A stretch of DNA of 64,000 bases from an uncultured Acidobacteriota bacterium (GTDB lineage: Bacteria > Acidobacteriota > Vicinamibacteria > Vicinamibacterales > 2-12-FULL-66-21), in contig CAWIKL010000001.1 of NCBI GenBank assembly GCA_963836665.1, positions 1,999,818 to 2,063,817 of the forward strand. The letters are read 5' to 3'. This document shows, piece after piece, positions 1-64,000 of the stretch. Both the position numbers and the translations under genes were made by a program. The notes beneath the pieces were generated by a model. It did no database searches. It was not told the DNA's origin and saw only the letters and a list, made by a program, of their open reading frames with translations. The number at the start of each line of letters is the position of its first letter. The first letter of the stretch is position 1.

Positions 1-5
1 TGACT

Positions 6-470
6 ATGACTGCGGGCGCCGCGGCCCTCGCAACCCTCATGGGACTGCAGGCGTACGCCCAGCAAGATCCCGCGAAGCCGGCCCAGGATCAGACCAAGAT
101 CTCGGTCGAGCACGCCAAGGAAGTCACCTTCACCGGGTGTCTACAGACCGGCACTGAAGCCAAAACTTACATCCTCGACAAGGTCCAGCCGGTTAAGACC
201 ACTGATGTCGTCGGCACCAGCGGCGAAGTGATGAGCGTGACCAAATACGAGCTCGTACCGTCCGAGAAGATCGAGCTGCAGGAACACGTCGGCCATAAGG
301 TCGAGGTCACCGGCGTCGCCATCCCAGCGGGGGAAGGGGACGCGAAGGTCAAGGTGCAGACGAAGCTGCCGGGATCCGAGCAGCAGAGCGAGACGAAGAT
401 TGCGAAGGGCGCCACACCCCAGTTCCGCGTCATCTCGGTCAAGCAGCTCGCCGACACCTGTTCGAACTAA
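6..470 (+). CDS. hypothetical secreted protein (154 aa; true start may lie beyond the window edge)
   Basis: GC3-rich ORF. The N-terminal hydrophobic segment AAALATLMGLQAYAQQ looks like a signal peptide. TAA stop at 468-470 is followed by hairpin 481-506. No family recognised. Confidence 0.6.
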   Translation: MTAGAAALATLMGLQAYAQQDPAKPAQDQTKISVEHAKEVTFTGCLQTGTEAKTYILDKVQPVKTTDVVGTSGEVMSVTKYELVPSEKIELQEHVGHKVEVTGVAIPAGEGDAKVKVQTKLPGSEQQSETKIAKGATPQFRVISVKQLADTCSN

Positions 471-480
471 CCCCAGACAG

Positions 481-506
481 CTCAGTGCGGCAAACGCCGC
501 ACTGAG
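481..506 (+). terminator. stem-loop after the first gene (perfect 11-bp stem, 4-nt loop, no U-tract)
   Basis: CTCAGTGCGGC-AAAC-GCCGCACTGAG, read directly, 11 nt after the TAA stop. The lack of a T-run lowers confidence that it is an intrinsic terminator. Confidence 0.45.
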
Positions 507-538
507 CCCTTCTCGCCCTCCCTCGCGCCTTCATCGGC

Positions 539-900
539 ATGAAGGCGTTTCTCCTTTTCTCACTGCTCGCCCAGGCTCCGGCTCCAATCGTCCTGCCGCG
601 CGCCGACGTCTATGTCGTCGCCGGCTGGCAGAACCTGCACAAGGAACAGGCCAACAGGAGTACGTCTCGTCGCGCGCGGCGATCCGTGAAGCGAACGTCT
701 CGATCGGACAGCAGTACCAGTTCTTCCGCAATCAGTGGTTCCATCCGCACCTCGGCGCCGGCGCGGAGATCGCGCGCGAGACGGTGACCGAGGAATTCGA
801 GCCGGTCTACGTCTTTGACAGCGTCACGCGCACGTCGAAGCCGGTCGCGCCGGTGACGAGCACCGGACCCGCGCAGCGCTGGCTCGCGCGTGGCTTTGGC
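539..900 (+). pseudogene. disrupted ORF for a small secreted or outer-membrane-like protein (frameshift near 653-655, no in-frame stop afterwards)
   Basis: Frame 2 gives the signal-like MKAFLLFSLLAQAPAPIVLPRADVYVVAGWQNLHKEQ. Good codon usage then continues in frame 1 (QEYVSSRAAIREANVSIGQQYQFFRNQWFHPHLGAGAEIARE...RWLARGFG). Both alternative continuations are Arg/Ser-rich junk. Confidence 0.4.
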
Positions 901-1309
901 GAAGGAGGCACTCTCGATTCTGATCTGCCTATCGCTCATCACATCGAGCATCGGCTGCGCGTCGGGCGGACGGACACCGGTCGCGACTGGTCCGGCGCCA
1001 AGCGCGGCCGACTCACGGGCGATGGCCGACTACGTGCAGCGGTTGCCGGCCGGGAGCCGAGTGCGGGTCGAACGCGCCGACGGCTCGTCTCTTCGCGGCA
1101 CCCTGATGAGCGCAACCGACGACAAGATCGTCGTGCAAAAGAACACGCGCATCCCGGAGCCGGCGGTGGCGATCCCGGTCGCCACCGTGGCGCGCGTGAC
1201 CGTCGACGGCGGCAGCGGCGGCGTCGGCAAGGCCGTGGCGATTGGGATCGCCTCAGGCGTCGGCGTCTTCTTCGCGATCCTGGCGATGGTCATCGGCTCC
1301 GGGGGGTGA
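890..1309 (+). CDS. lipoprotein, function unknown (139 aa)
   Basis: GTG start. Signal peptide MALAKEALSILICLSLITSSIG|C has a lipobox-like SIGC. C-terminal Gly-rich hydrophobic tail (GKAVAIGIASGVGVFFAILAMVIGSGG). The 3' end overlaps the convergent antiporter gene by 57 nt. Confidence 0.6.
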   Translation: MALAKEALSILICLSLITSSIGCASGGRTPVATGPAPSAADSRAMADYVQRLPAGSRVRVERADGSSLRGTLMSATDDKIVVQKNTRIPEPAVAIPVATVARVTVDGGSGGVGKAVAIGIASGVGVFFAILAMVIGSGG

Positions 1310-2530
1310 CGCAGAACGCCCTGAAACAGCGCTTAGCATCGGACCGGTCATCGCGGTCGTGACGATGGCCATGATGACCATCATCGCGAACAGCGGTGGG
1401 CTGATGACGCCGATGTCGACGCCGACATTCAGCACGACGAGTTCCATCAGGCCGCGCGTATTCATGAGGATGCCGAGCGCGGCAGCGAAGCGCCATGGCA
1501 TGCCGGCGATACGCGCGGCGGCGAACGTGCCGCCGAACTTGCCCGCCGTCGCCAGCAGAATCAGTGACAGGCACACGGCCCATTGCCCGGGCGTGGCCAC
1601 CAAACCGATTTCGGTCCGCAGGCCGGTCAACGCAAAAAACGCCGGCAGGAAGATAGCGGTCACGACCGGCGTGTGCTGCGAGTGCAGACGCCGGGCAATC
1701 GCGCCGCCGGGCGGGAGGATCGCGCCGAACAGGAACGCTCCGAAGATGGCGTGAAGGCCAATCGACTCGGCGACGACGGCCGACACGAGCATCAAGGCCA
1801 GGGTCCAGGCGATTCCCGCAGTCGTTGTGTCTTCAGGACCGTCAACGCGCCCGGCGAGGCGCGCCGCGATTGGACGGCCGACCGCGAACATGAACACGGT
1901 GAAGGCGACCGCCAGCAGTGCCGAGACCAGCGCGCCCGCGATGGTGGCGCGCGCGACGCCGACGACCACTCCGAGCAGGCACCAACCGATCAGATCGTTG
2001 ATCGCCGCGCAGGTGAGCGCAGCCGTGCCCAGTTCGCTGCGCGCCAGTCCGCGATCGGTGAGGATCCGGGCGAGCACGGGGAATGCCGTGATCGACATGG
2101 CGATGCCCATGAACAGCGCGAAGGCAATGAAGGGGACGCCGGTCGGGCCGTAGGCCGGGAAGAGCGCGAAGGCGAATGCGCAGCCGAGCAGGAATGGCAG
2201 CGCGATGCTGACCTGTGACGTGAAAATGTAGGGCGCAGCCCGCCGGCGCAGCGACGCTGGATCGAAATCCAATCCGAGAACGAACATGTAGAGCACCACG
2301 CCCAGTTGCGCGACGACGCCGAGCGCCGGACGCGCGGACTCGGGAAACAAGCGCGCTTCGATCCCCGGCGCGACGCGACCCAGCAGTGAAGGCCCGAGCA
2401 GAATGCCCGCCAGCACTTCTCCAACGACCGGCGGCTGCCCGAACCGGGCGACGAGGCGGCCGACGACGTGGCTGGCGATCACGACCGTGGCGAGTGCCAA
2501 CAGCACGTGCACGGTCAGTGCGGAACTCAT
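1253..2530 (-). CDS. cation:proton antiporter, CPA2 / Na_H_Exchanger family (425 aa)
   Basis: About 12 predicted TM segments. The N-terminus VVGRLVARFGQPPVVGEVLAGILLGPSLLGR is typical of Kef/CPA2-type exchangers. Confidence 0.8.
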   Translation of the reverse strand: MSSALTVHVLLALATVVIASHVVGRLVARFGQPPVVGEVLAGILLGPSLLGRVAPGIEARLFPESARPALGVVAQLGVVLYMFVLGLDFDPASLRRRAAPYIFTSQVSIALPFLLGCAFAFALFPAYGPTGVPFIAFALFMGIAMSITAFPVLARILTDRGLARSELGTAALTCAAINDLIGWCLLGVVVGVARATIAGALVSALLAVAFTVFMFAVGRPIAARLAGRVDGPEDTTTAGIAWTLALMLVSAVVAESIGLHAIFGAFLFGAILPPGGAIARRLHSQHTPVVTAIFLPAFFALTGLRTEIGLVATPGQWAVCLSLILLATAGKFGGTFAAARIAGMPWRFAAALGILMNTRGLMELVVLNVGVDIGVISPPLFAMMVIMAIVTTAMTGPMLSAVSGRSASPPGADDHRQDREEDADA

Positions 2531-2645
2531 GAAGTGAAGATTCTATGAGTTGACGCGTCCAGGGCGTAAACGGCCCAGGATTGGCCTGCGTTCTGCAACT
2601 GCCGGGTCACGTCGCGTGCGCCTCAGCCGCACGCGTCAGACTTTG

Positions 2646-3914
2646 ATGCACGAGCCACTTCGCCCGTCACCTGTCGCGGCCACCCTACGTCACCCGCACA
2701 AGACGCGTCACTGGCTTGCCTGGCTTGTGGTCGTCGCGGTCACCGGCGTCTTGCTGCTGCCATTACTTCACAAACGATCCGTTGCGGCTGAGGCGGCCGC
2801 GGGCGGCGGCCGGGGCGGGCGGGGCGTCAGCTTCAGCGGCGACGCCACCCCGGTCAGCGTGGCCAAGGTCCAGACCGGCGACATGCCGATCTATCTCGAC
2901 GCCATGGGAACTGTGACGCCGCAGTCGACGGTCAACGTCTACAGCCAGGTCAGCGGCCGTGTCCTGTCGGTCAATTATCAGGAAGGTCAGATCGTCAGGA
3001 AGGGACAGGTACTCGTCGAGATCGATCCGCGGCCGACCGAAGCCCAGCTGCAGCAGGCGCAGGGAACGCTCAGCCGTGACCAGGCGGCGCTGCAACAGGC
3101 GCGCACCGATCTCCAGCGCTACGAGAACGCGCTCGAGGATCACGCCATTCCTGAGCAGACCGTGTCGGACCAGCGCGCCGTTGTCCGGCAGGACGAAGGC
3201 ACGATCGCCAACGATCAGGCGGCGGTTCAGTACGACCAGGTTCAGCTGAGCTACGCGCACATCGTCGCGCCGATTGCGGGCCGCATCGGTCTCCGCCTGG
3301 TCGACGCCGGCAACACCATCTTCTCGGGGAGCGGCACGACGATCGCGACAATCACCCAGATCGATCCGATCACGGTTGTCTTCTCGGTCGCCGAGGATCA
3401 TCTGCCGGAGGTCCAGAAGCAGCTGCGTGCCGGGCGCACGCTGACCGTCGATCTGTATGATCGCGCGCAATCGACCAAGATCGCGTCAGGGAAACTGCTC
3501 AGCCTCGATAACCAGGTCGATACCACGACCGGCACGGTGAAACTGCGCGCGCTGTTCAGCAACGCCCAGGGCGCGCTGTTCGCGAACCAGTTCGTGAGCA
3601 CGCGCCTGCAGGTCGACACCCTACGCAGTGCCAAGCTGATTCCGACCGTCGCGGTCCAGTACAACGGGCCGCAGGCGTTCGTCTATCTGGTGCAACCGAA
3701 CCAGACCGCCGTGCTGCGCAACATCACCGTCTCTAACACGGAGGCGAATCAGGCGGCCATCGACGGCCTGAACCCGGGCGATACCGTCGTGACCAGCAAC
3801 TTCGATCGGCTGCAGGACGGCGGGAAGATCGTCGACGCCGACGCGCAGCGCGGCCAGCGCGGCTCGACGCCGGCCCAGGGCGCGCCGGGACGCGGGAGGG
3901 GACGCCAGCAATGA
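2646..3914 (+). CDS. mdtA: RND efflux periplasmic adaptor subunit (MdtA-like, HlyD_D23 family)
   Basis: ATG at 2646 (MHEPLRPS...), then a TM anchor [19 protein letters not shown]. Shows barrel-sandwich, coiled-coil ([27 protein letters not shown]) and beta-barrel signatures. The TTG at 2550 extends the ORF but that stretch looks non-coding. The stop overlaps the mdtB start (ATGA). Confidence 0.85.
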
Positions 3915-6900
3915 ACCCCTCCCGGCCTTTCATCCTGAGGCCGGTCGCGACGATTCTCCTGATGGTCGCGATCCTGCTGGTCGGGTTCGTGGCGTTCCGC
4001 GAGCTGCCGATCTCGGCGCTCCCCGAAGTCAACTATCCGACGATCCAGGTCCAGACGCTCTATCCGGGCGCCAGCCCGGACGTCATGAGCTCCACCGTCA
4101 CCGGTCCGCTGGAAAAGCAGTTCGGTCAGATTCAGGGACTGTCGCAGATGACCTCGACGTCCTCGGGCGGCGCTTCGGTCATCGTCCTGCAGTTCGACCT
4201 GGCCATCGACATCGACGTCGCCGAACAGGAAGTGCAGGCGGCGATCAACTCGGCGAGCAGCTTTCTGCCGGCGGACTTGCCGATTCCCCCCACCTATAGC
4301 AAGACCAATCCGGCCGACGCGCCGGTGCTGACGCTGGCGCTGACGTCGAAGTCGATGTCGCTGACCGAGGTGCAGGATCTCGCCGACACGCGGCTGGCGC
4401 CGAAGATTTCGCAGCTGGCCGGCGTCGGGCTGGTGACGATCCAGGGCGGGCAGAAACCGGCGGTGCGGATCCAGGCAAACCCGACCTCGCTGTCGTCGTA
4501 CGGACTGACGCTCGAGAACGTCCGCTCGGCAATCACCGCGACCAGCGTCAACGGCGCGAAAGGCACGCTCAACGGCCCGCAGCAGGCGTACACGATCGAC
4601 GCCAACGATCAGCTGACTTCGGCCGACCAGTACCGGCAAGTCGTCGTCGCCTACCGCAACGGCGCGCCGGTGATGCTGCGCGACGTCGCGACCATCGTCA
4701 ACGGCGTCGAAAACGCCAAGCTCGCGGCGTGGATGAACACGACGCCGGCGATCATCGTGAACATCCAGCGCCAGTCCGACGCGAACACGATCAAGGTGGT
4801 CGACTCGATCAAGGCGCTCCTACCGCAGCTCCAGGCCAGCCTGCCGGCGGCGATCGCGGTGCAGACGCTGACCGACCGGACGGTAACCATCCGCGCCTCG
4901 GTGTCCGACGTCGAGTTCGAGCTGATGTTGACGATCGGCCTGGTCGTGGCCGTGATCTTCATCTTCCTGCGCTCGTGGCGCGCCACGATCATTCCGTCGG
5001 TCGCGGTGCCGCTGTCGCTGGTCGGCACCTTCGCAGCGATGTACGGGCTGGGCTACAGCCTCAACAACCTGACGCTGATGGCGCTGACCATCGCCACCGG
5101 CTTCGTCGTCGACGACGCGATCGTGATGATCGAGAACATCAGCCGCTATCTCGAGCACGGCATGCCGCCGTTCGAAGCGGCACTCAAGGGGTCGGAAGAG
5201 ATCGGTTTCACGATCGTCTCGCTCACCGTCTCGCTCATCGCGGTGCTGATTCCCCTCCTCTTCATGCAGGACATCACCGGCCGGTTGTTCCGCGAGTTCG
5301 CGGTCACGCTGGCGGTGACGATTCTAATCTCGGCGGTGGTCTCGCTGACGTTGACCCCAATGATGGCGTCGAAGCTCCTGCGCCACACGGCGCCCGAGCA
5401 GGAAGGGCGGTTCTATCGCTGGTCGGAGCGCGTGTTCGAGGACGTCATCGCGTTCTACGGCCGGACGCTGAAGTGGGTCCTGGCACGGCAGACGCTAGTT
5501 CTGGCGGTTGCCGTCGTTACACTGCTCAGCGCGGCGCTGCTCTATTACTTCATCCCGAAGGGATTCTTCCCAATCCAGGACACCGGCATCATTCAGGTCG
5601 TCTCACAGGCGCCCGAGGCGACCAGCTTCGACGCGATGGCCACCCGGCAACAAGCGCTGGCGCGCATCATCCTCGACGATCCGGCCGTCGACTCGCTCTC
5701 CTCGTTCATCGGCGTCGACGCCACCAACACGACGCTCAATGGCGGCCGCATGCAGGTCAACCTGAAGCCGCTCGCCGATCGCCAGATCAGCGCCGCCGAC
5801 GCGATCCAGCGCCTGAGGCCGAAGCTGGCCAAGGTCACCGGGATCCAGGCCTTCCTCCAACCGGTGCAGGACCTGACCGTCGAAGACCGCGTCAGCCGGA
5901 CGCAGTTTCAGTACACGGTCGAGGATCCCGACAGCCAGGAGCTCACGACGTGGACGGCGCGGATCGCCGACAAGCTGCGCGCGCTGCCGCAGCTCCAGGA
6001 CGTCGCGACCGACCAGCAGCCGCAGGGCAACGCTGTCACGCTGTCGATCGATCGCGTGACCGCCTCGCGGCTCGGGATCACGCCGCAGGCGATCGACGAC
6101 ACGCTCTACGACGCGTTCGGGCAGCGCCAGGTCACGACGCTCTACACCCAGACGAATCAGTATCACGTCATCCTCGAGGCCGACCCGCGGTTCCAGACGG
6201 GCCCCGAGCGGCTGCAGGACATATATCTGGAGTCGACCGGCGCCTCGAGCGCGCCGACTGCCGCCGGGCGCGGGGGCGGTGGTGGTGCCGGACCGTCAGA
6301 GCTGGCTCCGAGCGCCGGTCCAGCGATCGCAACGACGTCCGCCCGCGGCGGCACACTGGCGACGACGTCGAGTAGCAGCCTGCTCGGAAGCGCGGCGGCG
6401 TCCAGGGCCGTCTCGCCCACGACGGGGGCCAGCACCGTGCTCCAGGTGGCAGCCGCCGGGGGTGGCGGAGCCGCGGTGCCATCCACGAGCGGCTCGCGTA
6501 CGGCGGTGCCGCTGGCGGCACTCGCGACCATCAAGAAAACGCAAACACCGCTCACGATCAACCGCCAGGCTCAGTTTCCGGTCGTGACGATCTCGTTCAA
6601 TCTGGCGCCCGGCGTGCATCTCAGCCAGGCGGTTGACGCCGTCAACGCGGCGACCGAGAGCCTGCACACGCCGATCAACCTGCAGACGCGCTTTCAGGGC
6701 ACCGCGGCCAGCTTCGAGAACTCGCTCAGCAACGAAGGGCTGCTCGTGCTGGCGGCGCTGGTCACCGTCTATATCGTGCTGGGCGTGCTCTACGAGAGCT
6801 TCATCCATCCGCTGACGATTCTCTCGACGCTGCCGTCCGCCGGCGTCGGTGCGCTGCTGGCGCTGCTCCTCTTCCGCCAGGATCTCGGCATCGTCGGCAT

Positions 6901-7282
6901 CATCGGTATCGTGCTGCTGATCGGCATCGTGAAGAAGAACGGGATCATGATGGTCGACTTCGCGTTGCAGGCCGAGCGCACGGAGGGCAAGGAGCCGGAA
7001 GACGCCATCTACCAGGCGAGCCTCCTCCGTTTCCGGCCGATCCTGATGACCACGCTGGCGGCGCTGTTTGGCGGCCTGCCGCTGGCGCTCGGCAGCGGCA
7101 TCGGCGCCGAATTGCGGCGGCCGCTCGGGATCGCGATGGTCGGCGGGTTGCTCCTCAGCCAGGTGCTGACGCTCTACACGACACCGGTCATCTATCTCTG
7201 GTTCGATCGGATCAGCCGGCGGCTGCAGCCGCGCAGGAAAGCCGCGGTGCAGCTCGATCTGCCGCTCGGGGAGCAGGCATGA
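3911..7282 (+). CDS. mdtB: RND multidrug efflux permease, MdtB-like (1123 aa, carries an 88-aa low-complexity insert)
   Basis: Typical HAE1 features: N-terminal [31 protein letters not shown], and C-terminal [14 protein letters not shown]. Paired with a second permease as in mdtBC. ATGA overlaps on both ends. Confidence 0.9.
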
Positions 7283-10200
7283 ATCTGTCTGCGCCGGCGA
7301 TCAGCCGACCGATCGCGACGATCCTGCTGACGGCCGCGGTGGCGATCGCCGGCGGGATCGCGTTCGTCATGCTGCCCGTGTCACCGCTCCCCGAGATCGA
7401 TTCGCCGACGATCAGCGTCAATGCCAGCTTGCCTGGGGCGAGCCCTGACGTCATGGCGGCGGCCGTCGCGACGCCGCTCGAGCGGGAGTTCGGGCACATC
7501 GCGGGGGTCTCCGAGATGACCTCGCGCAGCGCGACGGGCTCGACGTCGATCTCCCTGCAGTTCGACTTGAGCCGCGACATCAACGCGGCCGCGCGCGACG
7601 TGCAGGCAGCGATCAGTGCGGCCCGTACCTACCTGCCGACCAACCTGCCGTCGAACCCGGCCTACCGCAAGGTCAACTCGGCGGACGCGCCGATCGCCAT
7701 CATCGGCGTGACCTCGAAGAGCTACAGCCGCGCCGCGATGTACGACGCGGCATCGACGATCCTGGCGCAGACACTGTCGCAGATTCCCGGCGTCGGGCAG
7801 GTGACCGTCGGCGGATCGTCGCTGCCGGCCGTGCGCGTCGAGATCAACCCGCGCCAGCTCGAGCACTACGGCGTGCGCCTGTCCGACGTTGCGACGTTCC
7901 TGCGGAACCAGAATGCGCACACGCCGACCGGCAGCATCGCCGACGGCCAGACGACCAGCTACATCAAGGTCAACGACCAGCTGGCGACTGCCAACGACTA
8001 CAAGCCGCTGGTCGTCAGCAGCCGAAACGGGGCCGGCATCCGCCTCGATGACGTCGCGACGGTCGTCGACGCGAACGAGAACGTCCGGTCGGGCGGCTAC
8101 GTCAACGGCTCGGAATCGGTCAGCGTGAACGTCTTCAAGCAGCCGGGCGCCAACGTCATCGAGACGGTCGACCGGATCAAGGCGGCGCTGCCCGCCCTGT
8201 CGGCGGCGATTCCGGCCGCCCAGAAGATCACGCTCGTCCTGGATCGGACGACGACGATCCGGGCATCGCTGCACGAGGTCGAACGAACGCTGCTGCTGTC
8301 GATCGTCCTGGTCATCCTGGTCGTTTTTGTCTTCCTGCGCGACTGGCGCGCGACCATCGTGCCCGGCGTCGCCGTGCCCGTCTCGCTGATCGGCACCTTC
8401 GCCGCGATGTACCTGCTCGGCTATTCGCTCGACAATCTCAGCCTGATGGCGCTGACCATTTCGACGGGCTTCGTCATCGACGACGCGATCGTCGTCATGG
8501 AGAACATCACGCGCCACCTGGAGCTGGGGATGGGGCGTCTGGCGGCGGCCTACGCCGGCGCCGCCGAAATCGGGTTCACGGTCTTGTCGATCACCATGTC
8601 GCTGCTCGCCGTGTTCATTCCGATCCTGATGATGGGCGGCATCGTCGGGCGACTGTTCAGGGAATTCGCCGTGACCCTGTCGGTGGCGATCCTGATTTCC
8701 ATGATGCTGTCGCTGACGACGACGCCGATGCTGTGCTCGCTGCTGCTGAAGCCGCACCGCCACGGCGAACGTCACGGCCGGCTGTACCTGGCGATCGAGG
8801 CCGGATTCGACGGTCTGCGCCGGGGCTACGAACGGAGCCTGGCCTGGGTCCTTCGCGACCACGCGCCGCTCGTGTTGCTCCTGTTGCTCGTCACGATGGG
8901 CCTAAACGTTCTCTACTTGACGCGAATCACGAAGGGCTTCTTCCCGCAGCAGGACACCGGCGCGATCACCGGCGGACTACAGGGGACGCAGGACTCATCG
9001 TTCGAGAAGATGAACGCCGCGCTGCAGCGTGCGGTCGCCATCGTGCGCGCCGACCCGGCCGTCGAGAACGTCGTTGGCTTCACCGGCGGCCAGGGGGCGA
9101 CCAACAGCGGTTTCATGTACATCGCGTTGAAGCCGCTCGAGGATCGGAAAATCAGCGCCAGCGACGTCGTCAACCGGCTGCGGCCAAAGCTGCTGGTGAT
9201 CCGCGAGGCGCAGACATTCCTGCAGGCGGCGCAGGATCTCCGGGTCGGCGGACGGCAGTCGAATTCGCAGTATCAGTTCACGCTGCAGGCAGACTCCACC
9301 AGCGATCTGAAAACGTATGTGCCGCTGCTCGCCCGCGAAATGGCGAAGCTGCCGCAGCTCGCCGACGTCAGCTCGGACCTGCAGACCGGCGGTCTCGAAG
9401 CGTATCTAACCTACGACCGGGCGACGGCGGCACGGCTCGGCCTGACGCCGTCGGACATCGACAGCGCGTTGAACTACAACTTCTCGCAGGCGCAGGTCTC
9501 GACGATCTACAAGACGCTGAACCAGTACCACGTCGTACTCGAGGCGCAGCCGACGTTCACCGGGAGCCCGGATGCATTGAGGAGCACCTACGTGGAAAGC
9601 GCCGCCGGGTCCGTCCCGCTCGTGGCCATCAGTACCTACCGGCCGCTGACCGGACCGCTCTCGGTCAATCACTCTGGTCTGTATCCCTCGTCGACGGTGT
9701 CGTTCAATCTGGCGCCGGGTGGTTCGCTCGACGCGGCAACCAAGGCCATCGCCGCGCTCGAGGCGCAGCTGCACATTCCGACCAGTGTGCACGGCGCCTT
9801 TTCCGGCACGGCGGAGCAGTTTCAGGCGTCGCTCGATTCGGAGCCGGTACTAATCGCGACAGCGATCTTCGCGGTCTACATCGTCCTCGGCGTCCTCTAC
9901 GAGAGCTTCGTGCACCCGATCACGATTCTGACGACGCTGCCGTCGGCGTCGCTGGGGGCGGTGATCACACTGGTCCTGTTCGACGCCGAGCTCGACGTCA
10001 TCTCGCTGATCGGCATCATCCTGCTGATCGGCATCGTCAAGAAGAACGCCATCATGATGATCGATTTCGCGCTGCAGGCGGAGCGCGAGCAGGGGCTGCC
10101 GAGCGACGAGGCGATCCTGCAGGCCTGCGTCCTGCGCTTCCGGCCGATCCTGATGACGACGGCGGCGGCATTTTTCGGCGCCGTGCCGCTGGCGTTTCGT

Positions 10201-10383
10201 GGCGGCATTGGCTCGGAGCTGCGGCGTCCACTCGGTCTTACCATCCTGGGCGGTCTACTCGTCAGCCAGGTCCTCACGCTCTACACGACGCCGGTCGTTT
10301 ACCTGATGCTCGATCGCCTGCGCGTCCGGTTCAGCGGCCGCCGGCGTGCGCGGCCCTACCGGCTCGCGGAGGAATCACGATGA
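7279..10383 (+). CDS. mdtC: RND multidrug efflux permease, MdtC-like (1034 aa)
   Basis: Paralog of the preceding gene ([46 protein letters not shown]). ATGA overlap with both neighbours. Confidence 0.9.
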
Positions 10384-11906
10384 CCCGCCACTGCGTCGCA
10401 CCACTCCTCGTCGCCGCCGCGGTCGTCACCGGGTGCAATGTCGGGCCGACGTATCGGCGTCCGGAGCTGCCGGAGCCCGCGCCGGCGCAATACAAGGAGA
10501 ATCAACCCGGCAGCCCGGAAGCGCAATCGAACGGCTGGCGGCCGGCTAATCCGCAGGACGCGCTGATTCGCGGTAAATGGTGGGAAGTCTTCGGCGACCC
10601 CGAGCTGAACGGACTCGAGGAGCAGGTGATCGTCAACAACCAGACGATCAAGCAGGCGTTCGAGAACTACATGTCCGCGCTGGCGGTGATCGACGGCGCG
10701 CGCGCGACGCTGTTCCCGACCGTCTCGGTCGGCGCGAGTGCGAACGCCTCGGGCAGCAACGGCGCCTCGAGCGCGACGACGGTCACCGGGACCGGCGGAA
10801 CCGGCGCAACGCCCTCCTCGACCGCCGTCGTCAGCAGCGGCACGCGCCATACGTTCTCGCTGCCGGTCAGTGCGTCATGGGAGCCCGATCTCTTCGGCAA
10901 GGTCCGCAACACGATTGACGCCAATGTCAGCGCCGCGCAGGTGAGCGCCGCGACGCTGGCCAACGAGACGCTCAGCCAGCAGGCGACGCTGGCGGAAACC
11001 TACTTCGAGCTGCGCGGGCAGGACGCGCTGCAGGCGCTCTTCACGCAGACCGTCTCGGACTACCAGGAATCGCTGCGCCTGACGCAGACGCTCTATCGCA
11101 CGGGCATCGACTCAGAACAGGACGTCGCGCAAGCGGAGACGGCACTGCGCACGGCTGAAGCGAACGCGACGGCCGTCGAACGGACGAGGGCGCAATTCGA
11201 ACACGCGATTGCCCTGTTGACGGGCCACGCGGCGGGGAGCTTCTCGGTGCCGGTGCGCCCCCTCGACACGACGCCGCCCGACATTCCCACCGGCGTGCCG
11301 TCACAACTGCTCGAACGGCGCCCGGACATCGCCGGGGCGGAGCGGACGATGGCCGAGGCCAACGCGCGGATCGGCGTCGGCAAGGCGGCGTACTATCCCG
11401 ACATCTCGCTGACCGGCTCGGCCGGCATCCAGGGCTCGAGCCTCGGAAAGCTGCTCAGCGCAAGCGTGTTCTTCTGGTCGCTCGGGGGTAATGCGGCGCA
11501 AACGCTGCTCGACTTCGGGGCGCGGCGCGCGGCCGTCAAGCAGTACGAGGCGGCCTACAACGCCTCGGTCGCCAGCTATCGCGAAACCGTGCTCAACGCC
11601 TTCAAGGAAGTCGAGGACAATCTGGTCGCCACGCGCACGCTCGCGGACCAGACGGCACGGCAGCAGCTCGCCGTGACGGCGTCCCAACGTTACCAGCAGC
11701 TGGCCTCGATCCGGTACCGCGACGGTCTGGATAATTACCTCAACGTGCTCACGGCGCAGAACGCCGTGTTCAGCAGCCTCGAAGCGATGGTCGGGCTGCA
11801 GACCGACCGCATGACGACGGCGGTTCAGCTCATCGTGGCTCTGGGCGGCGGCTGGGACGCGTCGGATCTGCCGAATCCGGCGACCCCGGCGGCGATCCGG
11901 CGGTAG
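10380..11906 (+). CDS. efflux outer-membrane factor lipoprotein, NodT family (508 aa)
   Basis: ATG at 10380 overlaps the mdtC stop (ATGA). Lipobox VVTGC. GPTYRRPE motif typical of NodT/OprM-type OMFs, plus two OEP repeats. The long upstream extension of ORF 8733-11906 is out of frame and inside mdtC, so it is rejected. Confidence 0.85.
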   Translation: MTRHCVAPLLVAAAVVTGCNVGPTYRRPELPEPAPAQYKENQPGSPEAQSNGWRPANPQDALIRGKWWEVFGDPELNGLEEQVIVNNQTIKQAFENYMSALAVIDGARATLFPTVSVGASANASGSNGASSATTVTGTGGTGATPSSTAVVSSGTRHTFSLPVSASWEPDLFGKVRNTIDANVSAAQVSAATLANETLSQQATLAETYFELRGQDALQALFTQTVSDYQESLRLTQTLYRTGIDSEQDVAQAETALRTAEANATAVERTRAQFEHAIALLTGHAAGSFSVPVRPLDTTPPDIPTGVPSQLLERRPDIAGAERTMAEANARIGVGKAAYYPDISLTGSAGIQGSSLGKLLSASVFFWSLGGNAAQTLLDFGARRAAVKQYEAAYNASVASYRETVLNAFKEVEDNLVATRTLADQTARQQLAVTASQRYQQLASIRYRDGLDNYLNVLTAQNAVFSSLEAMVGLQTDRMTTAVQLIVALGGGWDASDLPNPATPAAIRR

Positions 11907-12053
11907 CGGCGGCGATTCGGGCGCTGTCGGCGTCGGAAGCAAAGACGGCGAATTGTCCCGGATGATATCCATCCAGCCCGCGAGCCGCCGCAACGGATCG
12001 TGAAGGCGGACGATCTGCACCGCGTTCAATTCTATTGTTGTAGACTCTGCCGC

Positions 12054-15000
12054 GTGACCACCCGCATTCCTTCTCTGCTTCCGCTTGCCGTGCTCACCCT
12101 CGCCGGCGCCATGACGCTCACGGTCGGGGCGGTGCCGCCGCAGGCGTCGGCGCCCGCCAACGGGCAGATCGACGACGTGATCCTCAAAGGCTATCAGTGG
12201 CGCAGCATCGGTCCGGATCACGCCGGCCGATCGATCGCGTCGAGCGGCGTCAAAGGGCAGCCCAAGATCGCCTACTCGGGGCAGACCGGCGGCGGGCTGT
12301 GGAAGACCCTCGACGGCGGCGAATCATGGGCGCCGGTCACCGACGGTCAAGTGCACAGCTCCTCGGTCGGCGCCGTCGCCGTTGCGGAAACAAATCCCGA
12401 CATCGTGTGGATCGGCATGGGCGAGCAGTGCATCCGCGGCAATATCCAGCCTGGCGACGGCGTCTACAAATCGACGGATGGCGGCAAGACGTGGACGCAC
12501 GTCGGCTTCGATCAGTCCGACGCCATCTCGCGTATCCGCATCCACCCGACCAACCCCGACGTGGTCTTCGTCGCCGACTTCGGCCGCTACGGCGTACCGA
12601 GCAGCGAGCGCGGCGTGTTCAAGACCGCCGATGGCGGCAAGACGTGGCGCAAGGTGCTGGCCCGAGATGACAAAACGGGGGCCGTCGACATCGCCATCGA
12701 TCGCAACAACCCCGACATCATGTTCGCCGCGCTGTGGGAGGCGTATCGCGTCGAGTACGCGATGTCGAGCGGCGGCCCGGGCAGCGGGCTGTTCAAATCC
12801 ACCGACGGCGGCGAGCACTGGAGCGAAATCACGCGCAACGCCGGCCTGCCATCCGGCATCGACGGCAAGATCGGCGTCGCCGTCTCGGGCGCCGATTCCA
12901 ATCGCGTCTACGCGCTGGTCGAGAACGAGAATGGCGGGCTGTTCTCGTCCGACGATGCCGGCGCGACCTGGAAGCTGGTCAACGGCGGCCGCAATATCCG
13001 CCAGCGCGCGTTCTATTACACGCACGTCACGGCGGATCCGAAGAACAAGGACATCGTCTTCGCACAGAACGTCGGCACGTTCTGGTCGCACGACGGCGGC
13101 AAGACGATGGTCAATTTCGCCGGCGGCGACTCTCACGATCTGTGGATCGATCCCGATGATCCGAACCACATCGTCCACTCGAACGACAGCGGCACGGCGG
13201 TGTCGTACAACGCGGAGGCCAACGTCCGCACCTGGTCGGCACGCGACTACCCGACGGCGCAGTATTACCACGTGATCACGACGGGACACGTGCCCTTTCA
13301 CGTGTGCGGCGCGCAGCAGGACAGCGGGACGTCATGCGTGCCGAGCAACGCCGGCCAGGGGGCCGGTCGCGGCGGCGGCGGGGGCGGCCGCGGTGCCACC
13401 GCGGAGGTCTACAGTCCCGGCGGCTTCGAGCCCGGCTACATCGCGCCCGATCCGAAGAACCCGGACATCTTCTATGCCGGCGGCGTCAACGGCACGTTCC
13501 TGACGCGGCTCGATCGCCGTACCGGCAATCTGCGCGAGGTGAACCCGTACCCGCGGCTGTTCTCCGGCGAGCCGTCGAGCGATCTCGTCGAGCGCTGGCA
13601 GTGGACGTTTCCGATCATCTTCTCGCCCGCCGATCCGACGGTGCTCTACACCTCGTCGCAGCACATATGGCGGACCAAGAACGGCGGCGACAACTGGGAT
13701 CGGATCAGCCCCGACCTGACCCGTCACGATCCGAAAACGATGGGGGTCTCGGGCGGGCCGATCACGCACGACATGAACGGTCCGGAGGTCTACGCCACTG
13801 TGTTCGCGCTCGGCCCCGGCAAGAAGGACGTCAACATCCTCTGGGCGGGTTCCGACGACGGGTTGATCAACGTCACGCGCGACGGCGGCAAGACCTGGTC
13901 GAACGTCACGCCGAAGGACATGCCCGACCTTGGCCGTATCAGCATCATCGACGCCTCGAGCTTCGATCCCGGCGCCGCCTACGTGGCGGTGAAGAAGCCG
14001 CTGCTCGGTGATCAATCGCCCTACATCTTCCGCACGCACGACTTCGGTCGGACCTGGGCCCGGATCGTCACCGGCATTCCGGCGGCCGACTACGTGCACT
14101 CGGTCCGTGAGGATCCGGTTCGCAAGGGGCTGCTCTACGCCGGTACCCAGCACGGCTTCTACGTATCCTTCGACGACGGCGACCACTGGCAGTCGCTGTC
14201 GCTCAACCTGCCCGACGTACAGGTGTCGGACATTTGGGTGGAGGCCAATGCAATCGCGGTGGCGACGCACGGCCGCAGCTTTTACGTCCTCGACGACATC
14301 GCGCCTCTGCGGCAGTTCGGCGAGGAAGGCGCCGGCGAGTTCCATCTCTACAAGCCAGGGGACATTGTCCGTGGCGCCGGCAACGCGTCGATTCCCTACC
14401 TGCTGAAGAAGCAGCCCGAGAAGCTGACGCTCGAGATCCTCGACAGCAAGGGCGCGGTCGTGCAGACGCTGCAGGGATCGGCTGCCCCGGCGGGCGGGCG
14501 CGGCGGCGGCCGCGGTGGGCGCGGACGTGGCGGATTGGCGCCTGCTGACACGCCGCAGGGGGCCGCGCCAGGGGCGGCAGGTCAGCCGCCAGCGGAGGCG
14601 GCCGATCCACAGGCGGCAGCCGGCGCCGGCGGCGGCGGACGCGGGCGTGGCGGATTGGCGCCGACGGCGCCGATGAACGCGGGCCTCGACCGTGCCTCCT
14701 GGAATCTCGAGTACCCGGGCGCGGTGACGTTCCCCAACATGATCCTGTGGGGCGCGACGACGAGCGGGCCGCTGGCCCTGCCGGGCACCTATCAGGTGCG
14801 TCTCACGGTCGACGGGCAGTCGCAGACGCAGCCGCTCGTCATCAAGAAGCATCCGCTGCGCAACACGCCCGACGCCGACATGCAGCAGCAGTTCACGCTG
14901 GCACTGCAGATCCGCGACAAGGTCAGCGAGGCCAACAGCGCGGTGATCCAGATCCGCAAGATCAAGGACGAGGTGAAGGATCGCCTGTCAAAGTCGCAGG

Positions 15001-15317
15001 ACGCACAGTTGAAGGCGGCGGGCGATCGCCTGACGGAGCGGTTGAGCGCCGTCGAGCAGGATGTCTACCAGGTGAAGAACCAGAGCGGTCAGGATCCGCT
15101 CAACTTCCCGATCAAGACCAACAACCGGCTCGCCTCGCTGCTCGGCATGACGACCCGCGGTGAGGGCAAGCCGACCGCGAACATCTATCCGATCTTCGAC
15201 GATCTGAAGAAAGAGCTGAAGTCGGAAACCGACCGGCTGGAGGAAGTCCTGTCGGCCGATCTCGCGGCGTTCAATCAGGCAGCGCAGAAAGCCGGCGTGG
15301 CGGCGGTGAACAAGTAG
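12054..15317 (+). CDS. secreted BNR/Asp-box repeat protein, sortilin/VPS10-like 'glycosyl hydrolase' family (about 1087 aa)
   Basis: About ten SxDxGxTW-type Asp boxes (TLDGGESW, STDGGKTW, TADGGKTW, STDGGEHW, SDDAGATW, TKNGGDNW, TRDGGKTW...). A GTG at 12054 gives signal peptide VTTRIPSLLPLAVLTLAGAMTLTVGA. The alternative GTG at 12000 gives a poor N-terminus. Confidence 0.8.
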   Translation: MTTRIPSLLPLAVLTLAGAMTLTVGAVPPQASAPANGQIDDVILKGYQWRSIGPDHAGRSIASSGVKGQPKIAYSGQTGGGLWKTLDGGESWAPVTDGQVHSSSVGAVAVAETNPDIVWIGMGEQCIRGNIQPGDGVYKSTDGGKTWTHVGFDQSDAISRIRIHPTNPDVVFVADFGRYGVPSSERGVFKTADGGKTWRKVLARDDKTGAVDIAIDRNNPDIMFAALWEAYRVEYAMSSGGPGSGLFKSTDGGEHWSEITRNAGLPSGIDGKIGVAVSGADSNRVYALVENENGGLFSSDDAGATWKLVNGGRNIRQRAFYYTHVTADPKNKDIVFAQNVGTFWSHDGGKTMVNFAGGDSHDLWIDPDDPNHIVHSNDSGTAVSYNAEANVRTWSARDYPTAQYYHVITTGHVPFHVCGAQQDSGTSCVPSNAGQGAGRGGGGGGRGATAEVYSPGGFEPGYIAPDPKNPDIFYAGGVNGTFLTRLDRRTGNLREVNPYPRLFSGEPSSDLVERWQWTFPIIFSPADPTVLYTSSQHIWRTKNGGDNWDRISPDLTRHDPKTMGVSGGPITHDMNGPEVYATVFALGPGKKDVNILWAGSDDGLINVTRDGGKTWSNVTPKDMPDLGRISIIDASSFDPGAAYVAVKKPLLGDQSPYIFRTHDFGRTWARIVTGIPAADYVHSVREDPVRKGLLYAGTQHGFYVSFDDGDHWQSLSLNLPDVQVSDIWVEANAIAVATHGRSFYVLDDIAPLRQFGEEGAGEFHLYKPGDIVRGAGNASIPYLLKKQPEKLTLEILDSKGAVVQTLQGSAAPAGGRGGGRGGRGRGGLAPADTPQGAAPGAAGQPPAEAADPQAAAGAGGGGRGRGGLAPTAPMNAGLDRASWNLEYPGAVTFPNMILWGATTSGPLALPGTYQVRLTVDGQSQTQPLVIKKHPLRNTPDADMQQQFTLALQIRDKVSEANSAVIQIRKIKDEVKDRLSKSQDAQLKAAGDRLTERLSAVEQDVYQVKNQSGQDPLNFPIKTNNRLASLLGMTTRGEGKPTANIYPIFDDLKKELKSETDRLEEVLSADLAAFNQAAQKAGVAAVNK

Positions 15318-15408
15318 CTGCGCCTGACGAAAAACATCCCACGAGACTCCGGAGACCAGTCGTAGGACGTGCCGGGCGTGTCGAGCCGCGTCCTTGCTGC
15401 CACGCGAT

Positions 15409-16053
15409 CTATTTGAGCGTGAACGTCATCTCGATGTTCACGCGTACGCGCACGTCGGCACCATCCTTCTGGCCTGGCTTGAACGTCCACTGCGACAGCG
15501 CCTCGATCGCCTGCTGATCGAGTTCTGGATCGAGGCCGGCAGTGACCCGGATGGATCGAATCGTGCCATCGGTCTCGACGATGCCTGTGAGCTCGACGCG
15601 ACCCTGAAGGCCCGCCTGCCGGGCGGCGTCGGTGTAACGGGGATTGACGTGCTTGGTCGGCTGCGGCGCCGTCACGCCGTTGCCGACGCGGTAGACGGGC
15701 CCATCGCGCAGAGTGAAGGTCATCTCCAGGTTTACTTCGACCGCCACCGGCTCACCGTCCTTCGTGCCGGGGTTGAAGTGCCACTGCCGGGCGGCCTTGA
15801 TCGCTTCCTGATCGAGATCGGGATCGAGCGACGTCGTGACCCGCACATCGGGACCGACCGTCCCGTCGGCCTGGACCAGGACGACCAGTTCGACGGTTCC
15901 CTGGATCTTGCGGGCTTTGGCGGCGTCGGTGTACTGCGGCTTTACTTCCCGAATCAGGACCGGTGACGTCTTGGCGGTTGCCGGCCGTTGCTGGGTGGCC
16001 GCGGGGATCACGACCAGGGCGAGGGCTGCGAGCGTGAAAAGCGTGGATCGCAC
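15409..16053 (-). CDS. TonB-family protein with two tandem TonB C-terminal domains
   Basis: Two copies of about 85 aa, each V(K/N)PxYTDAA...QG.VEL...DG.....V...LDP.LDQ.AI.A...W.F.PG.KDG..V.V.V...MTFTL. A GTG at 16053 is preceded by GGAGG and gives signal/anchor MRSTLFTLAALALVVIPAATQQ. The ORF can extend to the ATG at 16113. Confidence 0.75.
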   Translation of the reverse strand: MRSTLFTLAALALVVIPAATQQRPATAKTSPVLIREVKPQYTDAAKARKIQGTVELVVLVQADGTVGPDVRVTTSLDPDLDQEAIKAARQWHFNPGTKDGEPVAVEVNLEMTFTLRDGPVYRVGNGVTAPQPTKHVNPRYTDAARQAGLQGRVELTGIVETDGTIRSIRVTAGLDPELDQQAIEALSQWTFKPGQKDGADVRVRVNIEMTFTLK

Positions 16054-16233
16054 GGTGCCTCCTTCCAGCGTTATTATGACGCCGAATGCAGGCGTCCAGC
16101 CGTGCCGACTCATGTCAGCGGAGACGGCAATTCGAGAGCACCACTGACAGTTTTTCCAGCCCCATCCGGTAGATCGCCCATGTCGTCACGGGCTCACGGC
16201 TCACTAGCATGAGCGCGAGAAAGGAACACCAAC

Positions 16234-16785
16234 ATGCTGATTGTGAGCACTCTCGTTCTAGCAGGGTCGGTCTTCACGGCAGGATCGGCGTCGCCCGCTT
16301 TGCAGGTGAAAACGATTCCGGATCAGACCATCACCGCGACCGCGACGATCGAAGCGATCGAGGCGAAGTCGCGCCTCGTGACGTTGCTGACTGAGGACGG
16401 GACGCATGAAGTGGTCAGGGCGCCAGCCGAAATGAAGCGATTCTCCGAGCTCAAGGTGGGCGACAAGATCACGGCGCGGTATTACGGCAGCCTCATCGTC
16501 CGCATGAAGAAGCCAGGCGAACCCGCGATCGATGTCGATAAGTCGGCGGTCACGCCCGGCACCGGGGCCAATCCCGGCGGTACGGTCGCGGCGCAGCGAA
16601 CGCTCACCGTGACGATCACCGCCATCGATCCGAATGTGCCCTCGATCACGGTCAAGAGCGCCAACGGCTGGACTTACAGCCGCAGAGTGGAAGACAAAAA
16701 GGCGCTCGAAAAGGTGAAGGTCGGCGACCAGCTCGATATCACCTGGAACGACGCGGTACTGATTTCGGTGACGCCGGCGAAGTAG
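16234..16785 (+). CDS. hypothetical secreted protein with an internal two-domain duplication (183 aa)
   Basis: AAAGGAA Shine-Dalgarno-like sequence upstream. Signal peptide MLIVSTLVLAGSVFTAGSASP. Two related modules of about 60 aa, each ending in KVGD(K/Q)(I/L)... Confidence 0.6.
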   Translation: MLIVSTLVLAGSVFTAGSASPALQVKTIPDQTITATATIEAIEAKSRLVTLLTEDGTHEVVRAPAEMKRFSELKVGDKITARYYGSLIVRMKKPGEPAIDVDKSAVTPGTGANPGGTVAAQRTLTVTITAIDPNVPSITVKSANGWTYSRRVEDKKALEKVKVGDQLDITWNDAVLISVTPAK

Positions 16786-16853
16786 CCGGGCGACGGTCAT
16801 TCGACGGGCACTCGACGCCGTGGCCCGGCGAGCCTGGCGGCGCCGGCTGCGGT

Positions 16854-19100
16854 ATGGTTACGGCCATGACCGGCCGACAAGGAACCGTTGCGTTCGCTCT
16901 CGCCGCGGCGTTGACAGCGCGGCTTCTGGCCCAGCCTCACGAGGCCGTGACGGCGGCCGATTACGCTCGCGCCGAAAAGTACCTCGCGCCGAACCTGGCC
17001 GGCCTCGTGGTCGGCGGTTCGGTCGTGCCGAACTGGCTGCCGGCTAGTCTCTCAACAACGGGCGCAGCGGCGCCCCAGGCCGCGTCGAAGGACGAACGGT
17101 TCTGGTACCGCAACCAGACGCTGACCGGCACCGAGATCGTCGTCGTCGATCCCGCGGCGAAGTCGCGCACGTCGTACGCTGACTGTGCGGCGGCCCATGT
17201 CGATTGCGCGACCGAGGCAGCCGGCGGCGGCGGTCGCGGCGGCAGGGCCGCGGCGTCAGGACCGTCCTCCTCCGACGGCAAGCCGCTCAACCTCTCTCCT
17301 GATCGCCGCCGCGCCGTGTTCGTGCGCGCCTGGAACCTGTGGTTGCGCGACATGACAACCGGCGAGGAGCGCGCGCTGACCACCGACGGCGCGCCGTACT
17401 TCGGCTACGCCACCGACAACGCGGGCTGGAGCAGCAGCGACCGCGCCGTCGCAGCGTGGTCCCCCGACTCGAAGAAATTGGCGACACAGCAGCAGGACGA
17501 GCGCAATGTCGGCGAGATGTATCTCGTCAGTACCACCGTCGGCCATCCCGCGCTCCGCGTGTCGAAATTTCCGCTGCCCGGCGATCCGGTCATGGCGATG
17601 GTGCATCGCGTGATCGTCGACACCGACACCGGCGCCGTCACCCGGCTGCAGATGGAGCCCGACTTCCACCGCGCCACGCTCGGCGACGACCTCAGCATGA
17701 ACGACTACAACTGGAGTCCCGACGCCACGCGGCTGGCACTGGCCTCGGTGTCGCGCGATCACAAGCACGTCTGGGTGCGCGTCGCCGACGCGGCAACTGG
17801 CGCCGTTCGCACCGTGTTCGAGGAAGTGGTGCCAACCCAGTTCGAATCGCGCGGCTGGCGCGTGCTGTGGTCCAGCAACGAAGTGGTCTGGCATTCCGAA
17901 CGTGACAACTGGGGCCAGCTCTATCTTTACGATCTGCAGTCGGGACACCTGAAGCGCCAGATCACCAACGGCGAAGGCCCGATCGTCCAGATCGCGAAGA
18001 TCGACGAGAAGACACGGACGCTCTGGTTCGGCGCCAACGGCCGCGAGAAAGGACAGGATCCGTACTACCTCCATTTCTATCGCACGTCGCTCGACGGGGG
18101 GCCATCGGTCGCGCTGACACCGGACAACGGCACCCACACCATTCAGATCTCGCCCTCAGGCGCATTCATCGTCGACGCGTTTTCGGCGCCCGACACGCCG
18201 CCGAGCGTGGTGCTGCGCGATGCCGAGGGCCGCGAGATCATGCTGCTGGCAAAGGCGGACATCTCGAAGCTGCTCGCGACCGGCTGGCGGCCGCCGCTGC
18301 CGATCAAGATGACGGCGCACGACGGCAAGACCGACCTCTACGGGCTCCTCTTCCGGCCGACAAACTTCGACCCCTCAAAGAAATATCCGATCGTCAACAA
18401 CGTCTATCCCGGTCCGCAAACCGGCAGCACCGGCAGCCGCGCTTTCACGGCGGCCCGCGGCGATCGCCAGGCGCTCGCCGAGCTCGGTTTCATCGTCGTC
18501 ACAATTGACGGCATGGGAACGCCGGGCCGCTCGAAGGCGTTCCAGGACGCGTACTACGGCGCGATGGGGCGCGACAACACGATCCCGGATCAGATCGCCG
18601 GCATGAAGGAGCTGGCAGCGACGTATCCATGGATCGATCTGTCGCGCGCGGGGATCTGGGGCCACTCGGGCGGCGGCTTCGCGACGACAACGGCGATGTT
18701 CCGTTTCCCGGATTTCTTCAAGGCCGGGATCGCCGAGTCAGGCAATCACGATCAGCGGGAGAACGAAGACGATTGGGGCGAGCGTTACCAGGGACTGGTC
18801 GCGAAGAACGCCGACGGCACCGACAGTTACGACGCCGAAGCGAACCAGAACTTCGCGAAGAACCTGAAGGGGCACCTGCTGCTGGCGCACGGGACCATGG
18901 ATACCAACGTCCCGCCGTACCAGACGCTGCTGGTCGCCGACGCGCTGATCAAGGCGAACAAGGACTTCGAACTGATTCTGCTGCCGAACCAGAATCACGG
19001 CTACGGCAGCGCCTCGAACTACATGATGCGCCGCCGCTGGGATTTCTTCGTGCGGTGGCTGCTCGAAACAGAACCGCCGAAGGAGTATCAAATCAAGTGA
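16854..19100 (+). CDS. S9B prolyl oligopeptidase-family serine peptidase (dipeptidyl-peptidase IV-like, 748 aa)
   Basis: DPP-IV N-terminal beta-propeller signatures (WSPDSKKLA, YNWSPDATRLA). Catalytic GHSGGG (IWGHSGGGFATT), and later GTMDTNV and NQNHGY for the Asp/His of the triad. Confidence 0.85.
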   Translation: MVTAMTGRQGTVAFALAAALTARLLAQPHEAVTAADYARAEKYLAPNLAGLVVGGSVVPNWLPASLSTTGAAAPQAASKDERFWYRNQTLTGTEIVVVDPAAKSRTSYADCAAAHVDCATEAAGGGGRGGRAAASGPSSSDGKPLNLSPDRRRAVFVRAWNLWLRDMTTGEERALTTDGAPYFGYATDNAGWSSSDRAVAAWSPDSKKLATQQQDERNVGEMYLVSTTVGHPALRVSKFPLPGDPVMAMVHRVIVDTDTGAVTRLQMEPDFHRATLGDDLSMNDYNWSPDATRLALASVSRDHKHVWVRVADAATGAVRTVFEEVVPTQFESRGWRVLWSSNEVVWHSERDNWGQLYLYDLQSGHLKRQITNGEGPIVQIAKIDEKTRTLWFGANGREKGQDPYYLHFYRTSLDGGPSVALTPDNGTHTIQISPSGAFIVDAFSAPDTPPSVVLRDAEGREIMLLAKADISKLLATGWRPPLPIKMTAHDGKTDLYGLLFRPTNFDPSKKYPIVNNVYPGPQTGSTGSRAFTAARGDRQALAELGFIVVTIDGMGTPGRSKAFQDAYYGAMGRDNTIPDQIAGMKELAATYPWIDLSRAGIWGHSGGGFATTTAMFRFPDFFKAGIAESGNHDQRENEDDWGERYQGLVAKNADGTDSYDAEANQNFAKNLKGHLLLAHGTMDTNVPPYQTLLVADALIKANKDFELILLPNQNHGYGSASNYMMRRRWDFFVRWLLETEPPKEYQIK

Positions 19101-21192
19101 GGGGCCGGCCGATTCTCAGCAGCGCCACACCGTGGCGCGGCACGGTCGTGGTGTACTGCTTGGCGTGGCCGGCGGCACCCGGCGCGTCGGTCTGCGTCCA
19201 TGGGAATCGCACAGGCGAGCCGTCAGCGGCGCCGATGTCGGCGAATTTCACGGTCATCGGCGTCTCGACCGGCGCGCGGTTGAAGAGACCGACGGCGTAG
19301 GTACCGTCGGCGAGCTGCCGCGCCCAGATCTGCGACCAGTTGTCGGCCGAGACACGCCCGGCCGCCCTGCCGAGTGCATCCTGGTCGATCGCCAGCACTT
19401 CTCGGTTGCCGAGCAGATCGATCGTCCAGTCGTCGAGGTGCGCCATATCGGCGCCGATGAGGAGGGGTGCCGCCTGAAGCGCCCACAGCGAGAGATGCGT
19501 GAGCTGCTCGCTGGGCGAGAGGTTGGTCGGACGCGGCGGATCGATACGGCCCCATCCGAGGCGCCCGACGACCAGCATGTCGGTGTCGTTCCAGTGCCCG
19601 GGCCCGGCGTACTTCTCGTGGCCAGTCTGCTGAAAACCGATCGCCGACATCGACTGCCACGTGTCGGTGATGTCGCCCGTGACACGCCACAGGTTGCCGC
19701 CAACCGTATCGCCCCATTCCCACACGCTGCCCATGCCGTACTGGCAGAGAGAGAAGACGATGTCGCGATCGAGCCGGTCGAGGACGCCTCGCATCAGGAT
19801 GTACGGTTTCTGCAGCAGGCCGAGCGGACTGTTGCTGTTGGCCGGCTCGGGATAGCGGCACCAGTCGTACTTGAGATAGTCGATGCCCCACTTCGCCCAC
19901 GTGCGCGCGTCCTGCTCTTCATGCTGGTAGCTAGCAGCGAGTCCCTGGCAGGTGGCGGTCCCCGGCCCGGAGTAGATACCGGCCTTGAGGCCCTTGGCGT
20001 GGATGTCGTCGACGAGGCCTTTCATGTCGGGGAATTTCTCGTTGGTCAGGATCTCGCCATTGGCGTCGCGGCCGGCGGTGGCGTCGTTCGCCCCGTTCGC
20101 CCCCTTGTGCCAACCGGCCTCCCACGCATCGTCGATGTTGATGTAGGTGTAGCCCTGACCGGCGAGGCCGCTGCGGACCATGCCATCCGCAGCCGCACGC
20201 ACGTGATCGGCGGTCACGTTGCCGCCCCACACGTTCCACGAGTTCCAGCCGAGCGGTGGCGTCAGGGCCAGTGCGTCCTTACCGCCGACAATCGTCATGA
20301 CGGCGCTGCTCGTCTGCCCTTTGGTGTTCCGCACCGTGACACCGACGTCGGTCCGCCCGTCCTTCTTCAGCGATCCTGTGATGATGCCGCTGCGCGGGTC
20401 GAGCGCAAGGCCTTCGGGAAGATTGCGCGCACTGAAGGTGAGCTCCCCGGTGCCGGACGCCGGAATACGGAACAGAAACGGGCGTCCCGGCGTGGCGCCG
20501 GTGATTCGCGGGTAGTTGATCATCGGCGCTGCGATCCGGCTCGAAGCGATGGCCGGCGGGGCTTCGCTGACAGCGGGCGCGACGCGGACCTGCGACTGCT
20601 GCCCGGGCTTGGCGACGATCGCGGCGCCGGACCACTCGGCCGTGTCGCCGGCAGTCCCGTCGTTCGCGTCGACGACGGCGAGGATGAGCGTCCGCGCGCC
20701 GGCCAGGTCGATCGACACCGGCCTCGGCGTATCGCCGCGGTGCATCACGTCGGACTCGAAGACCTTCCGCCCGTCGAGCCAGGCGCCGAACACAACGCTG
20801 CCGGCCGGCGGAGGAGGCGTCGCTGTGCCGCCAGGTGAGGCTCCTCCGGCCTGAGGCTGGCCATCGTCGATGCCCACCATCGCGACGAACCTCAGGGCGC
20901 CGCCGGCGAGATCGATTGCCAGATCGCCGTCAGAGAGCAGTGGCACGCCGTGCGCGTAGGTCACACCGCCGAGCCTGAACACGAGCGGTGCCGCCGCTGT
21001 CTGTCCCCGCTGCGGACGAGGACGCCTGATCGGCGCGTTGGACAGGTCGAGGCTGTCGACCCACACGGCGTTCTGTGGCGGATCGGCTCCCTGGAGGCCG
21101 GCGGCGTCCTGGTGCCCTGCGAGTGGCGCCGCCAGCGCGCTGACGGCGGCAACAACCAACAGCAATCGGGGGATCTGGCCCATGCCGCGCAT
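19093..21192 (-). CDS. alpha-galactosidase, GH27 catalytic domain with an N-terminal NPCBM-like module and an Ig-like domain (699 aa)
   Basis: PPLGWNSWNVWGG, YTYINIDDAWE and DYLKYDWC (nucleophile Asp region) are GH27 hallmarks. The N-terminal about 200 aa resembles NPCBM (AEWSGAAIV). The stop overlaps the convergent peptidase stop by 8 nt. Confidence 0.8.
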   Translation of the reverse strand: MRGMGQIPRLLLVVAAVSALAAPLAGHQDAAGLQGADPPQNAVWVDSLDLSNAPIRRPRPQRGQTAAAPLVFRLGGVTYAHGVPLLSDGDLAIDLAGGALRFVAMVGIDDGQPQAGGASPGGTATPPPPAGSVVFGAWLDGRKVFESDVMHRGDTPRPVSIDLAGARTLILAVVDANDGTAGDTAEWSGAAIVAKPGQQSQVRVAPAVSEAPPAIASSRIAAPMINYPRITGATPGRPFLFRIPASGTGELTFSARNLPEGLALDPRSGIITGSLKKDGRTDVGVTVRNTKGQTSSAVMTIVGGKDALALTPPLGWNSWNVWGGNVTADHVRAAADGMVRSGLAGQGYTYINIDDAWEAGWHKGANGANDATAGRDANGEILTNEKFPDMKGLVDDIHAKGLKAGIYSGPGTATCQGLAASYQHEEQDARTWAKWGIDYLKYDWCRYPEPANSNSPLGLLQKPYILMRGVLDRLDRDIVFSLCQYGMGSVWEWGDTVGGNLWRVTGDITDTWQSMSAIGFQQTGHEKYAGPGHWNDTDMLVVGRLGWGRIDPPRPTNLSPSEQLTHLSLWALQAAPLLIGADMAHLDDWTIDLLGNREVLAIDQDALGRAAGRVSADNWSQIWARQLADGTYAVGLFNRAPVETPMTVKFADIGAADGSPVRFPWTQTDAPGAAGHAKQYTTTVPRHGVALLRIGRPLT

Positions 21193-21243
21193 TCTACTTC
21201 CCCGCGCGGTCCGCGATGATGGGAGCGATTCAGATCATCGGAA

Positions 21244-22890
21244 TCAGCGGCACCCTGGCATGCGGAAGGCCCCGATGCGCGTCGAGTAGGTCGCGGCGTC
21301 CTTCTTGAGATAGTCGCCCACGTACCACACGGTGCAGTCGTCAGACGGATCCATGGCCGTCGTCGTGTAGTCTTCCCACCGTTCGGCGGGACGCGGGGCG
21401 GTCGACTGCGCAGCCTGCCCTTCGGCGAGGACGGTCTCTTTCATTGTCAACAGGCCTGGCGGATCGCCTTTCTCGCGGCCGGCGAAGCGCTGGCCCGCAA
21501 AGTTCGGCGTCCCGCCGAACGAGTAGCCGATGCCGATGTTGCCGAATCGATCGATGGCCGGGCTCGCCATCCAGCGGTAGAAGCCCCCGGGGGCGTAGGT
21601 GCCCTGTTGCGCGAGCGACAGTTGGCGCGCCTTGTCGATGGCGAGCTCGTACCAGCGCACGCCCCCGCCGCCGGCGGCGGTATCGACCGAGTGGACCGCG
21701 ACGATCGCCTCGCGATTGCCGATCCGCCGGTAGACGACGCGCGACATGATCTTGTCGCCCTGCGCGTCGAGATGATGGTCCGTCCCAGGCTGCGGCACGC
21801 AGTTGGTCAACTGGCCGTTACACAAATAGTGGTAGGGCGCGACCTTGATCTTCTCGGGGCCGGTCAGCTTCGTGTTCGCCGGCGTCTTCCAGTCGACGTG
21901 AAACTGCCAGGTATCGATGGTGTCGGCGTCGAAGAGGTTGTCGAGCTGCGTGCCACCGGCCGCCATCATCACGTTGGGCGCGTCGCCCGGCGGCGCCGTC
22001 GTCCCATCGATGTCGGCGTTGTTCAGGAAGTTGACGTTCAGCACAACCTGGCACTGCTCGCTCGCTGGCTCCCCTTTGAGCATGCGAGCGCGATCGACGA
22101 CGCAGGCGTGTTTTTGCGTAGCGACCGTCTCCGAGATGCGGTTGTCGCTCGAGCTCGTCGGGACGTAGTAACCGTCGATCCACACGGCCGGCCGCGGATA
22201 GTCGGGAAAGAGTGGACGCTCGAACGCGTAGCGATAATACGGGCCCATCGGATCGGTGCCGGTGCTGATCGCGTAGCACATGCCATAGGTGCTCGGCGGC
22301 GGCGTGGGCGCGGGCTGACCCGCCGGTTGTCCACGCTGTCCGCGGCCCTGCGGCGGGGCGGGTGGTGGCGGCGCAGGAGGATTGGCGGGCAGGGATACCG
22401 CGGCTCCAGGCGACGATGCCTGGCCTGGCGCCGCGAGCTGTCCGGGGGGCGCCGGCGTGCCGAGTGGAGGGCGCTCGCCGACTTCGCTGAGTGGAATGCG
22501 CGAGAAAATCGGCATGGTGATCAGCCAGCGGTTCGCCAGCTGGTCGTAGCGGACGACGGCGTCACCGTTGTTGCGCGACGCGCATGGGCCGCCCAGCCCG
22601 CCGAACACCGTGTTGGTGTTGACAGGACCGTAGGCGGCATGTCCGGTCTTGTCGAAGATTGCGAAACGCGAGTTGACCGTCTGCACGATGTGATTCGGTC
22701 CGACGGCGAGGCTGTTGTCGGAAGGGTTCCGCCCCTCGTACTGCCCCTGGGGTCCCTCGAAACCTACGCCCATACCGTCGAAGCTGGCGACGAGGCGCGC
22801 CGCCGGCTTGGTTCCGTCCGTCGTCTGCTCAATCGACGGCTGCAGCAGCGGCAACGAGAGCGCCGCCGCGACGAGCATCACTGTCCGCAT
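21244..22890 (-). CDS. conserved hypothetical secreted protein with a Pro-rich insert (548 aa)
   Basis: Signal peptide MRTVMLVAAALSLPLLQ. GC3-rich throughout. No catalytic motif recognised. Several Cys pairs suggest an extracytoplasmic fold. Confidence 0.65.
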   Translation of the reverse strand: MRTVMLVAAALSLPLLQPSIEQTTDGTKPAARLVASFDGMGVGFEGPQGQYEGRNPSDNSLAVGPNHIVQTVNSRFAIFDKTGHAAYGPVNTNTVFGGLGGPCASRNNGDAVVRYDQLANRWLITMPIFSRIPLSEVGERPPLGTPAPPGQLAAPGQASSPGAAVSLPANPPAPPPPAPPQGRGQRGQPAGQPAPTPPPSTYGMCYAISTGTDPMGPYYRYAFERPLFPDYPRPAVWIDGYYVPTSSSDNRISETVATQKHACVVDRARMLKGEPASEQCQVVLNVNFLNNADIDGTTAPPGDAPNVMMAAGGTQLDNLFDADTIDTWQFHVDWKTPANTKLTGPEKIKVAPYHYLCNGQLTNCVPQPGTDHHLDAQGDKIMSRVVYRRIGNREAIVAVHSVDTAAGGGGVRWYELAIDKARQLSLAQQGTYAPGGFYRWMASPAIDRFGNIGIGYSFGGTPNFAGQRFAGREKGDPPGLLTMKETVLAEGQAAQSTAPRPAERWEDYTTTAMDPSDDCTVWYVGDYLKKDAATYSTRIGAFRMPGCR

Positions 22891-22893
22891 CGC

Positions 22894-23070
22894 TTATCCT
22901 CTCGGCCCGTACCGGAATTCGTTGCGTTCGCGGAGGCCACCCGGCCGCAACAACCTCACCGCCAACCGAAGCGCCTGCCAGCGCGAGTAGATGTCCGCCT
23001 TCCGTCCCGAAGTGACGACCGGCACCGACAGGATCAGGAAGCGCCCATGCTTCTTGAGGGCGCGGCTCAT
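22894..23070 (-). CDS. possible small ORF (58 aa), MSRALKKHGRFLILSVPVVTSGRK...
   Basis: ATG preceded by AAGGA at about -10. GC3 is high in the first half only. The sequence resembles a fragment of a methyltransferase 'LKPGGRLLI' segment, so it may be a gene remnant. Confidence 0.25.
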   Translation of the reverse strand: MSRALKKHGRFLILSVPVVTSGRKADIYSRWQALRLAVRLLRPGGLRERNEFRYGPRG

Positions 23071-23152
23071 GTCGATTTCCTTCGTTGTGTGCGGGAATGA
23101 CAATGGAGACGACCGGCTCCGTCACGTCCCGCCATTGTAGGCCGGACCGGGA

Positions 23153-25438
23153 TTACATGGCGGACAGCGTACTGGCGAGAGCGTCGGTGAGCTGCGCCGC
23201 GTCCTCGTCGGCGAACGGCATCGGCGGCCGGATTTTCAGGACGTTGTGGAACGGACCATCGGTGCCGAGCAGGATGCCGCGATCGCGCATCTGGTCCGCC
23301 ACGGCGGACGCCTCCGTGGCCGCCGGCTCCTGCGTCGCGCGGTCCTTGACCAGTTCGACGCCGAGGAACAGGCCGCTGCCCCGGATGTCGCCGACGAGCG
23401 GATGGCCGCCGACGGCATCGTGCAGCCGCCGCAGCAATGATGCGCCGACGGCGTGTGCATGCTCCTGCAGCCGCTCCTCCTGCACGACGTCGAGTACCGC
23501 CAGGCCGACGGCGCACGACACGGTACTGCCGCCAAAGGTGCTGAAGAACTCCATCCCATTGTCGAAGGACGCGGCTATCTCCGCCGTCGTAACTACAGCC
23601 GCGAGCGGAAAGCCATTGCCGATCGGCTTCCCCAGCACGACGATGTCGGGGACGACGTGCTGTGCCTCGAAAGCGTAGAAGTGCGTGCCCATGCGCCCAT
23701 AGGCGGTCTGCACTTCGTCGGCGATGCAGACGCCGCCCGCCGCACGGACGATCGCATAGACGGAAGCGAGATAGCGATCCGGCAGGACGATCTGCCCGCC
23801 GACGCTTGGCGCGCTCTCGGCAATGAAGGCGCCCGGATTAGGTACATCGCGCGCGAACTCCGCGTATTTCTCGCCGGCACGCGGATCGTCGCGGCGGTAC
23901 TTACCGCGATACGTGTCGGGCAGCGGCAGCACGTGCACCCACGGCGCCGCCCCCTCGCCGCCCGGTCCGTTGAACTTGTAGGGACTGATGTCGATGAGCG
24001 TCGTCGTGTTGCCGTGATAGGCGGCGTCAAGGACCACGACGTTGCGGCGGCGCGTGTGGGCGCGCGCCAGGCGCAGGGCCAGCTCGTTGGCTTCGCTGCC
24101 GGAATTGACGAAGTAGCAGACCGCGAGCGGCGCCGGCAGAGTCGCGACCAGGCGCTCCGCGAACGCCGCGAGCTTGTCGTGCAGGTAGCGCGTGTTGGTG
24201 TTGAGCACGAGCATCTGCTCGGTCGCCGCGGCGACCACGCGTGGATGGCTGTGCCCGACGTGCGGCACATTGTTATAAGCATCCAGGTAGCGTCGTCCGG
24301 CCTGATCGTAGAGATACTGCATCCAGCCGCGGACGATCTTCACAGGCTGGCGGTAGGCGACCGACACGTTGTGACCGATGACGCGACGGCGCGCGGCGAG
24401 GGTGTCCTCGGGAGTCCGGCCACGCGCACGGCGGAACGCCTCTTCGGCTTCGTCGAATCCGATCGCCAGCAGCCGCGGCAGCGTGCGCGCGATCGGCGCC
24501 TGGCTCACCGACAGGTACGGGTCGGCTGGCCGCTGCGCCTGCTGGCGCGCGGCGATGCAGACGCTGGTGCACAGGCGCAGCAATACCAGTCCGTAGAGCG
24601 CCGCGATCTCGCCGTCTTCGAGCGTGCGCAGGCGGGCGTAGCCGCGGACAACGGCGGCGGCTACGTCGAGCGGGTCGGGCGTGTCGAGCACGGCGTAGGC
24701 GATGGCGATCGCCAGATCGGCGATGGCGTAGGAGTGAACGAGATCGCCAAAGTCCAGGAAGCCGGCGATGCTGCCGGCACGCACCAGCACGTTGTAGTCG
24801 TTGGGATCGTTGTGGACAACCGCGCGCCGCAGCCACGACAGTCGTTCGCCGTCGCGCGCGCGGACGCGCCAGGCGAGATCGGTCACGCTCGCGCGCAGCG
24901 CGGGATCGGCGATCAGCCCCGAGGCCTCGGTGATCACCTCAAAGGCGCGTGACAAATCCCAGTAGAACTCACGGTGCACCGCCGGATCGTCGAAACCGTC
25001 GAGCGCGGCGTCGAGCTCCGCGAGTCGGGCGCCGAGATCCGTCAGCAGTTCGGGCGACGCCGGCCCGGCCTCGGCGAGCGGCTCGCCCGGCAGCCACGTC
25101 AGCAACCGGACGAAGTGCACCGCACCACCCGCGGGCACGTCCACAAGGAGGCGGCCGTCGACCGATGGTACCGGCGCCGGGCACAGGGTGGTCCGCCGCG
25201 CCACGTGCGCCAGCGCGGCGTTCTGCGCCTCGAGCAGCGGTCGATCGTCGGCGGCGTTGGCGATCTTGAGTACGAACAGGTCGCCGGACGCGGTCTGCAG
25301 GCGGAAATTCTGGTCGCGCTCGCTGGGGAGCGCCGTGGCGTCGGCGGCGAGCCCGTAGAGCCGCAGCGCGAGGGCAACGGCGTCCGCCGCGCTGAACGAC
25401 GGCGCGGTGGACAGGATGTCTCGGGTCGGTGTCGTCAC
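23153..25438 (-). CDS. fusion protein: N-terminal APH/ChoK-type kinase (hydroxylysine-kinase-like) plus C-terminal class-III PLP enzyme of the AGXT2L/phospho-lyase type (about 762 aa)
   Basis: Kinase motifs VVHNDPNDYNVLV and FLDFGD. PLP domain motifs SGSEANELALRLAR, ADEVQTAYGRMG and VLGKPIGNGFPLAAVV (the GKP[IM]GNG signature of ETNPPL/PHYKPL-like enzymes). A GTG at 25438 overlaps the stop of the upstream permease by 1 nt (TAGTG). The longer ORF to 25702 overlaps that gene. Confidence 0.8.
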   Translation of the reverse strand: MTTPTRDILSTAPSFSAADAVALALRLYGLAADATALPSERDQNFRLQTASGDLFVLKIANAADDRPLLEAQNAALAHVARRTTLCPAPVPSVDGRLLVDVPAGGAVHFVRLLTWLPGEPLAEAGPASPELLTDLGARLAELDAALDGFDDPAVHREFYWDLSRAFEVITEASGLIADPALRASVTDLAWRVRARDGERLSWLRRAVVHNDPNDYNVLVRAGSIAGFLDFGDLVHSYAIADLAIAIAYAVLDTPDPLDVAAAVVRGYARLRTLEDGEIAALYGLVLLRLCTSVCIAARQQAQRPADPYLSVSQAPIARTLPRLLAIGFDEAEEAFRRARGRTPEDTLAARRRVIGHNVSVAYRQPVKIVRGWMQYLYDQAGRRYLDAYNNVPHVGHSHPRVVAAATEQMLVLNTNTRYLHDKLAAFAERLVATLPAPLAVCYFVNSGSEANELALRLARAHTRRRNVVVLDAAYHGNTTTLIDISPYKFNGPGGEGAAPWVHVLPLPDTYRGKYRRDDPRAGEKYAEFARDVPNPGAFIAESAPSVGGQIVLPDRYLASVYAIVRAAGGVCIADEVQTAYGRMGTHFYAFEAQHVVPDIVVLGKPIGNGFPLAAVVTTAEIAASFDNGMEFFSTFGGSTVSCAVGLAVLDVVQEERLQEHAHAVGASLLRRLHDAVGGHPLVGDIRGSGLFLGVELVKDRATQEPAATEASAVADQMRDRGILLGTDGPFHNVLKIRPPMPFADEDAAQLTDALASTLSAM

Positions 25439-26241
25439 TACAAGTCTCGCCGCTGGAACTGGACGTAGGCCGTGGCCGTGAACACGACCGCCGACGAAAG
25501 CAAGACTAGCAGGTTGCGCAATCCCGCGTCTTCGCCGGCGACGATCGCCAGCGCCGGGTAGTAATGAAACGGGGAGATCCACGCCACATGCCGCATCGGC
25601 GCCCAGCCGATCGCCAGAAAATCGAGCAGGTAGGTGACGAGCATGAGGAGCGCACCCGTCGTGAACGCCGTCGTCCAGCGTCGCGACACGGAGGCGAGCC
25701 ACAGGGCGATGCTGCCGAAGCAGAGGGCGATCGCGCCGAGATGTGCCAGCAGCAATAGCCGCACCGCGACGGATGGCAGCTGTGCGATCGGCGCGCCGAA
25801 GAGCCGTGCGCCGATGGACGTGCCGGCGAACATCAGGCTCAGCCCGGCCGCCACGGCGAGCACCACCAGCAGCAGCGATCGCGTCAGCAGCCGGTGGCGT
25901 GGCAGCGAGCGCGCCAGCTCGAGATCGACGAGTCCTGATTCGATCTCGTGCGCCGGCTCGGTCGCGATATAGATCGCGACCATCGCCAGCAGCGCGCAGA
26001 TCACCGGATGGAAGTAGCCAAAAGCGACGATGCCGCGAAAGCTCGCCAGCAGCATGACGCGGTTGCCGAGGCCCTGCTTCAGGAAGATCGGCATCAGATC
26101 GGCGAGCCCGCCGAACGACTGGGTCTGCTGGATTTCGGCGGCCTGGCCGACGATGATCAGCTGGAAGCCGCAGAGCACGACCAGCGAGCCGCCGAGGACG
26201 TAGCGGGCCTGCGCGATAGAGCGCCGCAGCAGCGCCGTCAT
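25438..26241 (-). CDS. ABC-2 type transporter permease (267 aa)
   Basis: Six hydrophobic segments. The start MTALLRRSIAQARYVLGG overlaps the ATPase stop (ATGA at 26238-26241). The upstream part of ORF 25438-26490 is Arg-rich out-of-frame overlap. Confidence 0.7.
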   Translation of the reverse strand: MTALLRRSIAQARYVLGGSLVVLCGFQLIIVGQAAEIQQTQSFGGLADLMPIFLKQGLGNRVMLLASFRGIVAFGYFHPVICALLAMVAIYIATEPAHEIESGLVDLELARSLPRHRLLTRSLLLVVLAVAAGLSLMFAGTSIGARLFGAPIAQLPSVAVRLLLLAHLGAIALCFGSIALWLASVSRRWTTAFTTGALLMLVTYLLDFLAIGWAPMRHVAWISPFHYYPALAIVAGEDAGLRNLLVLLSSAVVFTATAYVQFQRRDL

Positions 26242-27098
26242 TGCGCCTTGCCGCCGTAGAAGCGTGTCACGTAGTCCTCGAGACGGAACGGCTCGACGCT
26301 GACGTCCTGGATCGGCCGCCCTTGCAGCGTGGCGAGCAGCGGGCCGAGCGGCCCCTGCACCTCGGCGACGAGCGGCGTCCCTCCGTCCGCGAACGTCACG
26401 GTGACGCGCCGCATCGCGCCGCGCTTGATTTCGTCGATCGTACCGCTGGCGACCAGTCGGCCGCCGCGAACCAGGCCGATGCGATCGCACATCGACTCGA
26501 CTTCGGTCAGCACGTGCGACGAGAGGAACACCGTGGTCTCGCCGCCGCGTTTCAACTCGGCAACCGTCTCGCGGAACGCCTGCACCATCAGCGGATCGAG
26601 ACCGGCGGTCGGCTCGTCGAGAATGGCCAGCGGCGGCCGCATCATCAGCGCCTGGACGATGCCGATCTTCTGCTTCATGCCGTGCGACTGCTCGCGCAGG
26701 CGGCGGCGCTGGTCGAGCTCGCTCACGTCGAAGCGCTGCAACAGGTGCGCGAGGTAGTCGGGCGCGACGCGCCGGCTATCGAGCCGCGACAGGTAGGCCA
26801 GGTACTCGAGCGCGGTCAGGTCGGGATAGATCGGGAGGTCGCCGGGGAGATAGCCGATCAGCCGGCGGGCCGCGAGGCTACTGGCGTGACAATCGACGCC
26901 GAGGACGCGCGCGCGCCCGCGCGTCGGCCGCAGCAGGTCCATCAGCAGCCGGATGGTCGTCGTCTTGCCCGCGCCGTTCGCGCCGAGGAAGCCGTACACT
27001 TCTCCGCGCTGCACCTCGAACGACAGATCCTCGACGGCGACGACCCGGCCGTAGTGCTTGGTCAGCCCGTCGACGGCTATCGCGTGCGCCTCGGTCAT
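26238..27098 (-). CDS. ABC transporter ATP-binding protein (286 aa)
   Basis: Walker A GANGAGKTT, signature LSHGMKQKIG, Walker B LAILDEPTAGLD, H-loop SSHVL. Start MTEAHAIAVDGLTKHYG at 27098. Confidence 0.9.
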   Translation of the reverse strand: MTEAHAIAVDGLTKHYGRVVAVEDLSFEVQRGEVYGFLGANGAGKTTTIRLLMDLLRPTRGRARVLGVDCHASSLAARRLIGYLPGDLPIYPDLTALEYLAYLSRLDSRRVAPDYLAHLLQRFDVSELDQRRRLREQSHGMKQKIGIVQALMMRPPLAILDEPTAGLDPLMVQAFRETVAELKRGGETTVFLSSHVLTEVESMCDRIGLVRGGRLVASGTIDEIKRGAMRRVTVTFADGGTPLVAEVQGPLGPLLATLQGRPIQDVSVEPFRLEDYVTRFYGGKAQ

Positions 27099-27159
27099 CG
27101 CCCAGAGGCTAACGCATGAGTGCCATCGCGCGCGAACGCAAACGACTGGGTCGAACGCC

Positions 27160-28008
27160 TCAGGGCACGGCGTGCCGGTGCACGACGCCGCCGCGCACAT
27201 CGGCGAGCGGGTGCTGGACGACGAACGCCGATTCGTCGAAGGTTTCGACGATGCGCCGCACACGGCCGATTTCGAGCCTGGTCACCACGCAGTAGAGAAT
27301 CTCGCGATCGTCGCCCGACATGCCGCCGCGGGCCTTGAAGATGGTGATGCCGCGCCCCATCTCCTCGAGAATCGCGGCGCGGATCGGCTGCGGCGCCGAC
27401 GACATGATGGTGATGGCGGTGAACTCCTCGATACCGTGCAGGATGAAGTCGAGCGTGCGCGCCGCCGCAACGTAGGTGAGGATGGAATACAGCGCCTCCT
27501 CGGTGCCGAGGATCCGCATTGCCGCCAGGAACAGGACGACGTTGAAGGCGAGGATGGCGTCGCCGACCTTGACCACGGGGCTGCGCTTGCCGATGATCAG
27601 CGCCGCGATCTCGGTGCCGTCGAGCACGGCGCCGCCGCGCACCGCCAGGCCGATGCCGGCACCGATGAAGACGCCGCCAAAAACCGCAGTCAGCAGCGAG
27701 TCGTGGGTCACGTCGGGAAAGTGGACCGTCGCCAGCACCAGCGCCAGCGCGGATATGGCGAGGACGCTGCGCAGGGCGAAGGCACGCCCGAGGTGCCGGT
27801 AGCCGAGCGCCACGAACGGCAGGTTGACGAGCGGCAGCCAGAGCGAGAGCGGCAGCGGCGTCGCGTTGGCGAGGAGCATCGAGATGCCGGTGACGCCCCC
27901 GTCGATGAAGTGGCTGGAGAAGAGAAACCCCTTCAGCCCCATGCCGGCCGAGAACACGCCGGCGGCGATGAAGAGGGTGTTGATCGCTTCGCGTCGGATC
28001 GGAGTCAT
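27160..28008 (-). CDS. YitT-family membrane protein (DUF161/DUF2179, 282 aa)
   Basis: MTPIRREAINTLFIAAGVFSAGMGLKGFLFSSHFIDGGVTGISMLL is typical of the YitT N-terminus. C-terminal soluble DUF2179-like domain (TIFKARGGMSGDDREILYCVVTRLEI). Confidence 0.75.
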   Translation of the reverse strand: MTPIRREAINTLFIAAGVFSAGMGLKGFLFSSHFIDGGVTGISMLLANATPLPLSLWLPLVNLPFVALGYRHLGRAFALRSVLAISALALVLATVHFPDVTHDSLLTAVFGGVFIGAGIGLAVRGGAVLDGTEIAALIIGKRSPVVKVGDAILAFNVVLFLAAMRILGTEEALYSILTYVAAARTLDFILHGIEEFTAITIMSSAPQPIRAAILEEMGRGITIFKARGGMSGDDREILYCVVTRLEIGRVRRIVETFDESAFVVQHPLADVRGGVVHRHAVP

Positions 28009-28024
28009 GCTCCGATGGTAACGG

Positions 28025-29221
28025 CTAGCCGCCCTTGCGGATCTGCGCGACCTGGTCGAGCACGTTCTGGGGCCGCCGCGCGGCGAACGTGCGCAGGAAC
28101 GCCACGGCGTCGTCCCACTGCTGGTTGTCGAACTGCTTCTTGGTATCGCTGCGCGCGGCGTCGACAATTTGCGCCGCCAGGCGCTCGATCTCGAGCGCCA
28201 TGAAGTCGTCGGCGCGCGCGGCCTGGGCGCACTGCTCGAGGGTGAGCAGGAACGTTTCGCGCAGGTCCGGGTAGGTCAGGGCGCGGCGGAACAGCACGTT
28301 GTCGTCGGTCGTGCGGATCGGGCTGTCGTAGAAGAGGAAGGCGTTGTCCTTGTCCCAGACGAACAAGCGGTGCCGGGTCGTTCCCTGATCGCGATAGAGG
28401 TAGAAGTTGTTCATGCCGGCAAAGCCCAGGATGCCGTCGTTTTCTGCGATATACATCTCGATCGCCACGTGGGTCACGAACTGGGTGAGATCGAGGTACT
28501 GTTCGACGCGCGGGCGCCAGACGTTGTCGTCGGGACCGTTGACTTCGCGGAACAGGCTGACGATCGGGTCATAGAGGGTGCTGTCGGCGTCGAGCAGGTG
28601 GTTGCGCGGTTCGAATTTCGGCTTGTAAGCGGCGATGCTGCCGAGATCCTCGGCGTGCCAGATACCGTCGGCCGACCAGTGATACTCGAACACCGTGCCG
28701 TCTTCCTCGCCGGTGACGCGCTTGGCGAACTTGCCGTCGATCTCCTCCGTGATGTTGTAGATGCCCTGGTATTCGTTGTTGATGTAGAGGCGGCAGAACG
28801 ACTCGCGCGGCGCCGGCAGCCCGATCTTTTCGAACATCTCGAAGGCGAGCTTCTCGCGGATCAGCGAGGGATCCTGCCAGATGTTGTCGAGGATGAGCGC
28901 TGACAGCCCGACGAAGGTCTGGCCCGTCGTGTAGCGATCGACCTCGACGCGGTAGCCCGGCTTGATCGGGTTGCGGCTACCCTGGCCGCGCGATCGGATG
29001 GAGACGTTGCGGACCTTGAGGTTACGCCAGGCGAGATCTGCCGGATAGTGGGTGTTCAAGTCGTAATGCGCGCGCAGCGCAGCGAGGTCGCGCGTGTTGA
29101 CGGTAAGACGCACCTCCTGCAGCGTGGTGCTATCGAAGAGGTCGGCGGCAGTCTGCGCCAGTGCCGGGCGCGACAGGACGAGCGCAGCCAGCAGACACGG
29201 AACGAGGCGGCGAACTCGCAT
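28025..29221 (-). CDS. CotH-family (atypical protein kinase fold) secreted protein (398 aa)
   Basis: Signal peptide MRVRRLVPCLLAALVLSRPALAQ. CotH-like stretches VRLTVNTRDL, IRSRGQGSRNPIKPGYRVE, LILDNIWQDPSLIREKLAFEMF and CRLYINNEYQGIYNITEEID. Confidence 0.75.
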   Translation of the reverse strand: MRVRRLVPCLLAALVLSRPALAQTAADLFDSTTLQEVRLTVNTRDLAALRAHYDLNTHYPADLAWRNLKVRNVSIRSRGQGSRNPIKPGYRVEVDRYTTGQTFVGLSALILDNIWQDPSLIREKLAFEMFEKIGLPAPRESFCRLYINNEYQGIYNITEEIDGKFAKRVTGEEDGTVFEYHWSADGIWHAEDLGSIAAYKPKFEPRNHLLDADSTLYDPIVSLFREVNGPDDNVWRPRVEQYLDLTQFVTHVAIEMYIAENDGILGFAGMNNFYLYRDQGTTRHRLFVWDKDNAFLFYDSPIRTTDDNVLFRRALTYPDLRETFLLTLEQCAQAARADDFMALEIERLAAQIVDAARSDTKKQFDNQQWDDAVAFLRTFAARRPQNVLDQVAQIRKGG

Positions 29222-29233
29222 GGTTTCGGCTCC

Positions 29234-30583
29234 TCAGAAGTAGACCTGGAAGCGAACGGCCTTGGTCGTGAACGTCGCCTGCGGCGGCAGCGGCCCCTGT
29301 GACGGATCGTCGAGCGTCTCGCGGATGAAGTTCGCCTGGATCTTGACGAAGCGATTGAGGTACCAGTTGACGCCAAAGGTCGCGACCTGGTCGCGGTTGG
29401 GCAGCACGACCTGGGCGCGCGGGCTGAGCGACGGCGCTTCACCGCCCGAGCCGCTCCTGAAATCAAGGCTCTCGATGCGCGCGCCCACTTCGATGGCGCC
29501 GGCGCCCCCCTGGAGGAACGGTTTCTTCGGCCGATCGACCCGCGACTTCTTCTCGCCGGTGATGGCGTAGGTGCCACTGACGTACCACCCTTGGCCGATG
29601 AGCGGCGCCAGGTCGGTGTTGTCGACGCTCTCGCCCAGCCGCTCGGTCTCGACACGCATCCACTCCGCCTTGACCGACGCCGGCCCTGGACGCACCTGGA
29701 ACTCGACGCCGGTACGCCAACGCTTGCCGTTGACGATGTAGTCGGAGGCAGAGAAAAACTTCTGGTCGAAGACCATCAGGCCGCGCAGGCCGGCGACGCC
29801 TTCGGGAACGTCGCTGATCGTGAACGCCGCGCCGACGGAGAGATCGGTCTTGGCGTTCTTCACCGCGCGCATCGGTTCGTAGGTGGCCCGGGCGGCAATG
29901 GTCTGGCCGCCGTAGACCTTGTCGGGGTTGTTGGTGCGCGCGTTCTTGCCGTCGTGGTTGAACACGCCGGCCTCGTAGTTGATCGTCTTGCCGACGACGC
30001 GCCCGTGCAGCATGACGCCGGTATCGCGCCCCGGCGCGAGGTGGGTCGCGGCCAGCGATCGGAACATGAAATCGAGATGCGTGGCGCCGGTGTTCTCGTC
30101 GAGGCTGAATGGCACCTTGAACTGGCCGCCTCGCACGCGGATCGCGTCGAACTGCTTGTAGTCGATCCACGCCGCGCGCAATGGATCGGTGCTGGTCAAC
30201 TCCGCGGTGAGTTCGTATTCCACCGCGTTGACGATCTCGCCGGACACGCCCAGCCGCTTCTTGCCGAGATCGACCGACGCCGCGTCTGCCGGCTTGTCCG
30301 GCGGGGCGTCCGATGTCTGCCACTCCGGCGTGAAGCGACCGCGGAAATCGAGGTGCGTGCCCTTGCCGAAGTGGATAGACGGGTGATCGTCGAGCTTGAA
30401 CTGTGGGTAGTCCTTGGCCTTCTTCTTTTTCTTGTCCTTGCTGTCTTCTTTCTTTCCGCTGCCCTTCTTCCCGTCGTCTTTTTGCTTCTTCCCAGCTTCG
30501 GCCGGCTGGTCTTCCATCATCTGCGCGGCGGTCGGCGCGGCAAGCTGCAGGAGGAGCAGGGCCGCGGGAAGGATCAATGACAT
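29234..30583 (-). CDS. phosphate-selective porin O/P family outer-membrane protein (449 aa)
   Basis: Signal peptide, a Lys-rich N-terminal segment (KKQKDDGKKGSGKKEDSKDKKKKKAKD), Porin_O_P-like GGQFKVPFSLDENTGATHLDFMFRSL, and a C-terminal ...RFQVYF. The start overlaps the upstream gene by 10 nt. Confidence 0.7.
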   Translation of the reverse strand: MSLILPAALLLLQLAAPTAAQMMEDQPAEAGKKQKDDGKKGSGKKEDSKDKKKKKAKDYPQFKLDDHPSIHFGKGTHLDFRGRFTPEWQTSDAPPDKPADAASVDLGKKRLGVSGEIVNAVEYELTAELTSTDPLRAAWIDYKQFDAIRVRGGQFKVPFSLDENTGATHLDFMFRSLAATHLAPGRDTGVMLHGRVVGKTINYEAGVFNHDGKNARTNNPDKVYGGQTIAARATYEPMRAVKNAKTDLSVGAAFTISDVPEGVAGLRGLMVFDQKFFSASDYIVNGKRWRTGVEFQVRPGPASVKAEWMRVETERLGESVDNTDLAPLIGQGWYVSGTYAITGEKKSRVDRPKKPFLQGGAGAIEVGARIESLDFRSGSGGEAPSLSPRAQVVLPNRDQVATFGVNWYLNRFVKIQANFIRETLDDPSQGPLPPQATFTTKAVRFQVYF

Positions 30584-31485
30584 GCGTCTGACCCCGTGTC
30601 TCTGAAGGCGCTGCCGGCGGCAGCAAAGTCCCAGGCATACGCGTTGTCGGTGAGAGTAAGGATAAAGATGCCGTAGGTGCTGGCGCGAACCTGACTATTG
30701 GGCTGAAGCGAGACCGGGGTATACAAATGCGCCCCGCCGGTGCCGATGATGAACTCGCGGATGCCAGCCGCCGACGCCTTGCCGTCGGGGTCCTGCGGCG
30801 CGAACCGCTCGTACTCATGGTCGTGCCCGTTGAGCACCACGTCGGCGTTGAACTCCGTCAGCGTCGTCCACAAGATCTTCGTGTCGGGCTGATTGCCGTC
30901 GGGTCCAGAACTGAAGAGGCCGCGATGCCAGTAAACGAGCGTGCAGGCAGTGCGGTTATTCGAGAGCTCGCTGCGCAGCCAGGCCAATTGCGCGGAGCCC
31001 GGGCCGAAGGCGATCTCGCTGTTCAGGGCAATGACGCGCCACGTACTCGCGGTGAAGGCGTAGTAGCCCTGACCGCGCGTACCGGCGAGATCGCCGAAGT
31101 AGTCAAAATACGGGTCGGCGGAATGCGCCGGATTCTCGTACTCGTGATTGCCGGGGACCGGCCGTGTGCGCGCCTTGTGACGGCCCCAGAAGGGGTCGTA
31201 ACAGTTGTGGAAGTCGGTCGCGCTACCGCCGGGATAGGCGAGATCGCCGACGGCCAGAATCAGGCCGCCAGGCAGATTATCGAGCAGCGCGCCCGTCTGC
31301 GACGTGCCGAAGCCGCATTCCCCGATGTCGCCGGCGGCGTAGAGCGTGATGCTCGAGCCGCCAATGCCTCCACCACCGCCGCCGCCACCGGACGGCGCGG
31401 AAGGCGTACTCCCGCTGCACCTGGCGAGCCCCGCCAGGAGAATGAAGACGCCCGCGGCCGACGCGACCGGCCCGCGCATGTGCAT
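30574..31485 (-). CDS. secreted calcineurin-like metallophosphoesterase (303 aa)
   Basis: Metal-ligand motifs GDIGECG, GDLAYPGG, GNHEY and NGHDHEYER. N-terminal signal followed by a poly-Gly linker (SGGGGGGGGIGG). Confidence 0.8.
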   Translation of the reverse strand: MHMRGPVASAAGVFILLAGLARCSGSTPSAPSGGGGGGGGIGGSSITLYAAGDIGECGFGTSQTGALLDNLPGGLILAVGDLAYPGGSATDFHNCYDPFWGRHKARTRPVPGNHEYENPAHSADPYFDYFGDLAGTRGQGYYAFTASTWRVIALNSEIAFGPGSAQLAWLRSELSNNRTACTLVYWHRGLFSSGPDGNQPDTKILWTTLTEFNADVVLNGHDHEYERFAPQDPDGKASAAGIREFIIGTGGAHLYTPVSLQPNSQVRASTYGIFILTLTDNAYAWDFAAAGSAFRDTGSDACH

Positions 31486-31504
31486 TGGTGCGGCGGATTA
31501 TCGC

Positions 31505-34500
31505 CTAACGGCCGCCTCCCGCTGCGGTGGTGGTGCGGGGCGTGCCCGCGGGGGGGCCGCCAAGATCGTTCCAGTTCAGCACGGCGTTGAAGACCATGTT
31601 GAATTCCGCGTGGTTCTGCCAGCGATAGATCGGGTTGTTCGAGAAGAGCACGACGCGCCCCTTCCCGCTGTAGCCGCCGGGAACGTCAATCGCGAACGGA
31701 CGGTTCGCGATCTCGTCGGCGCCGCGCATTAGGCCGCTGAGCACGTTGGCCTCACCGCCCGAATAACGAGCGAGCACCGCACCCTGGTCCGGCTGTCCGA
31801 CAGACATCAGTGGTCCGCCCAGGTATTTGATCGGCATCGTCTTGTCCGTGTAGCCGTAGAACACGGGGTGGTCGGGCTTGACGATCTCGGCGTTGACGAG
31901 CGGCCGCGGCGCGTAGAAATTTGCCGACGTCTGACCTGACGCGTCAACCGTGCGCGCGAAGCCGAGCTCAGTCGGGAACTGCACGGCCTGGTTGGTGCAG
32001 ATGAGCGTGCCGCCGGCGTCGAGGAACTTGGCGAACGCGTCCACCCCTTCCCCACCCATCCCTCCGGTGATGTCGGGCGACTCGCCGTACATGCCGAGAA
32101 ACTTGTACTTATCGGTCTTCATGTAGGGCACGGGGCGTGCGGCCGGCGGCGCGAAGACCGCCGCACGATTCGCCTGTTGTGCGGGCATCAGGATGACGTC
32201 GTAGTCGGCGCGCAGGTTCCCCTTTTTCACGCGCTCCTTGAAGATCAGGTCGTAGGGCACGCCGAACCGGTCAAAGGTCAAGCGATACCAGCCGATCTCC
32301 TGGGTGTTCGCCCACGACGAGTAAATGGCGATGCGCGGCACGTCGGCGTCGTGCATGGCCACGGTGGGGGCCTGGCTCAGCGCCACCGCGGTCAGCCCGA
32401 GCTGCTCGACCGCAGCCTTGACGGCCGCCATGACGGTCGCTAGGTCACCGCCCGGGGCGCCCGGCGCAATGACGAACGACCCGGCCGGAAATTCGACGCC
32501 GTCGGCAGTGAAGCTCTTGTCGGCGATCTTCATCGCCACGCTCTTCAGCTTGTAACGGAACGCGATCATGTTGTTCGAACCGTAGTGTGCGACCGCGATA
32601 CCGGCTGAGCCGCTGCCCGTGGTCTTACCCTTCGCCACCGCTTCCTTGACCGGCGTGACCGCCACGTCGAGGATGGCCTTGTCCTTGATTTCCTTCACGT
32701 CGACGCCCATCGCGAGACCCATCGTCCAGCCGCTGTCGTCGTAGGTCGTGAGGTTGGGATCGGGATAGTTCTGCCGCTCGAGCAAGTTCTTGGCGAGACG
32801 GCCGTAGGGCTGATCCCGTTTGATCACGTAGGAGCCGGCCGGGTAGGTTGCGTCGCCGATCTTGATCTCCGATTTTGCCTCGCCGATCTCGATCGCCTGC
32901 GCACGCAGGACGTTGACGAGCGCGGCAGCCCGCGTCATGTCCTTGGTGCTCGCGGGAATGACATAGCCGTAGGGCGGGTTCGTCTTGCCGTCGTCGATCG
33001 AGTGTTGTGTCTTCTTGTAGAAGTTCTCGATGACGATGTTGGGAATCATCGAGGTGAGCTGGAGTCCCGACAGCACGCCGGTCTCCATGTAGTTGGTGTT
33101 ATCACGGCGCGAGAAGTTGGCGAGCGCGTCGGGTGGAATCGGCAAGCCTCGATACCACTCGCGCGGCTGTCCGCCGCCGCGGCCCGTCGACGGCCCCGTC
33201 GCGCGTCCGGCGAACGCCACGGGTGCGGCCTCGCCGCCGGTCCCAGCCGCGGCTGCCGGGGCGCCCCCGCGCCCACGTCCACCGCCCCCGCCTCGTCCCT
33301 GCCCACGTCCACCCGCGGCGGCGTCGCCAGTCGCTGCACCCGAAGCACCACCGGCACCGGCACCTGCACCTGTACCTGCGGCATTCTCGGCACCTCTCGC
33401 ACCGCCGGCACCTCTCCCCGGCGCGCTTTCCCGCCCGGACTGCGTCTCATACATCCGCATCATGCCGTTGTGGTTGTAGGCCACCGATCCGAGATAGCCC
33501 GGCGACCAGCCATCCATGAAGGCGTGCGTGTAGACGCCGGGGATGCCGTACTTCGTCATCTGCTCCAGCTCGAAGTTCGAGAAGAACGGCAGCTCGGCGA
33601 AGAGAATCGGATCGAGGTTCGGGTTCTGCGGCGGACCGCCGCTATAGGTGTAGAGCAGCGGCTGCGCCTCGTGCAGGTCGTGCATGATCGGCGGATGCGC
33701 CGTGTAGTACCAGTCGACGAGGGCGTGCATCGAAACGTTCGACAGGTTGATGTCGCGGTTGTTGTCGTGAAAGACGTACTTGCCCCAATAGGGCAGACCA
33801 GCGCCACCGCGGCCGCCCGCGGGTGGTGCTCCGGCCGTGGGCGCTCCGCCCGCAGCAGGCGCCGGCGCGGAGTCCAGTTCGTCGAGCCCTTTGTAGAACC
33901 AGTCGACGTTGCGGTCGCGGCCGTCGGGATCGGCGACGGGGGTGATTGAAACAATGACGTTGTTGCGGATCTGCGTAATGAGCGGCGACGTCTCGGTGAC
34001 GATCCGGTAGGCCAGCTCCATCAGCATCTCGGACGGTCCTGTCTCGCCACTGTGCAGGCCGCCCATGAAGTGATAGTGCGGCTTGGTGGTGGCGATGAGC
34101 TGCTTGATCTGGTCCGGCGTGAGTCCGCGCGGATCGGCGATCTTCGCCAGGTTGTCGCGGTTCTTCTGCAGGTTCTTGATGTTGTCGTCGGAGCTGACCC
34201 AGACGACAACGAGATCGCGTCCCTCGTCCGACTTGCCGATCGTCTCGACTTTGACCCGGTTGGGCGCGGCGGCGGCGAGCGCGCGGTAATATTTCAGGAT
34301 CTCGGCGTAGTAGGTCAGCTTGTAGGGTGCGCCGATGTAGTAGCCGAGGACGTCCTTCGGCGTCGGGATGCCCTTGACGATCGGCAGATGGTCGACCAGT
34401 GGGCTTCCGCCGTACCACTTGCCGGTCCACTCCTTGACCGACTTCTCGAACTCGGCGTCCTGCTGCTGCGCGGGATCGCGGGTATCGGTAACCATCTGCT

Positions 34501-34558
34501 GCGCGGGCAGCGACGCGACTGCGACGAGCAGGCCTGCGCCCACCAGGAACTTCCTCAT
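31505..34558 (-). CDS. large secreted M14-family zinc carboxypeptidase-like protein (about 1017 aa)
   Basis: The ATG at 34558 is preceded by GGAGA. Signal peptide MRKFLVGAGLLVAVASLPAQQ. HxxE zinc motif in MGGLHSGETGPSEMLMELAYR. Long Gly/Ala/Arg low-complexity insert. The 120 upstream codons of the ORF are Arg/Ser junk. Confidence 0.75.
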   Translation of the reverse strand: MRKFLVGAGLLVAVASLPAQQMVTDTRDPAQQQDAEFEKSVKEWTGKWYGGSPLVDHLPIVKGIPTPKDVLGYYIGAPYKLTYYAEILKYYRALAAAAPNRVKVETIGKSDEGRDLVVVWVSSDDNIKNLQKNRDNLAKIADPRGLTPDQIKQLIATTKPHYHFMGGLHSGETGPSEMLMELAYRIVTETSPLITQIRNNVIVSITPVADPDGRDRNVDWFYKGLDELDSAPAPAAGGAPTAGAPPAGGRGGAGLPYWGKYVFHDNNRDINLSNVSMHALVDWYYTAHPPIMHDLHEAQPLLYTYSGGPPQNPNLDPILFAELPFFSNFELEQMTKYGIPGVYTHAFMDGWSPGYLGSVAYNHNGMMRMYETQSGRESAPGRGAGGARGAENAAGTGAGAGAGGASGAATGDAAAGGRGQGRGGGGGRGRGGAPAAAAGTGGEAAPVAFAGRATGPSTGRGGGQPREWYRGLPIPPDALANFSRRDNTNYMETGVLSGLQLTSMIPNIVIENFYKKTQHSIDDGKTNPPYGYVIPASTKDMTRAAALVNVLRAQAIEIGEAKSEIKIGDATYPAGSYVIKRDQPYGRLAKNLLERQNYPDPNLTTYDDSGWTMGLAMGVDVKEIKDKAILDVAVTPVKEAVAKGKTTGSGSAGIAVAHYGSNNMIAFRYKLKSVAMKIADKSFTADGVEFPAGSFVIAPGAPGGDLATVMAAVKAAVEQLGLTAVALSQAPTVAMHDADVPRIAIYSSWANTQEIGWYRLTFDRFGVPYDLIFKERVKKGNLRADYDVILMPAQQANRAAVFAPPAARPVPYMKTDKYKFLGMYGESPDITGGMGGEGVDAFAKFLDAGGTLICTNQAVQFPTELGFARTVDASGQTSANFYAPRPLVNAEIVKPDHPVFYGYTDKTMPIKYLGGPLMSVGQPDQGAVLARYSGGEANVLSGLMRGADEIANRPFAIDVPGGYSGKGRVVLFSNNPIYRWQNHAEFNMVFNAVLNWNDLGGPPAGTPRTTTAAGGGR

Positions 34559-34616
34559 ACCGGGGTTTCTCCTTGAGTGGCCGGATGATATCAGGCTATC
34601 AGCAGAAGGAGCGCGG

Positions 34617-35459
34617 TCATTTGATGCGGACGCTGGTCGTGAACCGCCGGTAATCGCTGTACTCGGCGTGGCCAGTGACGCGGTCGAAGATCGGGCCGAT
34701 CGACACGTCGAACCGCTCGTCCATCGACGCCGGCAGCCACATGTCGAGATCGTCCACGTGACGATAGACGACGTCGACGTAGCCCTGGCCGCGTTGCGCG
34801 CGCTGGCCGTGGCCGTCGATTGTCTCGACTTGCAGCCGGGTCCGAACGATGGTTCCGGCCTGGGGCTCGACCCAGATCGTCCCCGAGGAGGGGATCGACG
34901 CCATCGTTTCGGGTTCACGGATCAGGGTCGGACGCTCCGTCTCGCGATAGGCGATCTCCCAGGTCCCGTCGGCCGCAATCCTGCGCGCGGTGAACTTGAA
35001 GCGGCCGTGGTTCTCGGGCGTGAAGAAGAAGAGCACGGCCGTGGGCAGGTTGAAGTTCCGCTGGATCGCGCCGATGTTGTAGCGCGCGCTCTCGTCCGAG
35101 ACGCGGCGGGCTTCGTCGAGCCGTCCCTCCGATCCCATGAGCACACGGGTCAGGCGATCCTGGCGATCCGATACGCGCTGGCCATCGACTTCGAGCACGT
35201 CGCGGAACCCGAGCCAGCCGCGGATGGCACCGGCGTAGACAATGGCGAAATCGGATACGAGGGCGCGCCTGCCGCCGACGCTCATCCCCGATCCTTCCGA
35301 TGTCTGGTCGTAGCGTTCGGTGCACACGACAATCGACGCCTGCTCGCCGTAGCCGGCGACGTAGCGCTCGACGTGCTGCATCACCTCCTTGAGTGAGAGG
35401 GACGGCCGGGCCGGCGCGACCGACGCCAGGAGCGCGAGCGCGAGGGCGGGGAGGATCAT
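34617..35459 (-). CDS. hypothetical secreted protein (280 aa)
   Basis: Signal peptide MILPALALALLASVAPARP. GC3-rich. No family recognised. Confidence 0.6.
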   Translation of the reverse strand: MILPALALALLASVAPARPSLSLKEVMQHVERYVAGYGEQASIVVCTERYDQTSEGSGMSVGGRRALVSDFAIVYAGAIRGWLGFRDVLEVDGQRVSDRQDRLTRVLMGSEGRLDEARRVSDESARYNIGAIQRNFNLPTAVLFFFTPENHGRFKFTARRIAADGTWEIAYRETERPTLIREPETMASIPSSGTIWVEPQAGTIVRTRLQVETIDGHGQRAQRGQGYVDVVYRHVDDLDMWLPASMDERFDVSIGPIFDRVTGHAEYSDYRRFTTSVRIK

Positions 35460-35486
35460 GCGCGCCGCAGCACAGTCTTTTCTCGT

Positions 35487-36509
35487 CTACAGCGAACCTG
35501 CCAGAAGCGGTTCCATCGCGACCAGTTGCGCCCCGTTCTCGGTGCAGACGGCGTAGTGCACGTCGCTACCGCCGTAGAAGGTGACGCCGGCGTGCTCGCC
35601 GGTCGCGGCGAGGACGTAGAAATTGACGTTGAAGTTCGGATTGCCGTCCGGCTTCAGCAACCGCTTCCCGATCGTGTTGCCCTTGATCCGCTCGAGCGCC
35701 TCCATGCCGGCGTCCTTCGGGTGTGCGCCGCGGCGCATGGCCTCGACGATCAAATGCGATGACAGGTTGTAGAGATTGGCCTCCCCTCGCCCGGTCGATC
35801 CCGCGGCGCCGGCGGCGTTGTCAACGTAGAGGCCCGCGCCGAGAATCGGCGAGTCGCCGACGCGCCCGGGAGTCTTCCATGCCAGCCCGCTCGTGGTCGT
35901 GACGCCGCACACGTCTCCGCCGGCGTTGACGCCGTTGCAGTTGATCGTGCCGTAGACGTGGTTCCGGTTGATGAACCCATCGGCCACCATCTCCTCCGTC
36001 ACGCGCTGCACGGCCAGGTCGCGCGCGATCGGGTCCAGATCGTGGAGCGCGTCGGTACGGCGCTTCCATTCGATCCAGGCATGGCGCGAGGCGTCGGTGT
36101 TGAGATCGGGCAGGACCTCGAAGCCCACGGCGCGCGCAAAATCCTGCGCGCCCTTGCCGGCGAGGAGGTGATGATCGGTTTCTTGCATCACGCGGTAGGC
36201 CACCAGCGATGGCGTCTTCACGCCCTCGAGCGCGGCCACGCCGCCGGCGCGCTTGGTCGGACCGTGCATGCAGCACGAATCGAGCTGCACGACACCGTCG
36301 GCATTGGGCAGGCCGCCGTACCCGACGCTGTTGTCCAGTGGATCCAGCTCGACGATACTGACCCCGGCGACGAGCGCCTCGAGAACGTCGGTCCCCGCCG
36401 TGATCATCGCGAAGGCCGTCTCCAGGCACGTCTGGCTGCCGCCGTTTGTGTACTGGTGCCCATTTGCGGAGGAGATGACGACGGGCTTGGCGGTCCGGCG
36501 TGTGCTCAT
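35487..36509 (-). CDS. N4-(beta-N-acetylglucosaminyl)-L-asparaginase / isoaspartyl peptidase (Ntn-hydrolase asparaginase-2 family, 340 aa)
   Basis: Motif YGTINCNGVNAGGDVCGVTTTSGLAWKTPGRVGDSPILGAGLYVDN matches the glycosylasparaginase autoprocessing and active-site region. ATG at 36509. The rest of ORF 35487-37709 is antisense to the next gene. Confidence 0.85.
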   Translation of the reverse strand: MSTRRTAKPVVISSANGHQYTNGGSQTCLETAFAMITAGTDVLEALVAGVSIVELDPLDNSVGYGGLPNADGVVQLDSCCMHGPTKRAGGVAALEGVKTPSLVAYRVMQETDHHLLAGKGAQDFARAVGFEVLPDLNTDASRHAWIEWKRRTDALHDLDPIARDLAVQRVTEEMVADGFINRNHVYGTINCNGVNAGGDVCGVTTTSGLAWKTPGRVGDSPILGAGLYVDNAAGAAGSTGRGEANLYNLSSHLIVEAMRRGAHPKDAGMEALERIKGNTIGKRLLKPDGNPNFNVNFYVLAATGEHAGVTFYGGSDVHYAVCTENGAQLVAMEPLLAGSL

Positions 36510-36560
36510 GGACAATTCAGGTTTGCGGACCGAGCAGCGCAATTGTAGAGTACTCCTTTC

Positions 36561-37529
36561 ATGCCCCGAGGAATTTCCATCGAGACCATCCGTGACGCGG
36601 CACGGCACGTCTACGACGCCGCCGTGCGTACGCCGCTGGTCACGCTCGGGGAAGTCGTCCCGGGCGGCCCCGAAGTCTTTCTCAAGCTCGAGACGCTGCA
36701 GCCGATCGGCTCGTTCAAGATTCGTGGCGCCTACAACGCCGTGCGCAAGCTGACCAGCGAGCAGATGAAAGACGGCGTCTGGACCGTCAGCGCCGGCAAC
36801 GCCGCGCAGGGGGTGGCGCTCGCCGCGCGTAAGGTGGGCGTCCGCTGCAGCGTGATGGTGATGGACACGGCGCCGCAGGCCAAGCTGCGCAACATCGAGC
36901 GGCTCGGTGCGACGATCGTCAAGGCTACCTACGACGAGTGCTGGCACACCGTCGAGTCGCACCGATCCGAGCGCATGACCGGCCACTTCATCCATCCGTT
37001 CGACGACGACGATTTCATCAGCGGCAACGGCACGGCGGGGCTCGAGATCGTCGAGGACCTGCCCGACGTCGACGCGGTCGTCGCGGCGGTCGGCGGCGGC
37101 GGCCTGCTCGCCGGCATCGGCGTTGCTTTGCGGGCGCTCCGGCCGGAAACGAAAGTCTACGCCGCCGAGCCGAGCACCGCGGCGCCGCTGAAGCGTTCGA
37201 TGGAACGCGGCCGGGCCAGCTACTTCGACGAATGGACGGCCTCGTTCGTCGATGGCGCCGGCGGCAAGTCGGTGCTCGACACGATGTGGCCGCTGCTGCA
37301 CGAATACGTTGACGACTCGATCGTCGTCTCGCTCGACGAGGCGGCCGCCGCGATGCGGCTCACCGCCGAACGCGCCCGCGTCATCGCTGAGGGGGCCGGC
37401 GCGTGCGCCGTGGCGGCGGCGATTTCTCCGGCGATGGCCGCGCACGGCCACCGCCGCATCGTCGCCGTCGTATCCGGCGGCAACATCGACTTGTCGAAAT
37501 TCGCCCAGCTCGTGGGCGCCCACGCATGA
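36561..37529 (+). CDS. PLP-dependent serine/threonine dehydratase family enzyme (322 aa)
   Basis: PLP lysine motif GSFKIRGA and a glycine-rich loop VAAVGGGGLLAG. The stop overlaps the glgP start (ATGA). Confidence 0.8.
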   Translation: MPRGISIETIRDAARHVYDAAVRTPLVTLGEVVPGGPEVFLKLETLQPIGSFKIRGAYNAVRKLTSEQMKDGVWTVSAGNAAQGVALAARKVGVRCSVMVMDTAPQAKLRNIERLGATIVKATYDECWHTVESHRSERMTGHFIHPFDDDDFISGNGTAGLEIVEDLPDVDAVVAAVGGGGLLAGIGVALRALRPETKVYAAEPSTAAPLKRSMERGRASYFDEWTASFVDGAGGKSVLDTMWPLLHEYVDDSIVVSLDEAAAAMRLTAERARVIAEGAGACAVAAAISPAMAAHGHRRIVAVVSGGNIDLSKFAQLVGAHA

Positions 37530-39643
37530 TGAACATTCCCGACCGTCTCGGCCGGCTCCCCGAGCTGGCCAAAGATCTCTGGTGGACCTGGAATCCGCAG
37601 GCGCGTGAAGTCTTCCGCCGCCTCGATTACGCGCTGTGGCGGCAGACGGCGCACAACCCCGTGCTGATGCTGCGCAACGGGTCGCCGGACCTGCTCGAAC
37701 AGGCGGCACGCGACGATCGTTTCCTGGTGCTCTACGACACCGCCGTCGACGCGCTCGACAGCGCGCGCGCCGCGCGCGACACGTGGTGGCAGCAGCGCTT
37801 CAAGGACACGCCCGGCCCGATCGCCTACTTCTCCGCCGAATTCGCGCTGCACCAGTCGCTGCCGATCTACGCCGGCGGCCTCGGCGTGCTGGCCGGCGAC
37901 GTCTGTAAGGAATCGAGCGATCTCGGTGTGCCGCTGATTGGCGTCGGCTTCATGTATCCGCAGGGCTACTTCCACCAGAGCGTCTCGCCTGAGGGCTGGC
38001 AGCAGGAGTCGTACGAACGGCTGAACTGGGAGAATGCGCCGATCGAGCCGGCGATCACCGCCGACGGCAGTCCGTGCATCGTGCCGGTGCCGCTCGGCAG
38101 CCGCAGCGTGCTGGTGCGGGTGTGGCGCGCCCGTCTCGGCCGCGTCAAGCTCTACCTGCTCGACACCGACCTCGAGGAAAACGCGCCGTGGGACCGCGAG
38201 CTGTCGGCGCGCCTCTACGGCGGCGACCGCGAGACGCGCGTGCAGCAGGAGATCATCCTGGGCGTCGGCGGCGTGCGCGCGCTCAAGGCGCTCGGCTCCG
38301 ATCCCATCGTGTGGCATCTCAACGAGGGGCACGCCGCCTTCGTCGTGCTGCAGCGCATCCGCGACATGCTCGAGCACGGCACGTCGTTCGACCAGGCGCT
38401 CGACGAGGTGCGCCGGACGACGGTGTTCACGACGCACACCCCGGTCCCGGCCGGGCACGACGCTTTTCCGTTCAACCTGGTCGAGACGCATCTGGCCAAC
38501 TGCTGGGGCTCGCTCGGCCAGTACCGCGATCGGTTCATGGCGCTCGGCGCCTACGACAACGGCAGCGGCATCCAATTCAACATGACCGCGCTGGCATTGC
38601 GCACGTCCGACGCGGTCAACGCCGTCAGCCAGCTCCACGGCGTCGTGACGCGCGAGATGTGGGGCCCGATCTGGCCGTCGACGCCGGAGGATCAGCGGCC
38701 GGTGCGCGCGATCACCAACGGCGTCCACATGCCGACATGGCTGTCGAACGAGATGGCGAGCCTGTTCGACGAGTACCTGCCGACCGACTGGCGCGACCGT
38801 CACGACGACGCGGAGCTGTGGACGCTGGTCAACGAGATTCCCGACGAGGCCTTGTGGCAGGCGCGCAATGCCCTGCGCAACTATCTCTTCGCCTTCGTGC
38901 GCGAGCGGGCCCGCCAGCGCTGGCGCGACGAGCAGGTCAGCGTCGCGCGCGTCGTCGCCGCCGGCACGCTGCTCGACCCCAATGCGCTGACGATCGGCTT
39001 CGCCCGCCGCTTCACGGGCTACAAGCGGCCCGAGTTGATCTTTCATGACCCCGAGCGGCTGCAGGCGATTCTCAACGCCTCGCGGCGCCCGGTGCAGATC
39101 GTCTTCGCCGGCAAGGCGCACCCGGCCGACGATACCGGCAAGCACCATCTGCAGCAGGTCTACCGCAAGGCGATCGATCCGTCGTTTGGCGGCCGGATCG
39201 CCTTCGTCGATGACTACGACCTGCACGTGGCGCACTTCCTCGTGCAGGGGTGCGACGTGTGGATGAACAATCCGCGCAAGCCGCTCGAGGCGAGCGGCAC
39301 GAGCGGGATGAAGGCGTCGATCAACGGCGTGCCGCATTTCTCGATCGGCGACGGCTGGTGGGCGGAAGGCTACGGCCGGGACAACGGCTGGCTGATCGAC
39401 ACTGCCGACGCCGGCAGCCTCGAGGCGCAGGACGCCGCCGACGCCGCGCGCATGTACGAGATCCTCGAGCGAGAGATCGTGCCGACCTTCTACGACCGCG
39501 ACAACGGGATTCCGCGGCGCTGGCTGCAGTTGGTCCGCAACGCGATCATCACCGTCGCCCCGCGCTTCTCGGCGCGGCGCATGGTGAAGGAGTACGTGGA
39601 CACGATGTACGCGCCCGCCTTACAGCAACGCGTCGAGCGGTGA
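37526..39643 (+). CDS. glgP: alpha-glucan phosphorylase (GT35, DUF3417-type N-terminus, 705 aa)
   Basis: LPELAKDLWWTWNPQAREVFRRLD (DUF3417), AYFSAEFALHQSLPIYAGGLGVLAGD, and PLP-lysine region EASGTSGMKASINGV. Confidence 0.9.
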   Translation: MMNIPDRLGRLPELAKDLWWTWNPQAREVFRRLDYALWRQTAHNPVLMLRNGSPDLLEQAARDDRFLVLYDTAVDALDSARAARDTWWQQRFKDTPGPIAYFSAEFALHQSLPIYAGGLGVLAGDVCKESSDLGVPLIGVGFMYPQGYFHQSVSPEGWQQESYERLNWENAPIEPAITADGSPCIVPVPLGSRSVLVRVWRARLGRVKLYLLDTDLEENAPWDRELSARLYGGDRETRVQQEIILGVGGVRALKALGSDPIVWHLNEGHAAFVVLQRIRDMLEHGTSFDQALDEVRRTTVFTTHTPVPAGHDAFPFNLVETHLANCWGSLGQYRDRFMALGAYDNGSGIQFNMTALALRTSDAVNAVSQLHGVVTREMWGPIWPSTPEDQRPVRAITNGVHMPTWLSNEMASLFDEYLPTDWRDRHDDAELWTLVNEIPDEALWQARNALRNYLFAFVRERARQRWRDEQVSVARVVAAGTLLDPNALTIGFARRFTGYKRPELIFHDPERLQAILNASRRPVQIVFAGKAHPADDTGKHHLQQVYRKAIDPSFGGRIAFVDDYDLHVAHFLVQGCDVWMNNPRKPLEASGTSGMKASINGVPHFSIGDGWWAEGYGRDNGWLIDTADAGSLEAQDAADAARMYEILEREIVPTFYDRDNGIPRRWLQLVRNAIITVAPRFSARRMVKEYVDTMYAPALQQRVER

Positions 39644-39648
39644 GAACT

Positions 39649-39657
39649 TGATACAAT
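39649..39657 (+). promoter_or_regulatory. extended -10 promoter element TGaTACAAT, 6 nt upstream of the ATG at 39664
   Basis: Read directly: cTTGATACAATcaactgATG. The TGn extension plus TAnAAT is AT-rich in a GC-rich context and intergenic. The spacing implies a leaderless transcript. Confidence 0.45.
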
Positions 39658-39663
39658 CAACTG

Positions 39664-40122
39664 ATGCCCCGTAAGTCTGTAGCGCAGGTCCGCTGCGCCC
39701 TCTGCAACGCGAAGGAGGTCTCCGAGCCGCGCGGCGAGGAGAAGTACTGCCGCGACTGCTGGGACAAGAAGATCGCCGTCGAAGACATCGTCGCGCGCGA
39801 GTTCGCGCTGAAGCGCTACATCCGCGCGCACAGCGCCGAGAAATACCTCATCTATCACTCGACATTGAAGCGCCCGTGCGGGCAACTCATCGTCGTCGAC
39901 GACGGCTACGACCTCTTCCTGACGATGATGCTCTATCCGAGCTTCGCGTGGGACGAGCCGGCGTATCACCTCGACGGCGATCCTGAAGGACGCACGTTCG
40001 CCGAGGTTCTCGTCGATGTCGTCGCGGCGGAAGTGATCGAGCCGTGGGGCGGCGGCAAGTGGCATCTCGAGGTCTTCCGTTCGACCAATCCCGAGCCGGA
40101 GGACTGGAACGGAGAGATGTAG
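39664..40122 (+). CDS. hypothetical protein with an N-terminal CxxC...CxxC zinc-ribbon-like motif (152 aa)
   Basis: CALCNAKEV...YCRDCW. Acidic C-terminus. No family recognised. Confidence 0.55.
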   Translation: MPRKSVAQVRCALCNAKEVSEPRGEEKYCRDCWDKKIAVEDIVAREFALKRYIRAHSAEKYLIYHSTLKRPCGQLIVVDDGYDLFLTMMLYPSFAWDEPAYHLDGDPEGRTFAEVLVDVVAAEVIEPWGGGKWHLEVFRSTNPEPEDWNGEM

Positions 40123-40133
40123 AGGCGTATACT
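40105..40133 (+). promoter_or_regulatory. candidate sigma70-type promoter TGGAAC-N17-TATACT
   Basis: Read directly. It overlaps the stop of the upstream gene, 49 nt upstream of the ATG at 40182, which has its own GGAGGA Shine-Dalgarno sequence. Confidence 0.35.
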
Positions 40134-40181
40134 CGCGGCGGTTATCGTATCCATGATCCCAGGTCATCCGGGAGGACCTCG

Positions 40182-40706
40182 ATGAAACGCTTCGCGTTCA
40201 CGTCCTTTTCTCTACTTGGTTGCCTCGCTCTGTCGATGGCAGCTTACGCCCAGACCGCCAAGAGTACGGCTGCGAGTCCCAAGAAAGACGCGACCCCAGC
40301 CGTATCCTCGTCGCCAGCGCCGGTGTCCGAAGAATTGATGAAGGCGCGCATGAAGCCGCCGGTGAAAGGCACCGCCGCCATCGAGTTCATCGCGAACCCG
40401 CCCAAGGTCGCCAACGGCGAAGTCGCCAGCGTAATCAAAGTGAAGAACGTCGACAACGCCCCGATCGTCGGGCTCAAGATCGACGAGTACTTCTACGCCA
40501 ACCAAAAGGAAGTTTCCGCCTGCACCGCGCGCGTACGCAACCCGATTGCGGCGGGCGAGATCGTCGACGTGCCCCTCAGCTGCCCGAACCCGAAGGAAAA
40601 GGTCAACGGCAGCAACATGATGTTCACGCACGCCAACGGCAAGGTGCAGCCGAAACAGGTGAAGTCGTTCACTGCTGCCGCGGCGAAGGGCACAACCAAG
40701 AAGTAG
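40182..40706 (+). CDS. hypothetical secreted protein (174 aa)
   Basis: GGAGGA Shine-Dalgarno sequence 6 nt upstream. Signal peptide MKRFAFTSFSLLGCLALSMAAYAQ. Lys-rich C-terminus. Confidence 0.65.
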   Translation: MKRFAFTSFSLLGCLALSMAAYAQTAKSTAASPKKDATPAVSSSPAPVSEELMKARMKPPVKGTAAIEFIANPPKVANGEVASVIKVKNVDNAPIVGLKIDEYFYANQKEVSACTARVRNPIAAGEIVDVPLSCPNPKEKVNGSNMMFTHANGKVQPKQVKSFTAAAAKGTTKK

Positions 40707-40790
40707 GCCGGGCGGCTCCGGGTCCGACGCCCACGGCCAACCTCCGGTTGGCCCGCTCAGGGAGCCATGCGCGCACATTAGAATGCGCGC

Positions 40791-41321
40791 ATGACTCCGC
40801 TGAGTAACATCGACCCGCGCTTCCCCACCGGCAAGCTCATCTTCGACCCCGACATCAACGACGACAAGCGCCGGCGCTGGATCGAGTCGATCCGCACGAC
40901 GCCGGTGAAGCTGCGCGCCGCGGTGAGCGGGATCACCGAGCGGCAGCTCGACACGCCGTATCGCGACGGGGGCTGGACGGTTCGCCAGGTCATCCATCAC
41001 ATCCCCGAAAGCCACGCGAACGCGTTTATCCGCTTCAAGCTGGCGTTGACGGAAGACACACCGACGATCAAGCTGTACGACGAAGATGCCTGGGCGAAGC
41101 TGCCCGACGTCCCACGCGCGCCGATCGAGAGCTCGCTGGCGCTCGTCGAGGCGCTGCACGTGCGCTGGGTGACACTGCTCGAGGTCATGCACGACGCGGA
41201 CTTCCGGCGTCCACTGATGCATCCTGAACGCGGTCAGATCACGCTCGATACGCTGTTGCAGACATACGCGTGGCACGGACCGCATCACATCGGCCACGTG
41301 GAGATCGTGAGGGGGACCTGA
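40791..41321 (+). CDS. DinB/YfiT-family metal-dependent hydrolase or thiol-transferase-like protein (176 aa)
   Basis: His triad context HHIPESHANAF ... YAWHGPHHIGHV is typical of YfiT/DinB_2. Confidence 0.75.
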   Translation: MTPLSNIDPRFPTGKLIFDPDINDDKRRRWIESIRTTPVKLRAAVSGITERQLDTPYRDGGWTVRQVIHHIPESHANAFIRFKLALTEDTPTIKLYDEDAWAKLPDVPRAPIESSLALVEALHVRWVTLLEVMHDADFRRPLMHPERGQITLDTLLQTYAWHGPHHIGHVEIVRGT

Positions 41322-41340
41322 CGGCCGGCCTGACCCGCGT

Positions 41341-41709
41341 TCACACCCGGCGTCTGGCCAGGTTACCCGCGATCGGGAGCTTCAACCGGCCGCCGGTGTA
41401 GGCCTGGTAGAGGCAGATGGCCCAGACAACCAGCAGCACGATCCATAGCAGCGATGCCACGCCGATCATCACCGAGACGGCGGCGGCCGACACGAAAAGA
41501 GCGGCGACGGCGAACGCGTAGGCCGCTGCCAGGGCGAGGGCGATGCCACCGAGGCCGGCAATCGATTGCCAGGCGTGGAAGCGGACGTCGCGGCTGCGCG
41601 TTTCGGCAAAGAGCATAAGCGCGCCGGAAAACGGACCGGCCAGATACGCGAGCATCGCCGCGGTGCGTGGCGAAAGGCCGGTCGACGTGGCCGGGTCAAC
41701 AGCGTGCAC
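41341..41709 (-). CDS. DUF4870-family small membrane protein (122 aa)
   Basis: AAMLAYLAGPFSGALMLFAETRSRDVRFHAWQSI motif followed by two further TM segments. Confidence 0.7.
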   Translation of the reverse strand: MHAVDPATSTGLSPRTAAMLAYLAGPFSGALMLFAETRSRDVRFHAWQSIAGLGGIALALAAAYAFAVAALFVSAAAVSVMIGVASLLWIVLLVVWAICLYQAYTGGRLKLPIAGNLARRRV

Positions 41710-41747
41710 GCCGGGGGCTTACGCAACCCGCGTACCGCGTCGGCGAC

Positions 41748-43817
41748 CTAGCGGACCCTGAATTCCACCTCTCGCGACACAGGCTCCGACTTGCCGAGCG
41801 TCGGCCGAGCCTCCAGGTGGAGTACGTAGCGCCCTGGAGCCAGCCCTTCGAGCGGCACCTTCGTCAGGTGACCGTAGCCGCCCGCGCCCGCCGACCCGTT
41901 CAGCTCCTCGCTGCGCCGCTCGTCGGACGTGGAGAAGACGGCCTTGCCCTCATCCGACAACACCGTCGTGGTGATGACGACACGGTGCGCGGTGGCGGTA
42001 CCGAGGTTGTCGTAGATCTCGGCGAAGACAGAGAGCTCGTCGCCGCGCGAGAAGTCGCGCGAGGCGCTCGGCGGCGCCGGCAGCACGTCCTTGAGATCGT
42101 TGCCGCCGGGAGTGGCGGTCGGGATCCGCGCCGAGGCGCCGGTCGACAGGACGATGCCGCTCATGGCGATCGCCCCCTTACTGAAGTCGGGTGCGTCGAG
42201 CTCGTAGATCACCGTGCCGACCTTGCCGCCGCCTTCTCGCGCGCCGACGCGCAACTGGTACTTGCCCGGCGGCACCTTCAGCACGCGAACCACCCGGAAC
42301 GGGTTGCGCATCTGCGTCACGTTCGGCTTGAGCACGACGTTGACGGTGTCGTGTGCGCCGTCACGCACCTTGCCCGACGCCGTGTCGAGGGCGTAGAGCG
42401 TCACCTCGAGCGCATTGGCGTAGCGGCCGTCCGCCGCTGGCGCGAAACGCATCGTCGTGCCATCGACTTCGATCGACATGGTGACGGCGTCGTGGCCGGA
42501 GGCTCCCTTGAACGGCGCGGCAAAGGCGTTGACGGTGACGCCGCTGACCGCGACTGGGCTTTCGAGCGCGTCCATCAGGTCGGCGGAGGTGTGCTCGGCG
42601 GGCGTGCCCTTGGTGGCACTCTCCTTCTTTGACGGGATCGGCGCGACATAGCCGCGGCGCGTCCGCACCTTCAGGCCCGGCTTGGTCACCGTCACGGCGA
42701 CGTTGCGGAACTTGCCGTCGCGCTTGTCGTTGGTCGGGTAGTAGCCGAGCACGTAGTAGCTGCTGCTGTCGTCGAGGATGCGGCCGAACGCGTCACGGTA
42801 GTCGTTCTGGTTGAGCACGGCGAAACCGCCGGTCTCCTCGGCGATGGTGTGCAGGCTGTCGTGCTCGAGGCGCATCTCGTCCATCAGCTGCGTCGAGTTG
42901 ATCGAGCCGTCGGAGGGCATCGAGCCGATCTCGATTGCGTCTTCCATGCCGGTGCTCAGGCCGCGCGGATCGACGGTATAGACGCTGATGTTGCCGCGCG
43001 TCGCGGCGGCGATGAAACCGCGCATCTCGGCCTGGACGTCAGTAGTGTGCGGGTTGTTGATGGCGTCGACCAGGTCGTAGTTGATGCCCTCGCTGAACAG
43101 GACCACCGACTTGCGTCGGCCGCGCATGCCGGCCATGTAGTCAGCGAGGCTGCGCAGCACGCGCAGCGAATTGCGGGCGTTGTTGTAACGCATCATGTCG
43201 TTGAACGACGCGTTCATGTTCGTCCCGGTGCCCGGCACGCCCTGGTTCATGTAGTAATCCTGCAGGCGCGCCTCGGTCGAGGACCCTTCCTTGTTACCGA
43301 TGGCGCCGTCAATCGCCTTGACCGCGAGCGCGCGGTTGCTGGTGAAATCCTGCATCGCCTTGCCGTAGCCCGAGGTGTTGATGACGGCAACGACGTCGTT
43401 GGCGCCGACGTAATGCTCGACGAACTGGCGCGCGGCGGCGCGGACGCGCGGCGTGCGGTTGACGCGCGTGTTGAGATCATCGACGACGATGACGAAGACC
43501 CGCCCTTCAAACGGCTTTTCGTTCGATACCACGTCGACCGGAATCGGCTTGTTGGTGTAGAGCGGCGGATCGACGTGTTCCACCGGGATGTCGACCACCG
43601 AAAACGCGGTCAGCGCCTGCGGCACCCCTTCCTCGACGATCCGGAAGTCACCCTTGGTGAGATCGCGGACGAAGTGTCCCTGCGCGTCGGTGACGGTGGC
43701 GTCGACCTCGACGTAGTTGACTTCGACCTTGAAGGTGATCGGCGGCTGCGGCGACTGCGGCGGGGCCGGGGCCTGCGTCAGCGCCGCGAGCAGCACGGCC
43801 GGTAGTGTAATTCGCAT
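41748..43817 (-). CDS. VWA domain protein with the N-terminal 'VWFA-related acidobacterial domain' architecture (689 aa)
   Basis: The N-terminus ITFKVEVNYVEVDATVTDAQGHFVRDLTKGDFRIVEEGVPQ is the characteristic opening of this family. It is followed by a VWA fold (VFVIVVDDLN... MIDAS-like) and Ig-like C-terminal repeats. Confidence 0.8.
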   Translation of the reverse strand: MRITLPAVLLAALTQAPAPPQSPQPPITFKVEVNYVEVDATVTDAQGHFVRDLTKGDFRIVEEGVPQALTAFSVVDIPVEHVDPPLYTNKPIPVDVVSNEKPFEGRVFVIVVDDLNTRVNRTPRVRAAARQFVEHYVGANDVVAVINTSGYGKAMQDFTSNRALAVKAIDGAIGNKEGSSTEARLQDYYMNQGVPGTGTNMNASFNDMMRYNNARNSLRVLRSLADYMAGMRGRRKSVVLFSEGINYDLVDAINNPHTTDVQAEMRGFIAAATRGNISVYTVDPRGLSTGMEDAIEIGSMPSDGSINSTQLMDEMRLEHDSLHTIAEETGGFAVLNQNDYRDAFGRILDDSSSYYVLGYYPTNDKRDGKFRNVAVTVTKPGLKVRTRRGYVAPIPSKKESATKGTPAEHTSADLMDALESPVAVSGVTVNAFAAPFKGASGHDAVTMSIEVDGTTMRFAPAADGRYANALEVTLYALDTASGKVRDGAHDTVNVVLKPNVTQMRNPFRVVRVLKVPPGKYQLRVGAREGGGKVGTVIYELDAPDFSKGAIAMSGIVLSTGASARIPTATPGGNDLKDVLPAPPSASRDFSRGDELSVFAEIYDNLGTATAHRVVITTTVLSDEGKAVFSTSDERRSEELNGSAGAGGYGHLTKVPLEGLAPGRYVLHLEARPTLGKSEPVSREVEFRVR

Positions 43818-44046
43818 AAAACCTTCGGCAGACAGGCGGCGTCCTGATTATAGCGAGTCGGCGAGCGCTCCCCACTGCCGCGACCGAGGCGCGTCGGCGG
43901 ACCATGGCGCGCCGAACATACTTTTTTCACAATTCCGCGCGGGGAAAGGGGCGCCGCAACCGCCCTCGATTCGAAGCGGCGTGCCGGTGACGGCCGGTGG
44001 GATGGACGGCCGTAGCTGTACCATCCGTCCGCTGCTGTCTTACGTC

Positions 44047-44052
44047 TATACT
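44047..44052 (+). promoter_or_regulatory. -10-like hexamer TATACT, 6 nt upstream of the ATG at 44059
   Basis: Read directly: cgtcTATACTcaaacgATG. No convincing -35 or TG extension. Confidence 0.3.
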
Positions 44053-44058
44053 CAAACG

Positions 44059-45234
44059 ATGCCGCTGTCGATTCCGGCCGTCCAGGAAGCCCTGCGCGAA
44101 GAAGGGCTCGACGGTTGGCTGCTCTACGATTTCCACGGATCCAATCCGATTGCCAGGCGTCTGGCGGGTCTCGATGGCGGCGGCAAGATGACGACGCGGC
44201 GGTGGTATTACCTGATTCCGGCGAGTGGCGAGCCGCGCAAGCTCATGCACGCGATCGAGCCCTTCAATCTCGACCACATGCCGGGCGGCAAGGCGATCTA
44301 CTCGCAGCGCGACAGCCTCGCGTCGGGACTGAAGAGCCTGTTGGGCGGCATGAAGCGGATCGCGATGGAATACTCGCCGCACAACGCCATCCCCTACATC
44401 TCGCGGATCGATGGTGGAACGATCGAGGCGGTGCGGGCTCTGGGCGCCGACGTCGTGTCGTCGGGGGACCTCGTCCAGCGTTTCGAAGCGGTGTGGTCGG
44501 CTGACGCGCTGCGCACGCATCGCGCCGCCTCCGAGGCGCTCTACCGGGTCAAGGATCGCGCGTTCGACTTCATTCGCGAGCGCAGGGGCAACGGAGCGGC
44601 GACCACGGAAATCGACGTCCAGCGCGCGATGGTCGGCTGGTTCGAGCAGGAGGGGCTGACAAGCGACGCCCCGCCCGTCGTTGCCGCGCAGGAAAACGCC
44701 GGCAATCCGCACTACATGCCGACCGACGCGAAGCACCGCGGCATCGGCAGCGGCGAAGTCGTGCTGCTCGATCTCTGGGGCAAGCTCCCGGAGCCCGGAG
44801 CGGTGTTCGCTGACATCACCTGGGTGGGGTTCACGGGGGATCCGGCCGACAAATACGTACGGGCGTTCAACGCGGCGCGCGACGGCCGAGACGCCGCGGT
44901 CGCGCTGGTGCGGGAGCGAGCGGCGGCCGGGCAGGAGATCCGCGGCTTCGAGGTGGACCGGGCCTGCCGCGAGGTGCTGGCGCGCGCTGGCTACGCCGGC
45001 CAGTTCATCCACCGCACCGGGCACAGCCTCGGCACTGAAGTGCACGGCAACGGCGTGCACATGGACGACTACGAGACGCACGACGAGCGGCGCCTGATCC
45101 CGGGGACCGGGTTTACCATTGAACCAGGCGTCTACACGGCGGAGTTCGGCGTGCGGACCGAGATCAACATGTACGTGGGCGACCGCGAGGCCAGCGTGAC
45201 CGGCCCGCTGCAGACGGAATTCATCAGGCTGTAA
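44059..45234 (+). CDS. M24-family Xaa-Pro aminopeptidase (391 aa)
   Basis: Creatinase-like N-domain and pita-bread domain with metal ligands (DLWG..., HRTGHSLGTEVHG, FTIEPG, EINMYV). Start MPLSIPAVQEALREEGLDGWLLYDF. Confidence 0.8.
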   Translation: MPLSIPAVQEALREEGLDGWLLYDFHGSNPIARRLAGLDGGGKMTTRRWYYLIPASGEPRKLMHAIEPFNLDHMPGGKAIYSQRDSLASGLKSLLGGMKRIAMEYSPHNAIPYISRIDGGTIEAVRALGADVVSSGDLVQRFEAVWSADALRTHRAASEALYRVKDRAFDFIRERRGNGAATTEIDVQRAMVGWFEQEGLTSDAPPVVAAQENAGNPHYMPTDAKHRGIGSGEVVLLDLWGKLPEPGAVFADITWVGFTGDPADKYVRAFNAARDGRDAAVALVRERAAAGQEIRGFEVDRACREVLARAGYAGQFIHRTGHSLGTEVHGNGVHMDDYETHDERRLIPGTGFTIEPGVYTAEFGVRTEINMYVGDREASVTGPLQTEFIRL

Positions 45235-45249
45235 TCAGGGGAGTCTGGA

Positions 45250-46860
45250 ATGTCGACTGGAAAGACCTCGGCCTTTTACATCGTCCTCACTGCCGTCGCC
45301 GGGATGGCGGTCGGCATGGTCATCACCTCGCGACTGGACCTGACGCCGGCGTCGTCGGCGCAGACGATCGCGGTGCCGGCGGTCAACAGCGCGCCGCTGA
45401 CCGGGGCGATCGACGCGACGACCTTCCGCAACATCGCCAAGGGAAATGCGCCGGCCGTGGTCAACATCCAGACCGAGGTGCGGCAGCGCAGCCGCGATCT
45501 GACGGAGTACTTCGGCAACGGCGGCGACGATCTGCTGCGCCGCTTCTTCGGCGGCGACGACCAGGGCAACCAGGCGCCGCCGCGCCGCAACCGCGGCGGC
45601 GGCCAGGGGCAGGGGCAAGGACAGGGACAGGGGCGCGCGCAGCAGCCGGACCCGGTCCTCGAAGGGGCCGGCACCGGCTTCATCATCGACAAAGCGGGCT
45701 TCATCCTGACGAACAATCACGTCATCGAAGGGGCCGAGACCATCCGCGTCAGCCTCTATGGCGCCGAGCGGCTGGAGTCGTACGCCGCGAAGGTGGTCGG
45801 CCATGACACGCTGACCGACAGCGCGCTCATCCAGCTCACCGAGATGCCGCCGCAGCCGCTGTCAGAAGTGAAGCTGGGGGATTCGGACCAGATGCAGCCG
45901 GGCGACTGGGTCATGGCGATCGGCAACCCGTTCCGCCTCGGGCACAGTGTCAGCGTCGGGGTGATCAGCGCGCTCGGCCGTCCGTTCGGGGGGGTCCCGG
46001 GCCGCGAGCAGAACATGCTGCAGACCGACGCGGCGATCAACCCGGGAAACTCCGGCGGCCCGCTGCTCAACGTGCGCGGGGAAGTCGTCGGGATGAACAC
46101 CGCGATTTACACCGACCAGCGCTCGGCCAACATCGGCATCGGCTTCGCGACGCCGATGAACACCATCCGCGACCTGCTGCCGCAGCTGCGCAACGGCAAG
46201 GTCATCCGCGGCGTGATCGGCGTCACCGTGTCGAAGGATCACCTCACGCCGGAAACGGCGAAGGCCTTTGGGCTGCCGAACACGAGTGGTGCGCTGATTG
46301 CCACCGTCAACCCGAAGGGACCGGCCGACAAGGCCGGCCTCGAACCTGGTGACGTCGTCATCGACTTCAACGGCAAGGCGGTGAAGGACAGCGACTCGCT
46401 GGTGGCGATGGTGGTAAACACCAAACCGGGAACGGCGGCGCCGCTGACGATCTATCGCAACAACCAGCGCAAGGCGCTGAGCGTGACGATCGACGAGCTC
46501 GATCTCGAAGCGGAACAGACGCGCGGCACGCGGCGCAACGACACGCCTGAACAGCCGCAGCCGCAGCCGACGGCGACCGACTTCGGCATGACGCTCGACT
46601 CGATCACTCCCGACGTGGCGCGCAAGCTCGATCTGCCGGGCAACACCGGCGGTGCCGTCGTGACCGACGTCGATCACAACAGCGCGGCCGACAAGGCGGG
46701 GGTGGCGGCGGGCGACGTGATCCTCGAGGTGAACCGGCACAAGGTGTCGAACAAGAGCCAGGTCACGCGCGAGCTGCAGAACGTGCCGCCCGGCCAGCCG
46801 GCGTTCCTCCTAGTCTGGCGCGACAGCACCAGCGTCTTCGTCACCATGACAAAGCACTGA
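45250..46860 (+). CDS. htrA: periplasmic serine endoprotease HtrA/DegP/DegQ family with two PDZ domains (536 aa)
   Basis: TM/signal anchor, catalytic TNNHV...D..., GNSGGPLLN, and two PDZ domains (GALIATVNPKGPADKAGLEPGDVV and GAVVTDVDHNSAADKAGVAAGDVI). Confidence 0.9.
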   Translation: MSTGKTSAFYIVLTAVAGMAVGMVITSRLDLTPASSAQTIAVPAVNSAPLTGAIDATTFRNIAKGNAPAVVNIQTEVRQRSRDLTEYFGNGGDDLLRRFFGGDDQGNQAPPRRNRGGGQGQGQGQGQGRAQQPDPVLEGAGTGFIIDKAGFILTNNHVIEGAETIRVSLYGAERLESYAAKVVGHDTLTDSALIQLTEMPPQPLSEVKLGDSDQMQPGDWVMAIGNPFRLGHSVSVGVISALGRPFGGVPGREQNMLQTDAAINPGNSGGPLLNVRGEVVGMNTAIYTDQRSANIGIGFATPMNTIRDLLPQLRNGKVIRGVIGVTVSKDHLTPETAKAFGLPNTSGALIATVNPKGPADKAGLEPGDVVIDFNGKAVKDSDSLVAMVVNTKPGTAAPLTIYRNNQRKALSVTIDELDLEAEQTRGTRRNDTPEQPQPQPTATDFGMTLDSITPDVARKLDLPGNTGGAVVTDVDHNSAADKAGVAAGDVILEVNRHKVSNKSQVTRELQNVPPGQPAFLLVWRDSTSVFVTMTKH

Positions 46861-46990
46861 GTGACAATCGCCGATTGCAGACTGAAGAATGATGGATTGA
46901 CGATTGGATTGACAATCGCCAATCCAATCGTCAATCGTCACTCTGCAGTCCGTGAATCTTCAATCTGCAATCGGCAATCGCCAATTACCA
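46861..46990. repeat. cluster of CAATC/GATTG heptamer-spaced repeats, including a perfect 17-bp-stem hairpin (46895-46911 / 46920-46936)
   Basis: Read directly. GATTG occurs at 46873, 46895, 46902 and 46907. CAATC occurs at 46865, 46913, 46920, 46925, 46932, 46961, 46968 and 46975, plus a partial AATC at 46955 and a variant CAATT at 46982. Spacing is mostly 7 nt. The cluster starts immediately after the htrA stop. Local GC is far below the window average. Confidence 0.8.
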
Positions 46991-47827
46991 GCTTCCGCCT
47001 GGGTCGGTCTCGCGATCATTGCGATCTCCGAGGCCGGCATGCTCGCTCGAATCGAGCCGTTCTGGTCCTGGCACACGCCGATCGCCTGGACTGGATTCAT
47101 CTATTTCGTCGACGGCGTGATCTGGCGGATTCGCGGCGAGTCGCCGATCCGCAACGATCGTGCCGAGATGGCGTTCATCGCGCTGGCGAGCATTCCGTTG
47201 TGGGTCGTCTTCGAGCTCTATAACAAGTACACGCTGCACAACTGGCACTACGTCGGCCTGCCCGACGTGCTGCTGTTACGAGACTTCGGCTACGCGTGGG
47301 CGTTCGCCACCATCTGGCCGGCCATCTTCGAGACGTCCGAGCTGGTCAGCTGCCTACGCGATCGCCGCGCGCCTCCGTTCCGCCGCACGGCACCGAGGCG
47401 GGTGCCGCTCGACGCCATCGGCTGGCTCAGCGTCGCGGCCGGCGCCGCCATGCTGGCGTGGCCGATCGTGCACCCGTCGCCGTGGCTCGCCGCGCCGGTC
47501 TGGCTCGGTTTCATCTTGCTGCTCGACCCCCTCAACGCGCACCTGGGCGCCGAGTCACTGCGTGGCGACGTCGCGGCAGGTCACTACGGCCGGCTGGTGA
47601 ACCTGTCCTGGGGCGGCCTGGCATGCGGCCTGCTCTGGGAGTGCTGGAATTACTGGGCCCACACCAAATGGGTCTACACGGTGCCGGTTCCGCCGCACAT
47701 CAAGCTCTTCGAAATGCCCCTTGCCGGCTACCTCGGCTTTCCCGCCTTTGCTGTCGAATGCTTCGTCATGTACGTTTTCGTGCGCGAGTGGCTGTGGCGT
47801 GGAGCCTCGCGGCCGATCGCACTATAA
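46952..47827 (+). CDS. hypothetical polytopic membrane protein (about 291 aa; start uncertain)
   Basis: Six to eight hydrophobic segments, Trp-rich. GC3 is lower than in the neighbours. The GTG at 46952 lies inside the repeat cluster; an ATG at 47038 is an alternative start. Confidence 0.55.
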   Translation: MNLQSAIGNRQLPASAWVGLAIIAISEAGMLARIEPFWSWHTPIAWTGFIYFVDGVIWRIRGESPIRNDRAEMAFIALASIPLWVVFELYNKYTLHNWHYVGLPDVLLLRDFGYAWAFATIWPAIFETSELVSCLRDRRAPPFRRTAPRRVPLDAIGWLSVAAGAAMLAWPIVHPSPWLAAPVWLGFILLLDPLNAHLGAESLRGDVAAGHYGRLVNLSWGGLACGLLWECWNYWAHTKWVYTVPVPPHIKLFEMPLAGYLGFPAFAVECFVMYVFVREWLWRGASRPIAL

Positions 47828-47828
47828 T
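47823..47828 (+). promoter_or_regulatory. consensus -10 hexamer TATAAT, 9 nt upstream of the ATG at 47838
   Basis: Read directly: gcacTATAATccgccccttATG. It overlaps the TAA stop of the upstream gene. A weak -35 (TGGAGC) lies at 17-nt spacing. Confidence 0.4.
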
Positions 47829-47837
47829 CCGCCCCTT

Positions 47838-48398
47838 ATGGGCACGACGACGCTCGAGCGCGAGGTGAAGTTGCGGTTCGACTCGGTCGAGCAGGCGCGC
47901 GAGGCGATCGAGGCCGCCGGCGCCACTCCCTTGCTTGGCCGCCGCCTCCAGGAAGACGCTCTGCTGGACGACGAGGACGAGACGCTGCGCCGCCGCGGCT
48001 GCGCGCTGCGCATCCGCTCCGAGAACGGCAAGAGCCGGATTACCTTCAAGGGGCCGATCCAGGCGTCGGGAATGAAGTTGCGGGACGAATTCGAGACCCT
48101 AGTCGGTGACGGCGCGCTGCTGCAGCGCATCTTCGAGGAGCTGGGCTATCACGTCTGGTTCCGCTATGAAAAGTATCGCGAGGAATACGCCCACCAAGAC
48201 GTGATCGTCGCCATCGACGAGACGCCGGTGGGCGTCTACGTCGAGATCGAAGGCGGCGAACAGGGGATCACGGCGATGGCCGAGCGGCTCGGGCGCGGGG
48301 CCGGCGACTACGTGCTCGACTCGTACCGCGGGCTGTTCCTGCAGCTGCGGGAGTCGCACGGTCTCACCGGGTCGGATATGGTCTTCTCGCCGGAGTGA
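47838..48398 (+). CDS. CYTH-domain protein (class IV adenylate cyclase / triphosphatase family, 186 aa)
   Basis: N-terminal EREVKL (ExExK signature), followed by LRIR...ITFKGP and IDETPVGVYVEIEG, typical of CyaB/ThTPase folds. Confidence 0.8.
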   Translation: MGTTTLEREVKLRFDSVEQAREAIEAAGATPLLGRRLQEDALLDDEDETLRRRGCALRIRSENGKSRITFKGPIQASGMKLRDEFETLVGDGALLQRIFEELGYHVWFRYEKYREEYAHQDVIVAIDETPVGVYVEIEGGEQGITAMAERLGRGAGDYVLDSYRGLFLQLRESHGLTGSDMVFSPE

Positions 48399-49384
48399 GC
48401 GTTCCTCTCTCCTCGGAGGTCGCGCCGCGCGCTCTGGTGCTGGCAGCGGGGCTGGGGACGCGGCTGCGGCCGCTGACGCTCGCCCGGGCGAAGGCCGCGG
48501 CGCCGGTCGATGGCGATGCGCTGGCGCGGCGGACGATTCGCTGGCTGGTTGGGCATGGCATCCGCGATCTCGTCCTCAACCTGCATCACAAACCGGAGAC
48601 GATTGCCGCGGCGGTCGGCGACGGGCAGGATCTCGGGGCGCGCGTGCGCTATTCCTGGGAATCGTCCGTCCTCGGGTCGGCGGGCGGCCCGCGTCATGCG
48701 CTACCGCTGATCCTGGACGGGCGCAGGCCGTCCCCTGCGGGTGGCGCAGGGGTGGCGGCCGACACGTTCGTCCTGGTCAACGGCGACACGCTGACCGACG
48801 TCGATCTGCCGGCGATGATCCGTCACCACCACGAGCGCGGTGCCCTGGTGTCGATGGCGCTCATCCCCAATCCGCGTCCGGACAAGTACGGCGGCGTGCT
48901 GGTAGACGAGCGCGGCGCGATCACCGCGTTCACCAGGCGCGGCAGTCCCGGACCGTCGTTGCATTTCATCGGCCCGCAGGTGGTGCACGCGTCGGTGTTC
49001 GCGGATCTGCCCGACGGGGTGCCGAGCGAGTCCGTTCTCGAGGTGTATCCGCGCCTGATGCGCGAGCGGCCTGGTTCGGTGATCGGGTTTGCCGGCGACT
49101 GGACGTTCCAGGACATTGGCACGCCCGCCGACCTGCTGGCGACGTCGCTGGCGCTGGCGGCCGCCGACGGGCGCGCGGATCGCCCGCGCTGGGGCCGCGG
49201 CGTACGTGTCGATCCCTCCGCGCGCGTGAGGCGCTCGGTGCTGTGGGACGCGGTGACGATCGCCGCCGGCGCGGAGATCGTCGAATGCGTGATCGCCGAC
49301 GGCGTGGCGATTCCAGCGGGCGCGCGTTACCTACGGTCGGCGATCGTGAATGGTCCCGCCGGCCTCGTCGTCGCCGCGCTCTGA
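48395..49384 (+). CDS. sugar-1-phosphate nucleotidyltransferase with a C-terminal left-handed beta-helix (329 aa)
   Basis: ALVLAAGLGTRLRPLTLARAKAAAPV (G-x-G-T-R-x-x-P-x-T-x-x-x-P-K-like). The GTG start overlaps the CYTH stop (GTGA). Confidence 0.75.
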   Translation: MSVPLSSEVAPRALVLAAGLGTRLRPLTLARAKAAAPVDGDALARRTIRWLVGHGIRDLVLNLHHKPETIAAAVGDGQDLGARVRYSWESSVLGSAGGPRHALPLILDGRRPSPAGGAGVAADTFVLVNGDTLTDVDLPAMIRHHHERGALVSMALIPNPRPDKYGGVLVDERGAITAFTRRGSPGPSLHFIGPQVVHASVFADLPDGVPSESVLEVYPRLMRERPGSVIGFAGDWTFQDIGTPADLLATSLALAAADGRADRPRWGRGVRVDPSARVRRSVLWDAVTIAAGAEIVECVIADGVAIPAGARYLRSAIVNGPAGLVVAAL

Positions 49385-49416
49385 AAAAGGGGCGACCGCA
49401 ATTACCATAGACGCCG

Positions 49417-50427
49417 ATGGACAAGCGTCACCAGGACGACACGCGAGAGCGGATCCAAGGCTACCTCGACCGTAGCGCGCTGACCGGGGCTAAGCCGCGC
49501 GTCGTGCCGTTGACGCCCGACGCCTCCGACCGGCGCTACTTCCGCATCCAGCTCCCCGACGCGCCATCAATCGTCCTCTCGCTCTACTCGGCGCCATTCG
49601 ACGTCACCGCGCTGCCGTTCGTCAATGTCGCGACGCTGCTGGCCAAGATGCCGGTCCCAATCCCGGCGGTGCTGGGGCACGCCGACGATCTCGGTGTGCT
49701 CGCGCTGCAGGACCTTGGCGACGTCACGCTGCAGGCGCACCTGGGCGCCGCCAGCCCCTCCCAGCATGCCGCGCTCTACCGTCAGGCGGTCGCCCTCATC
49801 GCGACGCTGCAGAAGCGCGGGCAGGAGCTGGCCTCGCCGGACTACCTTCCCTACGGCGTTTCCTTCGATGTCGAGAAACTGACGTGGGAGCTCGACTTCT
49901 TCACGAAGCATTTCCTCGAGGCCTACCGCGGAGTCACCCTCGCCGACGATCAGCGCGCCGAACTGCGGGAGGAGTTCGCCACGATCGTGCAGGAGCTTGC
50001 CGCCGAGCCGCGCGTGCTCTGCCATCGCGACTATCACAGCCGCAACCTGATGCTGTTCGACGGGCAGCTCTACCTGATCGATTTCCAGGACGCGCGCATG
50101 GGGCCGGACACCTACGACCTGGTGTCGCTGCTGCGCGATTCCTACGTCGATCTCACCGATCAGACGGTCGAGGAGTTGATCGCCTACTTCCTGGCGCTGA
50201 AGGGCACGCCTGACGCTGCGGACTTCCGCCGGCGGTTCAACATGATGGCGCTGCAGCGCAACCTGAAAGCACTCGGCACTTTCGGCTACCAAACGACCGC
50301 GCGTGCCAACCCCGTCTACATCCAGTACATCCCGCGCACGCTGCGTTATGTCCGCCGCAACCTGGCGCTGCCCCGTTTCGAGGGATTGCGCGAGCTCCTG
50401 GGGGCGCACGTCGAGGAATTCCGATAG
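49417..50427 (+). CDS. APH-family phosphotransferase (anomeric sugar kinase AmgK-like, 336 aa)
   Basis: Catalytic loop LCHRDYHSRNLML and metal-binding LIDFQDA. Adjacency to a nucleotidyltransferase resembles the AmgK/MurU pairing. Confidence 0.65.
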   Translation: MDKRHQDDTRERIQGYLDRSALTGAKPRVVPLTPDASDRRYFRIQLPDAPSIVLSLYSAPFDVTALPFVNVATLLAKMPVPIPAVLGHADDLGVLALQDLGDVTLQAHLGAASPSQHAALYRQAVALIATLQKRGQELASPDYLPYGVSFDVEKLTWELDFFTKHFLEAYRGVTLADDQRAELREEFATIVQELAAEPRVLCHRDYHSRNLMLFDGQLYLIDFQDARMGPDTYDLVSLLRDSYVDLTDQTVEELIAYFLALKGTPDAADFRRRFNMMALQRNLKALGTFGYQTTARANPVYIQYIPRTLRYVRRNLALPRFEGLRELLGAHVEEFR

Positions 50428-50519
50428 TTGAATCCCTAATCGTTTGATCGCTGATCCTGGATCGCTCATCGCGAATCCCGCATCGCGAATCCCCGTCTCG
50501 GGAATCCGCATCCTGAATC
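50428..50519. repeat. about 13 tandem degenerate heptamers (consensus SNNNATC: gctGATC, gctCATC, gcgAATC, ccgCATC ...)
   Basis: The terminal C of each ATC motif is at 50434, 50441, 50449, 50456, 50463, 50470, 50477, 50484, 50491, (50498), 50506, 50512 and 50519, that is, 7-nt periodicity. The array starts right after the TAG stop at 50425-50427. Confidence 0.8.
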
Positions 50520-50562
50520 GGCTCAGGGCTGCGAAGCGGTGTACAATGAGGGGTTCCCCACA

Positions 50563-51396
50563 ATGCGCTTCGGCATTTCGACACACCTGTTTCACGAGCA
50601 GCGACTCAGCCGCGACCATCTGGCGCAAATCGCCGCGTACGGGTTCGAGGCGGTCGAGGTGTTCGCGACGCGGACTCACTTCGACTACCACGACCCTGCG
50701 GCGATCGCCGAGCTGGGGACGTGGCTGAAGGAAACGGGTCTGGCGCTGCACGGCATCCACGCGCCGATTACCGATCGGCTGGACCCCGGTGACAAGTGGG
50801 GCGACGTCATCTCGAACGGCGTCAGCGACAACGCCAAGCGGCGGACGGCAGTGCAGGAAGCGGCGGCCGCGCTGGCCATCGCCAGGACGATTCCGACCGA
50901 CGTCTTCGTGGTGCACCTGGGCACGCCGACCGTGCAGGGTGGGGAGAACAACCGCGGCGCGGCCCTGCGCAGTGCGGAAGACATCTGCCGGCTGGCGGAA
51001 CCGCTCGAAATTCGCGTCGCGCTCGAGGTGATCCCAAACCCGCTGTCGGACGCGGCCTCGCTCGTGGCGATGCTCGAACGCGATCTCGACGCGCCGCGGG
51101 CCGGCATCTGCCTCGACTTCGGGCACGCGTTCCTGATGGGGGACGTCGCCGACACGATCGAGACCGTCGCCGAACACCTGATCACGACCCACGTGCACGA
51201 CAACGCCGGCAAGAAAGACGAGCACCTGGTGCCCTTCGACGGGCGGATCAACTGGGACGTGGCCCTGATGACCATGCAGAAGGTCGGCTACGACGGAACA
51301 TACCTGATGGAGCTGGCCAACACCGGCTCGCCCGCCGGCGTCCTCAAGCAGGCTCAGGCCGCGCGGCAGCGCTTCGAGAAACTGTTGGCCTACTGA
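50563..51396 (+). CDS. sugar phosphate isomerase/epimerase (xylose-isomerase-like TIM barrel, 277 aa)
   Basis: [10 protein letters not shown]..., E..E..H..D..E metal-ligand pattern ([24 protein letters not shown]). A GTG at 50539 is an alternative start. Confidence 0.75.
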
Positions 51397-51397
51397 G

Positions 51398-52695
<1,298 letters not shown>

Positions 52696-52696
<1 letters not shown>

Positions 52697-54117
52697 TGAA
52701 AATCGGCTTCATCTCCCTCGGCTGCCCGAAGAACCTCGTCGACGGCGAGGTGATGCTGGGTATGGCGCAGCAGGCCGGTCACGAGATCACGCCCGAGGCG
52801 CGGGACGCCGACGTCCTGGTGGTCAACACCTGCGCCTTCATCGACAACGCCAAGCAGGAGTCGATCGACGCCATCCTCGAGATGGCGCAGTACAAGCGTG
52901 CGGGCACGGCCTCGCGCCTCGTCGTCACCGGCTGCCTGGCCGAACGCTACCGCGATGAATTGCGCCGGGAGATCCCGGAGATCGACGCGTTGCTCGGGAC
53001 CGGCGAACTGCCGGGCATCGTCGAGGCGCTGGATGGGATGGGCGAGGGGCGAACGGCGAGGGGCGATGGGTCGACGAACGCGAACGCCCAGGTTCGGCCT
53101 CTCACCTTTCACAAGAAGTCCCTCGCGCCTCGCCCCTCGCCCCTCGCCTCCCGCGCGCAACCACCGACGTATCTCTACGACGCTTCGACGCCGCGTCTCC
53201 TGACGACCCCGCGGCACTTCGCCTACGTCAAGGTCGCTGAAGGCTGCGACTACACCTGCGCCTTCTGCATCATCCCGACGCTGCGCGGCGCGTACCGCAG
53301 CCGCGCCCACGACTCGGTGATTGCCGAGGCACGGGCGCTGGCGGCGCGCGGCGTCAAAGAATTGCTGCTGATCTCGCAGGACACGACCTTCTACGGCATC
53401 GATCGACAGGAGCGCGGCGCGCTGGCGAAGCTGCTGCGCGAGCTCAACACCGTCGACGGCCTCGAATGGATCCGCCTGCTCTATCTCTACCCGACGACGA
53501 TCACCGACGACGTCCTCGACGCGATGGCCGAGTGCGAGAAGGTCTGCCGCTACGTCGACCTGCCGCTGCAGCACGCCTCGGCCGAGGTGCTCAAGCGGAT
53601 GCGGCGGCCCGGCAATCGGCGGACCTACGACGCGCTGCTGGCGCGGATCCGCGCGCGCGTCCCTGGCGTCACTCTGAGGACGACCTTCATCGTCGGCTTC
53701 CCGGGCGAGACCGAGGCCGAGTTCGCCGAACTCGAGGCATTCGTCGCGGACACGCGGTTCGACCACATCGGTGTCTTCACCTACTCGCACGAGGAAGGCA
53801 CCCGCGCCCACGCCGCCGCCGACGACGTGCCGGCGGTGACCAAGCGCAAACGCCGCGACGCGATCATGAAGCGGCAGCAGCGCATCGTTGCGACCCGCCA
53901 GCAGGCGATGCTCGGCTCGGAGGTCTGCGTACTCATCGACGGTCCGTCGCCGGAGCACGAACTGGTGATCCACGGACGCCTCGAAGGCCAGGCGCCCGAC
54001 ATCGATCCGCTCGTCTATCTGACTGACAGCGATCCGTCGGCTTACGAGGGTGGTCAGCTCATCCGTGCGCGCGTGGTCGGCGCGCAGGGCTACGATCTGC
54101 TGGTGTCTCCTGTTTGA
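52696..54117 (+). CDS. rimO: ribosomal protein S12 methylthiotransferase RimO (473 aa, with an insert of about 40 aa)
   Basis: MKIGFISLGCPKNLVDGEVMLG (MTTase N-domain), radical-SAM CDYTCAFCIIP, and a TRAM domain at the C-terminus. The ATG overlaps the asnS stop by 1 nt (TGATG). Confidence 0.9.
53035..53155. repeat. inverted heptamer-repeat element inside rimO: (GGCGAGG-like)x4 at 53041-53068 and (CCTCGCC)x4 at 53121-53148
   Basis: Read directly. GGCGAGGGGCGA (53041-52 and 53055-66) is the exact reverse complement of TCGCCCCTCGCC (53130-41 and 53137-48). Confidence 0.8.
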
Positions 54118-54237
54118 CGGCCTCGACCTTCAAAGGGCCCCCGGCCCGCAGGGGAATTGGGATCGTTCAGGTTGCTGCCTCCGTCAGGCGTCAGATCCTG
54201 TATACTGGAAGGCGCTAGGTGCGAGGGGTTGTCTGAT

Positions 54238-54266
54238 AGTGGGCCGGTTGCCCACTTTTTGTGTTT
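54238..54266 (+). terminator. intrinsic terminator/attenuator: 7-bp stem AGTGGGC-cggtt-GCCCACT followed by TTTTGTGTTT
   Basis: Read directly. It lies 120 nt after the rimO stop and immediately at or over the likely rimP start. Confidence 0.65.
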
Positions 54267-54783
54267 CAGGGGCCGAATTACGCCGAAAGCTGAGGAAATC
54301 GCCCGCCTGCGCCAAGCAGCCGAGCGCGTGGCCGCAAGCCACGGACTCGAGGTGTTCGACCTACAGGTGCGGCGCGAGCCCATCGGCATGGTGTTCCGCG
54401 TGGTCATCGATCGACCGGATCCCGGGCGAGTGGAAAGGCTCGAAGAGAGTGTCGGCATCGAGGACTGCCAGCGCGTCAGTCAGGACCTGAGCGCACTGCT
54501 CGACGTCGAGGACGAGTTTGGCGAGCAGGACCTCGCCGACAAGTACACGTTGGAGGTGTCGTCGCCGGGGCTGGATCGGCCGCTCCGGCATGAGGCGGAC
54601 TACCGGCGCTTCGCCGGCCGGCTCGCCAAGATCGTGACGGCCGAGCCGATCGAACGCCAGAGTGCGTTCGCGGGGCGGATCGCGGCGATCGACGACGGCG
54701 CCGTGATCCTCGAAGAAGGTCGCAGGACGCACCGGGTGCCGCTCGACAAGATCAAGCGCGCGCATCTGGACGTGGAATTTTAG
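54259..54783 (+). CDS. rimP: ribosome maturation factor RimP (start uncertain)
   Basis: LEVFDLQV...VVIDRPD...VGIEDCQRVSQDLSALLD...YTLEVSSPGLDRPL matches RimP. Codons between the ATG at 54157 and about 54258 are rich in rare codons (agg, aga, ata, tgt, agt), so that stretch is judged non-coding. TTG 54259, ATT 54277 and GTG 54328 are possible starts. Confidence 0.7.
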   Translation: MCFRGRITPKAEEIARLRQAAERVAASHGLEVFDLQVRREPIGMVFRVVIDRPDPGRVERLEESVGIEDCQRVSQDLSALLDVEDEFGEQDLADKYTLEVSSPGLDRPLRHEADYRRFAGRLAKIVTAEPIERQSAFAGRIAAIDDGAVILEEGRRTHRVPLDKIKRAHLDVEF

Positions 54784-54819
54784 ATACAGCCGGGTGTCGG
54801 ACCTGGCGAGAGAACGAAG

Positions 54820-56014
<1,195 letters not shown>

Positions 56015-56029
56015 GGAATCGCAAAACTA

Positions 56030-58849
56030 GTGGCAACTGTTCGTATTTATAAAGTCGCGGAGCTGCTCAACCTCTCGAGCCAGGACGTCATGACGCTCCT
56101 GAAGAAAGATCACGGCATCGAGGTGAAGAGCGCATCGAGCACGATCGAAGAGGTCGTGGCGCGGGAGTTCGTCGGGAAGCAGGCGCGCCAGCGCGGCATC
56201 AAGGTGCCGTCGAACGCGTCGTTCGCCGATACCCCCGGCGCCGCGCGCGGCGGCCCGCTGAAAAAACCAGGCGGCAAGATGCCCGAGCCGGCGAAGCCGG
56301 CCGCGGCGGCGATGCCAGCGCCGCGCCTGGTCAAGACGGCCAAGCCGGCCTCGCCGGCCGTCGAACCGGCCCCGCCGGCAGGCCAGCCGCACGAACCGGT
56401 CGGCGCCGTGGCCGAGGAACCGCCGCCACCGGTCGAGGTGATCGCGCCGCAGGCGGTTGTCGCGGAACCGGAGCCGCCGGCGGCGTCGACGCCGGTCGAT
56501 GTCCGGCCCGCGCCGCCCGCACCGCCCGCACCGATCGCCGCCGCGCCGGTGACACCGGTCGAGGCGCCGGCTGCGGTCGAAGCCGCCGCGCCCGAACCGC
56601 AGGTACGGCCGACGGAACCGGGCCCCGCGCCGGTCGCGGCACGTCCGCCCGCCCCACCGGCGACGCCGGGACGCTTCGTCCCGCCGACGCTGCGCCTGCG
56701 GGTCGAGGATCCGAAGACCGGCGTCGCGCCGCCGGCGCCGCCACGGCGTCCGCTGCTCGTCCGTCCGCCGCTGCCGACCGCGCCGCCGCCGGCGGCGACG
56801 GGAAATCTCTCGAAGCCCGCGCCCGGCCAGCCGCAGCGTCCCGGGGCGCCGGGGGCGCCACGTCCGGGCGGTCCGTCGCGTCCGGGAGCATTCCCACGTC
56901 CGCAGGCACCGATGGGTGGGCCGCGGCCGCTGCCGTCACAGCCGGTGCGTCCGTCCCAGCCAGGACGCCCAATGGTGCCGGGCTATCGTCCCCCGCCGCC
57001 GCGCCCATCCGCGCCGCGTTCGGCCGGTCCACGCCGCGATCCGCGGCCACAGGCGCCGTCACAGATCAGCACACCACCGCCGCCGGTGACGCGCACCATT
57101 ACGCTGGCCGAGGGGATGACCGTCTCCGATCTGGCGCTGAAGCTCGACGTCAAGGCCAAGGACGTCATGAAGAAGTTGATGGAAAAGCGCATGATGGTCA
57201 CCATCAACAGCACGCTCGACACCGATACGACGTCGATGATCGCGCGCGAGTTCGGCGCCGAGGTCAAGATGCAGTCGTTCGAAGAGGAACTGCTGCAGGT
57301 CGAGGCGGAAGACAGCAAGCCCGAGGACATGGTGACCCGGGCGCCCGTCGTCACCGTCATGGGCCACGTCGATCACGGCAAGACGACGCTGCTCGACGCT
57401 ATCCGCGAGACCCGCGTCGCCGAGCGCGAAGCCGGCGGCATCACCCAGCACATCGGCGCCTACGCGGTGAACGTCGGCGACAGGAACGTGGTGTTCCTCG
57501 ACACGCCCGGTCACGAAGCGTTCACGATGATGCGTGCCCGCGGCGCTCGGGTCACCGACGTCGTCGTCCTGGTCGTCGCGGCCGACGACGGCGTCATGCC
57601 GCAGACGCGTGAAGCGATCGATCACGCCAAGGCGGCCGGCGTGCCGATTCTGGTGGCGATCAACAAGATCGACAAGGCCAACGCCAATCCCGATCGCGTC
57701 AAGAAAGAGCTGTCGGATCTCGGGCTGGTGCCGGAAGACTGGGGCGGCTCGACCGTCACGGTGCCGGTCTCGGCGAAGAAGCGCGAGAACATCCCGGCGT
57801 TGCTGGAGATGGTCCTCCTCGTCACCGAGTTGAGCGAGCTGAAGGCCAACCCGAAGCGCAGCGCGTCGGGCACCGTGCTCGAAGCCAAGCTCGACAAGGG
57901 ACGCGGCCCCGTCGCCACCGTCCTCGTCCAGGACGGCACCCTGCGCGTCGGCGACACGCTCATCGCCGGCACGATCGTCGGGCGCGTGCGCGCGCTGATC
58001 GACGATCGCGGCAAGTCGATCAAGATCGCGCCGCCGGCGACGCCGGTGGAAGTGCTCGGCCTCGGCGGCCTGCCCTCGCCGGGCGATCTCTTCCAGGCGC
58101 TGTCCGACCCGGCCAAGGCGCGACAGATCGCGCAGTACCGCCAGATGCAGGCGAAGGACAAGGCGCTCGGCGCCAAGGGCGGACGCCTCACGATGGAAAC
58201 GCTGCAGCGGCAGATTGCCGAAGGCGGCATGAAGGAACTGCCGATCATCATCAAGGCGGACGTGCAGGGCTCGGCCGAAGTGCTGTCCGACACCCTCACC
58301 AAGCTGAGCGACGATCGGGTCAAGATCCGGATCATCCACAGCGGAGTCGGCGCCATCAACGAGTCCGACGTACTCCTGGCGGCGGCCTCCAACGCCATCG
58401 TCATCGGCTTCAACGTGCGGCCGGATCGCAACGCCGCCGACGTGGCCGACCGCGACAAGGTCGACATCCGCCTGCACTCGGTCATCTACGCCGTCACCGA
58501 CGAGATGAAGAAGGCGATGACCGGACTGCTGGAGCCGACGCTCAAGGAAGTGCGGATGGGCGCGGCCGAAGTGCGCGAGACCTTCAAGGTGCCAAAGTTC
58601 GGCACCATCGCCGGCTGCATGGTCACCGAGGGCACGATCAAGCGTTCGGGCGACACGAACGCCCGGCTGGTTCGCGACAACGTGGTGATCCACGAAGGCA
58701 AGATCGGCTCGCTACGCCGTTTCAAGGACGACGTTTCCGAAGTCAAGGCCGGCTTCGAGTGCGGCATCGGCTTCGAAAAGTACAACGACATCAAGGTGGG
58801 CGACGTCATCGAGGCGTTCGTCGTGGAGCGGGTTGCCGCCACGGCCTGA
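56030..58849 (+). CDS. infB: translation initiation factor IF-2 (939 aa)
   Basis: GTG start after AAGGA. N-terminal domain, a Pro/Ala-rich region of about 300 aa, GTPase motifs [20 protein letters not shown] and NKID, and a C-terminal beta-barrel. Confidence 0.95.
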
Positions 58850-58871
58850 CGCGGTCAATGGCGACTGACCA

Positions 58872-59324
58872 ATGGCCAATAACCGTCCCGACCGCGTCGC
58901 AGAGGCTATCCGCGACGAGCTGTCGCAGCTGATCGCGCGTCAGGTTCATGACCCCGGCATCGGCTTCCTGACCCTGACGCGCGTGTCGGTGACGTCCGAC
59001 CTGCAGCAGGCCCGCGTCTACTACACGTCGATGGGGGACGAGAAGGCACAGCTCGAGACGGCGAAGGCGCTGAAACGCGCCGTGCCATTCCTGCGCCGCC
59101 AGCTCGGCTCCCGCATCCGTCTGCGCCGCGTCCCGGAGCTGACGTTTTTCTTCGACAAATCGATCGGCCACACCGATCGCATCGAGCAGATCCTGCAGGA
59201 CCTGCGAACCGAGGCGGCGGCGCGGAGCGAGGGCGCGGCGGAAAGCGGACCGACCGCGGATGGGACACCCGCGAGCGAGCGCCCCGGAGGAACAGAAGGG
59301 GCGAAGCCCCCCGGACACGAATGA
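58872..59324 (+). CDS. rbfA: ribosome-binding factor A (150 aa)
   Basis: RVAEAIRDELSQLI...LTLTRVSVTSDLQQARVYY...LRRVPELTFFFD. Extended acidic/Ala-rich C-terminus. Confidence 0.9.
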   Translation: MANNRPDRVAEAIRDELSQLIARQVHDPGIGFLTLTRVSVTSDLQQARVYYTSMGDEKAQLETAKALKRAVPFLRRQLGSRIRLRRVPELTFFFDKSIGHTDRIEQILQDLRTEAAARSEGAAESGPTADGTPASERPGGTEGAKPPGHE

Positions 59325-60313
59325 CAAACCCGAAGAGCGACATCTGCGACGCGATTCACGCGCGCAGGCGCTTCCTGATTACCTCCCACGCCAAGCCTGA
59401 CGGGGACTCGATCGGCTCGCAGCTGGCGCTGGCCTACGCCCTCGAAGTGCTCGGCAAGGAGGTCCGCATCGTCAACGCCGACCCGGCGCCGGCGCACTAC
59501 GGTGACTTCCCCGGACTCGACCGCATCGAGATCATGCGCGAGCTGGTCGAGCGCCCCGGCCGCCGCGAGGACGAGGCGCTGCTGGTCATGGAGTCGAGCG
59601 ACCTGAAGCGAACCGGCGTTGCCGGATTCGAGGGGCGCTTCACCGTCAACGTCGATCATCACCAGGGCAATACCGGGTTCGGCGATCTCAACTGGATCGA
59701 CGAATCGGCGGCGGCCTGCGGCGAGATGGTCTTCGACCTGATCGAGGCTCTCGGGGTGCCGCTGACCATCGAGATCGCGACGCACGTCTACCTGGCCATC
59801 CTGACCGACACCGGCTCGTTCCACTACGCCAACATCACGCCGAAGACGTTCGACATCTGCCGCCGCTGCACCGAGGCAGGTGTCAATCCGGCGGCGATGG
59901 CGCGGCGGGTCTTCGACCAGAACAGCATCGGCAAGCTGAAACTGATTGGCGCACTGCTGGCGCAGATGGATCTCCTCGACGGCGGACGTCTGGCGGCGAT
60001 GTATCTCGACGACGACGTGCTCAACGCCACCGGGACGACCTACAACGATACCGAGGGGCTGATCAACCTGCCGCTGACGGCGAAGGAGATCCGCGCCGTC
60101 GTCTTTTTCAAGGTCGGCGCCGACGGCGACATCCACATCAGCATGCGTTCGAAGTACGACGTCGACGTCCGCACGGTCGCGGCGCGGCACGGCGGCGGCG
60201 GCCACAAGAACGCGGCCGGCTTCAAGGTGCGGGGCGCACTGAATGCCACGCGTGATGGCGTCCTGCGGGAAGTGACGGAGGCGATCGCGCTGGGCATTCA
60301 CGCGAGGCCGTGA
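59321..60313 (+). CDS. nrnA: DHH-family phosphoesterase, NrnA-like oligoribonuclease/pAp phosphatase (330 aa)
   Basis: HAKPDGDSIGS, DHH (NVDHHQGN) and a DHHA1 GGGH motif (HGGGGHKNAAGF). ATGA overlap with rbfA. Confidence 0.8.
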   Translation: MTNPKSDICDAIHARRRFLITSHAKPDGDSIGSQLALAYALEVLGKEVRIVNADPAPAHYGDFPGLDRIEIMRELVERPGRREDEALLVMESSDLKRTGVAGFEGRFTVNVDHHQGNTGFGDLNWIDESAAACGEMVFDLIEALGVPLTIEIATHVYLAILTDTGSFHYANITPKTFDICRRCTEAGVNPAAMARRVFDQNSIGKLKLIGALLAQMDLLDGGRLAAMYLDDDVLNATGTTYNDTEGLINLPLTAKEIRAVVFFKVGADGDIHISMRSKYDVDVRTVAARHGGGGHKNAAGFKVRGALNATRDGVLREVTEAIALGIHARP

Positions 60314-61326
60314 TGACGGCGCCAGGAGTTGTGGCGTTGGGCATTGACGCGGCGCGCGGCATGGCCGGCGCCTTACTGATCGACAAGCCATCGGGACCGA
60401 CGTCTCACGACGTGGTCGCCGTGCTCAGACGGACGCTCAAGACGCCGCGCGTCGGGCACACCGGCACGCTCGATCCGCTGGCGACGGGGCTGCTCGTCAT
60501 GCTGATCGGCGGGGCGACGCGCCTGGCGCAGTTCCTCGCCACCGACGAGAAGGAATACGTCGCCGACATCCGACTCGGCCTCGCGACGCCGACCTACGAC
60601 GCGGCGTCGCTGGCGGAGGGTGTCCGATCGCCAATGGACGATGGGCGATGGGCGATGGACGCGGATCTCGAATCGGTTCTCGACCGCTTTCGCGGCAGCT
60701 TTCTGCAGACCCCTCCCCAGTTCTCGGCGAAGAAGATCGGGGGAGTCGCGGCATATGAAAAGGCGCGAAGACACGAAACCGTCGACCTGAAGCCGACCCT
60801 TGTCACCGTCCGGGAGCTTGAAGTTCTCGGCCCATCGCCCACCGCCCATCGCTCATCGCGCATCGAACGGCGAGACGACACGCTCGTTCGTCTGAGGGTC
60901 GCGGCGAGCGCGGGGTTTTACGTCCGCTCTCTCGCGCACGACCTCGGTCAGGCGTTGGGCTGTGGCGCGCACCTTGAGGCGCTCCGCCGGATGCGTGTGG
61001 GTCGGTTCCGCGTCGAGGACGCGTTGACGCTGGATCGACTCGACGCGGCGAGCCCCGGACGCTTTATCGCGGCCGCCAGCCTGCTTGGGGACATGCCCGC
61101 AGTCACCTTGACCGAGCCCGGCGTTCAACGGGCAAGCCACGGAAACACCCTCGCCCCTGCCCACGCGAAACGAGAGGACAGCCCCCTCTTTCGCGTCCCG
61201 GAAACGGACAACAACGGGGGCGCGGTTGCCGTATTTGTGCGACTGCTCGAGGCGGACGGAACGCTGCTCGCGGTGGCGGAAGCGCGTGGAGACGGGCTTT
61301 TGCATCCTATCGTCGTCTTAAGGTAA
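60310..61326 (+). CDS. truB: tRNA pseudouridine(55) synthase TruB (338 aa; start 60310/60313, or 60361)
   Basis: LLIDKPSGPTSHDVV, HTGTLDPLATGLL (catalytic Asp), FLQTPPQFSAKKIGG and GFYVRSLAHDLG. Overlaps the nrnA stop. Confidence 0.9.
   Translation: MMTAPGVVALGIDAARGMAGALLIDKPSGPTSHDVVAVLRRTLKTPRVGHTGTLDPLATGLLVMLIGGATRLAQFLATDEKEYVADIRLGLATPTYDAASLAEGVRSPMDDGRWAMDADLESVLDRFRGSFLQTPPQFSAKKIGGVAAYEKARRHETVDLKPTLVTVRELEVLGPSPTAHRSSRIERRDDTLVRLRVAASAGFYVRSLAHDLGQALGCGAHLEALRRMRVGRFRVEDALTLDRLDAASPGRFIAAASLLGDMPAVTLTEPGVQRASHGNTLAPAHAKREDSPLFRVPETDNNGGAVAVFVRLLEADGTLLAVAEARGDGLLHPIVVLR
60625..60673. repeat. heptamer array (CGATGGG-like, 7 units) inside truB
   Basis: cgatcgc caatgga cgatggg cgatggg cgatgga cgcggat ctcgaat, read directly. 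Confidence 0.75.
60831..60865. repeat. heptamer array (CCCATCG-like, 5 units) inside truB, reverse complement of the 60625 array
   Basis: cccatcg cccaccg cccatcg ctcatcg cgcatcg, read directly. The units ctcatcg and cgcatcg also occur in the 50428 array. Confidence 0.75.
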
Positions 61327-61357
61327 AATACTGAACCGTCTGTAAATACGGCAACGG

Positions 61358-61398
61358 CGGCCCGGTGCGGGAGATGTCCTCCCGAGTGTTCTGGGCCG
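61358..61398 (+). promoter_or_regulatory. structured 5' leader of rpsO (nested helices), candidate S15 autoregulatory element
   Basis: Outer helix CGGCCC (61358-63) / GGGCCG (61393-98). Inner hairpin GGGAG-atgtc-CTCCC (61369-83). Followed by the Shine-Dalgarno sequence GGAGGA (61404-09) and a GTG start at 61418. Confidence 0.35.
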
Positions 61399-61417
61399 TG
61401 CGTGGAGGACGCCAATC

Positions 61418-61684
61418 GTGTTGAGCAAGGACCGCAAGACAGAAGTCATCGGCAGTTACGCCACCCACCAAGGCGATACCGGATCCCCCGAAGTGCAGGT
61501 CGCGATTCTCAGCGAGCGCATCAGCTATCTCACCGAGCACTTCAAGGCGCATGCGAAGGACCACCACTCGCGCCGTGGACTCCTCAAGCTGGTCGGACAG
61601 CGCCGCCGCCTGCTGGATTATCTCAAGCGCAAGGACTCGGACCGCTACGCGGACCTGATCAAGCGCCTCGGCATTCGCAAGTAG
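61418..61684 (+). CDS. rpsO: 30S ribosomal protein S15 (88 aa)
   Basis: [52 protein letters not shown] is canonical S15. GTG start. Confidence 0.95.
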
Positions 61685-61690
61685 TCAGGG

Positions 61691-61709
61691 CTGGGTCCCC
61701 AGGACCCGG
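61691..61709 (+). terminator. short stem-loop after rpsO (8-bp stem with one G-U pair, 3-nt loop, no U-tract)
   Basis: CTGGGTCC-cca-GGACCCGG, read directly. It sits in the rpsO-pnp spacer, where processing or attenuation hairpins are common. Confidence 0.3.
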
Positions 61710-61770
61710 TCCATCCCCGTTCGCGCACCCTAGGAAAGCTGGCGCAGCTCACAACAGAAAGACAGATCAC

Positions 61771-63879
61771 ATGTACACACGCGACATTACCGTCGGCGGA
61801 CGCACTATCTCGATTGAGACCGGCCGGATGGCCAAGCAGGCCGATGGCGCGGTCGTCGTCCGCTCGGGCGACGCCGTCGTCCTGGTCAGTGCCTGCGCGG
61901 CCACCAATCCGCGCGAGGGCATCGATTTCCTGCCGCTCACGGTGGACTACAAAGAAAACACCTACGCGTCAGGGCGCATCCCCGGCGGCTTCTTCAAGCG
62001 TGAGGGGAAGCCGGCCGAGAAGGAAGTGCTGACCAGCCGCCTGATCGATCGGCCGATCCGCCCACTGTTCCCCGACGGCTGGCGCCACGAGACGCAGATC
62101 ATCGCTCTCGTGCTCTCGGCCGACGGTGAAAACGACACCGACGTGCTGGCCATTACCGGTGCGTCGGCGGCGCTGGCGCTCTCGACGATCCCGGTCCAGA
62201 AGACGATCGCCGGCGTCCGTGTCGGCCTGATCGACGGTACGTTCATCATCAACCCGACGTTCGAGCAGCGGAAGGCCAGCCAGCTCGATTTGATCGTGGC
62301 CGGCACGAGCGACGGCATCGTGATGGTCGAGGCGGGCGCAAAGGAAGTGACCGAGCCCGACATGGTCACGGCGCTCGAGACGGCCCACGCGGCGATCAAG
62401 GAGATCGTGGCCGGCATCGACAGCCTGGCCAAGCAGGCCGGCAAGACGAAGAAGGCGATCGCCACCAAGGCGATCGACGCTGCGCTCCGGCAGGACGTGC
62501 ACAGCAAGGCCTACGAGAAGCTTGCCGCCGCGATGCGCATCCACGACAAGCTCGAGAACTACTCCACCGTCGACAAGGTGCTCGAGGAGCTCGTCGCCAG
62601 CTACGACGAGACCGACGCCGACAAGCGTGCCGGCGCCAAGTCGGTGTTCAAGGGGCTCAAGGAACAGGTCATGCGCGACGAGGCGCTCGAGCGGGGCAAG
62701 CGGCTCGACGGCCGCAAGTTCGACGAGATCCGCCCGATCACGATCGAAGTCGGCGTGCTGCCGCGCACCCACGGCTCGGCACTCTTCACCCGCGGTGAAA
62801 CGCAGGCGCTGGTCACGGCCACGCTCGGGACCGCTGACGACCAGCAGAAGATCGAGACGATGGACGGCGAGGTGTGGAAGCGGTTCATGCTCCACTACAA
62901 CTTCCCGCCCTTCTCGGTCGGCGAAGTCGGCCGCTTCACCGGCCCCGGCCGGCGCGAGATCGGGCACGGCGCGCTCGCCGAGCGCGCGCTGACGCCGATG
63001 ATGCCGGCCGAGGATCAGTTCCCCTACACCGTCCGCATCGTCTCCGACATCCTCGAGTCGAACGGGTCGTCGTCGATGGCCTCGGTCTGCGGCGGGTCGT
63101 TGGCGATGATGGACGCCGGCGTGCCGCTCAAGAAGTCGGTGGCCGGGGTGGCGATGGGCTTGATCATGGACGAGGCGACCGGCAAGTACGCCGTCCTCTC
63201 CGACATCGCGGGCGCCGAAGACCATTACGGCGACATGGACTTCAAGGTCACCGGCACCGCCGAAGGCATTACCGCGCTGCAGATGGACATCAAGGTCTCG
63301 GGCATCAACCACGAGATCCTGACCAAGGCGCTCGACCAGGCCCGCACCGGCCGCCTGTTCATCCTGGGCAAGATGCAGACAGCGCTGAAGACCCATCGCA
63401 GCGACGTCTCTCGTCACGCCCCGCGCATCGTCACCATCAAGATCCCCGTCGACAAGATCCGCGACGTCATCGGCCCGGGCGGCAAGATGATCCGGAGCAT
63501 CATCGAGCGGACCGGCGTCAAGATCGACGTCGAGGACAACGGCACGGTCAATGTCGCCAGCGCCGACGAGGCGTCGGCGGCGCGGGCGATCGGCATCATC
63601 CAGGAACTGACCGCGACCCCCGAGCTCAACAAGACCTACATGGGCAAGGTGCAGCGGATCACTGATTTCGGCGCGTTCATCGAGATCATGCCTGGCCTCG
63701 ACGGGCTGCTGCACGTGTCGGAAATCGCGCACTACCGCGTCAAGGACGTCCGTGACGAGCTGAAAGAAGGCGATCAGGTGATGGTGAAAGTCATCAACAT
63801 CGATCCGTCCGGAAAGATTCGGCTCAGCCGCAAGGCGCTGCTCCCCACGCCGGACGCCAAGGAACCGGCCCAGAAGTAG
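61771..63879 (+). CDS. pnp: polyribonucleotide nucleotidyltransferase (PNPase, 703 aa)
   Basis: MYTRDITVGGRTISIETGRMAKQADGAVVV, two RNase PH domains, and KH (PRIVTIKIPVDKIRDVIGPGGKMIRSI) and S1 (GKVQRITDFGAFIEI) domains. The upstream part of ORF 61402-63879 overlaps rpsO out of frame. Confidence 0.95.
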   Translation: MYTRDITVGGRTISIETGRMAKQADGAVVVRSGDAVVLVSACAATNPREGIDFLPLTVDYKENTYASGRIPGGFFKREGKPAEKEVLTSRLIDRPIRPLFPDGWRHETQIIALVLSADGENDTDVLAITGASAALALSTIPVQKTIAGVRVGLIDGTFIINPTFEQRKASQLDLIVAGTSDGIVMVEAGAKEVTEPDMVTALETAHAAIKEIVAGIDSLAKQAGKTKKAIATKAIDAALRQDVHSKAYEKLAAAMRIHDKLENYSTVDKVLEELVASYDETDADKRAGAKSVFKGLKEQVMRDEALERGKRLDGRKFDEIRPITIEVGVLPRTHGSALFTRGETQALVTATLGTADDQQKIETMDGEVWKRFMLHYNFPPFSVGEVGRFTGPGRREIGHGALAERALTPMMPAEDQFPYTVRIVSDILESNGSSSMASVCGGSLAMMDAGVPLKKSVAGVAMGLIMDEATGKYAVLSDIAGAEDHYGDMDFKVTGTAEGITALQMDIKVSGINHEILTKALDQARTGRLFILGKMQTALKTHRSDVSRHAPRIVTIKIPVDKIRDVIGPGGKMIRSIIERTGVKIDVEDNGTVNVASADEASAARAIGIIQELTATPELNKTYMGKVQRITDFGAFIEIMPGLDGLLHVSEIAHYRVKDVRDELKEGDQVMVKVINIDPSGKIRLSRKALLPTPDAKEPAQK

Positions 63880-63904
63880 GGCGGTCGTCGAGCCATCCCT
63901 AACG

Positions 63905-63938
63905 GACGGGGTGAGGCCGTTTGGCGCCTCGCCCCGTC
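63905..63938 (+). terminator. 13-bp-stem hairpin after pnp (GACGGGGTGAGGC ... GCCTCGCCCCGTC)
   Basis: Read directly, 26 nt after the TAG stop, with one G-U pair. No U-tract. The arm sequence GCCTCGCCCC is the same motif as the rimO insert repeats. Confidence 0.5.
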
Positions 63939-63960
63939 TAACCAGTTACAGGGGGAAACC

Positions 63961-64000
63961 ATGCGCGCTCGCCAATGGCTGGCCTTGGCTACGTTTGGCG
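63961..64000 (+). CDS. 5' end of an ORF (MRARQWLALATFG...), truncated by the window
   Basis: ATG preceded by GGGGGAAAC. The start is signal-peptide-like. Too short to assign. Confidence 0.3.
   Translation, partial: MRARQWLALATFG

Follow-up and report, generated by a model that had tools for sequence, protein, structure and literature searches.

A palindromic heptamer-repeat element in the htrA operon spacer of an acidobacterial genome and its probable kinship with intervening-sequence-like gene cassettes

What does a dense, AT-rich patch of short repeated words between htrA and the following gene represent in a GC-rich acidobacterial genome: a signal belonging to the operon, a microsatellite that has grown in place, or one copy of something dispersed? 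Heptamer repeats in bacteria have been known for decades, cyanobacterial STRR sequences and the GGGAATC arrays of Xanthomonas amongst them. To our knowledge, neither their origin and function nor those of the 23S rRNA intervening sequences (IVS) and their S23p proteins have been established. The locus lies in a window of 64,000 nucleotides, the whole stretch of DNA that was analysed, on contig C1 of a Vicinamibacterales genome of 6.65 Mb in 5 contigs; positions given without a contig name are those of the window. The upstream gene encodes an HtrA/DegP-family serine protease with a Pfam Trypsin_2 domain and two PDZ domains, which scores 405 bits against the NCBIfam Do-family model TIGR02037, slightly below its cut-off of 416 bits. 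The downstream gene encodes a membrane protein for which no Pfam or NCBIfam family was found.

A first-pass annotation made from the letters alone had described four copies of GATTG and eight of CAATC, mostly seven nucleotides apart, along with a perfect 17-bp stem and a small palindrome, and all of these can be read in the sequence exactly so. The 12 exact pentamers in the 130 nt of 46861-46990 (GATTG at 46873, 46895, 46902 and 46907; CAATC at 46865, 46913, 46920, 46925, 46932, 46961, 46968 and 46975) compare with approximately 0.2 expected from the genome-wide density of 1.42 per kb. The island was also rightly called AT-rich, its G+C content being 46% vs 66% for the genome. The stem is formed by GATTGACGATTGGATTG (46895-46911) and its perfect reverse complement CAATCCAATCGTCAATC (46920-46936), separated by 8 nt, and the palindrome CAATCGcCGATTG, that is CAATCG-c-CGATTG, occupies 46865-46877; a period-7 array is reported by TRF at 46913-46985. 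The island is not an assembly artefact, since its sequence is the same in an ENA contig that was assembled independently.

Two points lay outside that annotation, namely the island-wide inverted symmetry and the link to four-helix-bundle gene cassettes discussed below. As 46870-46888 pairs with 46957-46975, the whole island is predicted to form one long imperfect hairpin of ~55 bp, which begins 10 nt past the htrA stop codon and reaches across the GTG of the downstream gene (Table 1). Both of its ends match, in convergent orientation, the head profile of a repeat family (nhmmer, E = 1.4e-7 and 4.5e-11). The head of the left arm is partly degenerate; this arm holds the family motif TGCAGACTG, and its irregular GATTGGATTG unit is also present in other copies. 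The motif CCGTGAaTC of the right arm recurs in the copies at C1:222433 and C1:1626544 and in the related locus L078. The predicted RNA fold has an energy of -61.3 kcal/mol (z = -7.6) on the plus strand and -80.3 kcal/mol (z = -11.9) on the minus strand, antisense being better than sense at this locus, and the first seven codons of the downstream gene have a predicted pairing probability of 0.87. Across the family, the sense fold is the better one for 8 of the 10 copies in this genome and for ~2 of 6 tandem copies in G023, a genome of a different genus. Neither strand being favoured throughout, the predicted folds do not clearly point to selection acting on the RNA.

Table 1. Features of the island, its flanking genes and further cassette loci. 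Positions refer to the window unless a contig is named.
Feature	Position	Strand	Remarks
htrA/degP-family serine protease gene, 536 aa	45250..46860	+	stop TGA 46858-46860
Whole palindromic element	46859..46988 (genome C1:2046676-2046805)	.	nhmmer head profile and predicted folds
Left (G) arm	46865..46911	+	CAATCGC, then GATTGCA GACTGAA GAATGAT GGATTGAC GATTG GATTG
Lower stem, 5' side	46870..46888	+	12 + 6 bp with 46957-46975, from the MFE helix list
Perfect 17-bp stem and loop	46895..46936	+	46895-46911 pairs with 46920-46936
Loop ACAATCGC, 8 nt	46912..46919	+	fold
Right (C) arm	46920..46988	+	terminates in the reverse-read family head (…CAATCTGCAATCGGCAATCGCCAAT); 44.5 bits
Segment of ~20 nt in the right arm only (GTCACTC TGCAGTC CGTGAA)	46937..46956	+	mostly unpaired in the predicted fold; contains the GTG start
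Downstream membrane-protein gene, 291 aa	46952..47827	+	right arm encodes the GTG start and ~11 first codons
Other PF05635 loci with their own convergent arrays	C1:3701049-3701691, C1:3755150-3755940, C2:1746700-1747130, C1:1806250-1806870, C1:3941445-3941661

The overlap with the start of the next gene, suspected from the beginning, is borne out by GTG 46952, which falls within the right arm. In the downstream protein the conserved N-terminal helix (AWVGLAIIAISEAGML) is intact and aligns with relatives, so that translation must start upstream of 46985, and this GTG is the sole canonical in-frame start upstream of the conserved N-terminus; no Shine-Dalgarno sequence precedes it. In one public gene call the gene is shortened to 262 aa. 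The lesson for annotation is that the start codon of a gene sits here in a repeat and that the htrA operon is split by an inserted hairpin.

For the ancestral state of the junction, the relatives considered included 19 metagenome matches to a conserved downstream 26-mer (72-83% identity). Most close relatives have no array, the membrane-protein gene following 0-40 nt after htrA, and in one of them (L005) its GTG start overlaps the TAG stop codon of htrA. In several loci (L002-L004, L076, L079-L092) ATG, GTG and TTG are all missing at the start region of the downstream gene, and a GGAG-type Shine-Dalgarno is followed after 7-10 nt by an in-frame CTG (GACTG), 15-40 nt after the htrA stop codon; this conserved GGAG-N7-10-CTG arrangement suggests that CTG may be the start codon of the downstream gene in these relatives. 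When the region downstream of htrA was compared as the first-pass annotation had proposed, related elements were found at the same site, although the island itself is absent from most close relatives: the metagenome contig L078 has a larger GATTG/CAATC element, with AGTCCGTGAATC and the right-hand head common to the island, and L001 has the G arm alone. In L078 an IS630-type transposase gene (526-1620; DDE_3 and HTH) adjoins the G arm, and its end is unlike the arm heads. Distant relatives show other heptamer units directly after the htrA stop codon, some of which bracket a canonical terminator. A separate motif, TACAATC-N2-6-GGCCGGYGGAC...GTCCRCCGGCC followed by a T-run, was seen downstream of htrA in many Vicinamibacterales MAGs (L015-L020, L025, L028, L033, L038 and L065); it has the look of a -10-like box placed immediately upstream of a conserved hairpin of terminator type, and it is absent from the genome studied here. 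As regards polymorphism in copy number, the only other contig with an identical HtrA has an identical island, and the 3' end of htrA, used as an exact query against metagenome contigs, gave no match. On this comparison of sequences, the element appears as a lineage-specific arrival in a formerly coupled junction and as the present source of the putative downstream start codon.

Other copies exist in plenty. A genome-wide search for 7-nt-periodic CAATC and GATTG found 24-27 loci, which leaves no room for a one-off low-complexity spacer, and same-orientation CAATC pairs number 106 at a distance of 7 nt; at 6 and 8 nt there are 10 and 22, and permuted pentamers reach 31 at most. Ten of the loci are compact hairpins of 130-234 nt, the htrA island being the shortest, and in all ten the G arm comes first. 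These doublets and ~12 solo arms share one head consensus. When arms are read from outside to inside (consensus cATTGGCGATTGCCGAcTGCAGATTGnnGATTGACGGATTGGCGATTG), 29 of 33 arms have the head TGCAGANTG no more than a few units from their outer end, and the order of units is a TGCAG-type outer head, then GATTGACGGATTG, then GATTGGC or GATTGCC toward the loop, the conserved part of the outer head being ATTGGCGATTGCCGAcTGCAGATTG..GATTGACGGATTG. Irregular units also recur between loci, among them a 5-nt GATTG|GATTG step, the 8-nt GATTGACG and GATTCACGGAcTG. Arms resemble those of other elements as closely as they resemble their own partners (61.7 vs 57.7 +/- 14), and they are therefore copies of one consensus rather than locally grown microsatellites. 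Concerted evolution or local template switching, considered as a means of keeping the two arms matched, was dropped since similarity within elements is no higher than between them. The arm heads lie within a few nt of stop codons. At C1:2712440-2713128 two solo arms flank an ExbD/TolR-like gene (identified by eye), each with a stop codon on one side and a canonical terminator hairpin on the other, which indicates that arms and ordinary terminators coexist in the same 3' regions.

The family has a narrow taxonomic range. GATTG arrays with the head are present in 10 of 10 same-genus genomes and in most genera of the taxonomic family; other families of the order have hardly any GATTGNN triplets or TGCAG heads, and controls with the patterns reversed give approximately zero. 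The architecture is the same in the 657-kb sample of G023. As to mobility, the inverted heads at both outer ends are a MITE feature, as terminal inverted repeats are. No match to a RAYT (Y1 transposase, PF01797) was obtained in this genome by a search that found matches in 6 control genomes, informal inspection of the flanks by eye revealed no consistent target-site duplication, and between head pairs 0.6-3 kb apart there is no transposase, an ExbD-like gene or a PF05635 gene being found instead.

The family is part of a wider phenomenon. At a TRF score of at least 50, the genome has 112 period-7 arrays vs 1, 4, 7 and 7 for periods 5, 10, 11 and 13; period-8 arrays are also enriched (48 vs 1-7 for the same four periods), which fits the 8-nt arms of two of the PF05635 cassettes described below. 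After merging, 12% of 211 arrays lie in coding-like frames vs 60% of random sites, an approximately five-fold depletion. Arrays are found at gene 3' ends twice as often as at 5' ends; 72 of them have the G-rich strand in sense, and these follow a stop codon at a median distance of 3 nt. Where two neighbouring arrays are opposite in skew, the order, over all unit types, is G-then-C in 14 cases and C-then-G in none. In the region of C1 with positive GC skew (0.6-1.8 Mb) the G-rich arrays are mostly on the plus strand (~43 vs 13), and elsewhere the bias is weaker or reversed; as the strand bias follows GC skew, array orientation tracks replication or gene direction.

It had been proposed that the island and the arrays at 50428, 53041 and 60625 of the window form one dispersed family with a common heptamer logic. 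A dispersed family does exist, but these three arrays are instances of that broad phenomenon with units from other families; the island too is heptameric, but what it represents is a structured palindrome whose units follow an ordered consensus and which is tied to four-helix-bundle cassettes. At 50428-50519 the spacer after an APH-family kinase gene consists of ~13 degenerate heptamers in one orientation (GAATCCC/GCATCGC type), beginning 1 nt past the stop codon. At 53040-53148 convergent GGGCGAG/CCCTCGC arrays lie in frame inside the linker of rimO, and at 60634-60865 convergent ATGGGCG/GCCCATC arrays lie in frame in two truB loops; the frame stays open in both genes. Hybrid arrays were also seen: of those at C1:1699763-1699920 and C1:956254-956404, one type has a TGCAG head, (GATGGGC)n and then (GATTGGC)n, and the other has (ATGGGCG)x11.7 opposite a CAATC arm. 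The GGGCGAT and GATTG families are one base per unit apart and grade into one another. The GGGCGAT family elsewhere in the genome fits G3N4; the GATTGNN unit has no G-tract, and no quadruplex is possible for it.

The family is tied to gene-bearing elements at C5:165213-165951, where a G arm and a C arm, with heads among the best-scoring of the family, enclose an ORF of 137 aa. Its product has a match (E = 4.7e-11) to PF05635, the Pfam family of the protein encoded in 23S rRNA intervening sequences. Each of the six PF05635 genes in the genome is flanked by a convergent pair of arrays with a period of 7 or 8 nt and a unit of its own, these units being GGGCGAT, GGGTTCTC, GAGGGGC, AATCGGGN, GATTGNN and AGAAGGT; the period is 8 nt in the GGGTTCTC and AATCGGGN pairs, and of the gene at C1:3941503 only a remnant of 31 positions is left, with AGAAGGT and CTTCTAC arrays on its two sides. 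Of 25 genomes of the taxonomic family, 24 have PF05635 genes. In G023 (C2:78790-79695) a GATTG-armed cassette with the same head encodes a PF05635 protein ~57% identical to that on C5, and coordinates indicate the same layout in G024 and G012. Some other widely spaced convergent pairs enclose ordinary small genes (a metallophosphoesterase-like gene and a membrane-protein gene, by eye), so that not every split pair is a cassette.

As full-length relatives carry a PF05635 gene in the loop, the element can be regarded as an IVS-like cassette, of which the island is the empty, MITE- or REPIN-like form. The island contains no ORF in its 8-nt loop, and a profile built from five PF05635 proteins of this genome found no gene-bearing element at the htrA site in any of 94 related loci; an emptied cassette and arms that were copied on their own cannot be told apart at this island. 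We consider it probable that the island is a gene-less, IVS-like or REPIN-like palindromic element in an operon spacer and that its family is specific to one taxonomic family of Vicinamibacterales.

Other readings have to be weighed against this one, and the most obvious of them concern the operon itself. The hairpin might be a dedicated regulator of the htrA operon under selection, which would stabilise the htrA mRNA, stall terminating ribosomes or gate downstream translation. A stem that starts so close to the stop codon and is predicted to pair with the first codons of the next gene would suit such a role, as would the placement of all ten compact copies in this genome between co-directional genes and the related element that L078 has upstream of the same downstream gene. 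There is also a precedent in the E. coli REP hairpins near stop codons; Liang, Rudd and Deutscher are said to have reported in 2015 that those within 15 nt of a stop codon cut the output of the upstream gene. In most close relatives, however, the element is missing and the two genes abut, family copies adjoin unrelated genes, in G023 they also lie between convergent genes, and at the htrA locus the sense-strand fold is the weaker one; we therefore regard selection for such a role as improbable and read the island as a repeat element within the operon, not as a dedicated htrA signal. That it is a factor-independent terminator for htrA is very improbable. A strong hairpin is indeed predicted directly behind the htrA stop codon, and in many distant relatives this position is taken by a canonical terminator, sometimes between heptamer arrays; but, as had been remarked at the outset, the stem with G-C pairs at just 7 of 17 positions and no U-tract 3' of it on the plus strand is not a typical terminator, the downstream gene begins within the element without a recognisable promoter of its own, and the two genes are coupled in close relatives. 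A promoter and terminator scan gave one weak promoter-like site, and terminator-like calls on the minus strand only, where there is no gene; an Rfam 15 scan of 46600-47200 returned only generic miRNA-model hairpin matches, far under the gathering scores.

The island could also be a mere microsatellite, grown by slippage from a heptameric seed behind htrA, its inverted half having come from template switching, with no relation to cassettes and no function. Many unrelated period-7 units litter this genome and those of relatives, often right from the stop codon, some relatives have unit-like seeds at the very site (TGA-GATTGGCG in L094, CCAATCGCC in L081), and a heptamer excess in large high-GC genomes has been ascribed to polymerase slippage (Mrazek et al. 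2007, as cited in PMC4692102). We nevertheless hold this to be unlikely: more than 20 loci and other genera share the order of unit variants as well as the irregular units (GATTGGATTG, GATTGACGGATTG, the TGCAG head), partner arms are no closer to each other than to arms elsewhere, and the same arms surround a conserved gene in four genera. Less probable than either this or an operon regulator is a role at the level of DNA, as sites for a protein that recognises GATTG at 7-bp intervals, as a cruciform, or as a pause site for replication or transcription. The GATTG core is kept across genera with variable 2-nt spacers, polarity is strict, with the G-rich strand in sense after stop codons, and the RNA fold favours neither strand consistently, all of which would be in keeping with such a role; yet no candidate binding protein was identified, a spacing of 7 bp puts successive sites on different faces of the helix, and the known relatives, the IVS elements, function as RNA stems.

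Returning to the preferred reading of a gene-less palindromic element, its closest known counterparts are of four kinds. The repeats described by Rehm et al. (2015; PMC4692102) in Xanthomonas (GGGAATC) and Nostoc (GGGGAYT) include convergent heptamer pairs, which in Xanthomonas lie no more than 50 bp from a stop codon and for the most part are transcribed. They resemble the present arrays in being dispersed 7-nt tandem units, depleted in coding sequence, a few nt from stop codons with the G-rich strand in sense, frequently forming convergent inverted pairs capable of a stem-loop, and in shifting in length and sequence between relatives. They differ in that the GATTGNN units of the island have no GGG run and that ordered unit variants, a defined head and a gene in full-length copies are found here, in the phylum Acidobacteriota. 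The long heptanucleotide SSRs of large high-GC genomes may be counted alongside as a close system, as far as the citation of Mrazek et al. (2007) in PMC4692102 describes them. Cyanobacterial STRR sequences, for which Rehm et al. cite Calothrix, are likewise intergenic tandem heptamers that form a genome-wide family, and the comparison that the first-pass annotation had drawn with them was fair. Their unit sequences and phylum are different. We know of no description of STRR arrays with an ordered head or as the arms of a gene cassette.

The ORF-bearing 23S rRNA IVS of Coxiella burnetii and Leptospira (S23p/PF05635) share inverted termini, a long stem (here predicted), a loop with a PF05635 ORF (here at C5 and in other genera), tandem heptamers of variable number, and an RNA stem that can outlast a decaying ORF. 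In C. burnetii the IVS has inverted termini with a 28-bp stem that is cleaved by RNase III, a decaying S23p ORF and GACAGAT tandem heptamers, the number of which varies between strains (Warrier et al. 2016; PMC4990558). In contrast, the island lies outside rRNA, between two protein-coding genes, and has no ORF; the arms here are long heptamer arrays whereas that stem is 28 bp of unique sequence, and cutting by RNase III is presumed here. The REP and REPIN sequences of Proteobacteria (Bertels and Rainey 2011; PMC3116915, PMC3337134) are, like the present family, extragenic, present in tens of copies per genome and inherited within lineages, and together with ERIC- and MITE-type repeats they occur as singlets and as inverted hairpin doublets in transcribed spacers near stop codons. 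Unlike REPs and REPINs, the GATTG elements have an internal period of 7 nt and arms of variable length, and no RAYT, target-site duplication or matching IS was found for them.

A course of events may be proposed. Two convergent arms would form a long hairpin, which would have been inserted into a very short, translationally coupled junction between htrA and the membrane-protein gene; the ancestral start codon would thereby have been displaced, a GTG within the right arm taking over. The element is probably transcribed as part of the htrA operon mRNA, where a stem of ~55 bp might bury the downstream initiation region. By analogy with the rRNA IVS, RNase III, the gene for which is present in the genome, probably cuts the stem, and such a cut would uncouple the two cistrons and lower or delay downstream expression. 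The number of units probably drifts through replication slippage.

A bolder extension can be formulated, in which the heptamer hairpins would be the non-autonomous form of an unrecognised mobile cassette with PF05635 as its sole gene. The protein would build or copy the arrays, perhaps with a host polymerase or reverse transcriptase, and would place elements at stop codons, and the rRNA IVS, the Xanthomonas and cyanobacterial repeats and the acidobacterial hairpins would be one class of element. We regard the PF05635 four-helix-bundle protein as related to the IVS proteins of rRNA and to Avd, an accessory protein in diversity-generating retroelements. We know of no mobility function for PF05635 proteins, and the sole reverse transcriptase gene of this genome (C2:551874-552497) adjoins no PF05635 gene. 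The extension is speculative and in our estimate rather unlikely; were it true, these three groups of sequences would be faces of a single class.

The first-pass annotation knew of no description of such repeats in this kind of genome. No paper on Acidobacteria was found, which agrees with that view, but the kind is known from Xanthomonas and Nostoc (PMC4692102) and from the heptamers of the S23p-bearing IVS of Coxiella (PMC4990558): heptamer repeats, IVS elements and REPIN-like hairpins are all established categories. What sets the present elements apart are AT-rich units that cannot form quadruplexes, with an ordered head, located outside rRNA and occurring in gene-less and gene-bearing forms in Acidobacteriota, a variant that we did not find described in the literature searched.

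Taken by itself, the htrA island is an unremarkable copy; the interest lies in the family link. In this genome heptamer repeats are tied to IVS and S23p sequences, all four-helix-bundle genes lying between convergent 7- or 8-nt arrays, and within the GATTG family, arms with one and the same order of units occur in several genera, in some copies around a gene and in many without one. A hypothesis is thereby made testable, namely that heptamer hairpins may derive from IVS-like cassettes and may be substrates of RNase III in mRNAs.

Follow-up and report, generated by a model that had tools for sequence, protein, structure and literature searches.

Dispersed heptamer repeats have been known since 1990 in cyanobacteria and were later found in Xanthomonas. 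Rehm et al. (2015) described such repeats with the unit GGGAATC in Xanthomonas and GGGGAYT in Nostoc, the latter representing the cyanobacterial STRR class (PMC4692102). The arrays number hundreds per genome, are about 90% intergenic and are depleted between divergent genes; they lie 0 to 50 nt from the stop codon of the upstream ORF or overlap it, and they often form convergent pairs (PMC4692102). Their length and sequence vary at the same site in close species, and their function is unknown (PMC4692102). Marine Beggiatoaceae carry another kind of heptamer direct repeat, TAACTGA, which occurs as one exact unit in 2 to 6 copies just upstream of start codons and for which a translational role was proposed (PMC4679880). 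The intervening sequences of 23S rRNA in Coxiella burnetii and Leptospira contain an S23p ORF, and their terminal inverted repeats form a long stem that is cut by RNase III (PMC4990558). They are regarded as selfish, are sporadic in occurrence and have long been suspected of being mobile (PMC4990558). The small four-helix-bundle proteins of PF05635/TIGR02436, the 23S rRNA intervening-sequence protein family, were first encountered in these intervening sequences, and they resemble the DGR protein Avd, a nucleic-acid-binding pentamer (PMC10053308). In a literature search of incomplete coverage, no paper was found on heptamer repeats in Acidobacteriota or on a link between heptamer repeats and PF05635.

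The locus studied here lies in a window of 64,000 nt, to which all positions without a contig prefix refer. The genome (6.65 Mb, 5 contigs, 66.5% GC) belongs to the Vicinamibacterales, Acidobacteriota. A heptamer array fills 92 of the 135 nt between a sugar kinase gene and a TIM-barrel gene, and the features of the region are as follows.

49417..50427, + strand: upstream gene, an APH-family phosphotransferase (AmgK-like sugar kinase); ORF with Pfam PF01636, E=3e-27
50425..50427, + strand: TAG stop codon of the kinase; an identical TAG stop is found in the nearest congener, G002
50428..50519, + strand: array of 13 heptamer-spaced units (NNNNATC), read as a solo arm of a dispersed inverted-repeat family from its units, paralogues, unit order and alignment A1
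50467..50493, + strand: two-unit (14-nt) block CATCGCGAATCCC, a local tandem duplication with exact copies at 50467 and 50481; TRF period 14/15
50520..50530, + strand: tail GGCTCAGGGCT, about 1.5 copies of GGCTCAG, a heptamer unlike those of the array; closes the segment absent from G002
50507..50533, + strand: small imperfect hairpin of the last two units and the tail; 10 pairs, -13.5 kcal/mol
50542..50547, + strand: TACAAT, a -10-like box conserved before the downstream gene across the order
50563..51396, + strand: downstream gene, a xylose-isomerase-like TIM-barrel protein; Pfam PF01261, E=7e-31

The structure of the array was read directly from the sequence. From 50428 onward, units 1 to 7 were TTGAATC, CCTAATC, GTTTGATC, GCTGATC, CTGGATC, GCTCATC and GCGAATC, and units 8 to 13 were CCGCATC, GCGAATC, CCCGTCTC, GGGAATC, CGCATC and CTGAATC, the last ending at 50519. 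The core was ATC in 12 units and CTC in one. The outer end, TTGAATC CCTAATC, abuts the kinase stop codon; with the stop at 50425-50427 and the first array base at 50428, the start directly behind the TAG that the first-pass annotation had proposed was found to be correct. Read-through of this TAG was rejected as a TAA follows three codons further on. The spacings were 7, 8, 7, 7, 7, 7, 7, 7, 8, 7, 6 and 7, exactly 7 in 9 of 12 cases. The period of about 7 given in the first-pass annotation therefore stands, and its spacing list has been corrected for the second 8, which had been placed one position too late. A total of 10 ATC-to-ATC spacings of 6 to 8 nt was observed, compared to a maximum of 7 in 20,000 dinucleotide-preserving shuffles, while 44 lag-7 matches were observed compared to a maximum of 42 in the same number of shuffles. 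The 13 same-strand, heptamer-spaced units noticed in the first-pass annotation are thus real (P<5e-5 against shuffles). Lag-7 self-identity of the array was 0.52, versus 0.17-0.27 at lags 3-6 and 8-12.

The CATCGCGAATCCC duplication shows that the array has grown in place, in multiples of 7 nt. The GGCTCAG heptamer of the tail GGCTCAGGGCT itself builds arrays in the relatives L051, L063 and L071. Over its 92 nt the array contains 31 C and 19 G, with GGG in only one unit (GGGAATC), and a G-quadruplex reading is inapplicable because G-tracts are missing. Its predicted fold was no better than that of shuffles (z of -1.2 to -1.4 for RNA and DNA on both strands). The small hairpin at 50507-50533 was deduced not to be an intrinsic terminator since no T-run follows it. 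A search of Rfam over 49000-52000 gave no match at E<=1.

The array has kin both within the window and throughout the genome. The strings ctcatcg and cgcatcg, said in the first-pass annotation to recur at truB, do occur in the truB array (60830-60865), and the kinship of the array to other heptamer arrays of the window was upheld. A genome-wide scan gave strong enrichment for period 7, as TRF returned 197 arrays of at least 4 copies compared to 44 arrays of period 5 and 74 of period 8; for arrays of at least 6 copies, the numbers were 96 (period 7), 18 (period 5) and 12 (period 8). A separate scan for lag self-similarity, with a threshold of 0.62, returned 309 lag-7 arrays. An order-4 Markov simulation gave 23 arrays where 106 were observed in 2 Mb, and roughly one lag-7 hit in four at this threshold is thus due to chance in GC-rich sequence. 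A threshold of 0.70 together with TRF was chosen for the between-genome test for this reason. Intergenic positions accounted for 212 of the 309 arrays, the intergenic share of the genome being about 10%, whereas intergenic arrays at lags 5, 10 and 11 numbered 5, 17 and 13, respectively. Gene coordinates outside the window were taken from a simple codon-usage gene caller.

The share of spacers with an array was 6.3% for convergent, 3.6% for co-directional (tandem) and 1.4% for divergent gene pairs, and the arrays occupied a median of 88% of their own spacer. At 149 of 197 array edges, a facing stop codon was located within 10 nt. The most frequent unit was GCCCATC (50 arrays), and ATC or GAT was present in 43% of array consensus units, compared to an expectation that we estimate at about 26%. 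Arrays were present in both orientations relative to transcription, and the G-rich array strand tracked local GC skew (odds ratio of 3.7, p=1.4e-4). Between C1:700000 and C1:2200000, a region of positive GC skew, solo GAT-type arrays (G-rich on the + strand) stood to ATC-type arrays at about 34 to 5, and the array behind the kinase has the minority orientation in this region. The genome's longest array, with about 22 copies of GATGGAC/GATGGGC, was observed at C1:1771794-1771946 between two minus-strand genes. In 400 kb sampled from other classes of the phylum, 14 lag-7 arrays were counted, compared to 1, 0 and 0 at lags 5, 8 and 10, and inverted pairs were observed there too.

The history of the site was deduced from the nearest congener, G002, whose flanks are 83-85% identical. 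The G002 site reads TAG-ccgac-gcgaagcgg, whereas the window has TAG, 103 nt (50428-50530) and then gcgaagcgg, 5 nt standing in place of 103 nt. As the gap spans 50428-50530, the segment absent from G002 includes the tail. As far as sequence comparison can show, the arm entered the spacer behind the kinase stop after the split from the nearest sampled congener; in principle, the "empty" G002 site could alternatively result from a precise loss. Among ten congeners, the same spacer was near-empty in G002, G004, G005, G009 and G010. In G003 it contained a GATGGGC hairpin; G008 had palindromes of other kinds, G001 had unrelated sequence, and the spacer was unreadable in G006 and G007. Two further copies of the family, at C1:3279240-3279374 and C1:2687212-2687374, were missing at the orthologous sites of five congeners. 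All three loci compared are absent from congeners that have family copies at other sites.

At the first of the two further copies, two genes are separated precisely by a 152-nt insert (C1:3279228-3279379; loci L134 and L138-L142), within which lies a family hairpin of 135 nt. Where G002, G003 and G005 have the overlapping stop and start TGATG, the genome studied here has TGA, 152 nt and ATG. Since the genes overlap in those three congeners, the insert is deduced to have broken the translational coupling of the pair, and to have done so in this genome alone. No target-site duplication was detected at the junctions of the kinase-side array or of C1:3279240-3279374 when compared to the empty sites, beyond the shared A of TGATG. 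No same-species sequence was matched, either by exact-protein look-up or by a metagenome scan with a 22-nt gene end.

Repeats also differ between relatives at other sites. In the rimO linker (53040-53156), GGGCGAG/CCCTCGC arms are present in the window and (GGCCATC)x4 in G002 (L133, about 9200-9330); a central RPLTFHKK segment is conserved, so the site has stayed in place and its units have changed in sequence. Behind an htrA-like gene (46854-46952), a GATTG/CAATC hairpin spans 99 nt in the window, and its G002 counterpart (L133, 3122-3152) spans only 31 nt, with a few GAT units. The kinase/TIM-barrel spacer is a general sink for repeat elements. Other palindromic repeats were observed in it in the relatives L002, L003, L023 and L044, and also in L036, L049 and L053, one type being cgacctgaaggtcg and another cttccgcctttaggcggaag. 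In the relatives L008, L011, L026 and L007, long A-rich arrays of the CACAGAA/AACACAG type follow the kinase stop, in spacers of 767-1161 nt.

A blastn search with the 103-nt insert returned 23 further arms in the same genome, giving 24 with the array behind the kinase. Alignment of the arms showed that all have the same sharp outer end and that they follow the template order TTGAATC, CCTGATC, GCTGATC, GCTGATC, CTGGATC, CTTAATC, GCGAATC, CCGCATC. Unit order was conserved in that 2.37 of 4 variable letters matched per index in 19 arms, compared to 1.70 +/- 0.03 when the order was shuffled. The heterogeneity of the units behind the kinase was therefore deduced to be inherited from the family template rather than to result from local decay. 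Ten arms make up five gene-less inverted pairs, with fold z values of -7.0 to -9.1 in four and -2.6 in the fifth, and the remaining copies in the genome are about 14 solo or partial arms. By blastn, no partner arm for the array was found at its locus. Ten of the 14 solo arms face a stop codon, which is suggestive and not significant after allowing for convergent spacers. The first units of the arm (TTGAATC CCTGATC GCTGATC GCTGATC) give TGA or TAA whatever the reading frame. The upstream ORF terminates within the arm in at least 8 cases, repeatedly 12 nt in (for example, at C1:999675, C1:1833706, C4:18730, C4:104523 and C1:2687212), from which it was concluded that the element supplies the stop codon. 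Of 24 genomes from the same taxonomic family, 11 gave further matches to the arm family, compared to 0 of 16 from the order's other families; viral contigs scanned with the 18-nt arm core gave no match.

The complete form of the family was deduced from relatives. TIGR02436 genes (E=1e-16 to 1e-17) lie between arms of this family in the congeners G004 (C29) and G005 (C75) and in G015 (C279), and the array behind the kinase is in register with the arms of all three cassettes (alignment A1). In the genome studied here, all six PF05635 hits lie between inverted tandem arrays, namely GATGGGC/CCCATCG, GATTGGC/GCCAATC, GCGAGGG/CTCGCCC, AGAAGGT/ACCTTCT, one 9-mer pair and one 7-8-mer pair. When 30 relatives were included, flanking inverted repeats of at least 30 bits were found at 29 of 35 PF05635 loci, compared to 6 of 250 control small genes, and 7-nt periodic arms at 22 of the 35 loci, compared to 1 of 250 controls. 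No strict lag-7 array was found in 400 kb of four genomes of the order without a PF05635 hit, whereas 31 were found in 480 kb of four with 6-17 hits, the samples being 20-kb pieces rather than whole genomes and the 480 kb having been taken away from PF05635 genes. TRF gave 2 (weak) versus 32 arrays for the same contrast, and the genome-level split of 4 versus 4 corresponds to an exact p of 0.014.

No gene-carrying master of this arm family was found in the genome, which has only gene-less copies, and no PF05635 gene lies inside the copy behind the kinase, where only 43 nt are left between the end of the array and the start codon that follows. Since it is a solo arm, it was deduced to be a derivative rather than a complete cassette. 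A gene-less family copy in G004 (C61:95470-96040, L187) has an ATC arm of about 450 nt, reached via 13-14-nt compound units (cgagtcctgAATC), and its loop holds a short GC hairpin. Some PF05635 genes are bracketed by 9-nt periodic arms, GGGTTCTYC and GAAGAACCC (C1:3755051-3755698; L169, L175 and L176), so the register is not strictly 7. A single reverse-transcriptase (PF00078) gene was observed at C2:551874-552497 within a 443-aa open frame, adjacent to no PF05635 gene.

From these data we consider it probable, with some reservation, that the array is a terminal arm without its partner, an orphan or solo arm, belonging to an element that is mobile or at least spreads in copies and whose complete form contains a PF05635 gene. 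The complete element would be a PF05635/TIGR02436 gene between two inverted arms of about 7-nt units. Loss of the gene would leave hairpins, and loss of one arm would leave solo arms such as the one behind the kinase. After its entry behind the kinase stop, this solo arm lengthened on the spot, with one 14-nt duplication or more that kept to the 7-nt register. It may have persisted as the site is permissive, being outside an ORF and upstream of a promoter that presumably has no need for a conserved -35. By analogy with the rRNA intervening sequences, the long stem of paired copies could be a substrate for RNase III in RNA. The array behind the kinase presumably cannot form such a stem because its partner arm is missing; with no stem there would be no processing, and it would therefore most likely be a neutral relic at its locus and not a regulator. 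Most likely, it is transcribed as a 3'-UTR or inter-cistronic RNA and is neutral there. The relationship could also run in the other direction, with PF05635 genes homing into pre-existing hairpins. A more general proposal, which we put forward only tentatively and hold to be rather doubtful, is that bacterial heptamer repeats (STRR, the Xanthomonas GGGAATC, and the arrays within acidobacterial spacers and protein loops) are the terminal arms and debris of one undescribed kind of mobile element, a transposase-less cassette with an Avd-like four-helix-bundle protein as its sole gene product; this protein, or an RNA/DNA hairpin on which it acts, would build and spread the arrays in a 7-nt register, and the array behind the kinase would be a fossil arm.

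The first-pass annotation had suggested that unit number could set the geometry of a promoter. Its distances were accurate, as the array ends 22 nt before TACAAT (50542-50547) and 44 nt before the ATG at 50563. The suggestion itself found no support, since there is no -35/-10 pair, the upstream spacer is unrelated in relatives, and G002 has no array. A scan for sigma-70 promoters and intrinsic terminators over 50200-50800 found nothing. Of 78 relatives, 67 had TAnA[AC]T within the final 60 nt of the spacer, and in 37 of these a TGn came before the box, as in an extended -10. Spacer length in the 78 relatives ranged from 35 to 3,535 nt. Between the stop and the box lay as little as 2 nt and as much as about 3,500 nt, unrelated in sequence, and in 12 relatives the spacer leaves no room for a -35. 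Eight of the 78 have a strong heptamer array of their own upstream of the box, built from different units. The box is thus deduced to work without a conserved upstream partner, and the addition or removal of 7-nt units therefore has nothing to re-phase. TAnAAT is rare in the genome (812 copies, 58% intergenic). Before the TIM-barrel gene, (TG)GTACAAT-N4-GGTT(T)C is conserved throughout the order (50542-50560; L001-L080) and may represent a promoter together with a conserved 5' leader. The composite TAnAAT-N4-GGTT was rejected as a general promoter motif of the genome, where it has 16 copies only, and this rarity infers that it is specific to the TIM-barrel gene.

The rival explanations differ in where they place the origin or the action of the array. 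A contingency-type repeat, whose unit number would set promoter geometry or phase-vary the downstream gene, draws on the location of the array end 22 nt upstream of a conserved -10-like box, and 7-nt repeats reportedly phase-vary promoters in other bacteria, for example at the hmw loci of H. influenzae. We give this explanation almost no credence, since a -35 partner is absent, relatives keep the box despite 2 to about 3,500 nt of unrelated upstream spacer, and the array lies upstream of the promoter elements rather than between them. Furthermore, the flanking genes are of a housekeeping, metabolic type, and the units are heterogeneous (lag-7 identity of 0.52), which makes frequent slippage at the array unlikely. 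Slippage of a more general kind was also considered, in which a replication-slippage bias of the host towards 7-nt units makes heptamer arrays everywhere, four-helix-bundle genes only insert into or persist in hairpins that were there before them, and the array behind the kinase is an ordinary slippage product unconnected to the gene. This is consistent with the 14-nt local duplication inside the array, with units that differ at the same site between congeners (the rimO linker with CCCTCGC here and GGCCATC in G002), and with the length of about 450 nt reached by one arm of the gene-less G004 copy (L187). The relation of the G-rich strand to GC skew (odds ratio of 3.7, p=1.4e-4) suggests a replication-linked process, and published reasoning ties heptamers to the polymerase footprint (PMC4692102). 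However, the ordered unlike units in 19 arms and the sharp shared terminus need a common template, order-mates free of PF05635 have no strict arrays despite the same replication machinery and GC content, and in each of three genomes the gene is flanked by this one arm family. The host-slippage explanation was accordingly deemed unlikely.

Two further explanations assign the array a present role. Since it is C-rich, unstructured and directly behind a stop codon, the array is still a candidate for action at the RNA level, for example, in Rho loading. A C-rich unstructured run of this kind (31 C versus 19 G over 92 nt, with a fold no better than shuffles) could serve as a rut-like site or an insulator that keeps the transcript of the kinase apart from the gene downstream, which would have a promoter of its own. 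The array's start at the base behind the stop codon, the absence of an intrinsic terminator and the conserved -10 box downstream are all in keeping with this. Such a role was nevertheless considered improbable, as co-directional spacers display no sense-side preference for C-rich arrays (48 G-rich versus 36 C-rich), and the nearest congener and several others have no insert at this site. Alternatively, the 13 AUC/ATC triplets with their 4-nt spacers could be a binding platform wrapped by an oligomeric protein, either TRAP/HutP-like or a four-helix-bundle protein acting in trans. HutP sites are likewise built of triplets with a fixed spacer. Six PF05635 proteins are encoded in the genome, and such proteins resemble the nucleic-acid-binding pentamer Avd (PMC10053308). 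We regard this platform as highly improbable because ATC or GAT is found in only 43% of array consensus units against about 26% expected, and because arrays occur in both orientations relative to transcription. A site for a TRAP or HutP ring protein was rejected, since PF02081 and PF09021 gave no hits in the genome and both were found in the B. subtilis control. A REP/RAYT model was likewise rejected, as the Y1 transposase PF01797 gave no hits in the genome and was detected in six control genomes.

The solo-arm reading has consequences beyond this spacer. The arm family joins two things that the papers found treat separately, and in neither case with a mechanism, namely dispersed heptamer repeats and a PF05635 gene with inverted termini. 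Within the order, gene and array are linked in three ways: arms of one sequence are found both with and without the gene, 29 of 35 genes lie between arms, and the four sampled genomes that lack the gene have no strict arrays, although TRF gave two weak ones. The question "why heptamers?" thereby becomes testable on one small protein and one hairpin. The array behind the kinase, taken alone, appears to be an inert relic with no regulatory sign. For annotation, arms bring stop codons in three frames and often end the upstream ORF, and they alter operon spacers between close species.

Compared to the heptamers of Xanthomonas and Nostoc, the array shares the 7-nt unit and the core ending in ATC, and GGGAATC is itself one of its units. 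The likeness extends to dispersal, intergenic placement at stop codons, depletion in divergent spacers, convergent pairs and variability between species. In contrast, the G-tracts and G-quadruplex potential belong to the Xanthomonas and Nostoc arrays and not to the array studied here. Furthermore, the acidobacterial arrays form families with a defined outer end and ordered unlike units, and they bracket a four-helix-bundle gene, whereas no association with mobile elements is reported for those of Xanthomonas and Nostoc (PMC4692102). The Beggiatoaceae TAACTGA repeats are also intergenic, same-strand, unpaired heptamer direct repeats near ORF boundaries, but the units behind the kinase are heterogeneous, abut a stop codon and belong to an inverted-repeat family.

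REP/BIME elements (REPIN) are similar in being abundant intergenic palindromic repeats at gene 3' ends, in forming inverted pairs and in leaving no target-site duplication; they differ in that the REP unit is 20-40 nt, while the arms described here are long and internally 7-nt periodic, and in that the associated gene encodes a four-helix-bundle protein rather than a Y1 transposase. Presence/absence polymorphism at orthologous sites is shared with MITEs, whose target-site duplication is missing here. The rRNA intervening sequences have the same layout, a PF05635 ORF between inverted repeats, as the gene-carrying relatives of this family. Their stem is a unique 28 bp, whereas the arms described here are arrays of about 7-nt units spanning 50-450 nt, and the cassettes are located between protein-coding genes rather than in rRNA. 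Unlike in the rRNA intervening sequences, gene-less hairpins and solo arms, such as the one behind the kinase, far outnumber the copies that carry the gene.

Follow-up and report, generated by a model that had tools for sequence, protein, structure and literature searches.

Paired inverted heptamer arrays around the conserved core of an acidobacterial truB gene

The truB gene and the heptamer arrays of the window

The window (the whole stretch of DNA analysed, 64 kb) carries a truB gene at 60310..61326 on the forward strand, which encodes tRNA pseudouridine-55 synthase. The assignment is based on the list of open reading frames, homologue domains, structure matches and synteny. The truB homologues contain PF01509/PF16198, and the product matches the solved TruB structures 1sgv, 1r3f and 1k8w. 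The operon has the order infB-rbfA-DHH phosphoesterase-truB-rpsO-pnp, and the same synteny was seen on contigs of relatives. An identical truB gene is present in a separate assembly (L081). The segment at 60674..60829 (forward strand), recognised by its invariant alignment columns, encodes the TruB core VLDRFRGSFLQTPPQFSAKKIGGVAAYEKARRHETVDLKPTLVTVRELEVL with the FRG and SAKK motifs, and the stretch from FRG to VTV is exactly 105 nt long in 8 of the 8 relatives that could be parsed. An array of tandem 7-nt units flanks this FRG...SAKK...VTV core on either side.

The left array (60625..60673, forward strand) is of the (CGATNNN)n type and consists of the units CGATCGC, CAATGGA, CGATGGG, CGATGGG and CGATGGA with degenerate flanks. 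Its well-formed part covers 60632-60662 and holds only about 4-5 units; TRF reports 60634-60658 with a period of 7, 3.6 copies and 94% matches. The right array (60830..60865, forward strand) is of the (NNNATCG)n type, the reverse complement of the left units, and reads CCCATCG, CCCACCG, CCCATCG, CTCATCG and CGCATCG. TRF reports the same interval, with a period of 7, 5.1 copies and 86% matches. Sequence and coordinates of both arrays agree with the preliminary description, except that the outer left units named there (cgatcgc, cgcggat and ctcgaat) are weak.

The left array encodes RSPMDDGRWAMDADLES in the loop preceding helix 117-127, and the right array encodes GPSPTAHRSSRI at the tip of a beta-hairpin. 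In the truB frame the peptides read (R)SPMDDGRWAMDADLES from the left array and GPSPTAHRSSRI(E) from the right one. The left loop is longer than that of E. coli TruB by 5 residues and longer than that of M. tuberculosis TruB by about 3-4. For the right loop, an addition of about 10 residues relative to E. coli had been estimated; the loop is indeed extended, but by 13 residues, and about 10 is the difference from the M. tuberculosis protein. In the AF2 model, which was consulted solely for confidence and secondary structure, the mean pLDDT is 56-65 over residues 91-110 (left-array loop) and below 50 over residues 179-188 (right-array loop). Both truB arrays are therefore placed by the model in low-confidence surface loops that are insertions relative to the solved TruB structures. 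The earlier view that the arrays occupy variable loops bracketing the TruB core is supported by these gaps, the low pLDDT and the invariant core columns.

The window holds 4-5 heptamer-array loci within its 64 kb, and the split-array architecture occurs twice within 8 kb, in truB and in rimO, in both cases deep inside the open reading frame. The rimO left array (53036..53070, forward strand), of the type (GGGCGAG/GGGCGAT)n, encodes DGMGEGRTARGDG in the linker after GIVEAL, and the right array (53120..53156, forward strand), of the type (CCCTCGC)n, encodes SLAPRPSPLASR. They flank the conserved peptide (R)PLTFHKK, so that the likeness to rimO pointed out in the preliminary description extends to the architecture of the pair. 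RimO of relatives likewise has paired arrays. An intergenic nested palindrome of (GATTGNN)/(NNCAATC) heptamers at 46870..46990 ranks third among the inverted repeats of the window and belongs to the same class of element as the truB arrays. A further intergenic array with a period of 7/14 (CATCGCG, AATCCCG and so on) lies at 50428..50520. It had been said to share units with truB, and the two have the 13-mer ATCGCTCATCGCG in common, which on the truB side lies in the right array.

Complementarity and covariation of the arms

The arms 60622-60658 and 60832-60868 (37 nt each) are 78% complementary. Their best-matching cores, 60639..60658 and 60832..60851 (both given on the forward strand), pair at 19 of 20 positions. 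Reverse-complementary arms had been described about 160 nt apart; the complementarity stands, and the measured spacing is 173 nt. The inverted-repeat score of 17 compares with 10.05 ± 1.12 in codon-order shuffles and with 10.38 ± 1.10 in synonymous resampling with the protein fixed, and 0 of 300 randomized sequences reached 17 in either case. The shuffling test put forward in the preliminary description, which controls for codon and amino-acid composition, therefore does not refute the complementarity. Among all inverted repeats of the 64 kb window with a spacer of 20-400 nt, the truB pair ranks at the top, tied with the rimO pair. These results show that the truB arms are significantly complementary, well beyond chance.

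The single heptamer CGATGGG is not enriched in the window (20 matches versus 18.1 expected). In contrast, the heptamer dimer with up to 2 mismatches was found 10 times versus 1.8 expected (0 of 100 shuffles), and all of these matches lie inside the truB or rimO arrays. Arrays with a period of 7 are over-represented compared with other periods that are not multiples of 3, with 4 arrays versus 0-1 at periods 5, 8, 10 and 11.

The two arms also change together between species. At 12 DNA loci, own-partner duplexes were more stable than cross-species duplexes (0 of 20000 permutations). Species-specific variable triplets are common to both arms, such as GGC/GAC in L165, GGT/GAT in L166 and ATC in L082 and L083. 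A back-translation test on 115 proteins gave z = 9.8 for own-arm matching. The own right arm ranked 1-3 of 115 for the unrelated unit types GAGGTCC, GGTTGGA, reversed-polarity CCGCTCC and GGTCCGTGG, where the non-CGAT types were assessed by degenerate back-translation only, which has a low information content. P0086 is a clear counter-example: its left arm is of the GGC type, its right arm is of the GACCTCG type, and the own partner comes only 105th of 115. The covariation statistics ignore phylogeny, and the number of independent unit switches is therefore perhaps 6-10, not 115. Permuting the unit order showed that order adds little over unit composition for in-register pairing (mean z -0.73). 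Within the window, the own partner was the best match at three loci (truB, rimO and the intergenic one at 46.9 kb), and in L167 it was so at truB and rimO. Thus, the arm matching is locus-specific, not genome-wide.

Distribution and turnover among relatives

Arrays are present at both truB sites in most of 115 relatives (58-91% identity, Vicinamibacterales-like Acidobacteriota), so the possibility that truB of relatives lacks them, raised earlier as a refutation, fails. CGAT-type motifs occur at both loops in 75 of the 115, with loop lengths of 17-39 and 10-71 residues, and copy number and unit sequence vary between species. The same two truB sites carry arrays across a clade that has diverged to about 58% protein identity. 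At least 4 close loci were found among the matches listed in a metagenome scan. The window and L163 differ by indels of +11 nt and +1 nt, which jointly restore the frame. This agrees with the earlier remark that changes in a 7-nt unit disrupt the frame, since the +11 nt needs the +1 nt to compensate.

The unit families CGATNNN, CGAGGTC, GGTTGGAGG and GGCGAGG recur in truB, in rimO and across genomes. In L166, (AGTTGGG)n arrays lie just upstream of truB arrays of the CGATGGT type. The distant L024 (43% identity) has a split (GGATCGC)n/(GCGATCC)n pair with 26 of 27 positions matching; its right arm is at the position found in the window, and its left arm is within the corresponding loop. The left loop of L114 reproduces, over 28 nt and without a mismatch, the reverse complement of the sequence coding for FSAKKIGGVR, which lies 83 nt downstream. 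L114 is a distant relative, and its inverted copy is without heptamers.

Origin of the arrays and comparison with known repeats

We consider, with a probability of about 0.5, that the arrays are tolerated DNA-level hairpin repeats, generated and homogenised by slippage with intramolecular template switching. They would be the arms of a hairpin-type simple-sequence repeat common in this lineage of Vicinamibacterales-like Acidobacteriota, built of tandem 7-nt units, with copies in intergenic sites and, in frame, in permissive loops of housekeeping genes. Replication slippage would lengthen and shorten each arm. In template switching (quasi-palindrome copying), the other arm would serve the nascent strand as template, which would seed the inverted partner and keep the arms alike. 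Selection on TruB would merely act as a filter by which the frame is kept, stop codons are avoided and change is confined to loops, and the arrays would do nothing for TruB, being tolerated passengers. The preference for a 7-nt period would go beyond what template switching explains. The 28-nt copy in L114 is a direct instance of local inverted copying at the truB left loop. Inverted copying is seen directly in L114 only; for the arrays of the window, we infer it from the arm-specific variants that both arms share. Several points stand against this reading, P0086 among them. The recurrence of unit families across truB, rimO and genomes fits a propagating element or ectopic conversion more easily, and the persistence at both truB sites down to 43% identity could indicate selection.

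Selection for pairing would be expected if the arrays formed a functional long-range stem in the infB-rbfA-truB-rpsO-pnp transcript, a 20-35 bp duplex enclosing the core that might, for example, be a target of RNase III in processing or decay or make translation pause. The preliminary description had suggested that pairing of the arrays in RNA could loop out the core, and the minimum-free-energy fold does pair them, with about -50 kcal/mol for the arrays alone. The complementarity also outlasts a complete turnover of units and extends down to 43% identity, in L024; lineages form inverted repeats around the core from unrelated sequence, including the core copy in L114; and the 151-nt rimO region folds at z -4.19. 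However, with no G·U excess in the mismatches, uncorrelated arm lengths, a right array missing in some relatives and a fold no better than that of shuffles, the complementarity seems to result from a process at the DNA level and not from selection for an mRNA stem. The arm mismatches on the sense strand comprise 21 G·U versus 24 A·C (p = 0.77), so the complementarity is strand-symmetric and without an RNA wobble signature. The arm lengths show no correlation across the 115 relatives (rho 0.14) and are grossly unequal in, for example, P0114 and L084. A recognisable right array is absent from P0073, P0110 and P0028. The 301-nt region 60600-60900 folds at z -0.70, a value that is uninformative at 67% GC, and Rfam at gathering thresholds gave no match anywhere in the window. 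In addition, ribosomes would unwind a stem within a translated open reading frame. Pairing in the predicted fold is thus retained from the preliminary description, and a functional RNA feature is rather unlikely. A broader version, also improbable and a little more so, is that paired inverted arrays are installed and maintained around the conserved protein cores of housekeeping genes in Acidobacteriota, by an active process blind to sequence or by a selected DNA or RNA structure, with the complementarity being functional, such as an intragenic stem controlling infB-truB-rpsO-pnp mRNA processing or a dedicated system writing 7-nt repeats.

Alternatively, the two permissive loops could have been colonised independently by a repeat family that propagates or moves non-autonomously (MITE-, REPIN- or RPE-like, or spread by ectopic gene conversion), which we regard as unlikely but worth serious attention. 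History would then account for the inverted orientation, and the arms would resemble each other through homogenisation across the whole family. The spread of unit families over truB, rimO, intergenic sites and genomes agrees with it, as does the 13-mer linking the truB right array with the array at 50428. Complete hairpins of several other families occupy the truB left loop in other Acidobacteriota (L086, L087, L089-L094), some relatives have an array at one truB site only, and in L010, where both sites carry one, the units are not complementary. In Xanthomonas, about 185 dispersed arrays of heptamers are known, many of them in inverted pairs (PMC4692102). In contrast, one contiguous insertion cannot yield arms split around an ancestral conserved coding segment, and family-wide homogenisation does not fit the locus-specific matching, in which the own partner came first at each of the loci examined. 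Defined termini and target duplications were not observed, and no transposase in the open reading frame list of the window is tied to the arrays.

The length of the unit is not divisible by 3, and the arms flank a 173-nt segment in a region where the antisense frames are open. The arrays might accordingly be read as a contingency locus, in which heptamer slippage toggles truB by frameshift, or as an intragenic inverton, in which the arms recombine and the core flips; both are hardly credible. All 120 of the 120 listed homologues are in frame and in forward orientation, and flipping would destroy the catalytic core. Phase variation was rejected, as the arrays are identical in the window, a 99%-identical strain and an independent assembly. 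A G-quadruplex-forming regulatory repeat is very improbable as well. G is abundant in the left truB arm (GGGCGAT GGGCGAT GG), at least 5 G-tracts occur in the left arm of rimO, and the closest described family, the GGGAATC and GGGGAYT heptamer arrays, has been interpreted in this way (PMC4692102). However, the truB array of the window contains no more than two complete GGG tracts besides runs of GG, and the polarity is reversed in P0111, L091 and the intergenic arrays of L166. Most relatives have ATC, GTC or GAC units without G-tracts, and G-quadruplex formation was therefore rejected as a general reading.

If slippage with template switching is the true origin, these loci record how the two processes build and preserve long hairpins in essential coding sequence with loops as the sole filter. 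They would provide a tractable system of hundreds of orthologous loci with unit turnover, in which the birth and homogenisation of inverted repeats could be measured without selection for pairing, and covariation of two arms alone would be no proof of a functional RNA structure. The same origin would account for low-complexity acidobacterial peptides (PMADGRW, SDIGHRT and similar) and for gene-call artefacts, namely translated intergenic arrays. If the stem is functional instead, a conserved operon would contain a hitherto undescribed type of regulatory element within a gene.

Several known repeats resemble the arrays in part. Rickettsia palindromic elements (RPE), reportedly described by Ogata et al. 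in 2000, are palindromic repeats in frame within protein-coding genes. The truB arrays are like them in being hairpin-forming repeats tolerated in frame at surface positions of conserved genes, with the fold undisturbed. Each RPE is inserted at a single point as a contiguous element of roughly 100-150 bp that conforms to a family consensus, whereas the truB arms are built of tandem heptamers and occupy two separate loops on either side of ancestral coding sequence. Cyanobacterial STRR heptamers are direct, intergenic repeats of fixed sequence with a 7-nt period. The TAACTGA direct repeats of Beggiatoaceae are reported to be intergenic and of fixed sequence (PMC4679880), and they have the 7-nt period in common with STRR and the truB arrays. 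Together with REPINs, which are inverted doublets with a spacer, all of these are short dispersed repeats. REPs lie outside genes, form imperfect palindromes of 20-40 bp whose GTAG/CGTC heads are conserved, and require a RAYT transposase; unlike REPs and REPINs, the truB and rimO pairs are not extragenic. Nothing relevant was found in the literature on heptanucleotide repeats in Acidobacteria or Chloracidobacterium.

Template switching has been shown to create and maintain hairpins (Monttinen and Loytynoja 2022, PMC8794818) and to homogenise and expand the arms of inverted repeats (PMC13100816), the latter without a need for selection for pairing. The perfect L114 arm made by local inverted copying and the strand-symmetric complementarity are features of such hairpins. 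Most descriptions of them concern rRNA, miRNA and inverted repeats of promoters, and they are not known for arms like those reported here, made of tandem heptamers within bacterial open reading frames and bridging over 170 nt of conserved coding sequence.

Dispersed heptameric SSR arrays were described by Rehm et al. (2015) as (GGGAATC)n in Xanthomonas and (GGGGAYT)n in Nostoc, and Xanthomonas has 70-75 cases of adjacent opposite-strand arrays that are potential stem-loops (PMC4692102). The truB pair can be regarded as an in-frame, split-arm variant of these dispersed inverted heptamer repeats. Both consist of tandem 7-nt units with few copies per array and arms in opposite orientation, one G-rich and the other C-rich. 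The Xanthomonas arrays occupy many loci per genome, are mostly intergenic within 50 bp of the ends of open reading frames and are inside genes in a minority of cases. In contrast, the arrays reported here belong to another phylum, their units vary between loci and species without a single G3 consensus, and G-quadruplex potential is not general. The truB and rimO pairs lie deep in open reading frames, in frame in housekeeping genes and with a conserved protein core separating the arms, and their positions are conserved across a deep clade in which the arms co-vary. Units of the Xanthomonas kind (GAATCCC-type) are also found within the 50428 array of the window.

Inverted heptamer arrays within truB

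The truB gene (60310-61326, + strand), which encodes tRNA pseudouridine-55 synthase, stands in the order infB, rbfA, DHH phosphoesterase, truB, rpsO and pnp at 56-64 kb of the window, and the same order is found on relatives' contigs. Its left array (60625-60673) consists of CGATCGC CAATGGA CGATGGG CGATGGG CGATGGA and two degenerate units, and its right array (60830-60865) of CCCATCG CCCACCG CCCATCG CTCATCG CGCATCG. Tandem Repeats Finder reports period 7 for both, with 3.6 copies and 94% matches on the left and 5.1 copies and 86% matches on the right. Each array is the reverse complement of the other: complementarity reaches 78% over the 37-nt arms, and the arm cores (60639-60658 and 60832-60851) match at 19/20 positions. 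They encode (R)SPMDDGRWAMDADLES and GPSPTAHRSSRI in the truB frame and bracket the conserved core peptide FRGSFLQTPPQFSAKKIGGVAAYEKAR, as a preliminary description had proposed, with 173 nt between the arms instead of the about 160 estimated there. The identical gene is present in L081, which was assembled independently from a different sequencing run, so the arrays are not an assembly artefact.

The best ungapped inverted-repeat score of truB is 17. Codon-order shuffles of the gene gave 10.05 ± 1.12 and synonymous resampling with the protein fixed gave 10.38 ± 1.10, and 17 was reached in 0/300 trials under either null. The complementarity thus goes beyond codon and amino-acid composition. Among inverted repeats with 20-400 nt spacers in the 64 kb, the truB pair ranked top, level with a pair in rimO (53041/53148), and an intergenic heptamer palindrome (46870-46975) ranked third. 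CGATGGG as a single heptamer is not enriched (20 matches versus 18.1 expected). Its dimer, with at most 2 mismatches, occurs 10 times versus 1.8 expected (0/100 shuffles), always in the truB arrays or the rimO pair. Four period-7 arrays were found, and 0-1 for periods 5, 8, 10 and 11, which are likewise not multiples of 3.

The left site has about 3-4 and the right site 10 residues more than M. tuberculosis TruB (1sgv); relative to E. coli TruB (1r3f), the excess is about 5 residues on the left and 13 on the right. In an AlphaFold2 model built on 30 relatives (mean pLDDT 81), residues 97-100 and 179-188 score below 50, and the mean over residues 91-110 is 56-65. Both arrays thus encode low-confidence loops, in agreement with the earlier proposal that they lie in TruB loops and that the right one is about 10 residues longer than in E. 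coli.

Turnover and co-variation of the arms among relatives

The best 120 TruB matches (58-100% identity) were compared. In a separate comparison with genome contigs, the closest named genomes among the matches listed are Acidobacteriota/Vicinamibacterales MAGs. At both loop sites the peptides are three-frame translations of heptamer arrays: PMADGRW, PISDVRY and similar peptides on the left derive from (CGATNNN)n, and SAIGHRP, SDIGHRT and similar ones on the right from (NNNATCG)n. A crude motif detected both in 75/115 relatives, so the arrays are not confined to the window's truB. Loop lengths in the 115 relatives are 17-39 residues (left) and 10-71 residues (right). At the DNA level, twelve loci have (CGATNNN)n in the left array and (NNNATCG)n in the right one, and the FRG-to-VTV core is exactly 105 nt in 8/8 loci parsed. 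Several distant loci have an array at one truB site only.

At short range the arrays change slowly. They are identical to the window in a 99%-identical strain, while a 91% relative shows a few substitutions and the loss of 3 nt. In an 86-88% relative (86% by BLASTP, 88% by alignment), indels of +11 and +1 nt jointly restore the frame. The 7-nt unit had been expected to make slippage frame-disrupting; non-triplet indels do occur, and are rescued by such compensation. The slow change indicates that the truB arrays are not a hypervariable contingency locus.

In the DNA comparison, the variable triplets are species-specific and common to both arms (GGG/GGA in the window, GGC/GAC in L165, GGT/GAT/GGC in L166, ATC in L082 and L083). 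When the duplex energies of left arms with their own partners, the right arms of the same loci, and with those of other species were double-centred, the own-partner signal was matched in 0/20000 permutations, and in 1/20000 once the two closest relatives were removed. A test by degenerate back-translation of 115 proteins gave z = 9.8. Matched arms also exist for unrelated unit types, namely GAGGTCC/GGACCTC (P0083), GGTTGGA/TCCAACC (P0053), GGTCCGTGG/CCACGGACC (P0115), GGCGAGG-type (P0098, P0116) and the polarity-reversed CCGCTCC/GGAGCGG (P0111), and all these proteins place their own right arm among the top three of 115. At 43% identity, L024 has (GGATCGC)n in the loop that carries the left arm in the window and (GCGATCC)n at the position of the window's right arm, 26/27 matching. 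As counter-examples, P0086 has mismatched arm types (own partner rank 105/115), and L010 has arrays with non-complementary units at both sites. Because these co-variation tests ignore phylogeny, the independent unit switches perhaps number about ten, not a hundred.

rimO and intergenic heptamer loci

A 7-nt unit had also been noted in rimO (about 52696-54117). This gene repeats the truB architecture, with (GGGCGAG)n (53036-53070) facing (CCCTCGC)n (53120-53156) in frame. The pair sits in the linker from the N-terminal domain to the radical-SAM motif and flanks the conserved peptide (R)PLTFHKK; the fold z of the 151-nt region is -4.2. RimO relatives, named Vicinamibacterales in NCBI records at ~80% identity, show this architecture with CGAT-type or other units, such as GGAGGTT/CCAACCT (P0209) and (CCGTGNT)n/(CCACGGC)n (L167), and P0156, P0185 and P0207 have lost one or both arms.

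After an ORF ending at 46860 lies an intergenic nested palindrome of (GATTGNN)/(NNCAATC) heptamers (46865-46990), whose inner hairpin, GATTGACGATTGGATTG...CAATCCAATCGTCAATC, is perfect and whose outer arms lie at 46870/46975; it may act as a terminator. Scored over 28 nt, own partners in the window reach 23/28 for truB, 24/28 for rimO and 23/28 for this locus, versus 13-22 for non-partners; in L167, truB and rimO each score 22 with the own partner versus 17 with the non-partner. By these sequence scores, arm matching is locus-specific. Just upstream of its CGATGGT-type truB arrays, L166 has (CCCAACT)n/(AGTTGGG)n arrays. Differing adjacent units and locus-specific matching indicate that no single genome-wide unit is imposed. 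These intergenic arrays (L166, 1420-1620) are translated in the database gene call as the N-terminus of P0052 (LGVGNLWELGVGN...), and repeat sequence appears to lengthen the called protein.

A further intergenic array of period 7/14 (CATCGCG AATCCCG ...; 50428-50520) lies upstream of an AP-endonuclease-like ORF (50539-51396). It has the 13-mer ATCGCTCATCGCG in common with the truB right array, which bears out the reported sharing of units. The syntenic spacer of L167 has no array.

A proposed DNA-level account and its alternatives

The arrays had been suggested to pair in RNA or single-stranded DNA. The minimum-free-energy RNA fold of 60600-60900 does pair them, but shuffled versions of the region are about as stable (z -0.70), and no Rfam family reached gathering score anywhere in window 1-64000. 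A functional mRNA stem, for instance an RNase III site in the long operon, should favour G·U mismatches, whereas a DNA-level process should not. In ten loci aligned in heptamer register, 282/350 positions are Watson-Crick, and the transition-type mismatches are strand-symmetric (on the sense strand, 21 are G·U and 24 A·C; p = 0.77). The lengths of the two arms do not correlate (rho 0.14) and often differ greatly (P0114, L084), and once unit composition is allowed for, unit order contributes only weakly (mean z -0.73). All of this argues against selection on the stem, and such a function is rather improbable. A propagating repeat family or ectopic conversion, also unlikely but with something in its favour, would fit the reappearance of a small number of unit families in truB, in rimO and between genes, and the 13-mer common to the truB right array and the 50428 array. 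A G-quadruplex role is very improbable given relatives' triplets such as ATC. Phase variation or inversion is hardly credible, with arrays identical in L081 and the 99%-identical strain, and with all 120 relatives listed in frame and in forward orientation.

We consider it about an even chance that the truB arrays are DNA-level hairpin-type simple-sequence repeats, an account that leaves the 7-nt period outside. Slippage would change the copy number in each arm, intramolecular template switching would seed the inverted partner and keep the arms alike, and selection on TruB would remove only frame-breaking, stop-creating or loop-leaving variants. Hairpins are known to arise and persist through template switching, which also homogenises and expands inverted-repeat arms (PMC8794818, PMC13100816). 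In L114 (45% identity; 2560-2700), the left loop contains CGGACACCACCGATCTTCTTGGCCGAAA, which over 28 nt is the exact reverse complement of TTTCGGCCAAGAAGATCGGTGGTGTCCG, a segment 83 nt farther downstream that encodes FSAKKIGGVR. Read from the sequence, this is a local inverted duplication with a template-switch signature at the window's left-array site. Other Acidobacteriota have complete hairpins of several unrelated families in this loop (L086, L087, L089-L094). On this account, template switching would have acted on the window's own arrays as well, and the arrays would be neutral.

Among described families, the dispersed heptameric (GGGAATC)n of Xanthomonas comes closest; each genome has 70-75 convergent pairs, and 7-11% of the arrays are intragenic (PMC4692102). 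The 7-nt period and inverted pairing are alike, and the dispersal may be too, with 4-5 loci in the 64 kb, but the truB arrays have no fixed consensus or general G4 potential, lie in frame on either side of a conserved core, and persist throughout a deep clade. Like Rickettsia palindromic elements they are tolerated in frame in surface loops, but they form no contiguous inserted element. They lack the defining features of contingency loci and, unlike REP/REPIN elements, are intragenic. Literature searches yielded no account of such arrays in Acidobacteria.

Other repeats were observed in truB. In the truB relative L016 (about 3400-3560), 9-nt units, (CCCGACCTT)n, form a long array in the thumb region that encodes (PDL)n; an inverted partner of (AGGTCGGGT) type follows the SAKK motif as an insertion, at a site different from the window's arrays. 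In the window, GTTGCCGTATTT (61225-61237, last truB codons) is complementary to AAATACGGCAAC (61344-61357, truB-rpsO spacer), with a score of 14 versus a shuffle mean of ~10, and may be part of a terminator or S15 leader structure. A third variable site lies in the C-terminal region (about 61165-61250), where P0034, P0053 and P0070 have 1-3 copies of EKGDSPLF- or EKGTCPLF-like peptides and the window has only a degenerate remnant, REDSPLF. Back-translated by hand, EKGTCPLF would equal a near-perfect 24-nt palindrome, GAAAAGGGGACA|TGTCCCCTTTTC.
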